Assembly: GCA_963759775.1 (NCBI GenBank)
Contig: CAVXAH010000001.1
Coordinates: forward strand, 464,682-528,681
DNA length: 64,000 nucleotides
Direction of reading: 5' to 3'
Source of the DNA: an uncultured bacterium
Lineage (GTDB): Bacteria; Patescibacteriota; Minisyncoccia; Phycocordibacterales; Phycocordibacteraceae
Position numbers and translations under genes: made by a program. The notes below the pieces were generated by a model that ran no database searches, was not told the origin of the DNA, and saw nothing but the letters and a program-made list of their open reading frames with translations. Shown here in pieces: positions 1 to 64,000 of this stretch (positions within the stretch are counted from its first letter, which is position 1; every line of letters begins with the position of its first letter).

Positions 1-1
1 C

Positions 2-256
2 GTTATCGCTTTTCCAACCACCCCTTCGCCCGCATTTAAATTCGGAGAAAAAAACGACCCCGTTTCCATGTACCTGGAGGATATTTTTACGGTAACTGCA
101 AACCTGACCGGCATGCCCGCTCTTTCAGTACCAATGGGCACAGTAACGCGCGAAGACAAAGCATTGCCGATCGGAATCCATTTCACTGCGCCGCACCAAG
201 CAGAAGGCCTTTTGTTTGCAGCAGGTATGGAGGTGGAGAAATTACAGAAAGCCTAG
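2..256 (+). CDS. gatA: Glu/Asp-tRNA amidotransferase subunit A, C-terminal fragment (5' end lies outside the window)
   Basis: The frame is open from the window edge. The translation ...PTTPSPAFKFGEKNDPVSMYLEDIFTVTANLTGMPALSVPMG...IGIHFTAP matches the conserved GatA amidase C-terminus. Confidence 0.85.
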   Translation, partial: VIAFPTTPSPAFKFGEKNDPVSMYLEDIFTVTANLTGMPALSVPMGTVTREDKALPIGIHFTAPHQAEGLLFAAGMEVEKLQKA

Positions 257-290
257 TTCTCTGCGGTAGAATAAGGGTGCGTTATATCCC

Positions 291-908
291 ATGGAACAAC
301 AACCCTCGCAAGCGAACGTTGAGTTCTGGTTCCGCCAACTATATGAATTGTGGGGCAGACTCATGGGTCTCGATCCTTCCTCACTTGCCGCATATCTTTC
401 AGGACTATGGAACTGGATTATCGCTATCGGTTACGCCGTCTCCGTTTTTGCCCTTTTCGTCCTCGTGTATGTCATGGTCCGTCTCTTTGAGCTTCGCCGG
501 CGGGAACACGACGAGCTGACGACTCTGATTTCAACAGGCGAGAAAGCGGCAAATACGCGCTGGGCGCACATTGAAGAACTTCTTAAAAGTGGGACGCCAA
601 GCGACCGTCGGCAGGCAATTATTGAGGCGGATATCATGCTTGATGACACGCTCACCAAAGCCGGATATCAAGGCGATACGGTAGGTGATAAATTGAAAGC
701 AATACATCCATCAAATTTGAGTACCCTCCAGAATGCATGGGAAGCGCACAAGGTCCGAAATCAAATCGCGCACGACGGGTCTGCGTTTGACCTCTCTCAA
801 CGCTCGCCCAGCGCACGCTTGCGCGCTACGAGTCAGTCTTCCGAGAACTCAAGGCCATTTAGGCGAAGACCAAAAAATGCAGACCTGCTTTGTTGCGGGT
901 CCCTCTGA
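291..908 (+). CDS. Single-TM hypothetical protein with a C-terminal helical domain; apparent frameshift near 800. The natural C-terminus probably ends at 862 in another frame.
   Basis: TM helix IIAIGYAVSVFALFVLVYVMV. The conserved-looking AWEAHKVRNQIAHDGSAFDLSQR is followed by an Arg/Ser-rich junk tail in frame. The alternate frame from 803 reads LAQRTLARYESVFRELKAI* (stop 860-862). TAGAAT -10 box at 267-272. Confidence 0.6.
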   Translation: MEQQPSQANVEFWFRQLYELWGRLMGLDPSSLAAYLSGLWNWIIAIGYAVSVFALFVLVYVMVRLFELRRREHDELTTLISTGEKAANTRWAHIEELLKSGTPSDRRQAIIEADIMLDDTLTKAGYQGDTVGDKLKAIHPSNLSTLQNAWEAHKVRNQIAHDGSAFDLSQRSPSARLRATSQSSENSRPFRRRPKNADLLCCGSL

Positions 909-1067
909 TTTGCTTTCGTCGTACCACACAGTACGCCTACAGAAATCAGCTTCCCGCGCCTCGCATTTCGGGCATTTTTTGGTCTTCTTGAATACAAAGA
1001 GGTTGCAAAACTTTTTCAGGAAGCGTACCTTAAGAGGTGCGACATATAGCGGGGTAGAGTAATAGTA

Positions 1068-1277
1068 ATTCGCGAGGCTCATAACCTCGAGATGGCCGTG
1101 CAAGTCGGCCCCCCGCAACTAGAAGCAAAAGCCTGGCGTAAAGCGAGGCTTTTGCATTACATAGTTGCGGGGGAGGAAAGCGCCCCCCACAACGCGGTTG
1201 TGCCGCCAGGAACCTTATACACCCAAGTCCCTTGCGCAAATACTTCCTGGAGAGACAATTAAAGTGCCAGCTCTAGT
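1068..1277 (+). promoter_or_regulatory. Structured leader or candidate small RNA upstream of the receiver-only regulator
   Basis: GGGGTAGAGT -10-like box at about 1051-1060. Hairpins: cgagg/cctcg, ggcc/ggcc, and a long one ccccgcaacta...gcaaaagcct-loop-aggcttttgc...tagttgcgggg (about 1110-1172). The alternative pairing ggggg(1168-1172)/ccccc(1183-1188) competes with the long hairpin. Confidence 0.3.
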
Positions 1278-1679
1278 ATGGAAAACGGAAAGACAATTCT
1301 CGTAGTTGAAGACGAAAAAGCACTCCTCAACGTCATCTGTTCGAGGCTGAGTAAGTTTGGTTTCAACGTACTTACTGCTACTTCCGTTGAAGAAGGAATG
1401 AAAATTAACTCGGAGTGGAAAAATATTGATGCTATTTGGCTCGACCATTACTTACCAAATGGAAAGACCGGTCTCGACTTCGTGGCGTATCTTTTTAAGA
1501 GTGGAGGCGTGCGCATTCCCATTTTCATAGTGACCAACTCCGAAGACCCCGCACATCAAAAAGAGTACGCAGAAACGGGTATGGTGAAGGGATATTATTT
1601 AAAGCCAAACTATCGTTTGGATGAAATTATCCAGCAAATCATTAATCACCTTTCAGCTTCTCAAGCCAGCGAGAAATAA
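1278..1679 (+). CDS. Single-domain response regulator (CheY-like receiver only)
   Basis: ILVVEDE...DAIWLDHYLP...IFIVTNSED...YYLKP is a receiver-domain pattern. At 133 aa there is no output domain. Confidence 0.85.
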   Translation: MENGKTILVVEDEKALLNVICSRLSKFGFNVLTATSVEEGMKINSEWKNIDAIWLDHYLPNGKTGLDFVAYLFKSGGVRIPIFIVTNSEDPAHQKEYAETGMVKGYYLKPNYRLDEIIQQIINHLSASQASEK

Positions 1680-1685
1680 ATGATT

Positions 1686-2837
1686 TTAGTCTTCGTCAGA
1701 GATTTGTACCTCGATAGGTAATCGGTTTATGAGGGTGGGGGATTCATGGTCGCGCTCACCATTAGTATCTGCATCGTCATCGCGTTCGGAACCATGCGTG
1801 GAGTTTGTTTCAGTGGTAGTACCAAAAACGTTCACTTTGAGTTTCGCCGACGAGCGAGTAAAAACCTCAAGGCGGGATGTGGTTTTGAGTGAGCGTGTGA
1901 AAGCCTCCTCGGCTCTCACCGGGTCGTTTTGTCCAAGAAATTTTCGACCCTCTGCGGCAAATGCCTCAGCTTCCTTAAGTTCTCTGCGCGCCTCTCTCCG
2001 GCTCGAAGCATCAAGCCCCTTTTCGTTTGAGCCAATCAAATCGGCAGACATACGAAGAGCCTTATCAGTCTCGGTTTTGAGTCGTCCGGCTGAAGAGGTC
2101 GGTTTTTTCTCGACGGATGAAGTGTCCGTCGCCTCAAAGCGAAGCGCCATGACTGCCGGCTCGGCTTTCTTCTTCTCAAGCGCAAGAGAATGGACGTTTT
2201 CTATACGGCCGCGAATAGCGGCACGAAGCACCTTCGTTGACGAGGTATCTGAGTCGCCCTTGACCTGCGCAAGCACATTTTCATATGCTCCAAGTCGCTC
2301 GGCGAACTGGTCTGAGGAGAAATCGGCGTTCTCTCGGTTCTCGTCACGGTCTTCCTCCGCCGCCTCTGCCGCGAGGTTTGCGTTACGGGAAAAACGAATC
2401 GCAAGCGTTTCTTCAGTCGTTTCATCAAGTCTTCCTTCTTTTGCGAGAAGTGACGCTTCATCAAGTCGTCGCTCGGCGAGCGCCATATGGCGCTTCGCTT
2501 TCTCTTTGGTTGAAGTGAAAAGCGTTCGCGCTGGTTCTACAACGGCGACTTTAATGGGATAGAGCACATCGCCAGGAAGTGATCCCTCCGAAGCAAATGC
2601 AACACTACTTCCCGTGAGCGCGAGTATGAGTGTCGCCGCTACACTCGCGAGAGCGGGGCGTCGAAGATAGGTAAAAAAGAGAGTGATACGTCCACTGACG
2701 TAGGAGGTGTCGGCAGCGCGAGGCTTGAATGCCATGTATTCACTAAGCACAAAGCGCATCTTCGCGCGCTCGGCATCCGAAAGCCAGACATCGTGTCCGG
2801 CGCGGTGTATGAGTTTTTCGAAATGAGTCTTTTTCAT
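1686..2837 (-). CDS. Membrane-anchored anti-sigma-like protein (DUF5667-type, coiled-coil rich)
   Basis: I place the start at MKKTHFEKL (ATG 2837), 4 nt after the sigma-factor stop. One TM segment (ALASVAATLILALTG), then the LPGDVLYPIKV motif and a long charged helical region. It lies directly downstream of an ECF sigma gene. Confidence 0.65.
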   Translation of the reverse strand: MKKTHFEKLIHRAGHDVWLSDAERAKMRFVLSEYMAFKPRAADTSYVSGRITLFFTYLRRPALASVAATLILALTGSSVAFASEGSLPGDVLYPIKVAVVEPARTLFTSTKEKAKRHMALAERRLDEASLLAKEGRLDETTEETLAIRFSRNANLAAEAAEEDRDENRENADFSSDQFAERLGAYENVLAQVKGDSDTSSTKVLRAAIRGRIENVHSLALEKKKAEPAVMALRFEATDTSSVEKKPTSSAGRLKTETDKALRMSADLIGSNEKGLDASSRREARRELKEAEAFAAEGRKFLGQNDPVRAEEAFTRSLKTTSRLEVFTRSSAKLKVNVFGTTTETNSTHGSERDDDADTNGERDHESPTLINRLPIEVQISDED

Positions 2838-2841
2838 GGCG

Positions 2842-3438
2842 TTATATAAGTGGACTGCACAGTTCTCGAAGTCGCGCGATGCCGCGATGAATACGTACCG
2901 ACGCCACATTTTCTGATACTTGAAGGACCGCGGCGATTTCCTTCGGGGATAAATCGTCAATATAGCGGAGGGTTACGGCTTCGCGAAGTGTTTCGGGAAG
3001 TTGTGGAATCAAGCTACGAATCTTCTCAACAAGAAGAGCATCACTCAATTGCCCCTCCTTCTCATTTCGACTACCCACTAAAAGAAGTTCGCTCGCTGCT
3101 ACCGGATTGTTTTCAGTGAGGGTATCAAGTGACTCCTCTTTCGCTTTTCGGTACTCATCAATAATGAGATTGTTGAGAATTCGGTAGAGAAAGCTTTTAT
3201 GGCTTCGGATTTCTCCTCCGGTCCGCGCGTATTCCCACGCCTTAAGGAATGTTTCTTGAGTGAGGTCCGCGGCACGTTCTCGGCCCGAAAGACGAAAGGA
3301 CGCATGTCGGAATAAAGCGTCGGCATGCGCATCAAACGCTTCAAGAAACGCTTGCTCAAAGGAAGTTGACATGCGAGATATATCCCCTAAACGGGTTGCC
3401 TCTATCATACTCCTTGCATACATAGGTAGTGCTTGCAT
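2842..3438 (-). CDS. ECF-type RNA polymerase sigma-70 family factor
   Basis: Region 2 (DLTQETFLKAWEY...FLYRILNNLIIDEYRK) and region 4 (LPETLREAVTLRYIDDLSPKEIAAVLQVSENVASVRIHRGIARLRE). The likely true start is ATG 3372 (MSTSFEQ), which has an AGGGGA Shine-Dalgarno upstream. Confidence 0.85.
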   Translation of the reverse strand: MQALPMYARSMIEATRLGDISRMSTSFEQAFLEAFDAHADALFRHASFRLSGRERAADLTQETFLKAWEYARTGGEIRSHKSFLYRILNNLIIDEYRKAKEESLDTLTENNPVAASELLLVGSRNEKEGQLSDALLVEKIRSLIPQLPETLREAVTLRYIDDLSPKEIAAVLQVSENVASVRIHRGIARLRELCSPLI

Positions 3439-3443
3439 GAAGA

Positions 3444-4001
3444 TTAATCAGCTTCCGCCCCCGCTTGGCTTAGAAGTGTTGCGTGAAGCGCGTTCAGAAG
3501 GCGTATTTCTGCATCTGACGAGAACGCGGCCGAACTTTTGGTCGTGGTCCCGACATACTGGTCGGCAACAGCCTCCGTCCTCACTTTAAGTGCGGTTCCA
3601 TCGGTTGCCATGAGGAAGCTGTACCAAGGATATTTCACCGCCGTATTACCGGACGCATGAACGGATACGCGCACGGGCACGTGCACGGTAATAAATCCGA
3701 ACAACTTGGCTCTCTGGCGATAGGTAAGTGCTACCGCATCTTCAGACAAGACAACTGCGGAAATGTTTGAATCTTTCTTCATAATCGCGCGTACACGAGC
3801 CTCAAAGTCGGCTTGCGCCGAGGCGGTCCCCGTCGTTTGTGTTGAAGAGGTCGCACCAACCTCGCCTTGGGTGATGACGACAGGAGTAAACTCAACGTCG
3901 GCGTTCGCTGAAAGGGCAACACTCGACTCCGCGTAGGCCGCGGCTGGAGCAAGGAGGAGCGAGCCGAGAAGAAGCTGTGCAATAAGGGTATAGATACGCA
4001 T
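3444..4001 (-). CDS. Secreted hypothetical protein, first gene of the sigma/anti-sigma operon
   Basis: Signal peptide MRIYTLIAQLLLGSLLLAPAAAYA. Same strand as the sigma gene, with a 5-nt gap before it. Confidence 0.6.
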   Translation of the reverse strand: MRIYTLIAQLLLGSLLLAPAAAYAESSVALSANADVEFTPVVITQGEVGATSSTQTTGTASAQADFEARVRAIMKKDSNISAVVLSEDAVALTYRQRAKLFGFITVHVPVRVSVHASGNTAVKYPWYSFLMATDGTALKVRTEAVADQYVGTTTKSSAAFSSDAEIRLLNALHATLLSQAGAEAD

Positions 4002-4180
4002 AGGATGAAATAAGGTTTAGACCCCGTGGGGGGCTTACGGTATATGACGAATGAAAGAAAGCGTACTTACTACCAAGCGAGCCGAATTACGAGCGTGCGT
4101 CTGCGCACGTTGCGTGTGAGGCGAGCACAGGAAGAAGGCTCTGCTACTACCAATATTCAAGGCTTACCATGTGTGTATGT

Positions 4181-4231
4181 AAAACGCCGGAGGGGCCGTA
4201 TGCATGAAGTCATGCCTACGACCCCTCCGGC
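4181..4231 (-). terminator. Strong hairpin plus U-tract downstream of the histidine kinase operon
   Basis: On the minus strand: gccggagggg...(inner gcatg/catgc)...cccctccggc followed by GTTTTAC. It lies about 170 nt after the kinase stop. Confidence 0.5.
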
Positions 4232-4398
4232 TACGCGTTTATCCTCTCAAGAAGGAGAAAGTTCGCGGTTGGATTGGTGCTATGCATATGAGGCACACTC
4301 CTTAATCCAATAATGCGTCCCGTACGACAAGTAATGATAATAATCTCCCGCCCAAGAAGTGAGATTAGCGCAGGGGGAGTGAAGGGGGGATGAATGTT

Positions 4399-5574
4399 TT
4401 AATTCTTTCGTTTTTTCTCCCGGTTTAGAAAATTTGCAGATACTTCGTTCATGGAAGGCTCTTCTTTGACGTTGACGGAGACGTTTTCTCCGGGCGGTAC
4501 CGTCACGACAACGTGCGTTCCATGCCCCGGAGCGCTTTGAATGTTTACGCGCCCGTGGTGAAGCCGTACGAGCTCGCTGACAATGGCGAGTCCAAGTCCA
4601 GAACCCGATCCACCGGTTCTGGTGCGGGCACTGTTGCCACGATAGAAAGGTTCGAAAATGTGGAGCAAATCTTCACGTTTTATTCCATCGCCCGTATCGC
4701 GCGTAATGAATTCAATAAATCCATGCGAGTCTTGCGCGATCGTAATGACAATTTCTCCTGAAGCAGTATGTTGAACTGCGTTTTTAATAATGTTGACCGC
4801 AATTTGTTCAAGGGCGGTCACATTGCCCCACACCACACGTTCTTTTGCTACTTTTATTCGTATCCGAAGCCCTTTGCGATGTACGAGGTAGGAAAGCTTA
4901 TCAACGATGCGATACACCACTTTCCCAAGGTCCACGTTTGTGAACGAAATTTTTTCCGGACGCACAAGCGCGTTCAAGGTAAGAAGATTGTTGATGATAT
5001 CGGAGATTCGATCCAGTTCTTCAAGATTGCTTTTATGTATCTTACGTGCCACTTCTGGTACATCCGGATCAAGAAGCCGCACCTCGATATTGGTTTTAAT
5101 TATTGAAAGGGGAGTCCGGAGTTCATGGGCAATGTTCCCGACAAATTGCTTTTGAGTAGTGAGTGCACTTTTAGTGGGGGCGAGGGCATATTTTGCGACC
5201 AAGTAACCAAACAAAATGGTGCACAGAGTAATCAGGACAGATACCCCCATGATTTGCTGGGTTCGTGTCTCGCGTATGGTGTCCATAATGCCGCCCGGTC
5301 CAAACGGCGTTGAGCTTGAGGTAGCGGCAGTCGTGAGCGCGGTCGTGATGCCGTTTACGGTATTGTGATAGAGCACGATGAGCGAGCCGACCGTGAGAAA
5401 GAGGATTATGACGGCATAGATAACATGGAGACCAATGATGTTGACCTCCGTACGGACGAAAAAGTCTTCTCGATATTTACGCGCGAAGGCGGTAACCAAT
5501 GCCGCGAACCGTTTCCAGTACTCCTTCGCTATTGTTGGGATCAAGTTTTCGTCTGAGGTTTTTAACATGGACAT
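4399..5574 (-). CDS. Sensor histidine kinase (2 TM, HisKA + HATPase_c)
   Basis: H-box FVGNIAHELRTPLS, N-box IIKNAVQHT, G-boxes RDTGDGI and GGSGSGLGLAIV. The longest ORF overlaps the upstream regulator by 98 nt, so the true start may lie further downstream (for example TTG 5499). Confidence 0.85.
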   Translation of the reverse strand: MSMLKTSDENLIPTIAKEYWKRFAALVTAFARKYREDFFVRTEVNIIGLHVIYAVIILFLTVGSLIVLYHNTVNGITTALTTAATSSSTPFGPGGIMDTIRETRTQQIMGVSVLITLCTILFGYLVAKYALAPTKSALTTQKQFVGNIAHELRTPLSIIKTNIEVRLLDPDVPEVARKIHKSNLEELDRISDIINNLLTLNALVRPEKISFTNVDLGKVVYRIVDKLSYLVHRKGLRIRIKVAKERVVWGNVTALEQIAVNIIKNAVQHTASGEIVITIAQDSHGFIEFITRDTGDGIKREDLLHIFEPFYRGNSARTRTGGSGSGLGLAIVSELVRLHHGRVNIQSAPGHGTHVVVTVPPGENVSVNVKEEPSMNEVSANFLNREKKRKN

Positions 5575-6151
5575 CTATAACGTTGCTAAAGGACTCGTAG
5601 TTGAAGTCCCACAAGTGCGTTAAAAGATCTTCTCGGTTTACCACTTCGTTTGGGTGTCGAAGAAAATACTCAAGGAGTCCAAATTCTTTGAGCGTGAGCG
5701 AAATAGGTTCTCCGTCTTTATGAACCGTATGCTCTGCCGCACTAAGTTCAATGGTGCCGACCCGAATAGTTTCCGGAAGCGCATCGTGTGGGCGGCGCAT
5801 GAGCGCCTGGATGCGTGCAACCAATTCCTCAAACGCGAACGGCTTAACGAGGTAGTCGTCCGCACCGGAAAGAAGAAGTTGTACTTTGGTTTCCGTTTCA
5901 GCCCGCGCCGTGAGCACCAGGATAGGGGTAACGATGTTGCGGGCACGCATCTCGCGACAAATGGCGTAGCCATCAAGTGAAGGGAGCATAAGGTCAAGAA
6001 TCACCAAATCGTAGTCCTTGTGATGGAGCGAGATTCTGGTAAGTGCCTTTTCCCCATCATCAATCGTGTCAACCGCAAACCCCTTCGCCGCAAGGCCACG
6101 TGAAATGACGTCAGCAAGCTTCTTTTCGTCTTCTACGAGTAATATGCGCAT
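5477..6151 (-). CDS. OmpR-family response regulator
   Basis: MRILLVEDEKKLADVI...DLVILDLMLP...LVLTA...YLVKPF receiver, plus a winged-helix C-terminus (LTLKEFGLLEYFLRHPNEVVNRE...VRGIGYRLRA). The start is set at MRILLVEDE. Confidence 0.9.
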   Translation of the reverse strand: MRILLVEDEKKLADVISRGLAAKGFAVDTIDDGEKALTRISLHHKDYDLVILDLMLPSLDGYAICREMRARNIVTPILVLTARAETETKVQLLLSGADDYLVKPFAFEELVARIQALMRRPHDALPETIRVGTIELSAAEHTVHKDGEPISLTLKEFGLLEYFLRHPNEVVNREDLLTHLWDFNYESFSNVIDVHVKNLRRKLDPNNSEGVLETVRGIGYRLRA

Positions 6152-6294
6152 GGTGTCCTTAATTAGTATACCCCTCAAGTATAGAGGGAAGGGCAGTGAA
6201 GACTTCATGAAGAGCTTCATCTTTGAAGGCGTACATAAGGAGGATTTATTACCTAAACAGGCAATTTCCCATAAATGCCCGTGAAAACGTCTTG

Positions 6295-6368
6295 TGTCGA
6301 GGGTGGGAGTCGAACCCACGACCTTAGCGTTATGAATGCTACGCTCTTACCAACTGAGCTACCCCGAC
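6295..6368 (-). tRNA. tRNA with CAT anticodon (elongator Met or Ile2; not initiator-like)
   Basis: Reverse complement GTCGGGGTAGCTCAGTTGGTAAGAGCGTAGCATTCATAACGCTAAGGTCGTGGGTTCGACTCCCACCCTCGACA folds as a cloverleaf. Anticodon loop TTCATAA. G1-C72 is paired. Confidence 0.9.
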
Positions 6369-6414
6369 AAGTGAGGAAAGAGATGAACGTCCTCGTTTAT
6401 ATCTTCCGAACGCC

Positions 6415-6440
6415 GTTGGGGCAAGCCTACTTACCCCGAC
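6415..6440 (-). other. Acceptor-stem mimic hairpin in the tRNA(CAT) leader
   Basis: Minus-strand CTTGTCGGGGTAAGTAGGCTTGCCCCAAC. Its first 12 nt are identical to the -3..+9 region of the tRNA that starts 72 nt downstream. Confidence 0.5.
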
Positions 6441-6564
6441 AAGCGGACACTAAGAAAACTAGCATATTTTCTTGTACGAACGAACTAGAGTACAGTCCCA
6501 CCTATCAGCACACGACATTTTTGAGGGTTTTTGGTAGGATGGCCCATACCTGCAAAGGTAGGTT

Positions 6565-6595
6565 GCGGGAGTAAGTCCTACGGGCTTGCTCCCGC
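6565..6595 (+). other. Acceptor-stem mimic hairpin in the tRNA-Asp leader
   Basis: TTGCGGGAGTAAGTCCTACGGGCTTGCTCCCGC. 11 nt (TTGCGGGAGTA) are identical to the tRNA-Asp 5' end 84 nt downstream. The hairpin stem is 7 bp. Confidence 0.5.
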
Positions 6596-6648
6596 TGCAT
6601 TCGGTCGGACAAGAAAAGAGAACAGCCTTTTCTTGTCCTCCCTCATTT

Positions 6649-6722
6649 GCGGGAGTAGCTCAATTGGTTAGAGCGCGTCCCTGTCACGGACGAGGCTGCG
6701 GGTTCAAGTCCCGTCTCTCGCG
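6649..6722 (+). tRNA. tRNA-Asp (GTC)
   Basis: GCGGGAGTAGCTCAATTGGTTAGAGCGCGTCCCTGTCACGGACGAGGCTGCGGGTTCAAGTCCCGTCTCTCGCG. Anticodon loop CTGTCAC. Confidence 0.92.
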
Positions 6723-6726
6723 CAAG

Positions 6727-6758
6727 ACACAAAACCCCGTGAGGGGTTTTGTGCTTTA
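6727..6758 (+). terminator. Intrinsic terminator after tRNA-Asp
   Basis: acacaaaacccc-gtga-ggggttttgtg followed by cttt. Confidence 0.6.
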
Positions 6759-6924
6759 GCGAGAGAAGCAGGCGGAGCTTGCGTCGGGACTTGAACGGCT
6801 TGACGATGATTTCCGAGCACGGAAATCCGTCGAGCCATGGCCGAGCGGAGCGCCGAGTGACGACGAGGCGCGAGCGCTTGGCCAAGCCCGTCTCTCGCCC
6901 ATCTATCTGCTATCATGTTTCTTT

Positions 6925-7266
6925 ATGGACGGATTTCATCACTTACGAGGACGTGCCCGGCTTCCAAGTCGTCTCGGGGAACACCTCGAGCCATTTCCCG
7001 CGGAGAGTTTTTTCAAGAAGAATCTCGACTACCTTATGTACGGTGTCGGGATTCTGGCCCCGTTCGCACTTCTCCCTCAAATCATTCAGATTTATTCTAC
7101 GCAAAGCGCCTCGGGTCTCTCACTCGTTACATGGTCCTTGCTCGTCACGTTCAACCTATTATGGGCAACGTACGGGTTTGCTCACAAGGAAGCGCACATT
7201 CTTCTCGCAAACGCGTTCATGGCGCTTTTTAACCTCACTATCGTAATCGGAATTTTGATGTATTGA
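6925..7266 (+). CDS. SemiSWEET / PQ-loop small sugar-transporter family protein (3 TM)
   Basis: PQ motif LLPQIIQIYSTQSASGLSL plus two further TM helices. The true start may be ATG 7036 (MYGVGILAPF). Confidence 0.6.
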   Translation: MDGFHHLRGRARLPSRLGEHLEPFPAESFFKKNLDYLMYGVGILAPFALLPQIIQIYSTQSASGLSLVTWSLLVTFNLLWATYGFAHKEAHILLANAFMALFNLTIVIGILMY

Positions 7267-7271
7267 CCCGG

Positions 7272-7640
7272 TTAGGAGCGGCCGTATCTGTCCTCAAGCC
7301 GAGTAATATCTTTCTCGTCAAAATCGCCAAACGCAATTTCAAGAAATATAAGGCGATCGTCTTTGCATTCAACTCGATGTTGCATACCCGCTTTTATGAA
7401 AAATGAGTCCCCAACCTTGGCTTCCTTGGTAGTGTCTCCAGCCGTTACGAGACCGCTTCCCGTAAGCACATACCAAAACTCATCTCGGTGCGTATGAGTT
7501 TGTAAGCTGAACGCTTGACCGGCATTCACCGTGATCATTTTAACCGTCGTCTTTTCGTTCAAGGTAAAACGTTCAAAAGTACCCCACGGGCGTGTTTCTT
7601 TGTCGTGAGAACTGAGTCCTTCCATAGGGGAAGTATACAA
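7272..7640 (-). CDS. Cupin-domain protein, type II phosphomannose isomerase-like
   Basis: RPWGTFERF...VKMITVNAGQAFSLQTHTHRDEFWYVLTGSG...MQHRVEC...ITRLEDRYGR is the classic ManC C-terminal cupin signature. Confidence 0.8.
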   Translation of the reverse strand: MYTSPMEGLSSHDKETRPWGTFERFTLNEKTTVKMITVNAGQAFSLQTHTHRDEFWYVLTGSGLVTAGDTTKEAKVGDSFFIKAGMQHRVECKDDRLIFLEIAFGDFDEKDITRLEDRYGRS

Positions 7641-7798
7641 GATTTTTTAAACAGGATTGAAAAGCGTGGAGAAATAACGTACTCTCGGGGAGTCGAACGA
7701 AATCGCCGCTGTAAGCTTTTCCTCTCGGATTCGGAAAAGCTTTCCTCGGGCTCGTTCGGCGCTCAAGAATGTACCAACACATTCTTGATGCCTCACTC

Positions 7799-8051
7799 GC
7801 CGATGTAGCTCAGTTGGTAGAGCAACTCCATGGTGGGCCGCAAGCCCTGCCCACGAAATCTGCAAGGAATTCGTGAATCCTGAATTACGGTCAATAGCTC
7901 CACAAGCCAAGACCGTGGCGCAACGTGCGCCCGAACGACTGACAAAGGTACCCCTCGCGGGTAAAGATACAGTCTAGCCCTTCTCTTCGTGGTTAGAGAG
8001 AGAAGGTGTAAGCGAAGGAGTAGGTCCCCAGTTCAATTCTGGGCATCGGCT
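7799..8051 (+). tRNA. tRNA-Thr (GGT) interrupted by a group I intron between positions 36 and 37
   Basis: 5' exon 7799-7834 GCCGATGTAGCTCAGTTGGTAGAGCAACTCCATGGT. 3' exon 8015-8051 AAGGAGTAGGTCCCCAGTTCAATTCTGGGCATCGGCT. The spliced product is a perfect 73-nt cloverleaf with anticodon loop ATGGTAA. Confidence 0.8.
7835..8014 (+). ncRNA. Group I (IC3-like) self-splicing intron, 180 nt, no internal ORF
   Basis: The 5' exon ends in U and the intron ends in G (gtaagcG|AA). A P1-like pairing GGU|GGGC with GCCC(U)GCC is possible. The AAGATACAGTCTAG core resembles the AGAUAUAGUC of cyanobacterial tRNA-Leu introns. A GAAGGTGTA 3' segment resembles the Azoarcus tRNA-Ile intron. Confidence 0.7.
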
Positions 8052-8135
8052 CAAGTTTCAAACATACTATCGTTTATCAACAGCCGACCACTTTACGGAA
8101 CCGTGAACGGTCTCCATTTGCGGTAGCATTGTTGT

Positions 8136-8591
8136 ATGCCAATCCCAAAGAAACCACGCACACCATGTCTTGCGTGTGGGAAGGAGCCATATAGATCATT
8201 TTATAAATATTGCAGTAATGTGTGCCAGCAGGAATTTCAATATCTTGCATATCTCAACCGCTGGAAGGCCGGGAAAGAAAACGGATTAAACGCGATGGGA
8301 ATAGTATCTGATCCTGTCAAAAGGTATCTTCGCAAAAAGTACGATAATAAATGTTGTCTTTGTGGATGGTCAAAAGCCAATCTTAAAACAGGCGTAGTTC
8401 CATTGGTTGCCGATCATATTGATGGTAATTGGCGAAACAATGTTGAAGAAAATCTGCGCCTCCTCTGTCCAAACTGCGATGCATTGACTCCAACCTTTTC
8501 AGCCCTTAACAGGGGGAACGGAAGACCAAGTCGAGCAATAAGCAAAAGAACTCTCGAAGCTCGTGTTCTCGCGCAAAGCAAGCGGTCGTGA
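8136..8591 (+). CDS. HNH endonuclease with an N-terminal Cys-rich region
   Basis: HNH core DHIDGNWRNNVEENLRLLCPNCD, plus CLACGK...YCSNVCQ and CCLCGW Cys clusters. TAGCAT -10 box 6 nt upstream of the ATG. Confidence 0.85.
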   Translation: MPIPKKPRTPCLACGKEPYRSFYKYCSNVCQQEFQYLAYLNRWKAGKENGLNAMGIVSDPVKRYLRKKYDNKCCLCGWSKANLKTGVVPLVADHIDGNWRNNVEENLRLLCPNCDALTPTFSALNRGNGRPSRAISKRTLEARVLAQSKRS

Positions 8592-8613
8592 TAATTTATC
8601 TGCACAATTAGTG

Positions 8614-8686
8614 GCCGCCCTAGCTCAGTTGGTAGAGCACGTCATTCGTAATGACGGGGTCCCGAGTTCAATCCTCGGGGGCGGCT
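8614..8686 (+). tRNA. tRNA-Thr (CGT)
   Basis: GCCGCCCTAGCTCAGTTGGTAGAGCACGTCATTCGTAATGACGGGGTCCCGAGTTCAATCCTCGGGGGCGGCT. Anticodon loop TTCGTAA. Confidence 0.92.
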
Positions 8687-8693
8687 CAAAAAT

Positions 8694-9386
8694 ATGGAAA
8701 TTACAACAACAAACACTCTAGATGAAGTAGCGTCCCGGCGCGAAGGGCGCCGCGATGCATTCAAGAATCTTGCTTTTATTTTGATTGCCGTTGGGGCGGC
8801 ATATGTTGTCACGGTTTCAATCGGTGTTGAGGGGCTTCAGCATTTAGTGGAAAGGGCGGGCGTGTGGGGCTTGGTCGCCGTCATTCTCCTCAAGATGACG
8901 ACCATCATTGTGGTGCCGCTCTCGGGTGGTCCTATATACGCAATTGCAGGTGCGGCGTTTGGTTTTTGGCAGGGACTCGGTATCACATTTATCGGCGACG
9001 TGCTTGGTTTTTCTGTCGCATTCTACCTGAGCCGTTTCTTTGGAAGGCCAATTATTAATGTGTTTGTGCCACAGTCACAGTCTGCTTTTATAGAGAAAAT
9101 GCTCATTCAGGGCTCTGAGCTCAAATCATTCCTCAAGGCACGTCTCGCATTTACAGGCTTTCCTGAAGTCTTTGCATACGCGGCAGGCCTTACCAAGGTT
9201 TCATTTCCGGTTTTCATAGCTGCTCAAATGGCGCTCCACACACCAGTTACGGCTCTCGTAGTCTTGTTTGGAAATGCACTCCTCACCGGCAACCCATTGT
9301 TCTTTGCTACTGCGGCCGTTGCCGCTATTCTCCTTGCGGTAGTCGGCGGGTGGTGGTTTAAGCGCGACCTTACGCAGGAAGCCTAA
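8694..9386 (+). CDS. TVP38/TMEM64 (DedA/VTT-domain) family membrane protein
   Basis: VPLSGGPIYAIAGAAFGFWQGLGITFIGDVLGFSVAFYLSRFFGRP is the VTT-domain signature. Polytopic membrane protein. Confidence 0.8.
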   Translation: MEITTTNTLDEVASRREGRRDAFKNLAFILIAVGAAYVVTVSIGVEGLQHLVERAGVWGLVAVILLKMTTIIVVPLSGGPIYAIAGAAFGFWQGLGITFIGDVLGFSVAFYLSRFFGRPIINVFVPQSQSAFIEKMLIQGSELKSFLKARLAFTGFPEVFAYAAGLTKVSFPVFIAAQMALHTPVTALVVLFGNALLTGNPLFFATAAVAAILLAVVGGWWFKRDLTQEA

Positions 9387-9404
9387 ATTCCGTATACTCG
9401 TTCT

Positions 9405-10280
9405 ATGGAAGGGAACGAGAAACGACTCGCAGAGCTTGAAGCGCAAATGGGAGCGTCTGATTTTTGGGCAGACAAGGACGCCGCACAGAAGCTTGTGCGC
9501 GAATATCAAACTCTTAAAGAAGGGGGTGGCGAAGGGCACGACAGCGGCCACGCAACGCTCGCCATCCTCGCGGGTGCCGGCGGAGACGATGCCGAAGACT
9601 TCGCGCGCATGCTGCGCCGCATGTATGAGGGACATGCGGCGCAGAAGGGCTGGGGCGTGCGCGAACTTCATGCAAACGAAAACGACCACGGCGGCTACCG
9701 AAACCTCGTTCTTGAGTTTACGGGCGCAGGTGTGTACGGCCGCTTGAAGCACGAGTCAGGCGTGCATCGCCTGGTGCGCATCTCTCCATTTAACGCAAAC
9801 GCGAAGCGTCAAACTTCCTTTGCTCTGGTGGAAGTATTGCCGACTCTGATGCCAACCGACAAAGTGGAGCTCAGTCCGGACGATATTGAGATGACGTTTG
9901 CAAAAGCTGGAGGCGCCGGTGGGCAAAATGTGAACAAGCGCGAGACCGCCGTGCGTATTCTCCATAAACCGACCAATCTTTCAGTGCACGTCTCAAGCGA
10001 GCGTTCACAGCAGGCGAACCGTGAAAAGGCATTAGACCTTTTGAAAGCAAAGATTTTTGCGCAAAGAGAGGCGGAGCGGCAGGCGGTGGCCGAAGGCCGT
10101 TCAATTGCAAAAACCACGGCAAACGAGTGGGGAAGCCAAATCCGCTCGTACGTTCTCCATCCCTATAAAATGGTGAAAGACCACCGTACCGGCCACGAGT
10201 CCGGCAATCCAGACAAAGTGCTTGAAGGCGACCTCGATGGTTTCATAGACGCCACACATGCGGTGGGGCACGCCCCGTAG
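9405..10280 (+). CDS. prfB: Peptide chain release factor 2, short form (291 aa); no frameshift site seen
   Basis: SPF tripeptide ([16 protein letters not shown]), GGQ motif ([17 protein letters not shown]), [11 protein letters not shown]. The N-terminal domain is much shorter than in the 365-aa E. coli RF2. Confidence 0.9.
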
Positions 10281-10391
10281 CAACTTCTACCAACCTCTCG
10301 GTCCTAACTAGAAAGACATCAGTCGACAGGCTCAATATTTGAGAGGATGCACACTTTGAAAGAAGTTTGGTACGGGGTAGAATAGTGAGCG

Positions 10392-11069
10392 ATGATTTAT
10401 TTCGACAAGGTGACGAAGCGCTACGGAGGGACCTCCGCGCTTGAAGAAGTCACGCTCGCGATCGCGCCCAAAGAATTCGTCTCTATCGTCGGCCACTCGG
10501 GCGCCGGAAAAACGACCCTCCTGAAGCTTCTTCTTGCAGAAGAAAGACCGACCGAAGGCTCAGTTTCTTTTGAGTCTATAAATGTGCATGATTTGCCCAC
10601 CTCTGCGCTCCATTTCTATCGCCGCAAGATAGGTACCGTCTTTCAGGACTTTCGCCTCATCCCAAACAAGACCGCCTACGAGAACATTGCTTTTGCCATG
10701 GAAGCGGCAGGTCGGAAAGACAATGAAATTAGGAGCGACGTGCCGTACATTTTGGACCTCGTAAATTTGGGCGACAAAGCGCACAATTTTCCCGCACAGC
10801 TTTCAGGTGGTGAGAAACAGCGCGTTGCTATTGGTCGCGCCATCATCAACCAGCCGGACTTGATTGTCGCAGACGAGCCGACAGGAAACCTGGACCCCAT
10901 AAACACCTACGAGATTGTAGAGATTTTGAAAAAGATAAATGAGCTCGGAACCACCATTCTCATCACCACCCACAACAAGGGCGTGGTAGATGCCGTTGGG
11001 AAACGCGTTATCACGATGGATCGAGGGAAGATTGTGAGGGACGACGCATCAGGTAAATATTCGCTATGA
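10392..11069 (+). CDS. ftsE: Cell division ATP-binding protein FtsE
   Basis: Walker [10 protein letters not shown], signature [14 protein letters not shown], Walker [13 protein letters not shown]. Followed by ftsX. Confidence 0.9.
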
Positions 11070-11103
11070 AAACAGCGGGAAGAGCGCCTGGTAGAATGCC
11101 TAT

Positions 11104-12027
11104 ATGTGGATGACGATTAAGCGAATGTCGGGGGCAGGGTGGAAAAACTTCACCCGCGGCGGCGCAGTCTCGGTCGCGACGGTGCTTATTATGACTGTGA
11201 CACTCGCTATCCTCGGTGCTTTGATTTTCCTTTCCGCACTTCTCAACTTCACGTTGAATGCTATTCGCGACAAAGTAGATGTGTCGGTGTATTTCGTTAC
11301 CACCGCGACCGAACCAGAGATTTTTTCACTCAAGAGCACTCTTGAAGGCCTTCCGCAGGTTAAGGAAGTGGCCTACACCTCGCGTGAACAAGCACTTATT
11401 AATTTCCGTACGCGCCACGAGAGCGACCAGCTCACGCTCCAGGCACTTGAAGAGCTTGGTGAGAACCCACTTGCCGCTTCACTTGAGGTTCGAGCGAAGA
11501 ATCCGTCTGAGTACGAAAGCATTGTAAATTTTCTTGAAGCAACACCCGCACTTTCCTCTGACGGCGCATCTATCATTGACCGCGTTAACTACCAGCAAAA
11601 CAAAGACGCGATTGACCGACTCTCACTTGCGATTACGGCAACGAAAAATATTGGGATTGCGGTCGTGCTCTTGTTTGCAATAGCTTCTATTTTAATCGCC
11701 TTTGCCACGATACGTCTTGCGATTTACACCGCAAAGGACGAAATCGCGGTCATGCAGCTTGTGGGTGCGAGTGGTTCGTATGTACGCGGACCCTTTGTCG
11801 TCGCGGGCATCATCACCGGAGCACTCGCTTCGCTCGTGGTCATCGCATTCCTTTTCCCAACGCTTTGGTATGTTGGCACGAAGACTGTGGGATGGTTTGG
11901 AGGCTTTGAGCTCTTTGGGTACTACCGCGCCAACTTCGCATACATTTTCTTGATGCTTCTGGTGTCGGGAGTGGTGCTGGGAGCGCTTGCGTCGTTGCTC
12001 GCCATCAGGCGCTACCTTAAGGTGTAG
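11104..12027 (+). CDS. ftsX: Cell division permease-like protein FtsX
   Basis: N-terminal TM, an extracellular domain (VYFVTTATEPEIFSLKSTLEGLPQVKEVAYTSREQAL) and 3 C-terminal TM segments. Adjacent to ftsE. Confidence 0.85.
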   Translation: MWMTIKRMSGAGWKNFTRGGAVSVATVLIMTVTLAILGALIFLSALLNFTLNAIRDKVDVSVYFVTTATEPEIFSLKSTLEGLPQVKEVAYTSREQALINFRTRHESDQLTLQALEELGENPLAASLEVRAKNPSEYESIVNFLEATPALSSDGASIIDRVNYQQNKDAIDRLSLAITATKNIGIAVVLLFAIASILIAFATIRLAIYTAKDEIAVMQLVGASGSYVRGPFVVAGIITGALASLVVIAFLFPTLWYVGTKTVGWFGGFELFGYYRANFAYIFLMLLVSGVVLGALASLLAIRRYLKV

Positions 12028-12055
12028 GTATGGCCCGACACACTACAAAGGCGTT

Positions 12056-12084
12056 GACCACCACACTGCTGCAGTGTGGTGGTC
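12056..12084 (+). terminator. Hairpin after ftsX
   Basis: gaccaccacactg-ctg-cagtgtggtggtc (13-bp arms) followed by gttgtgt. Confidence 0.5.
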
Positions 12085-12178
12085 GTTGTGTCAAAGGTCG
12101 AGATGCGGCGCTATTGTTTGATGCGGTTGCAAGATTTAGAAATCTAAAAGGCGAACGACGCCTTTTAGTGTGACGGGT

Positions 12179-13831
12179 ATGGCGTCGAAAGGACACAAAT
12201 ACATATTCGTTCTCGGAGGTGTGATGAGCGGTGTCGGCAAGGGTGTAGCGGCTTCTTCTATAGGTCTCCTGCTTCAGGAGAAGGGATATCCGGTCAACTT
12301 GGTAAAGATTGACCCGTATTTAAATGTGGACGCGGGGACCATGAACCCGACCGAACACGGAGAGGTCTTCGTGCTCCAGTCTGGGCTTGAGACCGACCAA
12401 GACATGGGCAACTATGAGCGATTCCTCAATCGCGATCTCACAAATGAGGACTATATGACTTCCGGTATGGTGTACCAGTCGGTTATTGAAAGAGAGCGCG
12501 CGCTTCACTACAAAGGCAAGTGCGTGGAGGCTATCCCGCACGTGCGGGACGAAATCCTTCGCCGGATTGATGCCGCGGCTACCTACAACGGTAGCCGCGT
12601 TTCCGTTATTGAGGTCGGCGGCACAATAGGCGACTTCCAAAACGCACTTTTCATTGAGGCGGCACGCGTTCTCAAGATGAAGCATCCAGACGACGTACTC
12701 TTTATGATGGTGTCGTACCTTCCGGTGCCGGGCACCTTGGGTGAAATGAAGACGAAGCCCACCCAATCAGCGGTGCGCGCCTTGAACTCATACGGCGTCC
12801 AGCCGGACTTCATCATTGCGCGTTCAAAGCATCCTATGGACGAGAAGCGCAAAGAAAAGCTCGCTATTTGGTGCAATGTGCGCGCCGATCACATTATTTC
12901 CGCTCCCGACGTGGGGAGCATTTACGAAGTCCCTGTCAACTTTGAGAAAGACGGGCTCGCGGGCATTCTTCTCAAAGCACTCAATTTAACCTCTAAGAAA
13001 TCCGCAGGGCTTTCTGCGTGGAAGAAGTTTGTACGAGCTGTGCAAAATAAGAAAGCGCCAGAGATTTCCGTTGCCGTGGTTGGTAAATATTTTGATACGG
13101 GAGACTTCGTGCTTTCCGATGCATATCTTTCGGTCATTGAGGCGATTAAGTTTTCCGCCGCGGCAATCGGCAAGCAGGCAAAAATCACGTGGGTGAATGC
13201 TAAAGACTTTGAAAAAGGAAAACCAGTTTCAATGTTGGGAGAGTTTGATGGCATCCTTGTCCCGGGCGGTTTTGGTGAGACGGGTATTGAAGGGAAGATC
13301 AAAGCGATTGAGTACGCACGCACGCACCAGATTCCGTACTTCGGACTTTGCTACGGCATGCAGCTCATGGTCGTGGAATACGCGCGCCACGTTGCAAAGC
13401 TCAAAGGTGCTCATACCAGTGAGATTGCAAGTGGCTCGCCGCACCCAGTGGTGGCGGTGATGGAAGACCAGAAAGAGAAGATAGAGAAAGAGAAGTATGG
13501 CGGCACGATGCGCCTTGGGGTGTACCCGTGCCGCCTTAAAAAGGGAAGCATTGCGCGCGAAGCGTACAAGAAAGAGAGCGTCGAGGAACGCCATCGCCAT
13601 CGCTACGAGATAAATCCAAAATACATTCCTCAGCTTGAAAAAGCGGGTCTCGTTTTCTCCGGCACCTCCCCGAGCGGTGTGCTTATGGAAATAGCCGAGC
13701 TTCCAAAGTCCGCACATCCTTTTATGCTCGGTACGCAGTTCCACCCCGAGCTTCGAGCACGCCCCCTTGCCCCGCATCCGTTGTTTACTGAATTCCTCAA
13801 AGCCGCCGCCCTCCAAAAGAAAAAGAAATAG
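12179..13831 (+). CDS. pyrG: CTP synthase
   Basis: N-terminus KYIFVLGGVMSGVGKG, glutamine amidotransferase domain GILVPGGFG...PYFGLCYGMQ...QFHPE. ATG 12179 is preferred over the upstream GTG 12170. Confidence 0.92.
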   Translation: MASKGHKYIFVLGGVMSGVGKGVAASSIGLLLQEKGYPVNLVKIDPYLNVDAGTMNPTEHGEVFVLQSGLETDQDMGNYERFLNRDLTNEDYMTSGMVYQSVIERERALHYKGKCVEAIPHVRDEILRRIDAAATYNGSRVSVIEVGGTIGDFQNALFIEAARVLKMKHPDDVLFMMVSYLPVPGTLGEMKTKPTQSAVRALNSYGVQPDFIIARSKHPMDEKRKEKLAIWCNVRADHIISAPDVGSIYEVPVNFEKDGLAGILLKALNLTSKKSAGLSAWKKFVRAVQNKKAPEISVAVVGKYFDTGDFVLSDAYLSVIEAIKFSAAAIGKQAKITWVNAKDFEKGKPVSMLGEFDGILVPGGFGETGIEGKIKAIEYARTHQIPYFGLCYGMQLMVVEYARHVAKLKGAHTSEIASGSPHPVVAVMEDQKEKIEKEKYGGTMRLGVYPCRLKKGSIAREAYKKESVEERHRHRYEINPKYIPQLEKAGLVFSGTSPSGVLMEIAELPKSAHPFMLGTQFHPELRARPLAPHPLFTEFLKAAALQKKKK

Positions 13832-13877
13832 CAGTTGGTTGTTATCAATAGGTAACATATGTTACTATACGAAAATC

Positions 13878-14132
13878 ATGAGCAAAAACCTGTACTCTAC
13901 GGCAGAAGCAGCAAAAATACTCCGTTTAAGCCGAATTGAAGTGTTCAGGAAAATTCGAGCAGGAAAGATACAGGCCGAGAAGATTGGGCGTAATTACGTC
14001 ATTCCGCATGAGTCTCTCGTTGAGCTTCTTGGTCAAACGATCGGACCGCGCCGAAAAGAGAAGATAGAGAAGGCGGTTGACCAGGCACTCGCCGAATACG
14101 GAGAGACGTTCAGAAAGTTGAGTAAAGAATGA
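13878..14132 (+). CDS. Excisionase-family helix-turn-helix DNA-binding protein; putative antitoxin of the Doc pair
   Basis: MSKNLYSTAEAAKILRLSRIEVFRKIRAGKIQAEKIGRNYVIP is an HTH_17-type motif. ATGA overlap with the downstream Doc gene. TACTAT box 9 nt upstream of the ATG. Confidence 0.7.
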   Translation: MSKNLYSTAEAAKILRLSRIEVFRKIRAGKIQAEKIGRNYVIPHESLVELLGQTIGPRRKEKIEKAVDQALAEYGETFRKLSKE

Positions 14133-14557
14133 AAACGAGGAGTATCACCGTTGCCGAGATCGAATATGTGGCGTTCTCGCTCGCGCGGGAACTTCTCATT
14201 TGGGACGAACCGATTCCCGATTTTGGAAGCCGTTTTCCAAACATACTTGAAAGTTGTATTCAAACTCCATTTGGGCGATTCAATCGCAAGGATTTATATC
14301 GAGGAATGGTTGGCAAAGCAAGTATCTTGTTTTACCTCCTCATTAAAAACCACCCGTTTCAAAATGGAAATAAGCGTATTGCCGTCATGAGCCTGCTTTA
14401 CTTCCTTTCCAAAAATGACAAATGGATACGAATGAGCAACATCAATCTCTACAACCTCGCAAAAGAAATTGCGGCTAGCAAACCGACAGAAAGAGAGTCA
14501 GTCATTGTTCGCATACAAAAGGTCGTAAAGGAGCATCTCACGGACGCAAAGGTTTGA
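14129..14557 (+). CDS. Fic/Doc family toxin (death-on-curing type)
   Basis: Doc motif HPFQNGNKRIA. 142 aa. Confidence 0.8.
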   Translation: MKTRSITVAEIEYVAFSLARELLIWDEPIPDFGSRFPNILESCIQTPFGRFNRKDLYRGMVGKASILFYLLIKNHPFQNGNKRIAVMSLLYFLSKNDKWIRMSNINLYNLAKEIAASKPTERESVIVRIQKVVKEHLTDAKV

Positions 14558-14588
14558 ATTACTCGTCTTTTTCAAGTATTGTCTCTGT

Positions 14589-14612
14589 ACCACGCTACTC
14601 CTGTAGCGTGGT
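14589..14612 (+). terminator. Hairpin after the doc gene
   Basis: accacgcta-ctcctg-tagcgtggt (9 bp). Confidence 0.4.
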
Positions 14613-14614
14613 AT

Positions 14615-14685
14615 TGCCGGCTCGTCTAATGGTAGGACACATCCCTCTGGAGGATGGTATTGGGGTTCGAGTCCCTGGCTGGCAG
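14615..14685 (+). tRNA. tRNA-Gln (CTG)
   Basis: TGCCGGCTCGTCTAATGGTAGGACACATCCCTCTGGAGGATGGTATTGGGGTTCGAGTCCCTGGCTGGCAG. The U1-A72 pair is typical of tRNA-Gln. Anticodon loop CTCTGGA. Confidence 0.9.
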
Positions 14686-14770
14686 CAGTCTAGTTTAGTA
14701 TCGAAGGACCGGGTCTGCATCTTGTGATAAACGTATTGGTTACTGATGGCCAGTCAAGGGCGACCGAGAC

Positions 14771-14793
14771 GGTTCGAATCCCCAGCAGGCGGC
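14771..14793 (+). repeat. Degenerate copy of a tRNA T-arm/acceptor 3' segment (tRNA-Gln-like); not a foldable tRNA
   Basis: GGTTCGAATCCCCAGCAGGCGGC versus the tRNA-Gln GGTTCGAGTCCCTGGCTGGCAGC. No complementary 5' acceptor strand was found. Confidence 0.45.
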
Positions 14794-14808
14794 GGGTGCC
14801 AACTCGTG

Positions 14809-16812
14809 CTAGGTTCTCGCGCGCAAGGCGGGTCGAACGGAATCAGGATATGGGAAAGTGAGGGTGAAGGTGCTGCCCTTGCCAAGTATACTTTCGGCCG
14901 TAGCGCTCCCGCCATGCCGTTCCATGATTTGCTTGACGAGTGCGAGTCCGAGCCCGTTCCCCGAGGCGTCATACGGGACGTTTTTGCCGCGGTAGAAACG
15001 ATCAAAGATGTGGGGTAAATCGGTTTTTGAAATGCCGATACCTGAATCCTGTATACGGAGCACAATTCCTTTTGGTGAAGTGTCGACAAGAAACGCCACC
15101 TTTTTTTCTTTGTCATCCTTCATGTATTTAAGCGCATTACTTCCTATGTTCATGATCGCGTCGCTCACATGTTTCTCATTACCACATATGAAGAGGTCAG
15201 GTGGAATTTTAGTCCTGACAGAAATTCCCAGAGGGCTAGCGATGATCCGTATCTCTTCGCAGATATCTTTGAGAAGGGCAGAAAAATCAAGACGGGCGTG
15301 CGCCTTTGCTTTTGTGGTCTGCTCAAGGTGCGAAAGAGCAAGCAGGTCGTACATAAATCGTGAAATAGCATGAAGTGTCTCTTCAAGAGGATGTATTTCT
15401 GCATTATGAAGTACCGAGCGTTTCGCCCGTTCAATTTTTGTCTGGAGTATTGCAAGTGATGTCTGGAGGCCATGCGAGAGATCCACAATGGTTTGATGTT
15501 CGTGTTCTTGCGCGAGGCGAAGCTCTTTTGTACGTTCTTGAACCATACGTGTAAGCTCACGAGCATGACGTTTTGTTTCCTGGTAGAGCCGTGCACGCGA
15601 GAGAGCTGTTGCGGCCTGACAAGCGAAGGTAGTAAGGAGTCGTAAATCTTTCTCCTGATATTCGTCGCCGGAACGTTTCCTCCCCACCTCGATGACACCA
15701 ATGCGTTTTCCATCGAGCACAATTGGCACAGAGGGTGTTACTCGGCCCCCTTCTTGTATAAACGCATCGGGTTCTATGAGTTTGATGTGCACTGATTCCG
15801 CGCGGAAAATTGTCTTCAGATATATTTCTGCCGAAGCAACCAGGTTATCAAACTCTATGTTTGTGTAAACGATATGGCTTAACGACTCAAGGGCGGTGGA
15901 ATATTCATAGGCGCCCTTGAAAAAGAATCGATCCGTTTTTTGGCGAAAAAAACTTTCAAGTCGCGGAACGGTAAAAATACCAATAATCATAATAATCGCC
16001 GCGCTTACCGGTATGGCAACTGGAAGATGGGGGCCGAGGAACAATTCTGCAAGGAGGAGAACGCACATGTAGCAAACGACAATAGTTGCGATGAGAAGGG
16101 AATAGACGACACCAAGCTGGATAACGATACGAACATCAAGCAGGCGATGCCGCAAGATGGCGTACGCCGAGCACCCAAGCATGAAAACTGAGAATTGAGG
16201 CCCAACATTGTAGAGGTGTACAACGCCAAAAAGAGGAAGTATGACATCGAACATTAACCCGCCGAGAATAGTACCGATAAATCCGATTCCCATATAAATA
16301 CTCTGAAGTCTCCTTGTTAGATCAACAAAGTGGTATGCACGCCAGATTCTTAAAAAGCCATATGAAAGTGCCACAAGAATGAATAGCGACGCAAACAAAT
16401 ACAGGGGACCAGGCTCTATCTGAGCTGGTTGTCCCGGTGGAAAGGAGACACCCGCGACGCTATACGAAGAAAAAGCTCCAAGAAGAAAGAGTCCCGCTGG
16501 AGATAGATATATCAGACGCCAGAGCCGTGAAATCGTACCGGTCAAAAAGATTTCTATAAACCACAAACAAAAGCCGACCACAAGCAATCCGGAAACGGCG
16601 GCAAAACCGCTCGCAAAAACGAGCGTATCTACGTGCACGGCAAAATCGGCTAAGACATTGAATCCAAGCCAGGCGCTCGTGGCGAGCATCATGCTGGCAA
16701 GACTGGTAGCGAGCGGATCTCCCCATTTTTTATAAAAAAGAAAAACCGCAGCGCTCACTATGAAAAAAGTAAGCGTTGCGGCTGTGTAGCTAAAGAAAAA
16801 CATACTATGCAT
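14809..16812 (-). CDS. Polytopic sensor histidine kinase (about 8 TM + GAF + HisKA + HATPase_c)
   Basis: Long hydrophobic N-terminal half, a GAF-like segment (VPIVLDGKRIGVIEVGRKRSGDEYQEKDLRLLTTFACQAATALSRARLY), then DSGIGI and GNGLGLALVKQIMERHGG. Confidence 0.85.
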   Translation of the reverse strand: MHSMFFFSYTAATLTFFIVSAAVFLFYKKWGDPLATSLASMMLATSAWLGFNVLADFAVHVDTLVFASGFAAVSGLLVVGFCLWFIEIFLTGTISRLWRLIYLSPAGLFLLGAFSSYSVAGVSFPPGQPAQIEPGPLYLFASLFILVALSYGFLRIWRAYHFVDLTRRLQSIYMGIGFIGTILGGLMFDVILPLFGVVHLYNVGPQFSVFMLGCSAYAILRHRLLDVRIVIQLGVVYSLLIATIVVCYMCVLLLAELFLGPHLPVAIPVSAAIIMIIGIFTVPRLESFFRQKTDRFFFKGAYEYSTALESLSHIVYTNIEFDNLVASAEIYLKTIFRAESVHIKLIEPDAFIQEGGRVTPSVPIVLDGKRIGVIEVGRKRSGDEYQEKDLRLLTTFACQAATALSRARLYQETKRHARELTRMVQERTKELRLAQEHEHQTIVDLSHGLQTSLAILQTKIERAKRSVLHNAEIHPLEETLHAISRFMYDLLALSHLEQTTKAKAHARLDFSALLKDICEEIRIIASPLGISVRTKIPPDLFICGNEKHVSDAIMNIGSNALKYMKDDKEKKVAFLVDTSPKGIVLRIQDSGIGISKTDLPHIFDRFYRGKNVPYDASGNGLGLALVKQIMERHGGSATAESILGKGSTFTLTFPYPDSVRPALRART

Positions 16813-17512
16813 TCAATCGAACAAGCGAAAGACAGGCATGATTACCGCTCGGAGGATCTTCGATGAAGTTTGGTAGAAAACTATGCATCTCGAAATTGTT
16901 CGCGAGATAAAACCCAAGTATAGGATCTGGTCGTACGAGTGACGGATACGTTTTCGCAGAACGCGGAAAGAGCGACCCGATCATGCCCTGTGTTAATCGC
17001 ACACACTCTCGAGCGTACCATATAGCAACATCTTCGCCGAACGGATCCTCATGCAAACCCGCCACGAGGGCGAATGCATTTATATAATCTCGGAAACCGA
17101 TAATGCGTGAAGTTCCGAAAGCAAATCGTCTGCCACTACGCCTCATGTGCCCAAGTACGGCTTTGAGAAGGATTTTTCCGGCACCACGATCGATTGAATT
17201 CAGCGTCAGCGCAGAAAAACAGTTACCTGTAGGAACATGCGTTTTGGCGATATATCCGTTATCAGTGAGTTCATCGTACGTTTTTGCTATGAGGTGCCCG
17301 TCGGGGTTAAAGTTAATAATTTGGAATGCACAGAACCCCACCAAGGAACCCCGATGCTCAATGACCATCACTCCTTCCGGATAAATGTTTAGCCACGATT
17401 CAACATGCTTCGCTGAAAACATCACGGCTCCGGTTTCCTTGTATGCCACCTGCTCGATACTCACAATCGCGCTGATATCTGTATTTACCGCAAACCGAGT
17501 ACGATATTCCAT
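16805..17512 (-). CDS. GNAT-like acyltransferase (tentative)
   Basis: Acetyl-CoA-binding-like motif IDRGAGKILLKAVLGHMRR after beta strands (VMVIEHRGSLVGFCAFQI). AAAGGAGAAG Shine-Dalgarno upstream. 8-nt overlap with the kinase gene. Confidence 0.5.
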   Translation of the reverse strand: MEYRTRFAVNTDISAIVSIEQVAYKETGAVMFSAKHVESWLNIYPEGVMVIEHRGSLVGFCAFQIINFNPDGHLIAKTYDELTDNGYIAKTHVPTGNCFSALTLNSIDRGAGKILLKAVLGHMRRSGRRFAFGTSRIIGFRDYINAFALVAGLHEDPFGEDVAIWYARECVRLTQGMIGSLFPRSAKTYPSLVRPDPILGFYLANNFEMHSFLPNFIEDPPSGNHACLSLVRLNA

Positions 17513-17547
17513 CAGAACTTCTCCTTTTGCTCAGAAAGAATTTTTAT

Positions 17548-17970
17548 CTAGAGCCGCAAATGCGGCTGGTTCGCCAAAAAAGAGAAGGGGAGCGCACCAA
17601 ACCGCTTACCGCGCACAATCTCTGATACCTCGTGCGACGTTGTTTGAAAGGCGTCCGCAAGAAGTGCCACGACCTGTGTGCTATCAAACCATTTACAGGA
17701 ATAGATATCGACAGTAACAAACCCGCGTTCTTTGTAAGTATGAATGCTGATATGAGATTCCATGATGAAGGTGAACCCAGAGAGACCGGCAATACCCGGT
17801 TCTTCCACTGAAATTACCTGCGGGAGCCCAAGGGGACGCATGCCGATTTTGTGTGGCAAATTCACAAGCACGCTATAGAGGTATTCCGAATCCTCAAGTA
17901 CACCACCGGGCGCGCCGTAGCCGTCAAAGGAGAGAAGGAGCCCATACGCATTTGAAGGAAGAGCATTCAT
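17548..17970 (-). CDS. S-adenosylmethionine decarboxylase-fold (SpeH/SpeD class 1) pyruvoyl-dependent decarboxylase proenzyme; substrate unknown
   Basis: Self-cleavage and active-site block GLSGFTFIMESHISIHTYKERGFVTVDIYSCK, compared with B. subtilis SpeD [32 protein letters not shown]. Start ATG 17970 forms an ATGA overlap with the upstream stop. Confidence 0.75.
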   Translation of the reverse strand: MNALPSNAYGLLLSFDGYGAPGGVLEDSEYLYSVLVNLPHKIGMRPLGLPQVISVEEPGIAGLSGFTFIMESHISIHTYKERGFVTVDIYSCKWFDSTQVVALLADAFQTTSHEVSEIVRGKRFGALPFSFLANQPHLRL

Positions 17971-18659
17971 TTCGTGACGATTGGCGCGAGGATTGTTTTG
18001 CTCTTCCAATACGCACAGTCTGCAGGAGGAGATACCTCACATATTTTTTTATCAATTCGAACAAAACCAGCATCGCGGAGCATCTTTAGATGAAGGAATG
18101 AGAAATCGTCTATTTCATCCGAGTAATACGTGAGAACACCCCCTGGCCTAAGTAGGCGATAGGCCTCTTTAAAGAAAGGGAAATGATTGCAATGAATGTC
18201 CTTTTCTGAGAGCGGATAAGTGTCAAAGAGAATTCCTGAAATGCTCCCATCAGGAATTTTAGTCGTCACGTCTTCCCAGAAACCAAAAAACGCGGCCACG
18301 GGGATGCGGGCTTCCTTTGCAAAGTGTGTAAGACGCTCATACACATCCGCATTTGCCTCTATCACAAAATGTTGCTCTAACGATTCTTTTTGGATGTAGC
18401 GTGCGGAAATTCCCATACCAAACCCGATTTCAAGCACGGTGCCACCTCTCCTCGTTGCAATATGCGCAAGCTCACACATATAAGAGTCTTCCCAGTCTTC
18501 CATGACCGGGTGGTTTTGAATGGTGAGCGTATGTTGGTCAAAATAGGCGAGTGCCGTTTTCCATGAATCGCGTTCGTTAAAGCCCAAAGCAAGACGTGCG
18601 TCACGAGTTTCTTTTCGAGCGTCTTCAAAAGAGCGAGTCTCAGTAAGAGCGAAATCCAT
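17967..18659 (-). CDS. Guanidinoacetate N-methyltransferase (GAMT/Rmt2) family SAM-dependent methyltransferase
   Basis: HPVMEDWEDSYM...GGTVLEIGFGMGISA...FWEDV...PDGSISGILFDTYPLSE...LLRPGGVLTYY...PPADCAYW...APIVTK aligns along its whole length with the mammalian GAMT sequence as I recall it. Confidence 0.75.
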   Translation of the reverse strand: MDFALTETRSFEDARKETRDARLALGFNERDSWKTALAYFDQHTLTIQNHPVMEDWEDSYMCELAHIATRRGGTVLEIGFGMGISARYIQKESLEQHFVIEANADVYERLTHFAKEARIPVAAFFGFWEDVTTKIPDGSISGILFDTYPLSEKDIHCNHFPFFKEAYRLLRPGGVLTYYSDEIDDFSFLHLKMLRDAGFVRIDKKICEVSPPADCAYWKSKTILAPIVTK

Positions 18660-18756
18660 ACAGATACCGTACGGGACACGCGCTCCAAGAATACTAAAAT
18701 ATTCCTCAATCGATGCCTAAAGAAAGATGAATATTTGCTGAAGACCCAACAAAACG

Positions 18757-19425
18757 TTAATTCCCTATTTTATAGCCACGACCCGGGATGGTGCGGATAA
18801 GCGTATGCGTATCGTGATCACCCAATTTTTTTCGCAAGGAAAGAATGTGGGATTCTATGGTATTTGAAAAAATGTCTGCGTTCATATCCCATACGTGCTC
18901 CAGGATCATTCCGCGAGAGAGAACGGAACCTTCATTCCGCATGAGGTATTCCAAAAGCATAAACTCTTTGCGAGTTAAATAAACCTCCTTACCATCATGA
19001 CGTACGATGCACTCACGCGTCAGAAGTACAATATTGCCAATCTGGAAGTTTTCTTTCTCTACGGGAAGAGGTCGACGTAAGAGTGCGCGTACACGGGCAA
19101 GAAGTTCGGCCAATGCAAAGGGCTTCGCAAGATAATCATCCGCGCCTGCGTCTAGGAGGTCCACTTTGCTCACGGTGTCATTCTTTACTGATACGACCAA
19201 GATGGGGAAGGTTCGTCCTGCGGCACGCATTTCGCGGCACACTTCTATCCCCGTTTTCTTAGGAAGACGATTATCCAAAATCATAAGGTCGTAATCATTG
19301 ATGACGCCGTAATGCGCGCCAACCTCACCATCCGGAGCGACATCAACCGCAAAATTTTCCGCCTCGAGCGACTCGCGAAGAAAGGAAGAGATTTTCGGTT
19401 CGTCTTCTACAACAAGGATGCGCAT
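18757..19425 (-). CDS. OmpR-family response regulator
   Basis: MRILVVEDEPKI...DLMILDNRLP...YLAKPF, plus a winged helix (LTRKEFMLLEYLMRNEG...IPGRGYKI). Confidence 0.9.
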   Translation of the reverse strand: MRILVVEDEPKISSFLRESLEAENFAVDVAPDGEVGAHYGVINDYDLMILDNRLPKKTGIEVCREMRAAGRTFPILVVSVKNDTVSKVDLLDAGADDYLAKPFALAELLARVRALLRRPLPVEKENFQIGNIVLLTRECIVRHDGKEVYLTRKEFMLLEYLMRNEGSVLSRGMILEHVWDMNADIFSNTIESHILSLRKKLGDHDTHTLIRTIPGRGYKIGN

Positions 19426-19753
19426 AACTTTTGTTGATGATGCATTATTAAAAATTATATCAGCACTTTATTAAAAACCTGGTGGAGGGGGACATGGACG
19501 GAATAATCGAAGACACTCTTCAGGAATTCTTCATTTTTTATTGAACTTGTTTTCATTCTTTGTTATCGTACGGCCATACTGAGGACAATTTGGTGCTGGT
19601 GGTATATGTATGAGACCCTCGAGGTCCCTCATTACCGCCAGCACCAAGCGGCCCTCAACTTTTTCTGTGCGTCTCGAGAGACGAGAATGTTACTATACCC
19701 CATAAAGTCCTTTTGACTTGAAACCCATGAAGTTTTTGCAAACAAATTTCTAA

Positions 19754-19924
19754 ATGGACGTCTTTATTGAATATCGCTGTTCTTGCGGGAAACTTCTTGG
19801 CAAAGGCAATATTCGCATGGGCGAAGTGCAGATAAAATGCAAACGTTGTGAAAACGTCTCATCTTTCGGAAGTACATCTACGTCAGAACAACCCCGCAAC
19901 GAAGATTTCGAGACAACGCCTTAA
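19754..19924 (+). CDS. Small zinc-ribbon protein (56 aa, Com-like CxC...CxxC); below the ORF-track length cutoff
   Basis: ATG 19754. MDVFIEYRCSCGKLLGKGNIRMGEVQIKCKRCENVSSFGSTSTSEQPRNEDFETTP*. It lies upstream of the giant gene on the same strand. Confidence 0.45.
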   Translation: MDVFIEYRCSCGKLLGKGNIRMGEVQIKCKRCENVSSFGSTSTSEQPRNEDFETTP

Positions 19925-20119
19925 TCTGCGCGTGACACTGAGCTACTTATTTTTGGATTGGTGAGAGTGTGTTATCCACAAGCTGTGTGTGGTGGGTGTC
20001 GGAAAGGGATATATAATCTCTCACAACAAAGTAGCGAGGCTCTCGAAGCCCGAATTCCGCAAGGAGTTCGGGCTTTGTTATTAGAGAGAAGCTCTTGAAG
20101 CTCAGGCATTTCGTATGAC

Positions 20120-23100
20120 ATGAGCTCCAACCAAATTCTTTCACATTACATCGCCACAGTTACTCTGCTTGGCATTTTTGTCGGCACGTTCTTATTTGCG
20201 ACACCTGTTTTTGCGGTCGTTTATCAGCCTGGGGAGACGCTGAACCCCGCATGCGCTCCCACGGACTCAAATTGCTATGTGCTTCCTCCTCTTACCGCAA
20301 CGACGACCGGTGCTTATGTTATTGGCGATCCCGTTTCAGGTGCAGCGCTCGCCGTTTCAACGACCAGCTCTCAATATCTCCTGTGGGTTGGGACCTCAAG
20401 CCCAGTCTTCACAGTAATGGCGACGACATCAACCGCGCACACAGGGCTTTCGCTCTCTTCCTTTACTCCAAGTGCTATCGCTAACACTCTTTATAATATC
20501 GCCGGGACTCTCTATTGGAATGGCTCGGCGCTCGGACTTGCTGGCGGAGGGCTTGAGACATTGAACGGCATTTCCACCACCTCGCAAACGCTCGCCGTCG
20601 GGTCATCAGGTACTGATTTTGGCATTGTCTCTTCCGTCAGTACACATACGTTTAACATTCCAACATCGTCAGCGACCGCGCGAGGACTGTTGTCATCAGC
20701 AGATTGGGCCACGTTCAATACTAAAGTGAGTACCACTCGCCAAGTTCTCTCAGGCACCGGACTTGCGGGTGGGGGTGATTTGAGCGCTGACCGCACCCTG
20801 ACCCTTGATATCAACAGTCTGGCATCTGATGGCACCACGAATTCAGCCGATCAACTCGCACTCTACGATGCCGACACCGGTACTGTTCGCAAAATGGCAC
20901 GCTCAACATTTCTTGCTCCCGTAACCGGCGCGTTGACATATCAAGGTCAATGGAACGCAAACACGAACACTCCGACGCTTTCTGACGGCACAGGTGCGCA
21001 GGGTCGGTACTATGTTGTTTCTGTTGCGGGGACGCAAAATCTCGGTTCGGGGAATATTGTTTTCAATATCGGTGATTGGCTGGTACACAACGGAACGGTC
21101 TGGGAAAAACTTAATAACTCAGTCTCTGTTTCGTCCGTTTTCGGGCGCACTGGCGGCGTCATTGCCTCAAATGGCGATTACACGGCAACCCAAATTACCA
21201 ATACTGCGGCAGGTACAATTTCAGCGACGACGGTCCAAGCAGCGCTGAATGAACTTGATACTGAAAAGCTTGCCACCGCTCTTGCAAACGGATCACTCTG
21301 GATCGGCAATGGTTCTGGTGCTGCTGTTGCGGTAGCACTTTCTGGAGATGCCACCGTTACAAACGCTGGGGTACTTACGATTGGCGCAGGCGCCATCACT
21401 TCAGGCAAAATTTTTGATGGAGCTATTGTTGATGCAGACGTAAATACGTCTGCCGCCATTGCACTTTCTAAACTCGCTTCTGGTTCCAGTATCGTTACCT
21501 CACTCGCGACACCCTCGGGCTCAAATGCAAGCGGAGGAGCGATTGCTTCCAATGTCTTAACTCTCTCACTTGCAGACGGAACGAACCCCGGCCTGGTTTC
21601 AACAGGTACGCAAACTATTGCTGGAGCAAAGACATTCAGTTCCGCCCCGACGCTCTCTTCCATGACTGCCGGCTCTCTCTTGTTTGCCGGCACGGGCGGT
21701 CTGATTTCTCAAAATAATGCGAATCTCTTTTGGGACAATACAAATGCTCGTCTTGGCATAGGAACGACTACTCCCTCGGCTTCTGTTGATATTGTCGCGG
21801 CAGGTTCAGCAAACGCGCTCACCATTTCTGGTGCGATCGCGCTTAAAAGAGGTGCGAATTTTTCAACAATAGGAACAAGTAACGATATTGATTTCGGCAA
21901 TACCTCGCTCATTCGACTTACGGGCGGTGCGGCACAGACTGTTACTGGTATTGCAAATGGCTCTGATGGAAAACTCCTCACGATTATGAACGCCGGGGGG
22001 AACGCCGCGACTATCTCCAATGCGCATACGGGTTCAGTCGCGGCAAACAGAATACTTACCGGTACAGGAGCAGACCTCACCCTTAATGCCGACGCTTCTA
22101 TTTTGCTCGCGTACGACTCTGGTACATCAGTGTGGCGCGTCATCGGCGGTTCTGGTGGCGGTGGTTCTTCAAACACAATCCAGACACTAACAGCAACAGG
22201 CAGTGTCTCTGGCTGGACAAGCACCGTCAAAGTTGACGCAACGACTGCATCGTTTACCGCGACGCTTCCAACGGCATCAGGTAATAGTGGAAAATCAGTA
22301 GAAGTAGTTAAGACGGACAACACGACCAATGCAGTTCTCGTCGCTCCATTTGCCGGACAAACTATCGGCGCTTCATCAACCGGCATCTACCTTTATTCGC
22401 AAGGCGACTCGGTCGTACTTCGATCCGATGGTACGAATATCCAGCTTGTTGCCGACAATCGCTCTAGCGTTGGACAGAGCAAGAGTTATATGAAAGTTAC
22501 CCGAAGCACTTCAGCGCAGAGCGTTACTGTGGGGAATGACATTCTCTTCAATAACACCGAAGCGTCTTTTGGTAGCGACATTTCGTATAATTCAGGCACA
22601 GGTGTTTTCACTTTGAAAGCAGGGAAGACATATCGCATGGAAGGAGTGTTGCGTAAAGACGGCGCTAATGGTTCAGGATACATTAATTACGGTTGGAGAA
22701 ATCAGACAACTTCTACTGATATAGGCACCGCGGCTGAAGCGTCATCGCCAAGCTACGGTACTGATTATGGAGACCAAGAACAGGCATCTGTTGTTATAAC
22801 CCCATCAGTAGATACTAATATTTCTTTGAGAGTTTTTGGTGCCAATAACGGTCTTGTTCTGACCGGGGGTTCATACGCATATGTAGAGGTTATTTCCACT
22901 CCGCAGAATGTGATTAATACGGTGGATACCTATCAGCAGGCTCTTACTGCAAATGTAAATGCGAATTCTACCGCGTACGTCAATACCGGATTAAGTGTGA
23001 GTTTGATTGCCGGGAAAACATATGAAATCGCAGCGGTGCTGTCCGGATATGTGAACACGGGTAACAACGCCGACGATTACATGTATGCGCGACTCTTCAA

Positions 23101-26100
23101 TGTGACGTCTGGCGCGGAAATTCCACAAACCGAGACGATAGTTACCAGTGGTCGGTCTGAAACTGGCGGATTTAAACCTGGTTCTGGATCGGGGACGATT
23201 ATTAAGCAGTACACTCCGTCTGTGAACACGACCATTCGCGTGGAAGTGCGTATGACGGCGACGAGCGGTGTGTCAACCGCAGAACTTTATGGTGGTACGG
23301 CGGGCAGAAGTTATCTTACTGTAAAACAACTCGGCTCCACCGCCTCAACGGGACTTGCGCTCAACAACATTCTCGGCGCAATGGCAGCAGGAAGTTTGGA
23401 CAACGCAAACTATGTGCAAGTGTGGAACTGGAGTACAGCAACTACCACGGCAACCACGACCGGCCTCTTCTCGCTTTCCGGAAACTCTCTGGTGTCCGGC
23501 AATCTTCTGCACCTCAACACGGCATCCGCGTCTTCAACCGCGCTCGCACTCAAAGTGAACGGCGCAACCGCCTTTCAGTACGGCAGCGACTTCGCAACGA
23601 CGACTGCGTATGCGCACAACGTTGACTTCGGGAATACCTCAAGCGTGCGAGTTAATGCGGCATCAGCTGCGTTCCAAGGAATTACGGGCATCACGGGCGG
23701 CGACGACGGCAGAATCATCACTCTTGTGAACGCTTCCTCAACCGCCGCGTTCACGCTTTTTAACGCCACCACATCATCAGCCGTCGCCAACCGCATCATT
23801 ACGGGCACGGGCGCTGACCTCACGATTGCGGCAGACGCGTCCGTACTTCTTTCTTATGACCCAACTGCCGCGCGCTGGAGAGTCATCGGAGGTTCTGGTG
23901 GCGGCTCATCACAAACCACCTTTGCTACACAGAGTTCTTCGCAGACACTTCCGGCTTCGACGTTCGGCACGACGCAAAAACTCAATGCTGCAAGCGGCAA
24001 CCTCACGATCACTCTCCCAACGGCAGTGGGGCAAAGCGGCAAATTCATTGAGTTCGTCAAAACGGACAACTCCGCAAACTCCGCGCGCCTCGTGGGGACA
24101 GGAAGCGAGCAGATCGCATCCACCACCTCGCTCTTTCTCTATTCGCAAAATGATGCGGTTACCGTTCGAAGCGATGGTGCGAATTGGCAGGTTGTTTCGG
24201 ATAACCGGGGAAGTGTTGGACAGAGCAAGAGCTATCTGCGCGGTCGTCCTGGCGCATCTCCGCAAACCGTCTCAGCAGTTGGCGACCTTACCTTGACTCA
24301 GACGAACGCGTTTGGTTCCGATATCTCAGTATCGAGTAATCAAATTACACTAACAACCGGCAAGACCTATCGCTTGACTGCCAATATATTTGCAGACTTT
24401 GCAGCTTCTACCGACGGCATGACTGTTGAGTGGGTTGATAGCACTAACACTACTCTCCCAAACAGTACCGCTTCTTTGAATCGACCATTAACCAATGGAA
24501 ATAATCAAGGGCAGACTCAATTCGCAGAAAGTATTATCACACCCACATCTGACACAGTGGTCAAATTGCGAGCAGTCTCGGTGAACGGAACAGCTTCTAT
24601 ATATAACAATCTCTCTGATTTCTACGTCGAAGTCATCTCCACTCCGCAGAATGTGATCAATACGGTGGAGTATGTCTCTGCTCGAGGCGACAATGACACG
24701 TGGAGCAGTGGTGCAGCAATTTCTCTTGCGACCTTGACCGGAAACATTCCAAACACGAACGGTGTCTTCACGCTGACCGCTGGCAAAACGTATCACCTGC
24801 GCGGTTCCATTAGATTTGCTCATACGGCCCAAGCAATTCAATATCAATGGCGTGACATCGGCAGCAGCTCGCTTATTGGCACAGGGGCATATCAGTTTGC
24901 TGATGATCAAACGGATCATCAGTACAGTCCTCAGCCGATTGCAGAAGCTATCTTTACTCCAACCACCAATACGACAGTACGTCTGGAAAATAAAATGGGT
25001 CTCGGTTTGACGATTGTTAGCTCTGAATCATGGGCAACCATTACGCAGGTCGGGTCCACGGGAAGCACTGGAGTCACACTGAATTCACTACTTGGCGCCA
25101 TTGCTGCCGGAACATTAGATTCTGCCAATTTTGTACAAACATGGAATTGGTCAACGCTTACGACTGGCAATGGTATGACGATGGCGGCAAACGCGCTCAC
25201 AACCGGCTCAATCTTGTCGATCACCTCATCAAATGCGTCACTCAACTCCACAAACGGTCTACTCTACGTAGCTAATACTGATGGTAGTACAAACGGGACG
25301 GTTGCCAGAATTCAATCCAATAGCACTGCCGGTTCTGGGCTTACGGTTCTTGCAAACGGTAATGTAGGCATTGGCACAAGTAGCCCCGCGAGCGTTCTGC
25401 ATGTTCAGGGTACTGGAATTTTCGGCTACAGTGGCGCTGATGTATTTTCAGCTGCGCTGACGCTTAGGAAAGATAGAGCGGGAGCGATTGTACAAAATGG
25501 CGACGAGCTCGGCTATATGACATTTAACGGTTACGATGGAGCCGCTTATCAGCGCGCAGCCCTTATCTTAGCAATTGCGGACGGCACTCCGGGGGCAAAT
25601 GACATGCCAGGGCGCTTGAGTTTTTACACGACGCCGGATGGTTCCGCTACCTCTCTTGAACGCATGCGAATTAACAACGCGGGATATATTGGCATAGGCA
25701 CTACCAGTCCGCGAAGTCGTCTCGAAGTCTATGACTCTGTCGAAAGTAGTGGTTGGGCTGGGAGAGGAATTTTCGGAGGAATAACAGCTGCGGTTGTGGC
25801 TGGACAATCAAACAGTATCGCGACTATTGGCGGACATAACGCAGCGCTTTCGTCGTGGGGCAGTTTGGCTATTAACCCAGGAGGGGGAAACGTGAGTATT
25901 CGTACGACGACCATGAGTCATGCTCTTCGTGTCGCTGGTATTGTGTGTCTTGATATAGATGCCGATGGTGTCTGCAACGACAATACGTCTGCGCTATCAG
26001 ACGCACGACTCAAAGAGAATGTTTCACCTATAGGCGGCATCGCGGGTCTTGATTTGATCAACAAATTAAACCCAGTCACCTTTACGTGGACGGGAGAAAA

Positions 26101-26878
26101 TTACACCGGCACATCATCGTCACTTGGGTTTATCGCTCAGGAGGTAGAGCAGTTATTTCCGGGACTCGATCTTGTGGTAACCGACCAAGATGGGTATAGG
26201 CACTTGGATTACGGAAAACTCGTTGCTGTTACGGTTGCAGGTATTCAAGAGCTCGGAGCCATAACCCTTGGAAGCTCGACACATGCGCTTTCTCTCGCGA
26301 CCTCAACTTTCCCCGACGGTCTTGTTCCTGCGCTCGCATCGCTTGCTGACGCGGAAGCGGCAAGGACGGATCATGCGGGCAACAAAACATTTTTCGGACG
26401 GTTTCTTGATCGTCTCACACAGTGGTTTGCGGACGCTACAAATGGCATAGCGAAGTTCTTTGCAGAAGAAGTGCGTACGAAAAAACTCTGCATCGGAGAG
26501 ACGTGTCTTACGGAAGAAGAGCTCAAAGCGTTGATGGTTGGGCGTGCCACCTCCGCTCCAAACGAAACGGGAAGTCAAAACAGCCAATCGTCCACACAAG
26601 AAGAAGTGTCTGAAATAGGAGAAGAAGAGGAGGAGACAAATCCTTCTCAAGAGGGCAATACGCCTCACGAAGTGGACGTGGAAGGCAACTCGGTTCCTCC
26701 AGTTGAGTCAGAAACGGGAGAGACGGACGCTACGGTTTCGGAGGAATTACCAACAGAGTCAGCTCCGCTCCACAGTGAGGAAACAGCTCCTGCTGATGAG
26801 TCCTCAGTCGAGGTTCCAGACGAGCCGTCTACTGAGACATCGGAGCCTCCTGGGGAATTCGAAGCGCCACAACTATAA
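20120..26878 (+). CDS. Giant (2252 aa) secreted or membrane-anchored tail-fibre-like protein with a C-terminal endosialidase-type intramolecular chaperone (peptidase S74) domain and an acidic tail
   Basis: N-terminal anchor HYIATVTLLGIFVGTFLFATPVFA. Fibre-like segments (LTIGAGAITSGKIFDGAIVDADVN; GIGTTTPSASVDIV; NVGIGTSSPASVLHVQG). S74 block SDARLKENVSPI...LNPVTFTW...LGFIAQEVEQLFPGL...LDYGKLVAVTVAGIQEL (about 25997-26260). The last ~110 aa are Glu/Ser/Pro-rich. Confidence 0.85.
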   Translation: MSSNQILSHYIATVTLLGIFVGTFLFATPVFAVVYQPGETLNPACAPTDSNCYVLPPLTATTTGAYVIGDPVSGAALAVSTTSSQYLLWVGTSSPVFTVMATTSTAHTGLSLSSFTPSAIANTLYNIAGTLYWNGSALGLAGGGLETLNGISTTSQTLAVGSSGTDFGIVSSVSTHTFNIPTSSATARGLLSSADWATFNTKVSTTRQVLSGTGLAGGGDLSADRTLTLDINSLASDGTTNSADQLALYDADTGTVRKMARSTFLAPVTGALTYQGQWNANTNTPTLSDGTGAQGRYYVVSVAGTQNLGSGNIVFNIGDWLVHNGTVWEKLNNSVSVSSVFGRTGGVIASNGDYTATQITNTAAGTISATTVQAALNELDTEKLATALANGSLWIGNGSGAAVAVALSGDATVTNAGVLTIGAGAITSGKIFDGAIVDADVNTSAAIALSKLASGSSIVTSLATPSGSNASGGAIASNVLTLSLADGTNPGLVSTGTQTIAGAKTFSSAPTLSSMTAGSLLFAGTGGLISQNNANLFWDNTNARLGIGTTTPSASVDIVAAGSANALTISGAIALKRGANFSTIGTSNDIDFGNTSLIRLTGGAAQTVTGIANGSDGKLLTIMNAGGNAATISNAHTGSVAANRILTGTGADLTLNADASILLAYDSGTSVWRVIGGSGGGGSSNTIQTLTATGSVSGWTSTVKVDATTASFTATLPTASGNSGKSVEVVKTDNTTNAVLVAPFAGQTIGASSTGIYLYSQGDSVVLRSDGTNIQLVADNRSSVGQSKSYMKVTRSTSAQSVTVGNDILFNNTEASFGSDISYNSGTGVFTLKAGKTYRMEGVLRKDGANGSGYINYGWRNQTTSTDIGTAAEASSPSYGTDYGDQEQASVVITPSVDTNISLRVFGANNGLVLTGGSYAYVEVISTPQNVINTVDTYQQALTANVNANSTAYVNTGLSVSLIAGKTYEIAAVLSGYVNTGNNADDYMYARLFNVTSGAEIPQTETIVTSGRSETGGFKPGSGSGTIIKQYTPSVNTTIRVEVRMTATSGVSTAELYGGTAGRSYLTVKQLGSTASTGLALNNILGAMAAGSLDNANYVQVWNWSTATTTATTTGLFSLSGNSLVSGNLLHLNTASASSTALALKVNGATAFQYGSDFATTTAYAHNVDFGNTSSVRVNAASAAFQGITGITGGDDGRIITLVNASSTAAFTLFNATTSSAVANRIITGTGADLTIAADASVLLSYDPTAARWRVIGGSGGGSSQTTFATQSSSQTLPASTFGTTQKLNAASGNLTITLPTAVGQSGKFIEFVKTDNSANSARLVGTGSEQIASTTSLFLYSQNDAVTVRSDGANWQVVSDNRGSVGQSKSYLRGRPGASPQTVSAVGDLTLTQTNAFGSDISVSSNQITLTTGKTYRLTANIFADFAASTDGMTVEWVDSTNTTLPNSTASLNRPLTNGNNQGQTQFAESIITPTSDTVVKLRAVSVNGTASIYNNLSDFYVEVISTPQNVINTVEYVSARGDNDTWSSGAAISLATLTGNIPNTNGVFTLTAGKTYHLRGSIRFAHTAQAIQYQWRDIGSSSLIGTGAYQFADDQTDHQYSPQPIAEAIFTPTTNTTVRLENKMGLGLTIVSSESWATITQVGSTGSTGVTLNSLLGAIAAGTLDSANFVQTWNWSTLTTGNGMTMAANALTTGSILSITSSNASLNSTNGLLYVANTDGSTNGTVARIQSNSTAGSGLTVLANGNVGIGTSSPASVLHVQGTGIFGYSGADVFSAALTLRKDRAGAIVQNGDELGYMTFNGYDGAAYQRAALILAIADGTPGANDMPGRLSFYTTPDGSATSLERMRINNAGYIGIGTTSPRSRLEVYDSVESSGWAGRGIFGGITAAVVAGQSNSIATIGGHNAALSSWGSLAINPGGGNVSIRTTTMSHALRVAGIVCLDIDADGVCNDNTSALSDARLKENVSPIGGIAGLDLINKLNPVTFTWTGENYTGTSSSLGFIAQEVEQLFPGLDLVVTDQDGYRHLDYGKLVAVTVAGIQELGAITLGSSTHALSLATSTFPDGLVPALASLADAEAARTDHAGNKTFFGRFLDRLTQWFADATNGIAKFFAEEVRTKKLCIGETCLTEEELKALMVGRATSAPNETGSQNSQSSTQEEVSEIGEEEEETNPSQEGNTPHEVDVEGNSVPPVESETGETDATVSEELPTESAPLHSEETAPADESSVEVPDEPSTETSEPPGEFEAPQL
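21820..25290 (+). repeat. Two tandem ~1.74-kb repeat units inside the giant gene (approximate bounds)
   Basis: Paired landmarks are offset by about 1735-1742 nt: DFGNTS (21890 / 23625), RVIGGSGGG (22140 / 23881), YVEVISTPQNVINTV (22883 / 24625) and LGA(M/I)AAG(S/T)LD(N/S)AN(Y/F)VQ(V/T)WNWST (about 23370 / 25090). There are nucleotide-level near-identical patches such as tccactccgcagaatgtgat(t/c)aatacggtgga. Confidence 0.85.
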
Positions 26879-26881
26879 ATC

Positions 26882-27568
26882 ATGACTACCTTGATCCGTC
26901 GACGGTTTTTCATCATTGTAGCAGTAGTGGTGGTAAGCGGAGCAGGACTTTCTGGCTACCGTCTCGTTCAGGGATTCTGGCCGTGGTCGTCTGCTGAAGT
27001 TCGGGCGGCAGCGGAGCTTTCTTCAGCTGTTCGTGCTGTTGGCAAACACTTGATCATGCCTCCAGGAACGCCGGTACTCGCGACCGTACAGGACGCCGAA
27101 GTTCTGAAGGGTGAGCAATCCTTTTTTGCTCATGCCGAAAACGGCGACCAGCTTCTCATCTTTTCCGAAAGTAGACAGGCGGTTTTGTATTCTCCTTCGC
27201 GCGACATCATTGTGAACATTGGGCCGATTGAGTATGGAGGGGAGCGTTCAGGCAAAGAGGCGGTATCAGGGTCTTTTGCTCCCGTGACGGTTGATTTGAG
27301 GAATGGGAGTGGTGTCTCTGGTCGCGCATCGTCCGTAGCACAAGTATTGAGCGCTACTTCTGAGTACTTGATTACGCAGGTGACGGACGCACAAGCATCC
27401 GACTACACCACGACGTTAGTTGTTGATAATGCACACCAAGAAAAAAGTCGCAAAGCGGCGCACTCACTCGCTGACAAGCTCAAAGCTTCAGTCGTTGCAT
27501 CGCTTCCTGATGGAGAACTCTCGTCAAACGAAGACATCATCATCATTCTGGGGGCGCAAGCACCATGA
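26882..27568 (+). CDS. Membrane-anchored LytR_C (cell-envelope-related) domain protein
   Basis: N-terminal TM FFIIVAVVVVSGAGL. C-terminal VTVDLRNGSGVSGRASSVAQVLS...TTTLVVDN...AAHSLADKL is the LytR_C pattern. It starts 3 nt after the giant-gene stop. Confidence 0.7.
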   Translation: MTTLIRRRFFIIVAVVVVSGAGLSGYRLVQGFWPWSSAEVRAAAELSSAVRAVGKHLIMPPGTPVLATVQDAEVLKGEQSFFAHAENGDQLLIFSESRQAVLYSPSRDIIVNIGPIEYGGERSGKEAVSGSFAPVTVDLRNGSGVSGRASSVAQVLSATSEYLITQVTDAQASDYTTTLVVDNAHQEKSRKAAHSLADKLKASVVASLPDGELSSNEDIIIILGAQAP

Positions 27569-27574
27569 GTTTAC

Positions 27575-28645
27575 ATGAAGCACGTCACTATCATTTTTTT
27601 CTTTGGAGTGATGCTCACAGCTCCACTTCAGGTCCTTGCCTCTGAGACAAACGGAACCATTAATGCCACCAATAAGTATGCGTGGAGCAATCAGGCGGGG
27701 TGGGTGAATTTTGGCGCGACGAATGGCGGGATTGCTATCACCGACTCCGGCATTACGGGCTATGCGTGGAACGCCAACTATGGCTGGATTAACATGGCGC
27801 CCACAAACGGCGGGGTTACCGTCGCCGCAAGTGGTACGCTTTCGGGCTACGCGTGGGGTGCGGGATTAGGGTGGGTCAACTTTTCCGGCGTCTCCATAAA
27901 CTCATCAGGAAGATTTATAGGGCAAGCGAGCGGAGTGATTATCGGTACCCTTACTTTCGACTGCATCAACTGCAATGTGACGACGGATTATCGTCCCATT
28001 GATTTTCGTTCAATCTCAAGCTCCGGTTCCGGCTCAAGTTCTAGCGGATCTGCAGGGAGTAGTTCAGGAGAGGGAGGCAGTAGCACAGTACCGGGCACAG
28101 GACGCTCCGATAATGTCGATGGCGATAGCGATCCTTCTTCACCACGAAGTGGCGCAGTAACAGATACTCAATTTGGATTTTTGCCCGCACAGCTTCTCGA
28201 TATCCGCCTTATTCTTGATGATGCAAAAGTCGCACGCGCGATAGACGTTGTTGCTCGTGTCATTTTTGAAAGCTTTGGTCGCGTACCTACAAAGGTTGAG
28301 CTCACGTTTGTTATTCAAAACGTAGATGGGGAAACGGTCTGGAGCGGGAAAGATGAGCTCGTTGTTGAAACGGAGGAGATATTCGTCAAACGTTTCTCCG
28401 ACATAGGATTTCTTCCGCCTGGGGAGTATCGGTTGACGCTTCGTACGCTTTATAACGAGACGGTTGAGGACGAATTTGGCGCGCCTTTTGTGATAGCGCC
28501 CATTGAAACACTCTCTTCACATTGGATTTGGTATGTCATTGGCGCACTCGCTCTCCTTCTTGCGCTCCTGCTTCTAATTGTGTGGATCCGGCGGAGGAAA
28601 GAAAAGGAGAATACGCTTCGCGGGCTCAAAACGCCCTATCCATGA
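27575..28645 (+). CDS. Secreted GW-repeat protein with an Ig-like region and a C-terminal TM anchor
   Basis: Signal peptide. Three ~27-aa repeats G(Y)AWxxxxGW(V/I)N(F/M)xxxNGG. Ser/Gly linker. C-terminal WIWYVIGALALLLALLLLIVWIRRRK. Confidence 0.65.
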   Translation: MKHVTIIFFFGVMLTAPLQVLASETNGTINATNKYAWSNQAGWVNFGATNGGIAITDSGITGYAWNANYGWINMAPTNGGVTVAASGTLSGYAWGAGLGWVNFSGVSINSSGRFIGQASGVIIGTLTFDCINCNVTTDYRPIDFRSISSSGSGSSSSGSAGSSSGEGGSSTVPGTGRSDNVDGDSDPSSPRSGAVTDTQFGFLPAQLLDIRLILDDAKVARAIDVVARVIFESFGRVPTKVELTFVIQNVDGETVWSGKDELVVETEEIFVKRFSDIGFLPPGEYRLTLRTLYNETVEDEFGAPFVIAPIETLSSHWIWYVIGALALLLALLLLIVWIRRRKEKENTLRGLKTPYP

Positions 28646-29700
28646 CGTACCATTTCCATATTCTCCTTATTGTGTGCGTCGTGATCCTCTGTTCGTGCGG
28701 ATTCATGGTCACTATTGTTTCGCTCCAGTATCATGAGCGTCAAGAGCTGCGGGCACTCATTGATTCCTCGGTAGTAGAAGATCGCTTAAGCGGGATTTTT
28801 TCCACGCTCAACGATTTCCCCGGAAGCGCAAGCAAAGACATGCTCTTTCTGCGCTCCCTTTCAAGTATTTCCGAACTTTTTGATACAAATGCATTTTCAA
28901 GAGGAGCCTGGCGTGCCGCACACGAGGACATTCAGCAGTTCATTGACCGAAATAGCGCGTATGCAGGCATCGCCGTATACCTTGATACGCTAGGGTGTGT
29001 CGTTCTTATAGGCAAAGTGCGAGACGATGCGGGAAATGTATCGTGCAATCCGCCAGAAGGTATTTTGAATGACATGTTTGATGTTCTCCCGACGCTCCCC
29101 GCAGGCACGGTACATGTTTTTCCACTTACGACATTCTCGCATTCAACCAAGCTTACGACTTCTCCGATTCCGGCACTTCTCTATGGAACAGCGCTCTCGG
29201 CTCCGGGAAGTGCGAAAGGGGGGGTGGTTGGTGTTGTTGACGCGAATTATTTTCTTGAAGAGATTCGTCGTCTGAAACGGGAAGGGGAGACGGTCTACCT
29301 CCTTAATGCGGACGGTTCTTACCTCGCGCATCCGGATAGTCATAAAGAGAAGCTGTCCGGAGGTACCGCGAATTTCTATCAAGATTACCCCAGTATTCCC
29401 TCGGGAGTTCTTATGGATACGGAGCATCGCCACCTTGAAACAGACGACGCCGCGTTCACCTTTCTTCGGATTACTCCGGCTATCAGTAATTTTGTTCTCT
29501 ACAACCCAGGGGACATAACTCAAGAAGGAAAGGGTAATCACTACTGGGTGCTCGCCGCCGTCTCAGAGAAGTATCTGGCGTCGAACTGGTTTGTCGAGAG
29601 TTCCTACGCAATTTCCATCATCGTGCTTTTGGTGGTGCATGCCACCTTGCTTGCATGCGCTTATCTCATTCTCGCGCCGACAAGAAAATTTGCGCCATGA
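28642..29700 (+). CDS. Bitopic membrane protein with a Cache-like extracytoplasmic domain and no output domain
   Basis: ATGA overlap at 28642. TM helices at both ends (ILLIVCVVILCSCGFMVTIV; ISIIVLLVVHATLLACAYLIL). The central region (VVGVVDANYFLEEI...VYLLNADGSYLAHPD...AFTFLRI) resembles sensor Cache folds. Confidence 0.5.
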   Translation: MTYHFHILLIVCVVILCSCGFMVTIVSLQYHERQELRALIDSSVVEDRLSGIFSTLNDFPGSASKDMLFLRSLSSISELFDTNAFSRGAWRAAHEDIQQFIDRNSAYAGIAVYLDTLGCVVLIGKVRDDAGNVSCNPPEGILNDMFDVLPTLPAGTVHVFPLTTFSHSTKLTTSPIPALLYGTALSAPGSAKGGVVGVVDANYFLEEIRRLKREGETVYLLNADGSYLAHPDSHKEKLSGGTANFYQDYPSIPSGVLMDTEHRHLETDDAAFTFLRITPAISNFVLYNPGDITQEGKGNHYWVLAAVSEKYLASNWFVESSYAISIIVLLVVHATLLACAYLILAPTRKFAP

Positions 29701-30116
29701 TCACGCAATCTTCTCAATCTGGCGACGGACCTTTTCTTTTCGCGAGTATTGTGTTTGTTTTCTCAACGCTCTGTGAACTCCTTGCGACGCTTCTCTTTAT
29801 GCGGGTGCTCTCTGAGGATTTCCTTGCGCTCGTCAGTTTCACCGAACTTGCAAACGCGTTTATTTCTGCGGTCTCAGCGACAGGGGCCGTCGTTGTTTTT
29901 CGGTGGGTGGCGGGGACGCCCGGGCGACGTGAGCTTCTGCTCGGCTTTCTTTTCGCTTTAGTCGCGACCGTGCTGGCATCAATAATCCACGCGTACCTGG
30001 CCGTTTTTCCAAGCACGAATGCTGTTCTTTTGTACGTCATCGTCGCGGTGCAAAGCATCGTGTTTACCATGTTTGTGACGACTGGTCTCATGCATCGCAT
30101 CACTACACCCATATGA
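29697..30116 (+). CDS. Small polytopic membrane protein (about 4 TM), unknown function
   Basis: ATGA overlap with the upstream gene. Four hydrophobic helices. Confidence 0.55.
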   Translation: MITQSSQSGDGPFLFASIVFVFSTLCELLATLLFMRVLSEDFLALVSFTELANAFISAVSATGAVVVFRWVAGTPGRRELLLGFLFALVATVLASIIHAYLAVFPSTNAVLLYVIVAVQSIVFTMFVTTGLMHRITTPI

Positions 30117-30376
30117 TATTCGTCGCTTTAGCAATTTTATTTTTCTTTGCAGCACTCATCAGTCTATGGTTTGTAAGCTTTGCGATTCGTCGTACTGGTC
30201 AGATGCGTCCTTTTTTGCCACTTGTAGCGCTTCAGGCCGGTATCGCAAGTGTCGCTGCACTTTTTTACTACGAACTACTCTTTACGGTCTGGCAGACGTA
30301 TCTTTCGTTTCTTGTCTTGATTGCGTACTGCTGGTTTCTCGTTGACCTCCTTCGCAAGCACCCAACCCCGCTATGA
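30113..30376 (+). CDS. Small membrane protein (3 TM), unknown function
   Basis: ATGA overlap. MIFVALAILFFFAALISLWFVSF... Confidence 0.55.
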   Translation: MIFVALAILFFFAALISLWFVSFAIRRTGQMRPFLPLVALQAGIASVAALFYYELLFTVWQTYLSFLVLIAYCWFLVDLLRKHPTPL

Positions 30377-30837
30377 GCAATCCCTACCCATTTATTCTTG
30401 CCAGTGAATTTATCGAGCACGCTTTCATAATTGTACTGGCGGGTATTGTGCTTGTTGAGTTTTTCACGCGACCGAAGACGCGCGGTACGCTCGCGATTCT
30501 CGTTCTTGTATTCCTCATGGCAGCGTGGCTTCTCAGTGAATTTTTTGCGCATCTAGATGAGACTCACTACCACTTCATGGTGCACTGGCCCGTACTCCTT
30601 TTTTCCCTAGGCATTCTGGTGTTTCTCTCCAATTTCTATGCGCACATTCTTCCGCGAACACTCTTTTTCAGTCTCATACTTATACTCATTACCCATCTTG
30701 CAATTGATATGCTCGCCCTCATCACCCATGTTGAGTGGCTTGATGTTGTGCGTGTGGTAACAAAGCTTACCGAAGCGTTTTTGCTGTATTTCTTCGTACT
30801 GTCACTCATCATTAGAATCGAACATGACGCTCGCTAA
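30373..30837 (+). CDS. Small polytopic membrane protein (about 5 TM), unknown function
   Basis: ATGA overlap. His-rich loops (FFAHLDETHYHFMVHW). Confidence 0.55.
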   Translation: MSNPYPFILASEFIEHAFIIVLAGIVLVEFFTRPKTRGTLAILVLVFLMAAWLLSEFFAHLDETHYHFMVHWPVLLFSLGILVFLSNFYAHILPRTLFFSLILILITHLAIDMLALITHVEWLDVVRVVTKLTEAFLLYFFVLSLIIRIEHDAR

Positions 30838-31333
30838 CACTTATCGCGCGATTTACTTTTTTCTCACTCTCGTATTCTTCTGCGCATACCCGGCGCCCGC
30901 GGCGGCGCTCAATGTGTCCGTGCGCATAGGTGACCAATATACTGAGGTCGCTGCGGGTGACCGACTCTATTTTCACGTTGAAATAAAGTACCCGGAAAAT
31001 TTTGGTCGCCGTGATTTGCGAATAGAGTACCAAATTCTTGAGGATGGAGATGTGATCGCGCGTCAGAAAGTGCTTCGTGCGGTAGAGACTCAGCTCTCTT
31101 TTCTTGACTATATTGTCATGCCGGAAGGAGCGAAAAGCGGTACTGACGAACTTAAGGTCATTATTGAAGACTACGAAGATCTTCACCAAGAGGCGTCTGC
31201 GACCTTCACGGTCCATAAGGGAATAAATGAAATCCAGATTTATTTTTTCATTTTGCTTGGAGCCATTGCGCTCGTGGGTCTTCTTGTCGCCGTACAAATC
31301 ATCGCCACGAACGGTCGTCGCTCCACTGCATAA
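30824..31333 (+). CDS. Secreted beta-sandwich-like protein with a C-terminal TM anchor
   Basis: Signal peptide ...AYPAPAAA, C-terminal IYFFILLGAIALVGLLVAVQII. Its architecture resembles the C-terminal half of the 27575-28645 product. 14-nt overlap with the upstream gene. Confidence 0.55.
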   Translation: MTLANTYRAIYFFLTLVFFCAYPAPAAALNVSVRIGDQYTEVAAGDRLYFHVEIKYPENFGRRDLRIEYQILEDGDVIARQKVLRAVETQLSFLDYIVMPEGAKSGTDELKVIIEDYEDLHQEASATFTVHKGINEIQIYFFILLGAIALVGLLVAVQIIATNGRRSTA

Positions 31334-31396
31334 CAATCTTACAGAGGATACAACGCATCAGACGGTTGGTTTCAGTGGTATCATTCGGGACACTCT

Positions 31397-31870
31397 ATGA
31401 ACAAACAACACTTGATTTTGCTCGTCATTGGACTCGCCCTCGGCGGATTTCTGATTTTTGTGGCGAGCAAGTCGGAGCCGAAAGAGCGCACCACGAGGGA
31501 AATTGCGCTTACGTGCGATCCTAAAATGGCTGAGGAGTTTCACATCCATCCGGTGCTTGAAATTATTGCAAATGGACAGAAAGTCGTAGTGCCCGCAGAC
31601 ATAGGCGTTACGTCCACCTGTATGACCGCACTTCATACGCACACTGCAGACGGCATTATTCACGTTGAGTCGCCGGAGAAACGCGACTTCACCCTCGCTG
31701 ACTTTTTTGCGGTTTGGAACCAGCCATTAAATAAAAATGAGGTATTAAGCTATAAAGCAGATGCGACGCATCGAATCCGTATCACGGTTGATGGCAAGGA
31801 AGTTGATACGTACGAGAATACGATTCTGAAGGATGGAGAGCATATTGTTATAAGCTACGAGACTCTTTAA
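31397..31870 (+). CDS. Membrane-anchored hypothetical protein (conserved His/Cys motif)
   Basis: N-terminal TM LILLVIGLALGGFLIFV. FHIHPVLEII...CMTALHTHTADGIIHVES...FTLADFFAVWNQ. Confidence 0.55.
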   Translation: MNKQHLILLVIGLALGGFLIFVASKSEPKERTTREIALTCDPKMAEEFHIHPVLEIIANGQKVVVPADIGVTSTCMTALHTHTADGIIHVESPEKRDFTLADFFAVWNQPLNKNEVLSYKADATHRIRITVDGKEVDTYENTILKDGEHIVISYETL

Positions 31871-31922
31871 GCCAAGGGGCACGTAAGAAAACCCCCACCC
31901 ACCCCCACGCGGCCAACTGCTT

Positions 31923-32261
31923 ATGGCAACACAAAGAGAAACCATAGAATTTATTTTAGAAAAACTGCGTGACGGGAAGCGTTTTTCGGCGCGAGCAATG
32001 TTTGGTGAATACGCGCTCTATGCTGACGGCAAAGTAGTGGCTCTCGTGTGTGACAACCAGTTGTATGTGAAAATACTGCCCGCAAGTGAGGAACTGGAGA
32101 AGCTGTGCGAGAAAGATGCTCCATACCCCGGTGCGAAGCCGCACTACATTGTGGACGAAGAACAAATTTCAAACATGGAACGTCTTAGGGATATACTTTT
32201 CGCCATCGCAGAATCCTTGCCTGTAAAGAAAAAGAAGCCCAAGCGTCATACAGGGAGGTGA
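31923..32261 (+). CDS. TfoX N-terminal domain protein
   Basis: RAMFGEYALYADGKVVALVCDNQLYVK is the TfoX_N signature. Confidence 0.7.
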   Translation: MATQRETIEFILEKLRDGKRFSARAMFGEYALYADGKVVALVCDNQLYVKILPASEELEKLCEKDAPYPGAKPHYIVDEEQISNMERLRDILFAIAESLPVKKKKPKRHTGR

Positions 32262-32286
32262 AACAATTTGCTATACTAATCTCCCT

Positions 32287-32628
32287 ATGATCATACTTTT
32301 CATTCTTGGGCTATTGCTCGGAGCTGTTGCGGTTATTTTTGCTCTCCAGAACGTCGCTATAGTGACGGTGACTTTTTTCTATTGGGAACTCACGGGTCCC
32401 TTGGCCGCCATCGTGATGGCGAACATTTTAGCGGGCATCTTCATCACGCTCCTCATCCTCCTTCCGAAAACGGTCAGTAGTTATTTTGCATTCAAAAAGC
32501 TTGAAAAAGAGAATGCTAGACTTGAGGAAGAGCTTCGGAAACAGAAAACACTTACCGTGTTTGCAAAAAATACTCCCCCAACCCCTGAAATTATTGAGGG
32601 AATAGAAAAGGGAGCGAGCTTAGCATAA
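32287..32628 (+). CDS. LapA-domain (DUF1049) small membrane protein
   Basis: Two TM helices (ILGLLLGAVAVIFALQN...LAAIVMANILAGIFITLLIL) and a C-terminal coiled coil. TATACT box 9 nt upstream of the ATG. Confidence 0.65.
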   Translation: MIILFILGLLLGAVAVIFALQNVAIVTVTFFYWELTGPLAAIVMANILAGIFITLLILLPKTVSSYFAFKKLEKENARLEEELRKQKTLTVFAKNTPPTPEIIEGIEKGASLA

Positions 32629-32645
32629 AATTAACATTATCGTTT

Positions 32646-33560
32646 ATGAACAAATCTTACGTCGTTTTGGCGTCGTTGGTCTGGTAGTTCTCGTAGGAGC
32701 AGGTGCGTATTTCCTTATACAGAAGCCTTCCGTGAAGGAGGATGGGACTCCGAATTTGCCAGTCGCGGCAGGCACGAGTCAAACAGGGAACCAGACCGCT
32801 ACAACGACAGAAGACACGAGCAAGACAGTTATTGGTACTTCCCTTGAAGGACGCTCCATAAACGCCTACCACTACGGCACGGGCGACACCGAGCTCTTGT
32901 TTGTCGGAGGTATACACGGCGGATATGAGTGGAACACCGTGCTCGTTGCATATGAGCTGATGGATTATTTGGAAGAACAGAAGAATGTTATTCCAGGAAA
33001 CATAAAAGTGACGGTCATTCCGGTACTCAACCCAGACGGTCTCTACAACGTGGTTGGCACTGACGGACGTTTCGCTACTGCGGATGTGCCAACCTCCCAA
33101 GCGGCGACCGTACCCGGACAGATTTAACGCAAACGAGGTAGACCTCAACCGCAACTTTGACTGCGATTGGAAGTCTACCGGCGTATGGCAAAACAAACAG
33201 GTGAGCGGCGGAAAGGCGGTGTTTTCTGAGCCAGAAAGCCAGGCAGTCAGAAAGTATGTAGAGGACCGTGATATAAGCGCGGTTGTCGTGTGGTATAGCG
33301 CCGCAGGCGGAGTCTTCTCCTCAAGCTGCCACAACGGCGTTCTTCCTGAGACACGCGCAATCACAAAAGCGTACGCGGATGCTTCAGGATATCCCGGACA
33401 CGAATCCTTTGATTTCTACAGCACCACGGGTGACATGGTGAATTGGCTCGCCAAGAAAGAAATTCCTGCTATTAGCGTTCTCCTCACCACGCACGAAAGC
33501 ATTGAGTGGAATAAAAATAAGGCCGGCGTAGACGCACTCCTCAACTACTACAAGAAGTAA
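32646..33560 (+). pseudogene. M14-family zinc carboxypeptidase paralog disrupted by two frameshifts
   Basis: ATG 32646 gives only MNKSYVVLASLVW*. The TM anchor ILRRFGVVGLVVLVGAGAYFLIQKP continues in another frame with no start codon. The second shift is at 33110-33125: ...TVPGQI* in one frame, RFNANEVDLNRNFDCDWK in the next (an extra C in GGA-C-AGA). The product is collinear with the intact downstream paralog. Confidence 0.75.
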
Positions 33561-34450
33561 TGCGATTCCTCGGAACGAAATGGTTTCTCGCGAGTGTCGT
33601 CGTTGTCGTGCTCGTGCTCGGCACGCTTGTATTTGCGTTTGTACAAAAAGAATCACCAAAGCCGCTCCCAGCAAAACCAGCTGAGTCCGCGAAGCTGGTA
33701 CCAAAGACAGAAATCATTGGCGCATCGGTTGGCGCGCGTGCTATCAAGGCGTATACGTACGGGACAGGGAAGACGCGCCTCCTGTTTGTCGGCGGCATAC
33801 ACGGCGGATACGAGTGGAACAGTGTTCTACTCGCATACCAATTTATGGATTATCTGGAGGCGCACCCGACCGCGTTACCCGCTAACCTCACTGTTTCCGT
33901 AGTTCCCTCGGCGAACCCGGACGGCGTGTTCAAGGTTGTGGGAAAGGAAGGACGCTTTACGGCTCTTGATGCATCAACGGACAAAACTATCCTTGCGAGC
34001 GGGCGGTTCAATGCACACACAGTTGACTTGAATCGGAACTTTGACTGCAAATGGAAACCAGAGAGCACCTGGCAAAGCCGCCCGGTGAGTGCCGGGACGG
34101 CGGCGTTTTCCGAGCCGGAGGCACAAGCGATTCGTAGTTTTGTGTTGAAAAATAAACCAGACGTAGTCGTGTTTTGGCACAGTCAGGCAAATGCCGTGTA
34201 TGCCTCAGAGTGCACGGAAGGAATGCTTCCCGTCACGCTTGATGCTATGAACGCCTATGCAAAAGCGGCGGGGTATACGCCCGTGAAGTCATTTGATGCC
34301 TACCCGATTACAGGCGACGCCGAAGGATGGCTCGCCTCCATTCATATCCCTGCTATCACCGTAGAGCTTAAAACGCACGAGACTGTTGAGTGGGAGCAGA
34401 ATTGGGCAGGTATCAAAGCACTCTTTACGTACTTTAGTGCTCGCCCATGA
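33560..34450 (+). CDS. M14-family zinc carboxypeptidase-like protein (membrane-anchored, intact)
   Basis: FVGGIHGGYEWNS (metal-binding His/Glu), VDLNRNFDC, FSEPEAQA, ITVELKTHE. N-terminal TM. Confidence 0.75.
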   Translation: MRFLGTKWFLASVVVVVLVLGTLVFAFVQKESPKPLPAKPAESAKLVPKTEIIGASVGARAIKAYTYGTGKTRLLFVGGIHGGYEWNSVLLAYQFMDYLEAHPTALPANLTVSVVPSANPDGVFKVVGKEGRFTALDASTDKTILASGRFNAHTVDLNRNFDCKWKPESTWQSRPVSAGTAAFSEPEAQAIRSFVLKNKPDVVVFWHSQANAVYASECTEGMLPVTLDAMNAYAKAAGYTPVKSFDAYPITGDAEGWLASIHIPAITVELKTHETVEWEQNWAGIKALFTYFSARP

Positions 34451-34498
34451 AAAAATCTTCATCAAAAACCAAATAACCACCTGGTATAATTCTTTCCT

Positions 34499-35005
34499 AT
34501 GCAAAAAATCACCCCGTTCTTGTGGTTCGATAAAGACGCCGAAGAAGCCATGAATCTGTACGTTTCCGTTTTCAACGGAAACCCGGCTAAGAAAAGCGAG
34601 TCCAAGATAGTGACTATCAAACGCTACCCCGGAGGCTTCACGGAGGGCCCGATGGCCGGTATGGAAGGAAAAGTCTTGACCGGAGTGTTTGAGCTTGAAG
34701 GGCAGAAATTTATGGCACTTGATGGCGGACCGATATTCAAGCCGAATGAGTCAATGTCCTTTCTTGTGGACTGCAAAACGCAGGAGGAAATAGATTATTT
34801 TTGGAATATCTTAACGGCTAATGGCGGACAAGAAAGCAAATGCGGCTGGCTTAAAGATAAATTCGGATTCTCGTGGCAAATAGTACCGGACATGGAACAA
34901 TATTTAAATGGCACGGACCAAGCGGGGAACCAGAGAGCCCTTCAGGCAATGCTCAAGATGGTCAAGATTGATCTAAAGACCTTGGAAAATGCCTACAAAG
35001 GCTAA
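34499..35005 (+). CDS. VOC-superfamily protein (PhnB / 3-demethylubiquinone-9 3-methyltransferase-like domain)
   Basis: ITPFLWFDKDAEEAMNLYVSVF...CGWLKDKFGFSWQIVP is the family signature. TATAAT box 8 nt upstream of the ATG. Confidence 0.75.
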   Translation: MQKITPFLWFDKDAEEAMNLYVSVFNGNPAKKSESKIVTIKRYPGGFTEGPMAGMEGKVLTGVFELEGQKFMALDGGPIFKPNESMSFLVDCKTQEEIDYFWNILTANGGQESKCGWLKDKFGFSWQIVPDMEQYLNGTDQAGNQRALQAMLKMVKIDLKTLENAYKG

Positions 35006-35255
35006 GACCCCACACGTGAGGTACTTCGTGTACCTACTAGAGTGCAAGGACAATTCAATTTATACGGGAATCACGACTGAGGTGAAGCGAAGGTTTGAAG
35101 AGCATAAAAATGGCACGGGAGGGCACTTTACGCGGGCAAAGAAAGCAAAACGCATTTTGTACACAGAAAAACAAAAAGATAGAAGCTCGGCACTGAAGCG
35201 GGAGGCAGAAATAAAGAAGTGGCCTCGCGAGAAGAAACTTGCACTCATCAAATAA
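34989..35255 (+). CDS. GIY-YIG nuclease superfamily protein (UPF0213-like)
   Basis: YFVYLLECKDNSIYTGITTEVKRRFEEHKNG...SSALKREAEIKKW. Confidence 0.8.
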   Translation: MPTKAKTPHVRYFVYLLECKDNSIYTGITTEVKRRFEEHKNGTGGHFTRAKKAKRILYTEKQKDRSSALKREAEIKKWPREKKLALIK

Positions 35256-35286
35256 TTATGTTATTCTATTTACCAATAACAACTCC

Positions 35287-35682
35287 ATGAGAGATTTCAA
35301 AAAATCAGGTAGTTTTGGAAAAAGAAGCTTTGGCGACCGCCCAAGTTTCGGCGCAAAGCGTTCTCCACGTCCGTTTGGCGCGCGCAATTTTGATAGACCA
35401 CTTGAAATGCACCAGGCTGAATGCAATGAGTGCCACAAGATGTGCGAAGTACCTTTCCGCCCTAACGGTAAAAAGCCGGTCTATTGCCGCGACTGCTTTA
35501 AAGGAAAAGAAGAGTCACCGCCGTCTTTTAGTAAGTCCTATGACAAAAGAGATGATTCTCCTCGCGAAGACAGTGGTGGAGCTGATTTGAAGAAGCAATT
35601 CAGCGTGCTTAACACCAAACTTGACCGCCTCACGGCCGCTATTGAAGCCCAAACACGCGTACTCTCCGGTTCAAAAGAATAG
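35287..35682 (+). CDS. Arg/Gly-rich protein with a CxxC...CxxC zinc ribbon
   Basis: MRDFKKSGSFGKRSFGDRPSFG...AECNECHKMCEVPFRPNGKKPVYCRDCF. The start is set at MRDFKK. Confidence 0.6.
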   Translation: MRDFKKSGSFGKRSFGDRPSFGAKRSPRPFGARNFDRPLEMHQAECNECHKMCEVPFRPNGKKPVYCRDCFKGKEESPPSFSKSYDKRDDSPREDSGGADLKKQFSVLNTKLDRLTAAIEAQTRVLSGSKE

Positions 35683-35861
35683 CCTGCTAGAATGTAAAGA
35701 ACCCCTCCTAGGAAGTCGGGGACCAGGGTTCTTGGCTGGTTAGGGATGCGGCCTCCGCCGCCCATAATTAGATGTTGCGTCCATTCAAACCCTTCGCAAA
35801 GCCTCGGGTCGTCTGGACGCCTCCAGTAAGAATAATACGCTGAAAACGTCACTATCTTCAC

Positions 35862-36770
35862 ATGCGCTACATACCTATAAGCATCGTTGCATTTTTGTTA
35901 CTCGCCGTAGGCGGTTTTTTTGTACTTAACGCGTATATTTATGAGGAAAAGCAGGCTGACGCGGCTACAAACTACAAAGACGCGACGTATCTGATAGACG
36001 GCGAACGCATAACGCTTAAAGACGGCGTGGCGGAAATGGAGGCGGCACCCGGATCTGCTTCCAAGGTAAGCGTTCGTTATTTTGGGAACGAAGTGAGACA
36101 TGACTTTGATGCAGATGGAAGAGAAGACGTAGCCTTCCTCATCACCATGGAAACAGGTGGCACAGGGCTTTTCTACTATGTGGTCGCGGCACTAAACACC
36201 GAAAGAGGGTACATAGGTTCGCAAGCACTCTATGTTGGTGACCGCATTGCTCCACAGCCAACAACAATGGGTACCGGAAATATCATTATCGTAAATTATG
36301 CAGACCGTGCGCCAGGTGAGAGTTTTGCCGTTCAGCCCTCAGTTGGTAAAAGCATCTGGCTCTTGCTTGATGTGGAGGCGATGCAGTTTGGAGAAGTGGC
36401 ACAAAATTTTGAGGGTGAGGCTGACCCGTCAAAAATGACGCTCGGTATGAAAGACTGGGCGTGGGTTTCCGCGACCTATAGTGACGGCACGCGCATTGTG
36501 CCACGCGCCAAAGATACATTCACGCTTACTTTCGCGAAGGACGGACGATTTTCAGCAACGACCGATTGCAATAGTATCGCGGGAAAGTACGTAGCAACGG
36601 GCACCAGCATCGTGTTTGGCGATATCATTTCAACCCTGATGTATTGCGAGGGCTCACAAGAGGGCGTATTTACCAAACTTCTCGGAGAGGCGGGGAACTA
36701 TCACTTCACTTCGCGTGGCGAGCTTATCTTAGACCTCAAGTTTGATAGCGGTTCGGCGGTGTTTCGATAG
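35862..36770 (+). CDS. Membrane-anchored protein with a C-terminal META (HslJ-like) domain
   Basis: N-terminal TM. The C-terminal FTLTFAKDGRFSATTDCNSIAGKYVATGTSIVFGDIISTLMYCEGSQEGVFTKLL...LILDL matches the META-domain pattern. Confidence 0.65.
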   Translation: MRYIPISIVAFLLLAVGGFFVLNAYIYEEKQADAATNYKDATYLIDGERITLKDGVAEMEAAPGSASKVSVRYFGNEVRHDFDADGREDVAFLITMETGGTGLFYYVVAALNTERGYIGSQALYVGDRIAPQPTTMGTGNIIIVNYADRAPGESFAVQPSVGKSIWLLLDVEAMQFGEVAQNFEGEADPSKMTLGMKDWAWVSATYSDGTRIVPRAKDTFTLTFAKDGRFSATTDCNSIAGKYVATGTSIVFGDIISTLMYCEGSQEGVFTKLLGEAGNYHFTSRGELILDLKFDSGSAVFR

Positions 36771-36858
36771 AGTGTGTTTTTCGCGGAAAGTCTGACCGCG
36801 GTCATACGTCATATACCGTAGCTGCCTCATGGCGGCTCTTTAACTTTAAATCTTCCCT

Positions 36859-37563
36859 ATGAAACACACATTCACTCGTATCTCAGGCACACTCGTTGGT
36901 GCACTTATTCTTCTCTCGCCTCTCGCGGCAAGCGCGAACACGCTTTCCGCAGAGGGAAATGCAAGCCTTCATCTCGGTTCTAAAATCGGGCTCTTCCATG
37001 GCGACAAAGAGAAATCAGAAAAGTCTAAAGATAAGAAAAAGGACCACTCTGACAAACGCTTCGGTGTGTATGGCGTCGTAGCTACAGAGAGCGGTTCTAC
37101 TCTTACGCTTCAAAGCGGAAAAGGTACGACCTATACCGTGAATACGGCCAGTGCGGACTTCAAGGGCGGAAGCGCAGCGGACATTTCGATGTCTGACGTA
37201 CTTCTTGTCTCGGGAAAAGTTGACGGGTCAACCATTATCGCATCACGCATCGTAAACATCACAGAAATTAAAAATGAGTGGCGTGAGAAAGCTGCACACG
37301 CGAAAGCAGGTGTGGTTACCGCTATAAGCGGTTCGGGCTTTACTATCGAACCGTTTAGTCTTGATAGCGCTCTCAGCATCACGACCGATTCGGCGACACT
37401 CTTCAAGCAAAACGGTGAGGCCACAACCTCAAGTGCTCTTGCTGTCGGCTCGCGCGTCATGCTCTCGGGAACTTCAACAGGATCAACCAGTTTCTCGGCA
37501 TCCATTGTTGAAATCTTCACGAAAGGGTTCGGACACATGAAGCATTGGTTCAAGACGCATTAA
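36859..37563 (+). CDS. Secreted hypothetical protein (repeated beta-rich modules)
   Basis: Signal peptide ...LSPLAASA. Lys-rich linker. Repeated 'T..T.F...G......l..G..V.vsG' modules. Confidence 0.55.
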   Translation: MKHTFTRISGTLVGALILLSPLAASANTLSAEGNASLHLGSKIGLFHGDKEKSEKSKDKKKDHSDKRFGVYGVVATESGSTLTLQSGKGTTYTVNTASADFKGGSAADISMSDVLLVSGKVDGSTIIASRIVNITEIKNEWREKAAHAKAGVVTAISGSGFTIEPFSLDSALSITTDSATLFKQNGEATTSSALAVGSRVMLSGTSTGSTSFSASIVEIFTKGFGHMKHWFKTH

Positions 37564-37581
37564 CGCTTAGATAGAAACTGA

Positions 37582-37618
37582 AAACACACAGCCCCGACTA
37601 TGTCGGGGCTGTGTGTTT
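37582..37618. terminator. Bidirectional terminator between convergent genes
   Basis: aaacacacagccccgac-tat-gtcggggctgtgtgttt, a perfect ~17-bp stem flanked by A and T runs. Confidence 0.75.
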
Positions 37619-37620
37619 AA

Positions 37621-38319
37621 TTACATTCCTAAACTCTTGAGAAATATACTGAGTTCCTCTCCTTCTATTTTGCGAAACGCGCCGGGAGGCATTCTGCCGA
37701 GAGTTATGTTCATAACACGTATACGCTTCAAGTCTTCCACCTCGTTATGCATGGCGGAAACCATGCGACGAATCTGATGTTTCTTTCCTTCGGTGAGGGT
37801 GATGGCGAACGAATGTTCGCTCAAGATTCGTACTTTGCATTCCTTGGTTTGGTACCCCTCAATATCAACACCCATCTCAAGACGCTTCGCAAAACCCTCG
37901 CGGAGTCGCTCTTTGGTTTTCACCGTGTACTCTTTTTCGTGCACGCGGTCGGGGTTTAGAAGGCGATCGGTTACTCGGCCGTCGTTCGTGAGGATGATAA
38001 GGCCGTGTGAGTCTTTATCAAGCCTTCCGACAGGGAAGGTGCCGGCTAGTTCCTTGTGTTTGGAGAGCTCTATACCGATGTCCGTATCGTCCTCTTCGGC
38101 GCTGTGCGTGACAACTCCTCGCGGTTTGTTGTATGCAAAATACACTCTATCCTTTTTTGCTCCTCCGGCATTCTTAACAACCACTTCGTCCGTTGCCTCT
38201 ACTTTATCGCCGAGGACTGCCACACGGCCGTTTATAAAGACCTTCTTTTGCACGATAAGCTCATCGGCCTCGCGGCGCGTGCCGTAGTTTTTGTGTGCAA
38301 GGTATTTATTAATCCGCAT
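37621..38319 (-). CDS. RsuA/RluB-family pseudouridine synthase with an S4 domain
   Basis: MRINKYLAHKNYGTRREADELI (S4), catalytic FPVGRLDKDSHGLIILTNDG, and KEYTVKT. The start is set at MRINKYL. Confidence 0.85.
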   Translation of the reverse strand: MRINKYLAHKNYGTRREADELIVQKKVFINGRVAVLGDKVEATDEVVVKNAGGAKKDRVYFAYNKPRGVVTHSAEEDDTDIGIELSKHKELAGTFPVGRLDKDSHGLIILTNDGRVTDRLLNPDRVHEKEYTVKTKERLREGFAKRLEMGVDIEGYQTKECKVRILSEHSFAITLTEGKKHQIRRMVSAMHNEVEDLKRIRVMNITLGRMPPGAFRKIEGEELSIFLKSLGM

Positions 38320-38373
38320 CGGGAAGAGGGGAGTTGTTGGTTCGTACCCGGCTTTCATCGACGCACAGTATCA

Positions 38374-38477
38374 CAAAACACATTTCAAAGCCCCGCTCGG
38401 CAAGTGCCTCCTCGGGCACGCGTCGCCGCCCCTGCGAGGCGGCGCGCTCGCGGGGCTGTCGTTTTGAAATGTGTTTG
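38374..38477. other. About 100-nt multi-branched palindromic element in the divergent intergenic region upstream of the ABC-F gene
   Basis: Outer stem aaacacatttcaaa/tttgaaatgtgttt (14 bp), second tier gccccgc/gcggggc. Two inner hairpins: gtgcc-tcctcg-ggcac and cgccgcc-cctgcga-ggcggcg. Confidence 0.45.
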
Positions 38478-38517
38478 AGAGATTTTCATTTCTCCCAAAC
38501 TAGGGTAGGTTGCATGG

Positions 38518-39978
38518 ATGGCAAGAGAAGAAGCGGTAATCAGGTTTGAAGATGTCTCGTTTTCACACGGGCACAACCACCCCATTTTGGAGGAGGTCAA
38601 TTTTGCGCTCCGGAAAGGGATGAAAGTAACCCTGATGGGTCAAAATGGCGCAGGCAAATCAACACTCTTTGCTCTCATGACCGGCGCACTTAGTCCGGAG
38701 TCAGGCGAAATACACTCCTCCCACGGCATGACCATCGCGACCGCCGCACAAGTAGTGCCACGCGAAAGCCTCACACTCTCGGTGCGGGAGTTTTTTCAGA
38801 AATGTTTTTCTAAGCCCGTATACGACATAGACCCAAAGATTGAGGCGGTACTTGAAGTGGTCAATCTGCACGTCAAAGACTTTTCCAAGATCATCCAGAC
38901 ATTCTCCGGCGGACAGCAGGCGCGCCTTCTTTTGGCCTCGGCGCTTATACAGGACCCCGACCTTCTTCTTCTTGACGAGCCTACGAACAACCTTGACCCG
39001 GCGGGTATAGAACACCTCACTACCTTTCTCAAAGAGTACGAGAAAACGTGCATGGTCATTTCGCACGATGCGGAGTTCCTCAACTCTTTTAGCGATGGCG
39101 TGCTCTATCTTGATGTGCACACAAGGAAGCTTGAGCAATACGCCGGGAATTACAAAGACCTCCTCGCGGAAATATCTCTGCGTATTGAACGAGAAAACCG
39201 CAAGAACGCTCAGCTTGCGAAGAAAATCCAGGACAACAAAGACAAGGCGAACTTCTTTGCGCAAAAAGGAGGCAAGATGCGTCTCGTTGCGAAGAAAATG
39301 CGGACTGAGATAGAAGAAATGGAGGAAGAAAAAGTAGATGTCAGGCGTGAAGACAAAACCATTCGGCCGTTCACCATTCCGGCCCAACCGGAATTGATTG
39401 GAGAAATAGTTTCCATCACCTCTTTTACGACGATGGATCCGAAAAAGCATAAGCCCAAAGCGCATACGGCCAATATTTCTCTCAAGAAAAGACACCACCT
39501 TCTTCTCAAGGGTCCAAACGGTATTGGAAAAAGCACACTGCTTGAAACGCTCGCCGGAGGAACGGCAGAGGGTGTGAAAATTGGGGATCGAGTGCGTGTC
39601 GGCTACTACCGCCAAGATTTTTCAACACTCAACTTCGACCACACGATTTTTGAATCCTTGATGGAGGCGATGGAAAAACAAGATGAGCACAAAATGCGTG
39701 CGACTGCAGCAGGATTTCTGCTCACGAGCGACGTGATGGGGAAGAAGATTGCTGTTATTTCAGAAGGTCAGAAAGGATTGGTCGCCTTCGCGCGGCTCGT
39801 TCTTCAACGGCCTGGGCTTTTGATACTTGATGAACCCACCAACCACATAAACTTCCGGCACCTACCGGTGATAGCCAAAGCACTTGATGCGTACGAAGGA
39901 GCAATGATTCTTGTCTCTCACGTGCCGGAGTTCGTCTCGCAAATTCGCATAGACCAGGTGCTCGATCTCGAGAAATAG
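38518..39978 (+). CDS. ABC-F family ATPase (two ABC cassettes, no TM domain)
   Basis: Walker A GQNGAGKST and GPNGIGKST. Signatures FSGGQQARLLLA and ISEGQKGLVAFA. Charged inter-domain linker. Confidence 0.9.
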   Translation: MAREEAVIRFEDVSFSHGHNHPILEEVNFALRKGMKVTLMGQNGAGKSTLFALMTGALSPESGEIHSSHGMTIATAAQVVPRESLTLSVREFFQKCFSKPVYDIDPKIEAVLEVVNLHVKDFSKIIQTFSGGQQARLLLASALIQDPDLLLLDEPTNNLDPAGIEHLTTFLKEYEKTCMVISHDAEFLNSFSDGVLYLDVHTRKLEQYAGNYKDLLAEISLRIERENRKNAQLAKKIQDNKDKANFFAQKGGKMRLVAKKMRTEIEEMEEEKVDVRREDKTIRPFTIPAQPELIGEIVSITSFTTMDPKKHKPKAHTANISLKKRHHLLLKGPNGIGKSTLLETLAGGTAEGVKIGDRVRVGYYRQDFSTLNFDHTIFESLMEAMEKQDEHKMRATAAGFLLTSDVMGKKIAVISEGQKGLVAFARLVLQRPGLLILDEPTNHINFRHLPVIAKALDAYEGAMILVSHVPEFVSQIRIDQVLDLEK

Positions 39979-39991
39979 AGAAAGACTTTGG

Positions 39992-40621
39992 TTAGCGCCC
40001 TGCGCGCAGGGCGCGCACTTCTTTGGGAAGCGTGCGGAACGTTATGGAATAACGAAGCGTTTTTGTTTTTGCAACACTATGCTGCCACACGGAGCGCACG
40101 GCGCCTCGCATCACATATACCGAGCGCGGCTCCACCTCAAGCGAGAGTACTTTCTTCGGGTCGCCAATACCTTCATATGGCCGGAAGCGCATGCGTGCCC
40201 AGCCAAGCAATGAAATGCCAACAACGTGCTCAAACGTTTCGGTATCTTTGTGCCACCCAAGCGACGTGCCGGGCGTGTATTCGTTCACCAGCGCTTCTAC
40301 AATACGACCTTTTGGAAGGTCAAGCCATTTTTCAATTCGGCGTGCGAATCTTTGCAGAAAACGGGGCAAGGCGGGCCCCGACACGAGCTTTTTGTTTTTA
40401 AAATCGTAGCTCCATCCGAAGTTTTTCATCCGGCGCCTCGCTTCGTATGCGTTTTCTGGTCCTCCGGTGGGATGTGTAAGCCCGGCGGACTCAATAAATG
40501 AAAGCAGAAGTTCCTCTTCGTCAGGAGTTATGAAGTTTGGTCGATACATAAGGCCGTTTGGGAACGTAACTGCCTCGTCGAAAAGTTTGTATTGGTCGCC
40601 GCTTCGGGTGCGCATAGGCAC
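39992..40621 (-). CDS. alkB: AlkB-like Fe(II)/2-oxoglutarate-dependent dioxygenase
   Basis: LVNEYTPGTSLGWHKDTE (HxD), ...WQHSV..., RYSITFRTL. Confidence 0.8.
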   Translation of the reverse strand: MPMRTRSGDQYKLFDEAVTFPNGLMYRPNFITPDEEELLLSFIESAGLTHPTGGPENAYEARRRMKNFGWSYDFKNKKLVSGPALPRFLQRFARRIEKWLDLPKGRIVEALVNEYTPGTSLGWHKDTETFEHVVGISLLGWARMRFRPYEGIGDPKKVLSLEVEPRSVYVMRGAVRSVWQHSVAKTKTLRYSITFRTLPKEVRALRAGR

Positions 40622-40657
40622 TTCAGTTTATCAAAAAGCGTACGCTATAATTGGAGA

Positions 40658-41080
40658 ATGTGGATGGTCTATGCGGCGGGTTCAGCAGTGGCGGCGTCTC
40701 TCGTCGCTATCTTTGGAAAAATAGGTCTTAAAGAAGTTGACCCAACCCTTGCGACCATTATCCGCGGTGTTCTCATGGCCGCCATCCTCGTTCTTGCCGG
40801 CTTAGTGTTCAAGAAATTTGAGGGCTTTTCGCTCACGCTCCTTGGAAGCAAAGCGTGGACATTTATTATCCTCTCGGCGCTCGCAGGAGCGGCATCGTGG
40901 GTGCTGTATTTCATTGCGCTACGCACCGGACCGGCAAGTAGTGTCGCGGTGATAGACAAGTTGAGCGTCATCTTCGTCATCTTTCTCGCGGCGTTGTTTC
41001 TTGGCGAGTCATTTACCATAAAAACGGTTCTGGGCGTTGTGTTTACGCTCGCGGGCTCGCTCCTCATCCTCTTTCCATGA
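40658..41080 (+). CDS. EamA-like small transporter family protein (about 140 aa, 4-5 TM)
   Basis: AAGSAVAASLVAIFGKIGLKEVDP...SWVLYFIALRTGPASSVAVIDKLSVIF. TATAAT box 6 nt upstream of the ATG. Confidence 0.7.
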   Translation: MWMVYAAGSAVAASLVAIFGKIGLKEVDPTLATIIRGVLMAAILVLAGLVFKKFEGFSLTLLGSKAWTFIILSALAGAASWVLYFIALRTGPASSVAVIDKLSVIFVIFLAALFLGESFTIKTVLGVVFTLAGSLLILFP

Positions 41081-41484
41081 AAGGATTCGTAACCAACATT
41101 GAGGAGTCATCGCTTCAAAACGAGTACTTCAGGAAGGTGCTCTACACCGATACACGTCTCCAGCTGGTCGTGATGAGTCTCGCGCCGATGGAAGAAATAG
41201 GCATGGAAGTGCACCAGCTTGACCAGTTTATTCGTGTTGAAAAGGGGAGTGGAAAAGCAATACTTGATGGAACTGAACACACGATTACTGACGGTTCAGT
41301 CGTAATTGTCCCTCAAGGTACAAACCACAACATCATAAACACATCTGCCACGGAGCCCATGAAGCTTTATACACTCTACGCGCCGCCAAACCACAAAGAC
41401 GGAACGGTACACAAAACAAAAGCGGATGCAGAAGAGGACGAAGCAGAACATTTTGACGGTACGACAACAGAGGCCTCGTCGTAA
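41077..41484 (+). CDS. Cupin_2 domain protein
   Basis: MEVHQLDQFIRVEKGSGKAILDG...VIVPQGTNHNIINT. ATGA overlap with the upstream gene. Confidence 0.75.
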   Translation: MKGFVTNIEESSLQNEYFRKVLYTDTRLQLVVMSLAPMEEIGMEVHQLDQFIRVEKGSGKAILDGTEHTITDGSVVIVPQGTNHNIINTSATEPMKLYTLYAPPNHKDGTVHKTKADAEEDEAEHFDGTTTEASS

Positions 41485-41502
41485 TAATGGAGCACTTCTC
41501 GC

Positions 41503-44163
41503 ATGCACGATCATATTTTTATAAAACCTCTCATACAGCTGTTTGAAGAGTTAGGAACCACGGAAGAGGGACTTTCGACAGGGGAAGCCGCACAGCGGCT
41601 TACCAATGAAGGACCAAACAAACTTCCCGGGACGCCTCCGGACGGGTTCGCGCGTGTTTTTATACGACAATTTCAAAGCCCGCTCATTTATCTTCTCGCA
41701 CTTGCCAGCGTCATTTTGTATGAACTCGGCAGTACGGTAGACGCTCTCATCATTCTTTCTGTGCTCATTCTCAATGCAATCATCGGAGCGATACAAGAAG
41801 GAAAGGCCGAGAACACGCTCCGTGCACTCAGAGATTTTGCCGAGACGAGTGCGACGGTGCGTCGTGGCGGCAACGTTATTGTTATTCCAGATACGGAAGT
41901 GGTGCGAGGAGATGTTCTCGAACTTCGCGAGGGAGAGAAAGTCCCGGCTGACGCGCGCGTTATCCTTGCCGAGGGCCTCACCGTGAATGAGGCGGCTTTA
42001 ACTGGCGAGTCGGAGCCTGTGCACAAAACAGCGGAAGCGGGAACAGAGGAGCAAAAGGAGGAAGAGAGGAATGCTCTGTTTAAGGGTACAAGCGTCACTT
42101 CGGGGCGAGGAATCGCGGTCGTGGTCGCGACTGGCCTTATGACCGCGATTGGCGAAGTGGCGAAGAAAGTGGAAGGTATACACGCCGAAACACCGCTTGC
42201 CGCAGGTATTCGGAAGTTCTCGACACTCATCATTATCGTTGTTGGGGTTGTGAGCGTATTCCTGTTTGCAATAGGGCTTCTTGCTGGCGAGACGTTCCAT
42301 CATATGTTTGCGACCGTAGTGTCGCTTGCGGTCTCAGTGATTCCCGAAGGGCTTCCCATTGTGGTAACACTCGTACTTGCTCTTGGAGTAGAGCGCATGT
42401 CACGCCGCCACGCTCTTGTGAAGAAACTTCAGGCGGTGGAAGCGCTCGGACAGGCAAGTGTCATCGCGGTCGACAAAACGGGCACGCTCACAAAGAACGA
42501 AATGACCGTAGAAAAAATCTACGTCGACAACCGGATTTTTTCAATCAGCGGCGTAGGATATGAGCCGGTAGGCGCGTGTAGTCTTCATGGGCACGTGGTT
42601 GACCCTTTTCACCATCCCGAGCTCATGTATCTCGGTAAGCTCGCGGCGCTCGGCTCCGAGGCGGACGTTCGTTTTTCGGAAGAGCGCAAAGAGTGGGTGG
42701 TGCGGGGCGATCCCACGGAAGCAGCATTAATCGTGTTTGCTCGAAAACTCGGATTTCACAGAGACGAGCTTGAGCGCGAGGCGCCGCGCCTCGAGGAACT
42801 TTTGTTTGACTACCGTCGCAAGTACCATGCAACGCTTCGAGAAGGTGGCGGAAAGAAACTCCTTACCTTTATCGGCGCGCCAGAAATCGTCCTTGCGTAT
42901 TCAAGAAAAATACAAAGAGACGGTGCCGAGCACCCGCTCTTTAAAAGTGAGAGGGACGCTCTTGAAAAGGTACTTACCGACCTTTCGCGCGAAGGACTTC
43001 GTGTCGTCGCCATTGCCGTTGCGCAGGATGTGCATACAATACGTCCCGAACATCTGCCAGAGCTTACCTTTGTGGGGCTTATTGCGATGAAGGATGCGCT
43101 GCGCGCGGAAGTAGCTCCTGCGATGGAAAAGGCGGAAGCCGCAGGTATTCGCGTCGTGATGATTACGGGCGATTACGCCATTACGGCGGAGACGATTGCC
43201 AAAGAAGCGGGCATTTTCAAAAAGGGAGATGAAGTACTGACTGGTGAAGAGATGGACCAGCTCACTGACCACGAACTCTCGGAGAAACTTGCTCAGGTAA
43301 GCGTCTTTGCGCGGGTGACACCGGAACACAAACTTCGCATCATCCAGACCTTTCGTGCGCGAGGGGTCGTGATTGCGATGACGGGGGATGGGGTGAATGA
43401 TGCCCCCTCACTCGTTGCGGCAGACCTCGGGGTTGCGATGGGGAAGATTGGTACCGAAGTCGCAAAAGAGGCGGCAGACATTGTGCTTCTTGATGACGAC
43501 TTTGGAAGCATTGTCTCCGCGGTTGAAGAGGGTAGAAGTATTTATAAAACAATCAAGAAAGTGATTCTCTACATGCTCTCGACGAGCGTCGCCGAAGTGT
43601 TGGCGATAACGGGCTCAATCGCTCTTGGTCTTCCGCTCATCCTGCTTCCTGCCCAAATCATTTGGCTCAATCTCGTTACCGACAGCTTCCTTACTCTCGC
43701 ACTTGCGCTAGAACCAAAAGAGAAAGGACTTCTTTCACGCTCGTTTGCGCGTGGGGGAGCGTCGCTTGTTGATACTCTTATGAAATGGCGCATCGTGGTT
43801 ATGGCGCTCCCCATGGCGCTTGGCGCTCTTTGGATATTTAATCTCTATCTTGATGACCTCACGAAGGCATGGACCATCGCCCTCTCAATGCTTGCAGCAA
43901 CACAGTGGTTCAATGCATGGAACTGTCGTTCAGAAGACCGCTCTATTTTCACCACAAACCCGTTCTCAAATCTTTATTTGGTGGGAGCTCTTGGGGTGGT
44001 AGTAACACTCCAGCTTCTTGCAGTGTATGCCCCTCCTTTTCAAACAGTTCTCCACACAACAGGACTTTCGGCGGGCGACTGGTTCCTCGTACTTCTTACG
44101 GCCACCCCCGTGCTCCTCGCCGAAGAACTCCGCAAGCTCGTGAACAATCTCCGGCGCGCGTAG
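41503..44163 (+). CDS. P-type cation-transporting ATPase (P2, Ca2+/Mg2+-type)
   Basis: TGES, DKTGTLTKNEM, MITGDYAITA, TGDGVNDAPSLVAADLGVAMG. About 10 TM segments. Confidence 0.9.
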   Translation: MHDHIFIKPLIQLFEELGTTEEGLSTGEAAQRLTNEGPNKLPGTPPDGFARVFIRQFQSPLIYLLALASVILYELGSTVDALIILSVLILNAIIGAIQEGKAENTLRALRDFAETSATVRRGGNVIVIPDTEVVRGDVLELREGEKVPADARVILAEGLTVNEAALTGESEPVHKTAEAGTEEQKEEERNALFKGTSVTSGRGIAVVVATGLMTAIGEVAKKVEGIHAETPLAAGIRKFSTLIIIVVGVVSVFLFAIGLLAGETFHHMFATVVSLAVSVIPEGLPIVVTLVLALGVERMSRRHALVKKLQAVEALGQASVIAVDKTGTLTKNEMTVEKIYVDNRIFSISGVGYEPVGACSLHGHVVDPFHHPELMYLGKLAALGSEADVRFSEERKEWVVRGDPTEAALIVFARKLGFHRDELEREAPRLEELLFDYRRKYHATLREGGGKKLLTFIGAPEIVLAYSRKIQRDGAEHPLFKSERDALEKVLTDLSREGLRVVAIAVAQDVHTIRPEHLPELTFVGLIAMKDALRAEVAPAMEKAEAAGIRVVMITGDYAITAETIAKEAGIFKKGDEVLTGEEMDQLTDHELSEKLAQVSVFARVTPEHKLRIIQTFRARGVVIAMTGDGVNDAPSLVAADLGVAMGKIGTEVAKEAADIVLLDDDFGSIVSAVEEGRSIYKTIKKVILYMLSTSVAEVLAITGSIALGLPLILLPAQIIWLNLVTDSFLTLALALEPKEKGLLSRSFARGGASLVDTLMKWRIVVMALPMALGALWIFNLYLDDLTKAWTIALSMLAATQWFNAWNCRSEDRSIFTTNPFSNLYLVGALGVVVTLQLLAVYAPPFQTVLHTTGLSAGDWFLVLLTATPVLLAEELRKLVNNLRRA

Positions 44164-44255
44164 GTACTTGCAATTTCCAATAAGGTGTAGTATAATATAG
44201 TTTGATGGCGGTGAGGATTTCCTCGTCCGCTCAACTGTTTTTTCCGGGGAGATTT

Positions 44256-44888
44256 ATGAAAAAAGTGCTTGCGGTTGTACTACTGCTCGCTGTTTCTTAC
44301 ACAGCAGCGGCAGCGGATCTGTATGGCTTCATTGAGCCCCGCACGACGACGAGTCGCATGGCGGGCGAAGGTAGCACGTACGCGAGAGAAGTCTACGGTT
44401 TTGCCTCGTATGGCGGAACCATCGGCGCATTCGTGTTCGGCCAAACAACGCTTGATACGGACGACGAAGCATTTTCCCAAGCGTACGTCGGACCCTACTG
44501 GCGTCCGACCGAGTGGCTTGAGGTCGGCATCGGCTACGGCAAGGAGTGGTTTGATGGCGAGGAGAGTCGTGCCTCATCCGGCCGTCTTGGGTCGTACATT
44601 GATGTCACGACCGACTATGGCTATGCAGAGCTTGTCTTTGAAAACGGCGACTCTGGGTTCTACTACGAAGCTCGCGTGTCCTACGAACCGACGGATTGGC
44701 TTGGTCTTGGGGGCATCTGGTTCCAGCATTTGGGGCTAGGTCCTCGCATCGAGTTCAAAATCCCAATCGTCGAGAACACGGTTCGGCTCAATGTGTGGGG
44801 TGCATACCTCACGGGCAGTTCCGATGAGCAACCCGATAACACGCTCATGTTCAGCGGCCAAATCGAGGTTGAGTTTCCAGACTTCTGA
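44256..44888 (+). CDS. Secreted protein with an outer-membrane beta-barrel-like sequence pattern
   Basis: GGGGAG Shine-Dalgarno. Signal peptide MKKVLAVVLLLAVSYTAAAA. Alternating amphipathic strands (LEVGIGYG, YAELVFENG, FYYEARVSYEP, VRLNVWGAYL, LMFSGQIEVEF). Terminal residue is Phe (...VEFPDF). Confidence 0.5.
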   Translation: MKKVLAVVLLLAVSYTAAAADLYGFIEPRTTTSRMAGEGSTYAREVYGFASYGGTIGAFVFGQTTLDTDDEAFSQAYVGPYWRPTEWLEVGIGYGKEWFDGEESRASSGRLGSYIDVTTDYGYAELVFENGDSGFYYEARVSYEPTDWLGLGGIWFQHLGLGPRIEFKIPIVENTVRLNVWGAYLTGSSDEQPDNTLMFSGQIEVEFPDF

Positions 44889-44901
44889 CCACAGTTCTTC
44901 A

Positions 44902-44932
44902 AGAGGCGACCAGCAATGGCCGCCTCTTTTTT
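44902..44932 (+). terminator. Intrinsic terminator
   Basis: agaggcgacc-agcaat-ggccgcctct followed by TTTTTTG. Confidence 0.7.
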
Positions 44933-44976
44933 GTAAACATGAAAACCGCTAGGCTATGCGCTAGTGCATATCTTTA

Positions 44977-46755
44977 TTATTTTAGAAATCCGCCCGCCTG
45001 AATTTCCCATAGTTTTTTGTAGAGATTGCTTTCTTGTGCAAGAAGCTCGTCATGAGAACCAGAAAGCACCACGTTTCCTTTTTCCATAACAATAATTTTG
45101 TCCATTTTCATGATTGTGGAGAGCCGGTGCGCAATTGCGATAATTGTTTTCCCCTGCATAAGGTTTGCAAGCGCATCCTGAATCAGAGCTTCAGACTCAG
45201 AATCAAGGCTCGATGTTGCTTCATCGAGTACGAGAATCGGCGCATTTTTCAGGATTGCACGAGCAATCGCAACGCGCTGGCGCTCACCACCCGAGAGTTT
45301 TACGCCGCGCTCGCCAACATATGTTTCAAAGCCACTCGGATACTGTTTGATAAACTCGAGACAGTGCGCCTGTTTTGCGGCTTCGATAACTTCTGCATCC
45401 GTCGCCTCTGGTCGCCCATAGCGAATATTTTCCATAAGCGTGCGGTGAAAAAGAAGCGGCTCCTGTGGGACAAACGCAATAGAGGCGCGTAGACTTTCTT
45501 GCGATACTTGAGCAATGTTCTGTTTGTCGATAAGAATTGCTCCCCCTGAGACATTGTAGAGGCGTAGAAGAAGTTTAGTAATCGTGCTCTTTCCTGCGCC
45601 AGACGATCCTACAAGGGCAACTTTTTCGCGTGGAGCCACAGACAGGTTGAATTTTTGAAGAACCGCCATACCTTCACCATAGCGAAACTCAACATTTTGG
45701 AAATGAATCGCACCCTGGCTCACCGAGAGCGGTACGGCACGCGGTACATTCATAATGTCATGAGGCGTTTCGAGAATATCAACCATTTCAGATGCGTCGG
45801 AGAATGCGTCGTAAAGCTGACGCATATTTCTTCCAATACCCCAGGTACGATCAAAGAGTCCGAGGACGTATATCTGAATGAGCACAAAGTCACCCACGGT
45901 AAGTATCCCTTTCTGCCAGAGAAAAACTGACCCTCCCAAAAGTCCGAACTCAATACCAATCGCCAAGATGCCCTGAACACCAAATATCCAAATGTCTGCG
46001 CTCCATGCACGTATCGTTGCCTGATACCAACGCGTAACGGTCTCACCAAAACGCAAACGTTCAAAGGGGGCCGCTGCAAAGATAGTGACGGTTGAGTGGT
46101 TTGCCACCACATCCGACAACAGACCCGTCACCCGACTATCCTCTGCGGTCCGTGCGGTCCGAAGTGTTTGCTTCCAACGCGCCATGAGTATCTGTATGAG
46201 TACAAAAAAGACTGTCCAGACGAAAATACCCACACCAAGCCAAATATTTTTCATCGAGAGCACACCGATGATTCCCACTACATACACAAGGGCAGGCGAG
46301 AAATTTAAGAGAACATTGTCGAGCACTTGCTCAAATGCATTTACATACCGTGTCACTCGGCGCGTAAGTGTTCCTGCAAAGTGTGAAATAAAAAAATCGT
46401 GCGAATGACCAATAAGATATGCAAAAGCTGTCGCATATAAATCTTTCATGGCGCGCGCCTCAAAATTTAAAACGGTATACATGCGCAGGCGCTGACCAAG
46501 CCAGCTAACAAAACTAATAGAGCTAAACATAAAAAGCGTTATGAAAAGCGCATGGACTACTTCTGAGGAAGGTCCATTTTTAGTGAGCAAATTGATGAAC
46601 TTGCTTAAGTAGATTGGCCCGACTACATTTGCTATTTCGATCAAAAAAATGCCGCAAAAAGCGCCAAAAAGGAAATATGGGTATTTCACCGCCGCCTTTC
46701 CATAAGCCACCATTACGGCACGTACCTTCATTTCTTTTCTTAGTTCCTCGGGCAT
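44977..46755 (-). CDS. ABC exporter, fused permease/ATPase (MsbA/type I exporter-like)
   Basis: Six N-terminal TM segments. GSSGAGKST, LSGGERQRVAIARAIL, ILVLDEATSSLD. Confidence 0.9.
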   Translation of the reverse strand: MPEELRKEMKVRAVMVAYGKAAVKYPYFLFGAFCGIFLIEIANVVGPIYLSKFINLLTKNGPSSEVVHALFITLFMFSSISFVSWLGQRLRMYTVLNFEARAMKDLYATAFAYLIGHSHDFFISHFAGTLTRRVTRYVNAFEQVLDNVLLNFSPALVYVVGIIGVLSMKNIWLGVGIFVWTVFFVLIQILMARWKQTLRTARTAEDSRVTGLLSDVVANHSTVTIFAAAPFERLRFGETVTRWYQATIRAWSADIWIFGVQGILAIGIEFGLLGGSVFLWQKGILTVGDFVLIQIYVLGLFDRTWGIGRNMRQLYDAFSDASEMVDILETPHDIMNVPRAVPLSVSQGAIHFQNVEFRYGEGMAVLQKFNLSVAPREKVALVGSSGAGKSTITKLLLRLYNVSGGAILIDKQNIAQVSQESLRASIAFVPQEPLLFHRTLMENIRYGRPEATDAEVIEAAKQAHCLEFIKQYPSGFETYVGERGVKLSGGERQRVAIARAILKNAPILVLDEATSSLDSESEALIQDALANLMQGKTIIAIAHRLSTIMKMDKIIVMEKGNVVLSGSHDELLAQESNLYKKLWEIQAGGFLK

Positions 46756-46820
46756 AAAGACTTCATTGTAATACGAATAAGAGGGTTGCGCGGCGTTTGG
46801 ACTTGGGTAAGTGATTGGCT

Positions 46821-47396
46821 ATGGTCGAGGGTGTATCTTTAAACCATATGGACCCCAAATGGAACGATTACATCAAGAAGACCAAAAATTCTAATCCACG
46901 CCCTTTGCTCGTGGAGGCTTTGCAATATGTGGAAAAGGGCAAAGCGCTTGATCTTGGATGTGGAGCGGGGAACGACACTCGGTTTCTCAAAGAAAAAGGA
47001 TTTGAGGTGGCGAGTGTGGATTCAAATGAAGGAGTCAAAGAGTTTGTGCCGGATGCCATCACTTCTTCTTTTGAAGACTTCAATTTTGGCCAAGGGTACG
47101 ATTTGGTCAGTGCGCAGTACGCACTTCCATTCAATCCACCGGATTCTTTCAATACAATGTTCAAACGTCTCACGAAATCATTGAAGTCAGCAGGTATTTT
47201 TACTGGACAGTTTTTCGGGAAAGAGGATTCGTGGTCAAGCAACAAAAACATGACCTTCCACTCCGAGAACGAGGGTAAAGATCTTCTTGCTCTCTACAAA
47301 ATCCACGTCTTTCGCGAAGAAAAGAAACATGGAAAGACAGTGTCGGGCGAGGATAAATTCTGGCACGTATTTCATGTGATTGCGGAAAAGAGGTAG
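46821..47396 (+). CDS. Class I SAM-dependent methyltransferase
   Basis: Motif I ALDLGCGAGNDTRFL, ...EVASVDSNE, ...YDLVSAQYALPF. Confidence 0.75.
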   Translation: MVEGVSLNHMDPKWNDYIKKTKNSNPRPLLVEALQYVEKGKALDLGCGAGNDTRFLKEKGFEVASVDSNEGVKEFVPDAITSSFEDFNFGQGYDLVSAQYALPFNPPDSFNTMFKRLTKSLKSAGIFTGQFFGKEDSWSSNKNMTFHSENEGKDLLALYKIHVFREEKKHGKTVSGEDKFWHVFHVIAEKR

Positions 47397-47408
47397 AATT
47401 GCAATTCC

Positions 47409-47759
47409 ATGCCGTCTTTGCGAACTCCAGAAGGGAAAAAGAAATACCAAGAATATCTGCAAAAACTAGAAATAGACGCCTCTTGCGTGCTATGTGAGAA
47501 GCAGGCGTTAAAAGAATTCAGATACTGGAAAGTCACCGATAATAGTTTTCCATACGACCTGATTGCAAAAGCTCACCACATGCTAGTACCAGTTCGCCAC
47601 GTCTCTGAAAGTGAACTAAGCGAAGATGAATTGAGTGAATTGAAAGAAATTAAATATACATACGCAAATACGGAATATGACTACCTTATTGAAGCGACCT
47701 CAAAAAATAAATCAATTCCCACCCACCACCATTTGCATTTAATTGTTGGTAAATCGTAA
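47409..47759 (+). CDS. HIT-family (histidine triad-like) protein
   Basis: C-terminal PTHHHLHLIVG triad and N-terminal CVLCEK. TAGAAT box 9 nt upstream of the ATG. Confidence 0.6.
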   Translation: MPSLRTPEGKKKYQEYLQKLEIDASCVLCEKQALKEFRYWKVTDNSFPYDLIAKAHHMLVPVRHVSESELSEDELSELKEIKYTYANTEYDYLIEATSKNKSIPTHHHLHLIVGKS

Positions 47760-47814
47760 TTAAGATTGGAAGTACGAGGAAATCGTGACTGTCCTCATTT
47801 CCATTTCTAAACAT

Positions 47815-47843
47815 AAGAAAAGGCGCCGACGTTCATCGGCGCC
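47815..47843 (-). terminator. Terminator of the MFS gene (also serves the convergent HIT gene)
   Basis: ggcgccga-cgttca-tcggcgcc. On the minus strand it is followed by TTTTCTT. Confidence 0.65.
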
Positions 47844-47867
47844 CAAATCAACTCGCACACCTTCTCC

Positions 47868-49046
47868 CTAGGCAATCTTTCTGACGTAGGTTCGGTAGCT
47901 CATGAATCCAAGGCTAAGAGCGGCAAAACCGAGTACGGCAAGCGAATACAAGAGCCCGGTCGTATCGGTAAGAAACCCGAAGATCGCAAGTCCAATGATC
48001 GCCATGAGATTTGCAATGGAAGATTGGATCGACAAGACGGTTGCCCGTATGCCACTTGTGATGTGTCGGTGCAGATAATCTCCGACAAATGGGCGCATAA
48101 AGCCTCTCACGATGTTTTGCACAACCACTAAGTAGGCAAAGGACATAATGGGAACAAGACTCATGAGTAGGATCGGAAGACCAAGACAAAGGATCATTCC
48201 AAGAACGCAAGCCCGTTCCCCAATCCACCCCTCAACCTTATGCGCATTGTGGCTCGAGATCCACGCCGTTGCATTCAAGCAGAAGAAGATAACGCCATAG
48301 TAAGGAAGTGGAAGCTGCACCAATTCAAAGTACGGGTTGTAAGTGAAGAACCATACTTTTGAAGTGGTTGCGAGTAAGGCCGCAAATCCTACCATCCAAC
48401 GTACCTCGACTGACTTTATGACGAACATGGCGCCCTGCCTCAGCGTTTGGAGTTGTTTCTCTACCGAGTAGTGCTCTGTCTGTACAGGCTCTTTGAAGAA
48501 GAACGCTGCGACGAGCGGAATGAGCATAAACGGCAGGCCAATCCATAGCGGTAGTCGCAAATCAACATCAGCAAGGAATCCGACAGTAAGCGAACAACAG
48601 GCAATCAGAATCAATCGTGCCCCAATTGCTTGCCCTTCGATACGTTTGTATTCCGACTCCCTTCCTTGTTCCTTAAGAGTGTCGTACAGAAGAGCCGTAT
48701 CAGCTCCTGACTGCATGCTGAAGCCGATTGCCCACAAGATATTTCCGATCCACGCTTCAAGTGGAGTGCGCATGATGGTGAAGAAGAAAGCACTCCCGAA
48801 CAGAAAGACTCTACCGATGACGATGCTTTTCTTTCTCCCGATCACATCGGCAAGTGCTCCCGAAGGAATGTCGAGCAGAACACAGATACAGAGCACAACG
48901 GACTCCATGTAGTAGATATCCGGTAAGTCCATGTGTGCCAGCTTGCCGAGCGAGGTGATCAGAATCGGACCCCAGAGAAGAGGTTCATTGAAGATGGCGT
49001 ACAACCGATACAGCAGAATATTGCGTCCAGCGTCAATTTCGTTCAC
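47868..49046 (-). CDS. MFS transporter (12 TM)
   Basis: GALADVIGRKKSIVIGR is the MFS loop 2-3 motif. GTG start preceded by GGAGA. Confidence 0.85.
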   Translation of the reverse strand: MNEIDAGRNILLYRLYAIFNEPLLWGPILITSLGKLAHMDLPDIYYMESVVLCICVLLDIPSGALADVIGRKKSIVIGRVFLFGSAFFFTIMRTPLEAWIGNILWAIGFSMQSGADTALLYDTLKEQGRESEYKRIEGQAIGARLILIACCSLTVGFLADVDLRLPLWIGLPFMLIPLVAAFFFKEPVQTEHYSVEKQLQTLRQGAMFVIKSVEVRWMVGFAALLATTSKVWFFTYNPYFELVQLPLPYYGVIFFCLNATAWISSHNAHKVEGWIGERACVLGMILCLGLPILLMSLVPIMSFAYLVVVQNIVRGFMRPFVGDYLHRHITSGIRATVLSIQSSIANLMAIIGLAIFGFLTDTTGLLYSLAVLGFAALSLGFMSYRTYVRKIA

Positions 49047-49289
49047 AAGATTCTCCTTGAGAGAAGGTATGGATTATTTACGTGTGCGAGTTGTCAAAGA
49101 ACACGCTCTGCTCAAGAAAACGAGAAAACCTCGGCTTCCGCAGAGCCGAGGTTTTTCTAAAGGAGGGGAGTGATGAGAAAAATCGCGGCTATGCGCAAGG
49201 GAAAACAGCAAGAAGTGAAATCTTTGCCGTTTCGCACATGACATATCCGCGATTCAAATTCATAGATACATAATAATTAATCTGAGAGA
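49047..49289 (-). promoter_or_regulatory. Promoter plus ~200-nt structured leader with an intrinsic terminator upstream of the MFS gene (candidate riboswitch or attenuator)
   Basis: On the minus strand: TTGACA (49289-49284), 16-nt spacer, TATTAT (49267-49262). A closing helix AATCGCGG (49254-49247) / CCGCGATT (49188-49181) encloses 58 nt. A 12-bp hairpin (49155-49125) is followed by TTTTCTCGTTTTC. Then GGAGA and the GTG start at 49046. Confidence 0.45.
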
Positions 49290-49342
49290 TTTGTCAAATC
49301 ACATTGACTTGCGTTAATTAGAATTAAGTGTACAATGTTTTC

Positions 49343-50335
49343 ATGAATAACGTAACTTCTATGTTGCCGCCAAGCATTAAGGATTGGCGGGACCTCATAG
49401 GAAATACTCCACTCGTCAAAATTGAGCGTCTTTTTGCTGATAGCGAGCTTAATGTGTTCGCGAAATTGGAATCCTTCAATCTCGGAGGTAGTACGAAGGA
49501 TCGTCCGGCACTACTCATGCTCGAAAGTGCTTTGAAAGAAGGTGGAGTGAGTAAGGGAGGGACGGTGATCGAGTCTAGTTCTGGCAATATGGGTATCGGG
49601 CTTGCGCAAACTTGCCTGCGACACGGACTTAAATTCGTCGTGGTCGTTGACCCTCGTACCACGACCGCAAACATAAACGTAATGAAAGCGTTGGGAGCGA
49701 CTATTGAAATGGTTAATTCACTCGGCAAGAATACTGGTAGCTACCTCGAGTCTCGTCTCGAGAGAGTGGATCAGCTTCTCAAGGAAATTCCCGGGAGTTA
49801 TTGGCCGAATCAATATGCGAACGAGAATAATCCAAGGGCGCATCATAAAACAATGCAGGAAATCGATGACGCTTTGGGAGGCAAGGTCGACTACCTCTTT
49901 TGCGCAACTGGAACGTGCGGGACAATTCGCGGATGTTCAGATTATTTGCGACAGAAAGGGAGAGCTACAAAAATAATTGCGGTTGATGCTGAGGGGAGCG
50001 TCATCTTTGGCGGAAAACCCGGGAAGCGGCTGGTGCCAGGGCACGGTTCGTCAGCTCGATCGAATTTATATCGAGATGATATGGCTGATAAGGTTGTGCA
50101 CGTGGGAGACGAAGCCTGCGTCATCGGGTGCAGGCTACTCCTTGAAAAGGAAGCTATTTTTGCTGGTGGATCTTCCGGTGCAGTAGTCAGTGCTTTTCTA
50201 AAAATGAAAAACGAGATTCCTGCTGGCTCAAACGTCGTCATGATTTTTCCCGATCGCGGAGAAAGATATTTGGATACCGTTTACGATCCAGCTTGGGTCA
50301 ATGAAAATCTTGGAGAGGTTTCTATGAATATATAG
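49343..50335 (+). CDS. sbnA: SbnA-like PLP-dependent enzyme (N-(2-amino-2-carboxyethyl)-L-glutamate synthase; cysteine synthase fold)
   Basis: GNTPLV...AKLESFNLGGSTKDRPA...SSGNMGIGLA...YWPNQYANENN...IIAVDAEGSVIFGG...FAGGSSGA...IFPDRGERYLDTVYDPAW tracks S. aureus SbnA block by block. TACAAT box 6 nt upstream of ATG 49343 (the ORF track starts at GTG 49328). Confidence 0.8.
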   Translation: MNNVTSMLPPSIKDWRDLIGNTPLVKIERLFADSELNVFAKLESFNLGGSTKDRPALLMLESALKEGGVSKGGTVIESSSGNMGIGLAQTCLRHGLKFVVVVDPRTTTANINVMKALGATIEMVNSLGKNTGSYLESRLERVDQLLKEIPGSYWPNQYANENNPRAHHKTMQEIDDALGGKVDYLFCATGTCGTIRGCSDYLRQKGRATKIIAVDAEGSVIFGGKPGKRLVPGHGSSARSNLYRDDMADKVVHVGDEACVIGCRLLLEKEAIFAGGSSGAVVSAFLKMKNEIPAGSNVVMIFPDRGERYLDTVYDPAWVNENLGEVSMNI

Positions 50336-50337
50336 AT

Positions 50338-51360
50338 ATGTCACACAAAAACGATAAGCTCTGCATTCTCACGGGCGATGATGTTGGGAAAATTATTTCT
50401 GGCAAAGAGAATCGCATCATTGAGATTATTCGGGATGCGTATATTTCACATCAAAAAGGTGACAGCACCTTACCTCATTCTACGTTTCTTCGTTTCCCAG
50501 ATAAGGCAAAAGATAGAATTATCGGTCTACCCGCATACATTCAGGGCGCAGCAGGCATTAAATGGATCGCCTCATTTCCAGAGAACGTTAAACACGGTAT
50601 TGATCGTGCTTCGGCAGCCATTATCTTAAATTCCCTTGAAACGGGTCGCCCGTACGGAATTCTTGAAGGATCGATCATAAGTGCAAAGAGAACCGCGGCA
50701 AGTGCCGCGCTTGCTGCAAAAGTGCTTGCGGGCAATAGAACGATTGAAGACGTGAGTCTCATTGGGTGCGGGTTGATTAATTTCGAGATTCTAAAATTTC
50801 TCGTCTCACAGTTCAAAAATATTAAAGCGGTAAACATATTTGACCTCGATACAGAAAAAGCGAAAAAGTTTCTTTCAAAAACGGTTGAAATCGTTGATGC
50901 CGACGTTCGCATATGTGATAGTGCCGCAGAAGCATACGGGTCATCAAAACTCGTATCTTTTGCCACAACGGCATCTGTACCACATGTGAATGACACGGAC
51001 CTCTTTAGGGGGGATGCGATCATCCTCCATCTCTCCCTACGTGACTTAGGTGTGGGTATCATTAAAAACAGCATTAACGTTGTTGATGATCTCGATCATG
51101 TGAACCGAGAGCATACGAGTATTCATCTTGCTTCTCAAGAAACAGGGGCAACGAACTTTGTCACCACTTCTCTCGGGGAACTTCTGCTTGGAGTCAAACA
51201 GGCCCCCGAGTCCGGCAAACCCGTTATTTTTTCTCCGTTTGGCCTTGGGGTTCTCGATATACAATTGGCACGATTTGTATACGAAGAAGCTGCCAAGGAA
51301 GGAATGGGGACTGTAGTTAAAGATTTCATTCCGTCGAGCTGGCTCGAGAGACCTTACTAA
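50338..51360 (+). CDS. sbnB: SbnB-like NAD-dependent dehydrogenase (ornithine cyclodeaminase/mu-crystallin family)
   Basis: GIKWIASFPEN...RASAAIILNSLETGRP...SAKRTAASAALAAK...LIGCGLIN... is collinear with SbnB (GIKWIGS, RASGVIILND, SSMRTAAVS, IIGCGLIG). It starts 3 nt after sbnA. Confidence 0.75.
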   Translation: MSHKNDKLCILTGDDVGKIISGKENRIIEIIRDAYISHQKGDSTLPHSTFLRFPDKAKDRIIGLPAYIQGAAGIKWIASFPENVKHGIDRASAAIILNSLETGRPYGILEGSIISAKRTAASAALAAKVLAGNRTIEDVSLIGCGLINFEILKFLVSQFKNIKAVNIFDLDTEKAKKFLSKTVEIVDADVRICDSAAEAYGSSKLVSFATTASVPHVNDTDLFRGDAIILHLSLRDLGVGIIKNSINVVDDLDHVNREHTSIHLASQETGATNFVTTSLGELLLGVKQAPESGKPVIFSPFGLGVLDIQLARFVYEEAAKEGMGTVVKDFIPSSWLERPY

Positions 51361-51367
51361 AAATCTT

Positions 51368-52744
51368 ATGTTCGAAAAACTCCATTCAAGTGATCGGGCA
51401 AAAATTGTGACGGCATCTGTACCGGGAGCAAAATCGAGCGCTTTGCTTAAGAAGCAAGACGAACTCGAAAGTAATAATCGCTCGTATCCAAGAGGAACTC
51501 CGATTGCGTTTGCAAACGGGAAAGGTGCGATCATCGAGGACGTCGATGGCAATGCATACATCGACTTTCTCTCCGGATGCGGCGTTTTTAATCTTGGGCA
51601 TAACAATCCCTACATACTCGACGCAGTAAATGGTCGAGGGGACGCTCTCACTCAAGCAGTCGATTTTCCCACATCGGCAAAGATCTCTTTTATGGAGCGT
51701 TTGAATCAAGCTCTTCCACCAACACTACGCGATAAGGTAAAAATAAACTTCGGTGGGCCTACGGGCTCAGACGCCGTTGAGTCGGCGCTTAAGCTCGCTC
51801 GCATTGTCACAGGTCGACATACGATCATTGCGTTTCAGGGTGGATACCACGGAATGACCATGGGTGCGCTTAGTGTGACCAGTAAACTCTCTCATCGCAA
51901 ATCAGTCACGCCCCTTATTCCTGGAATACACTTCATGCCATTTTGTAGTCCGTACCGTTGTCCTTTCGCACGAGTCGATGGACCATGTACGGGAGAGTGC
52001 ATACGGTATTTCGAGTATTGTTTAACGAATCCACACTCGGGCATTGATAAGCCAGCGGCAATAATTATTGAACCCGTACAGGGTGAAGGAGGGACCTACA
52101 TACCAAGCACGGGGTGGCTTGAACAGGTGACCGATATCGCCAGAAAGAACGGCGTACTCGTTATCTTTGACGAAATTCAGTCCGGATTCTATCGAACGGG
52201 AAAACTATTTTCCTTCGAACATACACGTGCTGTTCCAGATATAGTCACCATGTCGAAAGGAATTGGAGGAAATGGATATCCTCTCTCGCTCATTTTATAT
52301 CGTAAAGAGTTTGATGTATGGGAACCAGGCACCCACATCGGAACGTTTAGAGGCAACCAGCTTGCAATGGTGGCTGGTTCGGCTGCGCTCGAATTTATCG
52401 ATAAATACGACGTTGCTTCGCATACCGCGAAGCTTGGTGAAGAGATGATTACAAATCTAAAAGAGGTTCAGAGAACTTCACGCTACATTGGTGATGTGCG
52501 CGGGATAGGAATGATGTTTGGTATTGAATTTGTTCAGGATAAGTCCAAGAAAGATGCGTATCCAGAAGCAGCAAAGCTGGTGAAAAAACTCTGCTACGAA
52601 AATGGTCTTATCGTTGAACTGGGTGGTTACTACAGCAACGTGGTGCGCTTTTTACCACCGCTCATTTTGACAGAAGCAATCGCGAAAAACGGCATTAAAA
52701 TATTTGCCGATGCGGTTCAGGAAATGGAGAATACTATTTCGTAG
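51368..52744 (+). CDS. Class-III PLP aminotransferase, diaminobutyrate-2-oxoglutarate transaminase (EctB/Dat)-like
   Basis: DVDGNAYIDFLSGCGVFNLGHNNP, FQGGYHGMT, IIEPVQGEGG, VIFDEIQSGFYRTGKLFSFEH, TMSKGIGGNGYPLS (catalytic Lys). Confidence 0.75.
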   Translation: MFEKLHSSDRAKIVTASVPGAKSSALLKKQDELESNNRSYPRGTPIAFANGKGAIIEDVDGNAYIDFLSGCGVFNLGHNNPYILDAVNGRGDALTQAVDFPTSAKISFMERLNQALPPTLRDKVKINFGGPTGSDAVESALKLARIVTGRHTIIAFQGGYHGMTMGALSVTSKLSHRKSVTPLIPGIHFMPFCSPYRCPFARVDGPCTGECIRYFEYCLTNPHSGIDKPAAIIIEPVQGEGGTYIPSTGWLEQVTDIARKNGVLVIFDEIQSGFYRTGKLFSFEHTRAVPDIVTMSKGIGGNGYPLSLILYRKEFDVWEPGTHIGTFRGNQLAMVAGSAALEFIDKYDVASHTAKLGEEMITNLKEVQRTSRYIGDVRGIGMMFGIEFVQDKSKKDAYPEAAKLVKKLCYENGLIVELGGYYSNVVRFLPPLILTEAIAKNGIKIFADAVQEMENTIS

Positions 52745-53264
52745 CAGGTTGTATCGCAATCAGTTGGCGGATAATCATATCTTCCCATTTCGTGATATGC
52801 GCGGGCTTAAAGTCAAACCAGACACGCATGAAGTCCTCACGCGAAAGTATGCGCAGTGTGCCAATTTCCGGGTCCTGTAGATAGATGTTCGAAGCGTCAA
52901 GCCCTACCACGACCGAATAGTGTCCATCAGGTACTTCACTGTCGCCATAATCCGTTCGCCCACGAGTAAACCAATTAACGATGACTGGTACGCCACGATC
53001 GAGCCATTGCTGCATGGAGTCGAACGAGGAATTGTTTTCAATCTCAACAGTAAAACCATATGACTCGGCCGCTTCTTTTAGAGAAGCATCGTCGGTGCCA
53101 AGCTCAAGATTGCGTTTGCATTTCTGCGCGATCTCCTCCTCATTTTTCTCAAGATTCCAAAACCCGAGAACCATCTTGAGGCTTGCGGGGCCACAGTAGC
53201 CACCGCCAAGTGTTTCTTGGAAGGGTTTTACTTGCAACAATTTCACTTTCTCCATACGGGTCAT
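52734..53264 (-). CDS. Stand-alone C39-like (papain-fold) cysteine peptidase domain protein
   Basis: Catalytic Cys context GGGYCGPASLKMVL and His context PDGHYSVVVGLD. 176 aa with no ABC fusion. Its 3' end overlaps the convergent aminotransferase gene by 11 nt. Confidence 0.65.
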   Translation of the reverse strand: MTRMEKVKLLQVKPFQETLGGGYCGPASLKMVLGFWNLEKNEEEIAQKCKRNLELGTDDASLKEAAESYGFTVEIENNSSFDSMQQWLDRGVPVIVNWFTRGRTDYGDSEVPDGHYSVVVGLDASNIYLQDPEIGTLRILSREDFMRVWFDFKPAHITKWEDMIIRQLIAIQPATK

Positions 53265-53268
53265 TTTA

Positions 53269-54639
53269 TCATTTTACGCATTTCAAAACCACGCTCCTCA
53301 TTTGATTCATCAAAGAATCGACGTCCTGACGATCATCCCCAATTACAACAACGCCCATGACCGGACGATTCGAACTTAAAAAAGAGACTAGGATACCGCG
53401 CTGTTCTTGATCTATAGGATAGAGTAAATCAGAAAGCGTTTGTAAGATTTCTGTCGGACTCAACGTAACGTCTCCGTATCGGAATGAATCTTTTGAAAAT
53501 ACATATCGATTCTTGAGGTTGTTCAGCTTGAGATGGGAAATTGCATCATACACGTGGGTACCTCCGGTCATTCGAGCATTGCATTCGAGAATATATAAAT
53601 TTCCGTCCGTGCCAGCTGCAAAATCAACATCGAATACACCCCTATACCCGAGCGTAAAAAGCTTGTTACCGATGCAATCGAGAGCTATTTTGATACGTTC
53701 ACTGATCTCGGCAAGAGACGTGTCGATTGATATACCTTCAAATTCGCCTTCTCGCGTTACTTCTTGTCCGCAGATGTAACTAAATGCAAATCCAGTTTCT
53801 GATATGCATCCTTCCCCAGAAGGAAAGCCGCCAGCGAGACTTGCGTCCGTTGGAATAAATTCTTCGACGACATAGGGTGCAAATTCCCAGATGTCTTCCG
53901 ATTGAAGTAGGTTGTCCAACCATGTGGCCAGTTGTGACGTATCAAAGCGTTTAGCTTCTTCCTCATCAACAATCTTAATCCCCCAACCGGATTCACCTTT
54001 GTGGATCTTTATAACGAATCCCTTATTGGCATTCAGGAATCCTAATATGGCTACAAGAACCTCCATTTTGTCTTTGCATATCGAGCCATTCGGTATTTTC
54101 ACTCCATCTTTCGGAAAAAGGCCGATGATTATGGTACGAAATCCATTTTTTGAATCGATAGTTTCCGCTAGTTCAGCAGGCTTTTCTATCTTAGATAAGT
54201 TAACCACACTGAGGTTGCCAATCTCATCTCGCAGCAGTTTTACGAGTGCAACATATTCTTTCGTTACTGCGTATGAGCAAATACGCGTAGCGGGATTCCC
54301 GCGAAGAAGGTCATAAAGCTTATCCATCAATTCCGCATCTCTTGTGATCGCCGTACAAAGACGAAGCCCCGGCTCCTTAGGCCACAAGTTTACTACGTTG
54401 CCGTACCCGAGGTGCCCCTTGTTACATTTGAGCAATGCGGCTGGAATTGGCTCAGGCGTAATGATGATTTTGTTATCTCCTCCCCAAAACTGCGCACGCT
54501 GGGACAAGTCCATCTCATGTGAGATTCGTTCTTTTCTAGCATCGTTGGAGGTGGAGTTTTCCAAAAGATCGGCAAACGCCTCAGCAGTATTTGCAATAAA
54601 AATGTCTTGTATCCGCGACATATAAAAAGTAAGGGGCAC
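53269..54639 (-). CDS. ATP-grasp family ligase with a long N-terminal pre-ATP-grasp region
   Basis: C-terminal ATP-grasp core GYRGVFDVDFAAGTDGNLYILECNARMTGGTHVY. Central KGFVIKIHKGESGWGIKIV. 456 aa. Confidence 0.65.
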   Translation of the reverse strand: MPLTFYMSRIQDIFIANTAEAFADLLENSTSNDARKERISHEMDLSQRAQFWGGDNKIIITPEPIPAALLKCNKGHLGYGNVVNLWPKEPGLRLCTAITRDAELMDKLYDLLRGNPATRICSYAVTKEYVALVKLLRDEIGNLSVVNLSKIEKPAELAETIDSKNGFRTIIIGLFPKDGVKIPNGSICKDKMEVLVAILGFLNANKGFVIKIHKGESGWGIKIVDEEEAKRFDTSQLATWLDNLLQSEDIWEFAPYVVEEFIPTDASLAGGFPSGEGCISETGFAFSYICGQEVTREGEFEGISIDTSLAEISERIKIALDCIGNKLFTLGYRGVFDVDFAAGTDGNLYILECNARMTGGTHVYDAISHLKLNNLKNRYVFSKDSFRYGDVTLSPTEILQTLSDLLYPIDQEQRGILVSFLSSNRPVMGVVVIGDDRQDVDSLMNQMRSVVLKCVK

Positions 54640-54658
54640 CCAGTTAGGTGCCCCAATT

Positions 54659-55663
54659 CTACATCAATCGTTCGCGTCGTATGGCTGTCACGAGAATCCG
54701 TTCAATCAGGTCCTCGAACCCGCAACCCTCAAAGGACGCCATTTTGGTGAGAGTGTTATTGAGACCATGCGTATTTGGACCAATCCCGGGGTTGTAGTTA
54801 ACCTCGAGCAGGAATACCTCTTCGTCCTCACGAACTCGGAAGTCCATGCGAGCATAGTCCCGGCACTCCGTTGCCACAAACATACGTTTTGTGTATTCAC
54901 TGAGGAGATTCAATACGTCGGTCGGAAGTACGGCTTGCACCATCTGTTCCTGCCTACCGCCCCACTTGTATTCGTAGGATCGGATTTGCTCAAAGGGGTT
55001 TGCGGCTCCCTCGAACAAGAACTCGAGCGCAGGAAGTGTGTGCAGGTCATCGCCGTTGCCAATTACTCCAACTGAAATCTCACGACCAAGCACGAATGCT
55101 TCGACAATCGCCGGTTGCCGATAGAGTCGCAACGCGTCGCCTATTTTCCGTTCCAATGATTCCAGCTTGTGCACGACGCTATCGAAACGGATCCCAATAC
55201 TTGCCTCCTCTCGTACTGGCTTAACAATGAGAGGAAACGGAAGCCCATTCTGTAGCATCTCGTTCTCCCTCCGAAATATTTGATACAGCGGCGTTGGAAC
55301 TCCGTTTGCGAGCGCGACCAACTTTGTTTGCGCTTTATCGAGCGTGAGGCTCATGTTATGGGCCGACGCCCCGGTAAACGGGATTTCAAGCGCCTCAAGC
55401 ATCATCGGCACCAACACCTCATTAGTGTTGGTGCCTCCGAATGCCTCGGCCATGTTGAGGACAATATCGAAGGATCCTTTCCGCGCCTTGAGTTCTTCCC
55501 AGAGCACCATTGAAGCCTCGAGTGTCTCGACGTCGTATCCCTTTGACCGCAGAAGGGAGACGACGAGCGGGACAATGATCCGGATTTCCTGTTCACAGAT
55601 CAGATCCCGCTCGTCGCCCTTTTTGAGTGCGGTAGCGACGTTGTAAAGAATCAATATTTTCAT
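54659..55663 (-). CDS. D-alanine--D-alanine ligase-family ATP-grasp enzyme
   Basis: FPLIVKPVREEASIGI..., EAFVLGREISVGVIGN, YARMDFRVREDEEVFLLEVNYNPG. Strong GGAAGGAGGAAG Shine-Dalgarno before ATG 55663. Confidence 0.75.
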   Translation of the reverse strand: MKILILYNVATALKKGDERDLICEQEIRIIVPLVVSLLRSKGYDVETLEASMVLWEELKARKGSFDIVLNMAEAFGGTNTNEVLVPMMLEALEIPFTGASAHNMSLTLDKAQTKLVALANGVPTPLYQIFRRENEMLQNGLPFPLIVKPVREEASIGIRFDSVVHKLESLERKIGDALRLYRQPAIVEAFVLGREISVGVIGNGDDLHTLPALEFLFEGAANPFEQIRSYEYKWGGRQEQMVQAVLPTDVLNLLSEYTKRMFVATECRDYARMDFRVREDEEVFLLEVNYNPGIGPNTHGLNNTLTKMASFEGCGFEDLIERILVTAIRRERLM

Positions 55664-55676
55664 CGCTTCCTCCTTC

Positions 55677-56642
55677 CTACAGTTGGATGACTTTGTCGGT
55701 GTAGTCCCGGCAACGCGTGATATCGGGAACGTCCCAGAAACCAAGCGGAACCGGTATTTTACCGATGCCTTCGACATCGACGATATATTGCGGCAATGCA
55801 ATTCCAGACATGCGTTTGTGAAGCGCCGTCATGATTTCGCGTTCCCGCGCCATATCGCAGACAAAATGCTCAAGACCTTTTACGTAGTCGCACCGATACA
55901 GGTAATACGGAATGACGCCAGCGTAGTAGAGCTTCTTGAAAAGCTCTTCCAGAACTTCTTCTGCGTCGTTTACGGCCTTGAGAAATACCGTTTGCGAGAG
56001 CATTGGAAATCCGTATGCACGTATGGTGCGCAGCACATCCAGGACCTCGTAGTCGAGTTCATTCGGATGATTTGCGTGCACCAACACGTACGTCTGGAAG
56101 CTTGCTCCGCTTGCCTGAAGCTCACGAAGCGCTTTTACCACTTGTGGCGAAGCCATACTTTTCGGCGAGTGGATCGGTAGACGAGTTCCAATGCGAACCA
56201 CACGCACCGATGGAATCTCTCGCAATCCCGCAATAACCCGTAGCAACGTCTTGGGAACGACAAACGGATCGCCGCCGCTCAAGATTACATCATCGACTTC
56301 CGGGTGAGAGCCGATGTACTGAAGCGCTGACTCAATGTCAGCTTCCAGCAAATCTCCCTCCGGTGAACCGATCTGTCGGATTCTTGTACAGAAGCGACAG
56401 TGAGCTGCGCAGCGGCATGTCGTTTTCCAAAGCACCCGGTTTGGATACTTGTGAACGATTCCTTTGACGGGTGAGTACGCTACCTCTTCTCCGAGAGGAT
56501 CGTTTGGTACGACAACTCCCTCGAAAGCTGGTTGGATTTGGAATTGCTTCGCAATGGCCGTACTGCCGTCACGAATTTTTCTCTGCAAATGCGCAGTAAT
56601 TCTCTCTTTCATGATGGACCTCACTTGGTTAACGAAGGACAA
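55677..56642 (-). CDS. KamA-family radical SAM aminomutase (lysine 2,3-aminomutase / EpmB-like)
   Basis: CAAHCRFCTR (CxxxCxxC), DVILSGGDPFVVP, VRIGTRLPI, HANHPNEL. Confidence 0.8.
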   Translation of the reverse strand: MSFVNQVRSIMKERITAHLQRKIRDGSTAIAKQFQIQPAFEGVVVPNDPLGEEVAYSPVKGIVHKYPNRVLWKTTCRCAAHCRFCTRIRQIGSPEGDLLEADIESALQYIGSHPEVDDVILSGGDPFVVPKTLLRVIAGLREIPSVRVVRIGTRLPIHSPKSMASPQVVKALRELQASGASFQTYVLVHANHPNELDYEVLDVLRTIRAYGFPMLSQTVFLKAVNDAEEVLEELFKKLYYAGVIPYYLYRCDYVKGLEHFVCDMAREREIMTALHKRMSGIALPQYIVDVEGIGKIPVPLGFWDVPDITRCRDYTDKVIQL

Positions 56643-56765
56643 ACTTCTGCTATTTACAATAGCATAATTAATTGTGTAGTCAACTTAGTAGGTTTTTAGG
56701 TGACTGCGGAAAAGGAGTAGGAAATACGGGCTGGATTGGCGGGAGGGTGGGGAGGGGCGGAGGGC

Positions 56766-56794
56766 TTGCAATTCTGGACAAGGTATGGTATAGT
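56766..56794 (+). promoter_or_regulatory. Sigma-70-type promoter
   Basis: TTGCAA, 17-nt spacer, TATAGT. An AAAGGAG Shine-Dalgarno and GTG 56865 lie downstream. Confidence 0.5.
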
Positions 56795-56864
56795 ATAAAG
56801 AGGAGGGTAGCTAGGGTTTTCCTGGTTATCTTGATCCTTGAATTCAGTCAAAAGGAGTAGGCAC

Positions 56865-57461
56865 GTGTTCGAACTGCTACTGACTCACGAGTCAAAGTGG
56901 TGGATCGGCCTGCTCGCAGGATTGATCCATGTCACTGCTTTCTGGCCGTATTTCCGGGCCATCTTCCGCAAGGAAGTGCAGCCGAGTTATACGAGTTGGT
57001 GGGTGTGGACCGTTGTCGCCCTCATCGCCGCGCTGTTTTACGAAGAGGCGGCGGAAAGTCTGTTCGCTTCCATTATCGCTTGGACCATGGTCGCAGGAAC
57101 GAGTTCGACAGCGATTGTCATCTCGTTCCGCGGTGGTAGTGGGAGCTGGGAGAAGAGCGATATGTACAGTCTCGCTGGTGCCGTCTTTACCTTGATGGTT
57201 TGGTGGTTCTATCGGTCGGCTGAACTCGGCCTTTTTCTCATCATCGTAGTTGATGCGATCGGTTCCTATCCAACTCTAAAAAAGAGCTATTTGGATCCGA
57301 GCAGTGAGAATTTGCTTAGCTGGCAACTCGCCGCGATCGCAAGTCTGGTCAATCTACTTGCGGTTCATTGGACGATTGTGGATGCGTCCTACCCCCTGTA
57401 TATCGCCCTCATGATGTGTTCAATCACGGGTGTACTTCAGTGGGCAAAGAGGTTTAAGTAA
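56865..57461 (+). CDS. Polytopic membrane protein (about 6 TM), unknown function
   Basis: GTG 56865 is 7 nt after AAAGGAG. Trp-rich TM helices (WWIGLLAGLIHVTAFWPYF; SWWVWTVVALIAALFY). Confidence 0.55.
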   Translation: MFELLLTHESKWWIGLLAGLIHVTAFWPYFRAIFRKEVQPSYTSWWVWTVVALIAALFYEEAAESLFASIIAWTMVAGTSSTAIVISFRGGSGSWEKSDMYSLAGAVFTLMVWWFYRSAELGLFLIIVVDAIGSYPTLKKSYLDPSSENLLSWQLAAIASLVNLLAVHWTIVDASYPLYIALMMCSITGVLQWAKRFK

Positions 57462-57549
57462 AAATTGGGCGCTCGAGCTTAGTCTCGGGCGCCTTTTGTT
57501 TTGCACACCACCAGGAATCAGGCCGCAAATAAACCGTATACTGGACCGT

Positions 57550-57933
57550 ATGACCGTAGTTACCCCACGAGAAGGCCGCTCAGCGGATACTGCCCTCTTT
57601 TTTATTTTTTTTCTCGCAGTAGTTGCGGTCATATCCTTGAGTCTCTACAAGTATTGGTACAAGAAGGATTTTGTTATGTTAGTCGAGACTTCCTGTGACT
57701 CTTCGCTTATGTCCTGTTATGTACGCGACTGCAGCATAGAAGGCGCGTGTCCCCCTAATCAGTTTAATGAATACCGCGTCTTTAGAATCAAAGGATATGA
57801 GTTTGCAGGTTGTGCAAACGACAATTGCGAAACAGCCTGCTCAGAAGGCTCATCTTCTTGTGAGGAGATAACGTGTGATGAATCCAACGGAGATTCGTGT
57901 TCAGTCGATCTCGGTACCTATGAAGGAGAGTGA
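57550..57933 (+). CDS. Membrane-anchored Cys-rich small protein
   Basis: TATACT box 7 nt upstream of ATG 57550. TM helix ALFFIFFLAVVAVISLSLY. Twelve Cys residues in the ectodomain. Confidence 0.55.
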   Translation: MTVVTPREGRSADTALFFIFFLAVVAVISLSLYKYWYKKDFVMLVETSCDSSLMSCYVRDCSIEGACPPNQFNEYRVFRIKGYEFAGCANDNCETACSEGSSSCEEITCDESNGDSCSVDLGTYEGE

Positions 57934-58780
57934 ACAAAATAAAATACTAGCCTCTCGACAGGCTTTCAGCGATTACGTATATACGCCAATTACAGAAGCA
58001 GTTAAGCTTTTGAAAGAAAGAAGGGAAGACAAGAAACTTTGTAAAAAAATAGAAGAACACGTTAGAAGTGTCTATGGAGAAATGCCAAATACGTTTCAGG
58101 GCGAAGGCGTTGCGGTTCTTTGTCGGCAAGCCACTCCAAACTATGAGCAGCTACGCTTCTTGAGTTTTGCCGACCTAATGGATCTTCAGCCGGTATTTTG
58201 GGAGTATCAAGATGATAAATTTGTATCAGGTAATCTTGGCAAGCATCGGCTAGGGCATCTTGGGTTTCATTATGGTTTTGGAAAAAGTGGAGAATCAAAA
58301 ACGGAGTATATGAAAGTCATCGATTTTTCAAAGGAAGATGGTAAGAAAATATCTCAAGTGAAAACATTGTGGGGCCAGGATTTGATGAATTTTCATCACG
58401 AACTTTTTTCGATTCAAAGTCCTTCACTTAACCAACAAGATGTTTTTATCGATGGCTCGACTTGGTTTAAGAGAAATGGAGTAAATGTAAATGATTCTTA
58501 CGCTGCAATGCTTACTATGTTTTTGACTCACGGTATTCTCTTTGAAAATTTTCTTCTTGATGGTCGCGAACTCGAGTTTTCTCGAAATGTTTTTCTCCCC
58601 GCGTTTGTTGCGGTGGAAGAAATATTTGGTTGTAAGCCACTGATTGTTCCACTTGATCCAATTGATGTTGAAGGTGAAGAGTTCTGGTTCTGCTACCCAC
58701 CATCTCTTAAGAAGAGTGTTAGTGAAAAAATGGAAAATAAGCTCATAATAAATACAAAAAACGTATGGCAGACTCACTAA
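57875..58780 (+). CDS. Hypothetical protein (no recognised domain); start uncertain (57875 or ATG 57920)
   Basis: Long ORF with coding-like composition. It overlaps the neighbouring genes at both ends by a few codons. Confidence 0.5.
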   Translation: MMNPTEIRVQSISVPMKESEQNKILASRQAFSDYVYTPITEAVKLLKERREDKKLCKKIEEHVRSVYGEMPNTFQGEGVAVLCRQATPNYEQLRFLSFADLMDLQPVFWEYQDDKFVSGNLGKHRLGHLGFHYGFGKSGESKTEYMKVIDFSKEDGKKISQVKTLWGQDLMNFHHELFSIQSPSLNQQDVFIDGSTWFKRNGVNVNDSYAAMLTMFLTHGILFENFLLDGRELEFSRNVFLPAFVAVEEIFGCKPLIVPLDPIDVEGEEFWFCYPPSLKKSVSEKMENKLIINTKNVWQTH

Positions 58781-60387
58781 TAAACAGCTGTTCTTTGTTG
58801 CAGCTTGAGACGGGGACCACTCCGATTGCGTTGTATTCTCACCTTGTACCTATTGCGGTCTTCTTGATAGTAGGAGGCTTTGTCTTCTTCCGCTCAAGAG
58901 AAAACAAATTAAAGGGGATTTTCTCATTATTCGTTGGTACATTTGCACTTTGGCTTGTTGGAGATCTTATTACGTGGGTGTCGGCAAACTACTACACAAT
59001 ATACGCATTTTGGGCAACACTTGATTTTCTTGAGGTAGCTTTCTTTGTGCTCGGTACCTATTTTGCCGCACTGCTTGTGTATGGTCAGAAACTACCGATT
59101 GCACTAAGAGTCTTTTTCCCTGTAGTTCTACTGGCGCCTCTAGTTATCACCCTCACAGGGCAGTCCACACACGAGTTTAACTATGCGGTGTGTGAATCGT
59201 TTGAGAATGAGTCGCTTACGCACTACAAGCTTTATTCCGAGGTAGCCCTACTCCTACTCCTTGTTTTTCTCGGTTCGCGCATACCTAAACTATCTCTCCC
59301 GCACAAAGGTCCTCTATACGCAATCGTTGCGTCCCTCTTCCTCTTTTTGGGCACGTTCTCATTAAGTTCGTATCTCGCGTCAGTTACTTACTACTACGAA
59401 TTCTTGTTCTATGGTCTTCTTGCACTGCCAGCCTTCTTCATCGTTCTCGTGTACTCCATCACAAACTTCGAACTTTTCCGAGTGCAGGCTTTTGGAGTTC
59501 AGGTTTTGATCTATCTCATCCTCATCCTTGTTTCGGCCCAATACCTATTTGTCACCTCAACGACAAATAAAGTCCTCGTGGGAATAACACTTCTCCTGAC
59601 GGGAGTGTTTGGATACCTTTTTCAGCAAAGTGCGATTCGCGAGATAAAACTTCGCGAGCAGACTGAAAGACTTGCTGCAGACTTGGAAGAGACCAATAAA
59701 CGGCAGGAGACACTTATGCACTTCGTGGGACATGAGGTTAAAGGGTTTCTCACGAAGGCGCAGGGAGCATTTGCTTCGCTTTCGGAAGGGGATTATGGGC
59801 AACTTTCAGACGGCATGAAGCCGCTCGTCACTCAGGCGCTTGCCGAAACACGTACGGGAGTTGAGTCTGTAACGGCGCTTCTCAAGGCTTCAAACCAAAA
59901 GAAGGGAACTATTTCATACCAAATGACTCTGCTTGATCTCTGTGCTCTTACTAAAGAACAAGTTGAAAAGGCGCGACCGGCGGCAGAGAAGAAAGGTCTC
60001 AAGCTCACCTTTAGCTATGAGAGCACACGCGCAACATGCACCATGACGGGCGACAAAGCGGAACTTGGCGACCACGTGCTTCGGAACCTGATAGACAACG
60101 CGGTTGCGTATACCCCCTCCGGCTCAATTGATGTATCCCTCAAGAGAACAAACGGTCACTACGTATTTGCGGTAAAAGACACCGGCGTTGGCATTACGGA
60201 CGAAGACAAGAAGCGACTCTTTACCGAAGGCGGTCACGGCAAGGACTCACAGAAAATAAACGTGCACTCAACCGGCTACGGTCTTTTCATCGCCAAGAAT
60301 ATTGTGGAAGCCCATCACGGTACTATCCGCGCCGAGTCTGAAGGACAAGGGAAGGGCACGACCTTCATCGTTGAGCTGCCTGCCTAA
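58765..60387 (+). CDS. Sensor histidine kinase with an N-terminal ~7-8 TM domain (paralog 1)
   Basis: FVGHEVKGFLTKAQGAF (H-box), [61 protein letters not shown]. Confidence 0.9.
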   Translation: MADSLINSCSLLQLETGTTPIALYSHLVPIAVFLIVGGFVFFRSRENKLKGIFSLFVGTFALWLVGDLITWVSANYYTIYAFWATLDFLEVAFFVLGTYFAALLVYGQKLPIALRVFFPVVLLAPLVITLTGQSTHEFNYAVCESFENESLTHYKLYSEVALLLLLVFLGSRIPKLSLPHKGPLYAIVASLFLFLGTFSLSSYLASVTYYYEFLFYGLLALPAFFIVLVYSITNFELFRVQAFGVQVLIYLILILVSAQYLFVTSTTNKVLVGITLLLTGVFGYLFQQSAIREIKLREQTERLAADLEETNKRQETLMHFVGHEVKGFLTKAQGAFASLSEGDYGQLSDGMKPLVTQALAETRTGVESVTALLKASNQKKGTISYQMTLLDLCALTKEQVEKARPAAEKKGLKLTFSYESTRATCTMTGDKAELGDHVLRNLIDNAVAYTPSGSIDVSLKRTNGHYVFAVKDTGVGITDEDKKRLFTEGGHGKDSQKINVHSTGYGLFIAKNIVEAHHGTIRAESEGQGKGTTFIVELPA

Positions 60388-60451
60388 AGAAAGTTCCACC
60401 TCGACCCCAGTCGGGGTGGTGGGCGCCGACCTGCACGTCAGTATCGGGGTA

Positions 60452-60494
60452 TTGACACCCACCCGAAGAGGAGTAATATTGATGCATATTACTC
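60452..60494 (+). promoter_or_regulatory. Toxin-antitoxin promoter with an overlapping inverted-repeat operator
   Basis: TTGACA (60452-60457), 16-nt spacer, TAATAT (60474-60479). The inverted repeat gagtaatat / atattactc (60471-60479 / 60486-60494) overlaps the -10 box. Confidence 0.6.
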
Positions 60495-60507
60495 AATATA
60501 CATTACC

Positions 60508-60744
60508 ATGACTAAGAAAATGCCTATTTCAAAAGCGAGAGTGAATCTCGGTGCAGTCGTGTCCGGTGTCCGTGACAAAGGAGACGTGGTCGTTTTGGAG
60601 AAAGACGGCATTCCCGTTGCCTCTTTGGTTGGCGTCGACATGGTGGAAGATTTGCGCGATGCCATCGATCTTGCTGCCGCTCGGCTCTCGGCGCACAAAG
60701 AAGCGCTCGTCGACTGGGCGGACGTACGAGCACGCTATGTATAG
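60508..60744 (+). CDS. Phd/YefM-family antitoxin
   Basis: MPISKARVNLGAVVSGVRDKGDVVVLEKDGIPVASLV is the Phd/YefM N-terminal fold. 8-nt overlap with the toxin gene. Confidence 0.8.
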   Translation: MTKKMPISKARVNLGAVVSGVRDKGDVVVLEKDGIPVASLVGVDMVEDLRDAIDLAAARLSAHKEALVDWADVRARYV

Positions 60745-60985
60745 GGTGTTCCTCAAGGTGTCGGCACGAAAAGCACTCGATTCCATACCCGCAAAAGCAA
60801 GAAAACACATCGCGCATGCCATTGATGAGCTTGGTGCTCTTGGCATTCACGCTCCGCACACCAAGAAGCTCCAGCCGCCGATTGGCGGATACCGCACGCG
60901 CGTAGGAGACTACCGTATTCTTTTTGACAGGGATGAAGATCTCATCGTGATTCATCGCATTGCCAAGCGCTCTGACGCATATTAG
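60737..60985 (+). CDS. RelE/ParE-family toxin
   Basis: MYRVFLKVSARKALDSIPAKARKHIAHAIDEL...GGYRTRVGDYRILFDRDEDLIVIHRIAKRSDAY is the classic RelE/ParE pattern. Confidence 0.8.
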   Translation: MYRVFLKVSARKALDSIPAKARKHIAHAIDELGALGIHAPHTKKLQPPIGGYRTRVGDYRILFDRDEDLIVIHRIAKRSDAY

Positions 60986-60989
60986 AAAG

Positions 60990-61223
60990 AGTTCACCAAA
61001 AATTCGCAAAAGATAAACGTACACTCCACCGGCTACGGGACGTGAGTGAGGTAACACCAACAACTGGTATGTTGTTGGTGTTCGCCGAACGAACGTGCCG
61101 TATCGTAATCGATACGGCCTCTTCATCGCCAAGAATATTGTGGAAGCTCACCATGGCACCATTCGCGCCGAGTCCGAAGGGCAAGGGAAGGGCACGGCCT
61201 TCATCGTTGAGCTTCCAGCATAA
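60990..61223 (+). pseudogene. Remnant of a histidine-kinase 3' end (HATPase G2 box to stop), interrupted by a ~78-nt hairpin-rich insert
   Basis: Encodes ..FT(KN)SQKINVHSTGYG | insert 61040-61117 | [34 protein letters not shown]. It is near-identical to 60210-60387 at the nucleotide level and has no upstream kinase body. Confidence 0.8.
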
Positions 61224-61254
61224 CCACTGCTTCGCGGTGGTAGACTAGAACCCA

Positions 61255-63015
61255 ATGCCAGGTGCATCCAAGTGGGCCCATTTCAAAGAGGTTTTTCTTT
61301 TTTGGTCTGATCGTTTGCTTGATATTTTCATTTTTGGCGTCTTTACGCTTGCCGTTTTCGCCGCGCCAGCCGTGAGCGTGTATCAGTATTTTCGTCAGGT
61401 GGTGCCACAAGGATGCACTCCGCTTCTTGGCGTCGGTGGGGAAGACCTACATGCCGTTGCGTACTACGTACACATAGTGCCCATCATGGTGCTTCTCTTG
61501 GTGGCAGGCTTCATCCTCGTTTCTTCACACGAAGGCAGAACAAAGAGAATATTTGCATTATTTGTAGGCGCCTTTTCGCTCTGGCTTGTTGGCGACCTCA
61601 TCACCTGGGTTTCGGGAAACGAGGCGGCACTCTACGCGGCGCAGACGACACTCAGTTTTCTTGAGATAGCCTTTTTTGTCCTCGGCGCATATTTTGCCGC
61701 ACTGCTTCTCTATGGCGGACGCGTACCCACATTCCTTCGACTTCTGTTTCCGCTCATCCTTCTTGCGCCTCTCCTGGTCATATTTAACGGCAATCTGACT
61801 TCCGGATTCTTCCATGGGCTCTGCAATCCCTTCGGGCACGGCATCCTCGCCGCGTATCCGCTTTATGCAGAGGTCATCATCTTGGGGCTTCTCGCGTATT
61901 TCTGGGCGCGCGTTCCGTACTCCACGTTTCCCTCAAAACCCCTCTACGCAATCATCGCCTCGCTCTTTATGTTTCTCGGTACCTTTGCGATAGGCTCGTT
62001 CGTCGTGTGGCTCACTTCCCATCACGAGTTCCTTTTTTACGGATTGCTTGCCCTCCCTGTGTTTCTCATTGTTCTTGTGTATTCAATAACGAACCTTGAG
62101 CTCTTCCGCGTACAGTCGTTTGGTATACAGGTTTTGATTTATCTTATTCTGCTTCTCATCTCGGCCCAGTTCCTTTTCGTGGACTCTCTTAAGGACCAGC
62201 TTTTGATAGGCATTACGCTTGTTTTCACCGCGATTTTCGGCTATCTCTTCCAGCAAAGTGCGCTTCGCGAGGTCGTACAGCGCCACAAAATAGAAGTGCT
62301 TGCCGGAGACTTAAAAGACACCAATCAGCGTCAGGAGTCACTCATTCACTTCGTGGGGCACGAAGTGAAAGGGTTCCTCACGAAGGACCAAGGAGCTTTC
62401 GCAGAGCTCGCCGAAGGCGACTTAGGCCCGCTCCCACAAGGAGCGAAGTCATTTGCGGAAACGGCGCTCTCGGGTACCCGCGATGCCGTACGCTCTATCA
62501 GCGACATTCTTGCCGCTTCCAACCTGAAAAAAGGCACAACGACGTTTCAAATGGTGGCGTTTGATCTGAAAAAAGTAATTGCCGAGGCGGTTGAAAAGGC
62601 CCAAGGGATGGCGAAACAGAAGGGACTTGCGCTTTCATTTGCCGTTCCAGACTTGGTTTCGCCCTACCTGCTTCAGGGCGACCCAGGACAGCTCGGCGAT
62701 CACGTATTTCGCAATATAATAGAAAACGCAATTAACTACACACCATCAGGCTTTGTGCAGACATCTCTCAAAAAAGAAGAAAGCAAATATGTCTTTACGG
62801 TGAAAGACACGGGCGTTGGAATCACGGACGAAGATAAAAAGCATCTCTTCACCGAAGGCGGCCACGGCAAGGACTCGCAGAAAATAAACGTGCACTCAAC
62901 CGGCTATGGTCTCTTTATTGCGAAGAACATTGTAGAAGCCCACCGAGGTACTATCCGCGTGGAATCAGAAGGGGAGGGCAAAGGCACCACCTTCATAGTT
63001 GAATTGCCGGTATAG
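61255..63015 (+). CDS. Sensor histidine kinase with an N-terminal ~8 TM domain (paralog 2)
   Basis: Collinear with the 58765-60387 product ([76 protein letters not shown]). Confidence 0.9.
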   Translation: MPGASKWAHFKEVFLFWSDRLLDIFIFGVFTLAVFAAPAVSVYQYFRQVVPQGCTPLLGVGGEDLHAVAYYVHIVPIMVLLLVAGFILVSSHEGRTKRIFALFVGAFSLWLVGDLITWVSGNEAALYAAQTTLSFLEIAFFVLGAYFAALLLYGGRVPTFLRLLFPLILLAPLLVIFNGNLTSGFFHGLCNPFGHGILAAYPLYAEVIILGLLAYFWARVPYSTFPSKPLYAIIASLFMFLGTFAIGSFVVWLTSHHEFLFYGLLALPVFLIVLVYSITNLELFRVQSFGIQVLIYLILLLISAQFLFVDSLKDQLLIGITLVFTAIFGYLFQQSALREVVQRHKIEVLAGDLKDTNQRQESLIHFVGHEVKGFLTKDQGAFAELAEGDLGPLPQGAKSFAETALSGTRDAVRSISDILAASNLKKGTTTFQMVAFDLKKVIAEAVEKAQGMAKQKGLALSFAVPDLVSPYLLQGDPGQLGDHVFRNIIENAINYTPSGFVQTSLKKEESKYVFTVKDTGVGITDEDKKHLFTEGGHGKDSQKINVHSTGYGLFIAKNIVEAHRGTIRVESEGEGKGTTFIVELPV

Positions 63016-63058
63016 CTCGTTCATCAGTTCTTACGGTACGTACTGATACCCTACGTTG

Positions 63059-63469
63059 ATGCTTAAAGTTATCGCAGGTATTGCGGTCGTGTTTCTCTTT
63101 TTCTACACAATCTTAATGATTGGAGAAAAACCACTTGAAACATCTGTCCGTCCCGAAGCAGTTTTCGTTGGTCCCACGTTCGCGCTCCCCGCAGTATCTG
63201 GCTCTTTTGATGCATCTGGAACTATTGAATACACACAAAACAGTACGGGACAGGAAATCCCGTATTTGGTATATCGTCTCGCCAATGGGGAAGTCATGAC
63301 CAAAGCAATCGTCTTTGGAAATGGGAGCGACTGCGAGACGAAAAGCGGCTGGTACCCGTGCCCTTTGATTGAAGATTCGCTACAACTGTACTTTGGCGTG
63401 GGGCCGGTTCGTATGGAAGGAACGATTGTCTCCGAACATGTAGTTGTGACGCGTATGACGCTTGTATAA
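63059..63469 (+). CDS. Membrane-anchored hypothetical protein
   Basis: N-terminal TM VIAGIAVVFLFFYTILMI. About 110-aa ectodomain. Confidence 0.5.
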   Translation: MLKVIAGIAVVFLFFYTILMIGEKPLETSVRPEAVFVGPTFALPAVSGSFDASGTIEYTQNSTGQEIPYLVYRLANGEVMTKAIVFGNGSDCETKSGWYPCPLIEDSLQLYFGVGPVRMEGTIVSEHVVVTRMTLV

Positions 63470-63495
63470 AGCGTGCGTGCTACAATCCCCCACAA

Positions 63496-64000
63496 ATGGA
63501 ATCCGCGCTCTCCATAAAAAATCTAGAAAAGACGTACGCAACCGGCACCCACGCCCTCAAAGAAGTATCGCTTGAAATACCGAAAGGCGATTTCTTCGCG
63601 CTTCTTGGCCCCAACGGTGCAGGGAAGACGACACTCATTGGTATTGTGACCGGGCTTGTCTCAAAGACAGGCGGAAAAGTTGAAGTTTTTGGTGTTGATA
63701 TGGACAAGGAGCCTGAAAACGCGCGCGTCCACGTGGGTGTGGTGCCACAGAACCTCAACATCGACTATTTCGGCAAAGTGCTCGATATCATTGTGAACCA
63801 GGCCGGCTATTACGGTATTCCGCGCTCCGTTGCGATTCCTCGCGCAGAAGAAATATTGAAAGGCCTTGCTCTCTACGAGAAACGATTTGATGCGGTGCGC
63901 ACGCTCTCGGGCGGGATGCAGAGACGTCTCATGGTTGCGCGCGCACTTATTCATGAGCCCGCGTTCCTTATTCTTGATGAGCCAACCGCCGGCGTTGATG
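63496..64000 (+). CDS. ABC transporter ATP-binding protein, 5' part (runs off the window end and is absent from the ORF track)
   Basis: My own translation from ATG 63496: MESALSIKNLEKTYATGTHALKEVSLEIPKGDFFALLGPNGAGKTTL...LSGGMQRRLMVARALIHEPAFLILDEPTAGVD (Walker A, signature, Walker B). TACAAT box 9 nt upstream. Confidence 0.85.
   Translation, partial: MESALSIKNLEKTYATGTHALKEVSLEIPKGDFFALLGPNGAGKTTLIGIVTGLVSKTGGKVEVFGVDMDKEPENARVHVGVVPQNLNIDYFGKVLDIIVNQAGYYGIPRSVAIPRAEEILKGLALYEKRFDAVRTLSGGMQRRLMVARALIHEPAFLILDEPTAGVD

Follow-up and report, generated by a model that had tools for sequence, protein, structure and literature searches.

A terminator-containing leader conserved across Patescibacteria and its probable role as a ribosome-mediated transcription attenuator of an MFS transporter gene

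[quoted passage not shown] Ribosome-mediated attenuation of drug transporters, with slowed ribosomes as the inducing event, was also described for bmrB-bmrCD of B. subtilis (PMC4191407) and mef(E)/mel of S. pneumoniae (PMC4335068). The leaderless polycysteine sORFs of mycobacteria are short ORFs at the mRNA 5' end that act as translation-dependent attenuators and sense cysteine through consecutive Cys codons (bioRxiv 10.1101/834739). In the attenuators of amino-acid operons (trp, his, leu, phe) four regions pair as 1:2, 2:3 and 3:4, with the leader ORF lying over region 1 and its stop codon near region 2. The toiL uORF works through Rho-dependent termination and occlusion of the RBS, not through an intrinsic terminator, and the yjhQ product is a GNAT-family protein. 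This E. coli uORF lies upstream of topAI-yjhQ, responds to ribosome stalling and is presented in the title of its source (PMC12121999) as sensing multiple classes of ribosome-targeting antibiotics.

Our analysis concerned a leader upstream of an MFS transporter gene in a 64,000-nucleotide stretch of Patescibacteria DNA (hereafter the window), which we interpret, with a probability of about 0.68, as a ribosome-mediated (leader-peptide) transcription attenuator controlling this gene. The leader shares with whiB7 (PMC10274678) a short uORF and, after it, a rho-independent terminator against which an antiterminator competes, as well as the proposed logic whereby efficient uORF translation would lead to termination and translation stress to read-through, and the tap (MFS efflux) and eis (GNAT) members of the whiB7 regulon have their parallel in the MFS and GNAT genes that the Patescibacteria leader precedes. 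It differs from whiB7 in placing one attenuator before each target gene instead of a single attenuator before a transcription factor, in having a leaderless uORF devoid of alanine enrichment, and in its unrelated sequence and different phylum. Like the bmrB (PMC4191407) and mef(E)/mel (PMC4335068) leaders, it combines a leader peptide ORF with alternative terminator and antiterminator folds directly before an efflux transporter gene, whereas the bmrB and mef(E) uORFs are SD-dependent, respond to known inducers and have peptides and structures unrelated to those of this leader. The arrangement of four regions and leader ORF is that of the amino-acid operon attenuators; in contrast to these, cognate codon runs are missing, and a transporter and acetyltransferases take the place of biosynthetic operons as targets. 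A predicted leaderless start at the mRNA 5' end and a proposed translation-dependent attenuator are shared with the polycysteine sORFs (bioRxiv 10.1101/834739), to which the window leader adds an explicit intrinsic terminator and antiterminator. The resemblance to toiL (PMC12121999) lies in a regulatory uORF proposed as a ribosome-stalling sensor, and the two sequences are unrelated.

The elements that the initial annotation had read on the minus strand were all recovered: a near-consensus promoter (TTGACA 49297-49292, a 16-nt spacer, TATTAT 49275-49270), a P1-like closing helix that exists, is conserved and covaries, a 12-bp GC-rich hairpin with a U-tract, and the RBS (AAGGAG 49058-49053) and GTG start (49046-49044) of the MFS gene (Table 1). 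The promoter agreed with the consensus at 11 of 12 positions and was the sole promoter-like site in a promoter scan of positions 48700-49700. The terminator stem comprised 12 bp (hairpin 49155-49125) followed by CTCGTTTTCTT, and its core, CUCGGC/GCCGAG, was conserved throughout the family. Promoter, leader and terminator together formed a compact unit of approximately 220 nt that was conserved across many Patescibacteria families, and the sequence comparisons support the region as a probable promoter-proximal regulatory leader with a terminator, i.e. an attenuator.

Table 1. Positions of the features of the leader region and the MFS gene in the window, ordered along the minus strand.
Feature	Positions	Strand	Sequence	Basis or remark
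-35 box of the leader promoter	49292..49297	-	TTGACA	same hexamer kept at the matching position in most related loci
-10 box	49270..49275	-	TATTAT	16-nt spacer to the -35 box
Putative leaderless uORF, 24 codons plus TAG	49189..49263	-	MNLNRGYVMCETAKISLLAVFPCA	homologous uORFs in related leaders
Region 1, 5' strand of P1 (anti-antiterminator)	49239..49255	-	GAAUCGCGGAUAUGUCA	uORF codons 3-9; window fold and covariation
Internal hairpin within the uORF, enclosed by P1	49202..49233	-		window fold; covariation with the reading frame preserved
Region 2, switching segment: 3' strand of P1 and 5' strand of the antiterminator; holds the uORF stop	49176..49199	-		folds
CU-rich linker: antiterminator loop, complementary to the MFS Shine-Dalgarno	49159..49175	-	CAUCACUCCCCUCCUUU	sequence
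Regions 3 and 4, intrinsic terminator hairpin; 5' arm and loop (49158-49136) double as the antiterminator 3' strand	49125..49158	-		covariation
U-rich tract after the terminator stem	49112..49124	-	CUCGUUUUCUUGA	sequence
Box D, complementary to the terminator loop GCUCUGC	49105..49111	-	GCAGAGC	duplex energies
Conserved box between box D and the RBS	49091..49102	-	GUUCUUUGACAA	conserved in relatives
Shine-Dalgarno of the MFS gene	49053..49058	-	AAGGAG	sequence
Regulated gene: MFS transporter, 392 aa, GTG start	47868..49046	-		ORF
22-aa sORF of the initial annotation	49173..49241	+	MRKIAAMRKGKQQEVKSLPFRT	ORF exists, judged non-gene

Of 84 Patescibacteria loci with an orthologous MFS gene, 74 had the leader, recognised by its uORF and hairpin, upstream of that gene, the homologues coming from Paceibacterota, Parcubacteria and Adlerbacteria, and an nhmmer profile returned exactly one sense-strand copy per locus (window copy 49228-49092, E = 3e-15). 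The short variant of the leader, which is the type of the window, was also located upstream of two GNAT acetyltransferase families, and it was present before all four independently fetched GNAT-A homologues (44-71% identity). As dozens of genomes show the same architecture before orthologous genes and its P1, terminator and antiterminator covary, these features lie beyond chance. Promoter, P1, terminator, RBS and GTG start on the minus strand make up a single conserved unit. The leader belongs to an apparently undescribed family that occurs across Patescibacteria before an exporter and two acetyltransferase families.

Two other views of the region were weighed. The MFS protein had been taken in the initial annotation to be the exporter of the neighbouring gene cluster, an assignment that failed as the MFS gene and its leader occur in approximately 80 other genomes with unrelated neighbours; a cluster-specific exporter was therefore rejected, synteny being absent in relatives and the same leader type preceding GNAT genes elsewhere. 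Alternatively, a strong promoter and a strong terminator that bracket approximately 150 nt, with a TTGACA-like box (49096-49091) downstream of the terminator, might mark out a separate gene of that approximate length for a small RNA or small protein, with the MFS gene transcribed separately from the downstream box. We consider this very improbable, since the leader was always immediately upstream of, and co-oriented with, an MFS or GNAT gene and since a conserved antiterminator makes sense only for the control of read-through. The TTGACA-like box itself was rejected as a second promoter: it lacks a -10 box, the promoter scan showed no second promoter, and in the GNAT leaders the box adjoins the SD and start codon and leaves no space for one.

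The MFS protein weakly resembled TetA(P), Tet(40), Tap and the DHA3 family (45.7 bits in comparison to a cut-off of 750) and, likewise weakly, EfpA, and the GNAT proteins were weakly similar to AAC(6'), SpeG, RimL, MccE and ArsN1, all far under the curated cut-offs. Searches of Rfam 15 returned only noise in the window (E up to 10), in 16 related loci (gathering threshold) and in L009 (E up to 10), in agreement with the initial annotation, which had matched the leader to no known riboswitch class. These noise matches comprised a miRNA, PsrR1 and His_leader at 20 bits; the last of these, RF00514, was a weak full-length match in L009 (20.4 bits, E = 0.31, against a gathering score of 49 bits) and gave no match in the window. 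A blastn search of PLSDB with the region also gave no match, and none of the Pfam or NCBIfam families matched, leader-peptide families included.

Related leaders were compared with regular expressions and MAFFT alignments in which base pairs were counted explicitly, and these alignments showed that the helices covary and recur in relatives. Two mutually exclusive covarying folds were identified: an OFF fold consisting of P1 and the terminator, and an ON fold in which the 3' strand of P1 pairs with the 5' arm of the terminator to form an antiterminator. In the window the P1 strands AATCGCGG (49254-49247) and CCGCGATT (49188-49181), with 58 nt between them, were paired in the ViennaRNA minimum-energy fold. 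The OFF fold had 79.2% of alignment cells paired in comparison to 35-47% for slid controls, with double changes in 23 of 34 pairs, while the ON fold had 81.9% paired in comparison to 42-50%, with double (compensatory) changes in 14 of 20 pairs; none of 500 shuffles attained the observed value for either fold. The short-type alignment gave a similar result for the OFF fold (79.5% paired, controls 40-48%, double changes in 20 pairs), although this set was gathered by a terminator-loop pattern and its terminator and antiterminator are thus invariant by selection. The terminator hairpin was paired in 94-96% of alignment cells. G-U pairs were frequent on the MFS-sense strand (e.g. GU:21 at one pair), which fixes this strand as the functional one.

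The uORF, which had escaped the initial annotation, lies on the same strand as the MFS gene. Its ATG (49263-49261) is situated at the predicted transcription start, 6 nt past the -10 box, and its TAG stop (49191-49189) falls within region 2. A promoter was recognisable in 17 of the short-type leaders, and in all of these the ATG was exactly 6 nt past the -10 box and in frame with the region-2 TAG, with no internal stop, and 6 nt was also the commonest distance in the clade of the window; in more distant clades the uORF was preceded by a 5' UTR of 18-29 nt without an obvious SD. Homologous uORFs of 23-27 codons were present in 18 of 18 distinct short-type leaders, and short-type uORF lengths (69, 72, 75, 78 and 81 nt) changed by multiples of three. 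Long-type relatives possessed uORFs of 36-48 codons, with a distance between two conserved anchors of 60-87 nt that was a multiple of three in 37 of 42 cases. The other frames of the uORF interval were rarely open (+1 in 8 and +2 in 6 of 74 leaders).

These observations allow the ribosome to be weighed against a small molecule as the sensor. In a metabolite-binding OFF riboswitch, P1 and the internal hairpin or hairpins would constitute an aptamer whose ligand stabilises P1 and frees region 3 for the terminator, the uORF being incidental or auxiliary. The layout is a classical one for such a device, in which a helix closes over internal stems and overlaps with the expression platform. Covariation is seen in P1 and in the hairpins that it encloses, a toxic-amine ligand would suit regulated genes for an exporter and N-acetyltransferases, and the majority of conserved peptide residues overlap RNA elements. 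A frame kept open from the predicted +1 to a point in or just past region 2, its indels being multiples of three, is unexpected for a pure aptamer, however, and long-type leaders have two hairpins inside P1 where short-type leaders have one, the P1, antiterminator and terminator logic being unchanged. Furthermore, conserved positions were mostly in the switching helices with few conserved unpaired nucleotides, and no Rfam family matched. The conserved in-frame uORF spanning P1, together with an interior that differs between types, argues for the ribosome rather than a ligand pocket as sensor, and we consider a riboswitch unlikely. The initial annotation had left the choice between riboswitch and attenuator open; its terminator-containing attenuator leader stands, while a metabolite riboswitch is disfavoured by the conserved in-frame uORF and the variable aptamer interior.

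For the ribosome-mediated attenuator the following sequence of events is proposed. Transcription would begin at approximately 49263, directly at the AUG of the leaderless 24-codon uORF. In an untranslated leader, P1 (region 1 with region 2) would fold first, so that regions 3 and 4 remain available for the intrinsic terminator. Under fast translation the ribosome would reach the UAG and cover region 2, so that the terminator again forms and transcription ends. A ribosome that is slow or stalled early in the uORF would instead cover region 1, and the free region 2 would capture region 3 in an antiterminator of approximately 20 bp that uses up the terminator 5' arm, resulting in read-through into the MFS gene. 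On this model translation speed would be the signal, whereas the promoter, the uORF, the three alternative helices with their covariation and the in-silico switching are established by sequence and comparison. In-silico folding of the window leader gave P1 and the terminator when unconstrained, the antiterminator when nt 1-30 or 1-40 were masked, and the terminator when the stop-codon footprint was masked. Across 74 leaders folded in the same manner the terminator formed in 64 when unconstrained and in 66 when a ribosome occupied the stop, while the antiterminator formed in only 42 with nt 1-40 masked, these being minimum-energy folds.

The peptide itself offered few indications of what is sensed. 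Regulatory runs of codons for one amino acid were looked for in the uORF peptides and none were found; as such runs define the amino-acid subclass of attenuators, their lack bears on that subclass and not on the antibiotic or translation-stress subclass. Codons 2-12 were enriched in His (5x) and Asn (4x), an enrichment explainable by RNA pairing constraints so that the peptide points to no particular signal, and Cys was mildly enriched (~3x) and never consecutive. A Trp was conserved in long-type peptides and missing from the window type. An amino-acid-specific attenuator was rejected, as the enriched His, Asn and Cys residues and the long-type Trp coincide with RNA elements (AAAAAUCAC, UGAAUA and a hairpin arm). 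Almost all conserved residues of the short-type peptide likewise overlap an RNA element, and selection is therefore demonstrated for the open frame only and not for the peptide. More speculatively, the inducer may be a compound that perturbs translation, such as a ribosome-targeting antibiotic or a polyamine-like amine, or the perturbation may be a shortage of aminoacyl-tRNA; this proposal derives entirely from the nature of the regulated genes (an exporter and N-acetyltransferases) and from analogy.

Additional elements were identified between the switching segment and the MFS start codon. In the minimum-energy fold of the full leader the CU-rich linker paired with AAGGAG, which suggests that it may act as an anti-SD of the MFS gene. 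Duplexes of box D with its own partner had a mean energy of -10.3 kcal/mol (-14.4 kcal/mol in the window) in comparison to -6.7 kcal/mol (sd 0.2) for swapped partners, and in the read-through RNA box D may engage in a pseudoknot or an alternative helix. This pairing with the terminator loop is not required by the attenuator model, and very divergent genomes keep the sequence, and not just the structure, of both the stem core and the GUUCUUUGA box; these observations would fit control of termination or antitermination by a trans-acting RNA-binding protein or RNA that recognises box D, the GUUCUUUGA box or the CUCGGC/GCCGAG hairpin, with the uORF having no sensing role. Such a factor is distinctly improbable in our view, as it leaves the conservation of the uORF unexplained and has no syntenic candidate regulator gene among neighbours that vary, while conservation of the stem core is accounted for by its pairing with region 2, which must itself pair with region 1 and keep the reading frame.

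On the plus strand the initial annotation had proposed a competing 22-aa sORF, which might be a small-peptide gene, for instance one whose product is a precursor processed by the ATP-grasp and C39 enzymes encoded alongside. The ORF does possess a strong RBS-like AAAGGAGGGGAG followed by an ATG, and ATP-grasp and C39-like proteins are encoded nearby. An antisense RBS, start and ORF of at least 15 aa were nevertheless present in only 5 of 18 short-type leaders, with differing starts and lengths, and in the closest relative (L081) the only such antisense ORFs began with TTG or GTG, lay elsewhere and differed in length. Antisense open-frame length was the same as in shuffled sequence, and the ATP-grasp/C39 cluster was beside the leader in none of the relatives. 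The recurring RKIAAMRK is the antisense reading of conserved region 2, and the apparent RBS is the complement of the CU-rich linker on the functional strand. The sORF is not conserved and is best read as the antisense image of the switch, and we regard its being a real gene as almost certainly wrong.

In the ultra-small Patescibacteria (CPR) almost nothing is known of gene regulation. The leader described here would extend leaderless-uORF attenuation to a phylum for which our literature searches found no earlier description, and its layout of one attenuator per gene contrasts with the mycobacterial whiB7 hub. The small regulon of an MFS exporter and two GNAT families also provides a functional handle on otherwise unannotated genes. 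A broader reading, which we put forward tentatively and consider rather doubtful, is that of a factor-free regulon spanning Patescibacteria, in which the exporter and both N-acetyltransferase families would each have their own leaderless uORF attenuator, a sensor of a specific translation-targeting amine (aminoglycoside- or polyamine-like) derived from a host or competitor, either via the nascent peptide-ribosome complex or by the RNA directly (a dual uORF/riboswitch). A 2024 review noted that an inducible expression system for Patescibacteria is still to be developed and suggested riboswitches as candidates (PMC11665869). If the factor-free amine-sensing regulon proved true, no natural inducible gene switch would have been described for Patescibacteria before it.

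Homologues of the MFS protein (35-78% identity) were found almost exclusively in Patescibacteria (CPR), with Paceibacterota, Parcubacteria and Adlerbacteria among the source names. Comparison of 80 species-representative loci and three closer ones showed that a non-coding gap of 250-400 nt lies 5' of the MFS gene in nearly all fetched loci and is conserved at the nucleotide level among related loci, and that the gene upstream of the gap differs between loci in identity and orientation. With an nhmmer profile of the leader, each locus gave a single sense-strand copy and the 64-kb window a single match (49228-49092, E = 3e-15). Because the upstream neighbours vary, the MFS gene, initially annotated as the cluster's exporter, is, judged by gene order, a conserved lineage gene and not part of the window's SbnA/SbnB, aminotransferase, ATP-grasp and C39 cluster, to which it is not linked in relatives. 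The genes at 49343-55801 may constitute a small cluster for the biosynthesis of diamino acids or a peptide; if real, this would be unusual in a reduced CPR genome. In one related Patescibacteria locus (L046, 7141-7265), a LOOT RNA (RF03000, 86.8 bits) was also observed, some 2 kb downstream of the MFS gene.

The divergent intergenic region at 49047-49345 has the MFS gene on one side and a PLP-dependent (SbnA-like, PALP) gene on the other. The promoter, P1 pair, terminator hairpin, ribosome binding site and GTG start that the initial annotation described are all there on the minus strand, and the promoter matches 11 of 12 consensus positions and was the sole promoter-like site within 1 kb in our scan. 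The ORF list gives GTG 49328 as the PALP start; ATG 49343-49346 (ATGAATAAC) is more likely the better one, and as either start lies about 45-65 nt from the leader -35 box, the divergent promoters must be tightly packed.

Features of the MFS leader and its neighbourhood
Feature	Position	Strand	Remarks
MFS gene	47868-49046	minus	392 aa, GTG start
Shine-Dalgarno AAGGAG	49058-49053	minus	followed by GTG start
Terminator hairpin	49155-49125	minus	12 bp, U-rich tail
P1 strands AATCGCGG and CCGCGATT	49254-49247 and 49188-49181	minus	58 nt apart
Short-type uORF MNLNRGYVMCETAKISLLAVFPCA	49263-49189	minus	24 codons, TAG inside region 2
-10 box TATTAT	49275-49270	minus	spacer 16 nt
-35 box TTGACA	49297-49292	minus
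Region 1	near 5' end		pairs with region 2
Region 2	about 60-85 nt further downstream		pairs with region 1 or 3
Region 3	terminator 5' arm and loop		pairs with region 2 or 4
Region 4	terminator 3' arm
PALP (PLP-dependent, SbnA-like)	49343-50335	plus	divergent from the MFS gene
Ornithine cyclodeaminase-like (SbnB-like)	50338-51360
Class-III aminotransferase	51368-52744
C39-like peptidase	52734-53264	minus
ATP-grasp protein, first	53269-54639	minus
ATP-grasp protein, second	54659-55801	minus

The conserved blocks of the leader are four mutually complementary segments, which allow an OFF fold (P1, 1:2, plus terminator, 3:4) and an ON fold (antiterminator, 2:3). In an alignment of 42 sequences, with slid pairings and 500 shuffles as controls, 79.2% of cells were paired in the OFF fold compared to 35-47% in slid controls, with compensatory changes at 23 of 34 pairs, and 81.9% in the ON fold compared to 42-50%, with compensatory changes at 14 of 20 pairs; no shuffle (0/500) reached the observed value for either fold. 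The covariation across relatives that had been proposed as a check was thus present for both folds, including the P1-like closing helix. G-U pairs are frequent on the MFS-sense strand; read from the opposite strand they become A-C mismatches, which indicates that the MFS-sense strand is the functional one. Judged from comparative sequence, the P1-like helix is real and forms half of a switch of the classical 1:2 / 2:3 / 3:4 kind. Among 17 aligned short-type leaders, the variant found in the window, the OFF fold was 79.5% paired (slid controls 40-48%) with double changes at 20 pairs, and the ON fold was 97% paired and largely invariant, an invariance that comes partly from how the set was collected. 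Unconstrained folding of the window leader gave P1 plus terminator (-53.7 kcal/mol), masking nt 1-30 or 1-40 to mimic a ribosome on region 1 gave the 2:3 pairing with loss of the terminator, and masking the stop-codon footprint let the terminator form. The corresponding counts for 74 leaders were terminator in 64, antiterminator in 42 and terminator in 66.

The initial annotation correctly placed a regulatory leader on the minus strand and overlooked a uORF on that same strand. In the window's clade a conserved ATG lies 6-9 nt (most commonly 6 nt) after the -10 box, and the uORF that it opens spans region 1 and the internal hairpins. Most MFS leaders are of the long type, with two internal hairpins and uORFs of 36-48 codons ending a few codons past region 2; the short type (the window and its relative L081) has one hairpin. 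Two conserved nucleotide anchors within the long-type uORF are 60-87 nt apart, a distance divisible by three in 37 of 42 sequences, and the +1 and +2 frames were open across that interval in only 8 and 6 of 74 loci. In an unbiased start-codon test, where the start was chosen solely by nearness to the best promoter, all 17 short-type leaders with a recognisable promoter had an ATG exactly 6 nt past the -10 box; it shared the frame of the region 2 TAG, and no internal stop intervened (69, 72, 75, 78 or 81 nt). The peptide contains no runs of any regulatory codon. His and Asn are enriched in codons 2-12, and since this enrichment and the majority of conserved residues coincide with RNA elements, we name no specific amino acid or ligand. 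One related locus (L009, 3792-3963) matched Rfam His_leader along its full length but weakly (20.4 bits, E = 0.31; gathering score 49), and several long-type uORFs open with a His-rich stretch, such as MHRHHHHVN in L025; these suggestive features could also reflect a pairing constraint of AAAAAUCAC.

Comparative sequence analysis and thermodynamic folding make ribosome-mediated attenuation the most economical reading of the leader. Transcription would terminate without translation, and also under fast translation, when a ribosome at the stop codon would mask region 2; slowing of the ribosome in the early part of the uORF would leave region 2 exposed, allowing the antiterminator to form and the MFS gene to be transcribed. 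Both intrinsic termination and leaderless initiation are predicted for these organisms. A metabolite riboswitch would present the same P1 and expression-platform layout but would leave unaccounted for both the strictly kept leaderless frame and the differing interior of the two leader types; of the two options originally offered, riboswitch or attenuator, we consequently favour the attenuator and regard the riboswitch as improbable. As the initial annotation stated, no known riboswitch class matches: Rfam had no family for the leader in the window or related loci, and Pfam and NCBIfam had none for the uORF peptides. Among described systems, the whiB7 uORF attenuator (PMC10274678) comes nearest in its logic, with further analogues in bmrB-bmrCD (PMC4191407), mef(E)/mel (PMC4335068), toiL (PMC12121999) and the leaderless cysteine sORFs of mycobacteria (10.1101/834739). 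Our literature searches returned no attenuator or riboswitch of this type from Patescibacteria. Attenuation as a class of mechanism is well known; what appears undescribed is the family, together with its leaderless design, its phylum and its regulon.

Further conserved elements lie around the terminator. Box D, just 3' of the U tract, has complementarity with the loop and the upper 5' arm of the terminator (in the window, GCUCUGC, 49141-49147, with GCAGAGC, 49105-49111). The related loci L001-L107 are arranged likewise, and the pairing covaries across loci (-10.3 kcal/mol with its own partner compared to -6.7 with swapped partners). In folding terms it could be a pseudoknot or alternative helix in the read-through RNA, and it is not needed by the attenuator model. 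A second box, GUUCUUUGA(C/A)A (49091-49102), lies between box D and the ribosome binding site in nearly all loci, in MFS and GNAT leaders alike, and may serve to enhance translation or to bind a protein or an RNA. These two boxes and the sequence-conserved stem core are loose ends that would suit control by a trans-acting RNA-binding regulator, which we consider even less probable than a riboswitch. The second box is TTGACA-like, yet it has no -10 box after it and abuts the Shine-Dalgarno in GNAT leaders, making it unlikely that the leader is a small RNA gene in its own right and that the MFS gene has a promoter of its own. The CU-rich linker CUCCCCUCCUUU (49159-49175) that separates region 2 from region 3 has complementarity to the MFS Shine-Dalgarno, and the two pair in the minimum-energy fold of the full leader; in this way the OFF fold could also repress translation. 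This complementarity also explains the ribosome binding site formerly proposed on the plus strand. The plus-strand ORF at 49173-49241 exists as sequence, but we reject it as a small-peptide gene, as a comparable antisense ORF occurred in only 5 of 18 short-type leaders, those of L081 were all TTG- or GTG-started at other positions, and antisense open frames were no longer than in shuffled sequence.

Scanning metagenome contigs with the window's terminator-loop pattern, which biases the resulting set, yielded 18 leader-bearing stretches (16 distinct, one from the same contig as L081) with uORFs of 23-27 codons and the consensus MNRNxGYCxTEMxKISDLxISACA*. Most of these leaders precede not MFS genes but two families of Acetyltransf_3 GNAT proteins (about 200-218 aa), weakly similar to AAC(6'), SpeG, RimL, MccE, PseH and ArsN1, far below curated cut-offs. 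Annotations for homologues of GNAT family A name Parcubacteria, Paceibacterota or Minisyncoccia, and all four homologues fetched by protein identity alone (44-71%) carried a short-type leader. The window's MFS gene has this short type, otherwise found before GNAT genes (L084-L107), but its nearest orthologues in protein sequence, L082 (78%) and L083 (76%), have the long type, which suggests that leader modules were exchanged between genes of one regulon. The exporter has a distant likeness to TetA(P), Tap and DHA3, and both the tap pump and the eis acetyltransferase belong to the whiB7 regulon (PMC10274678). The predicted functions of the regulated genes, an exporter and N-acetyltransferases, point to a role in detoxifying a translation-perturbing amine or antibiotic; such a compound as the inducer is suggested by analogy.
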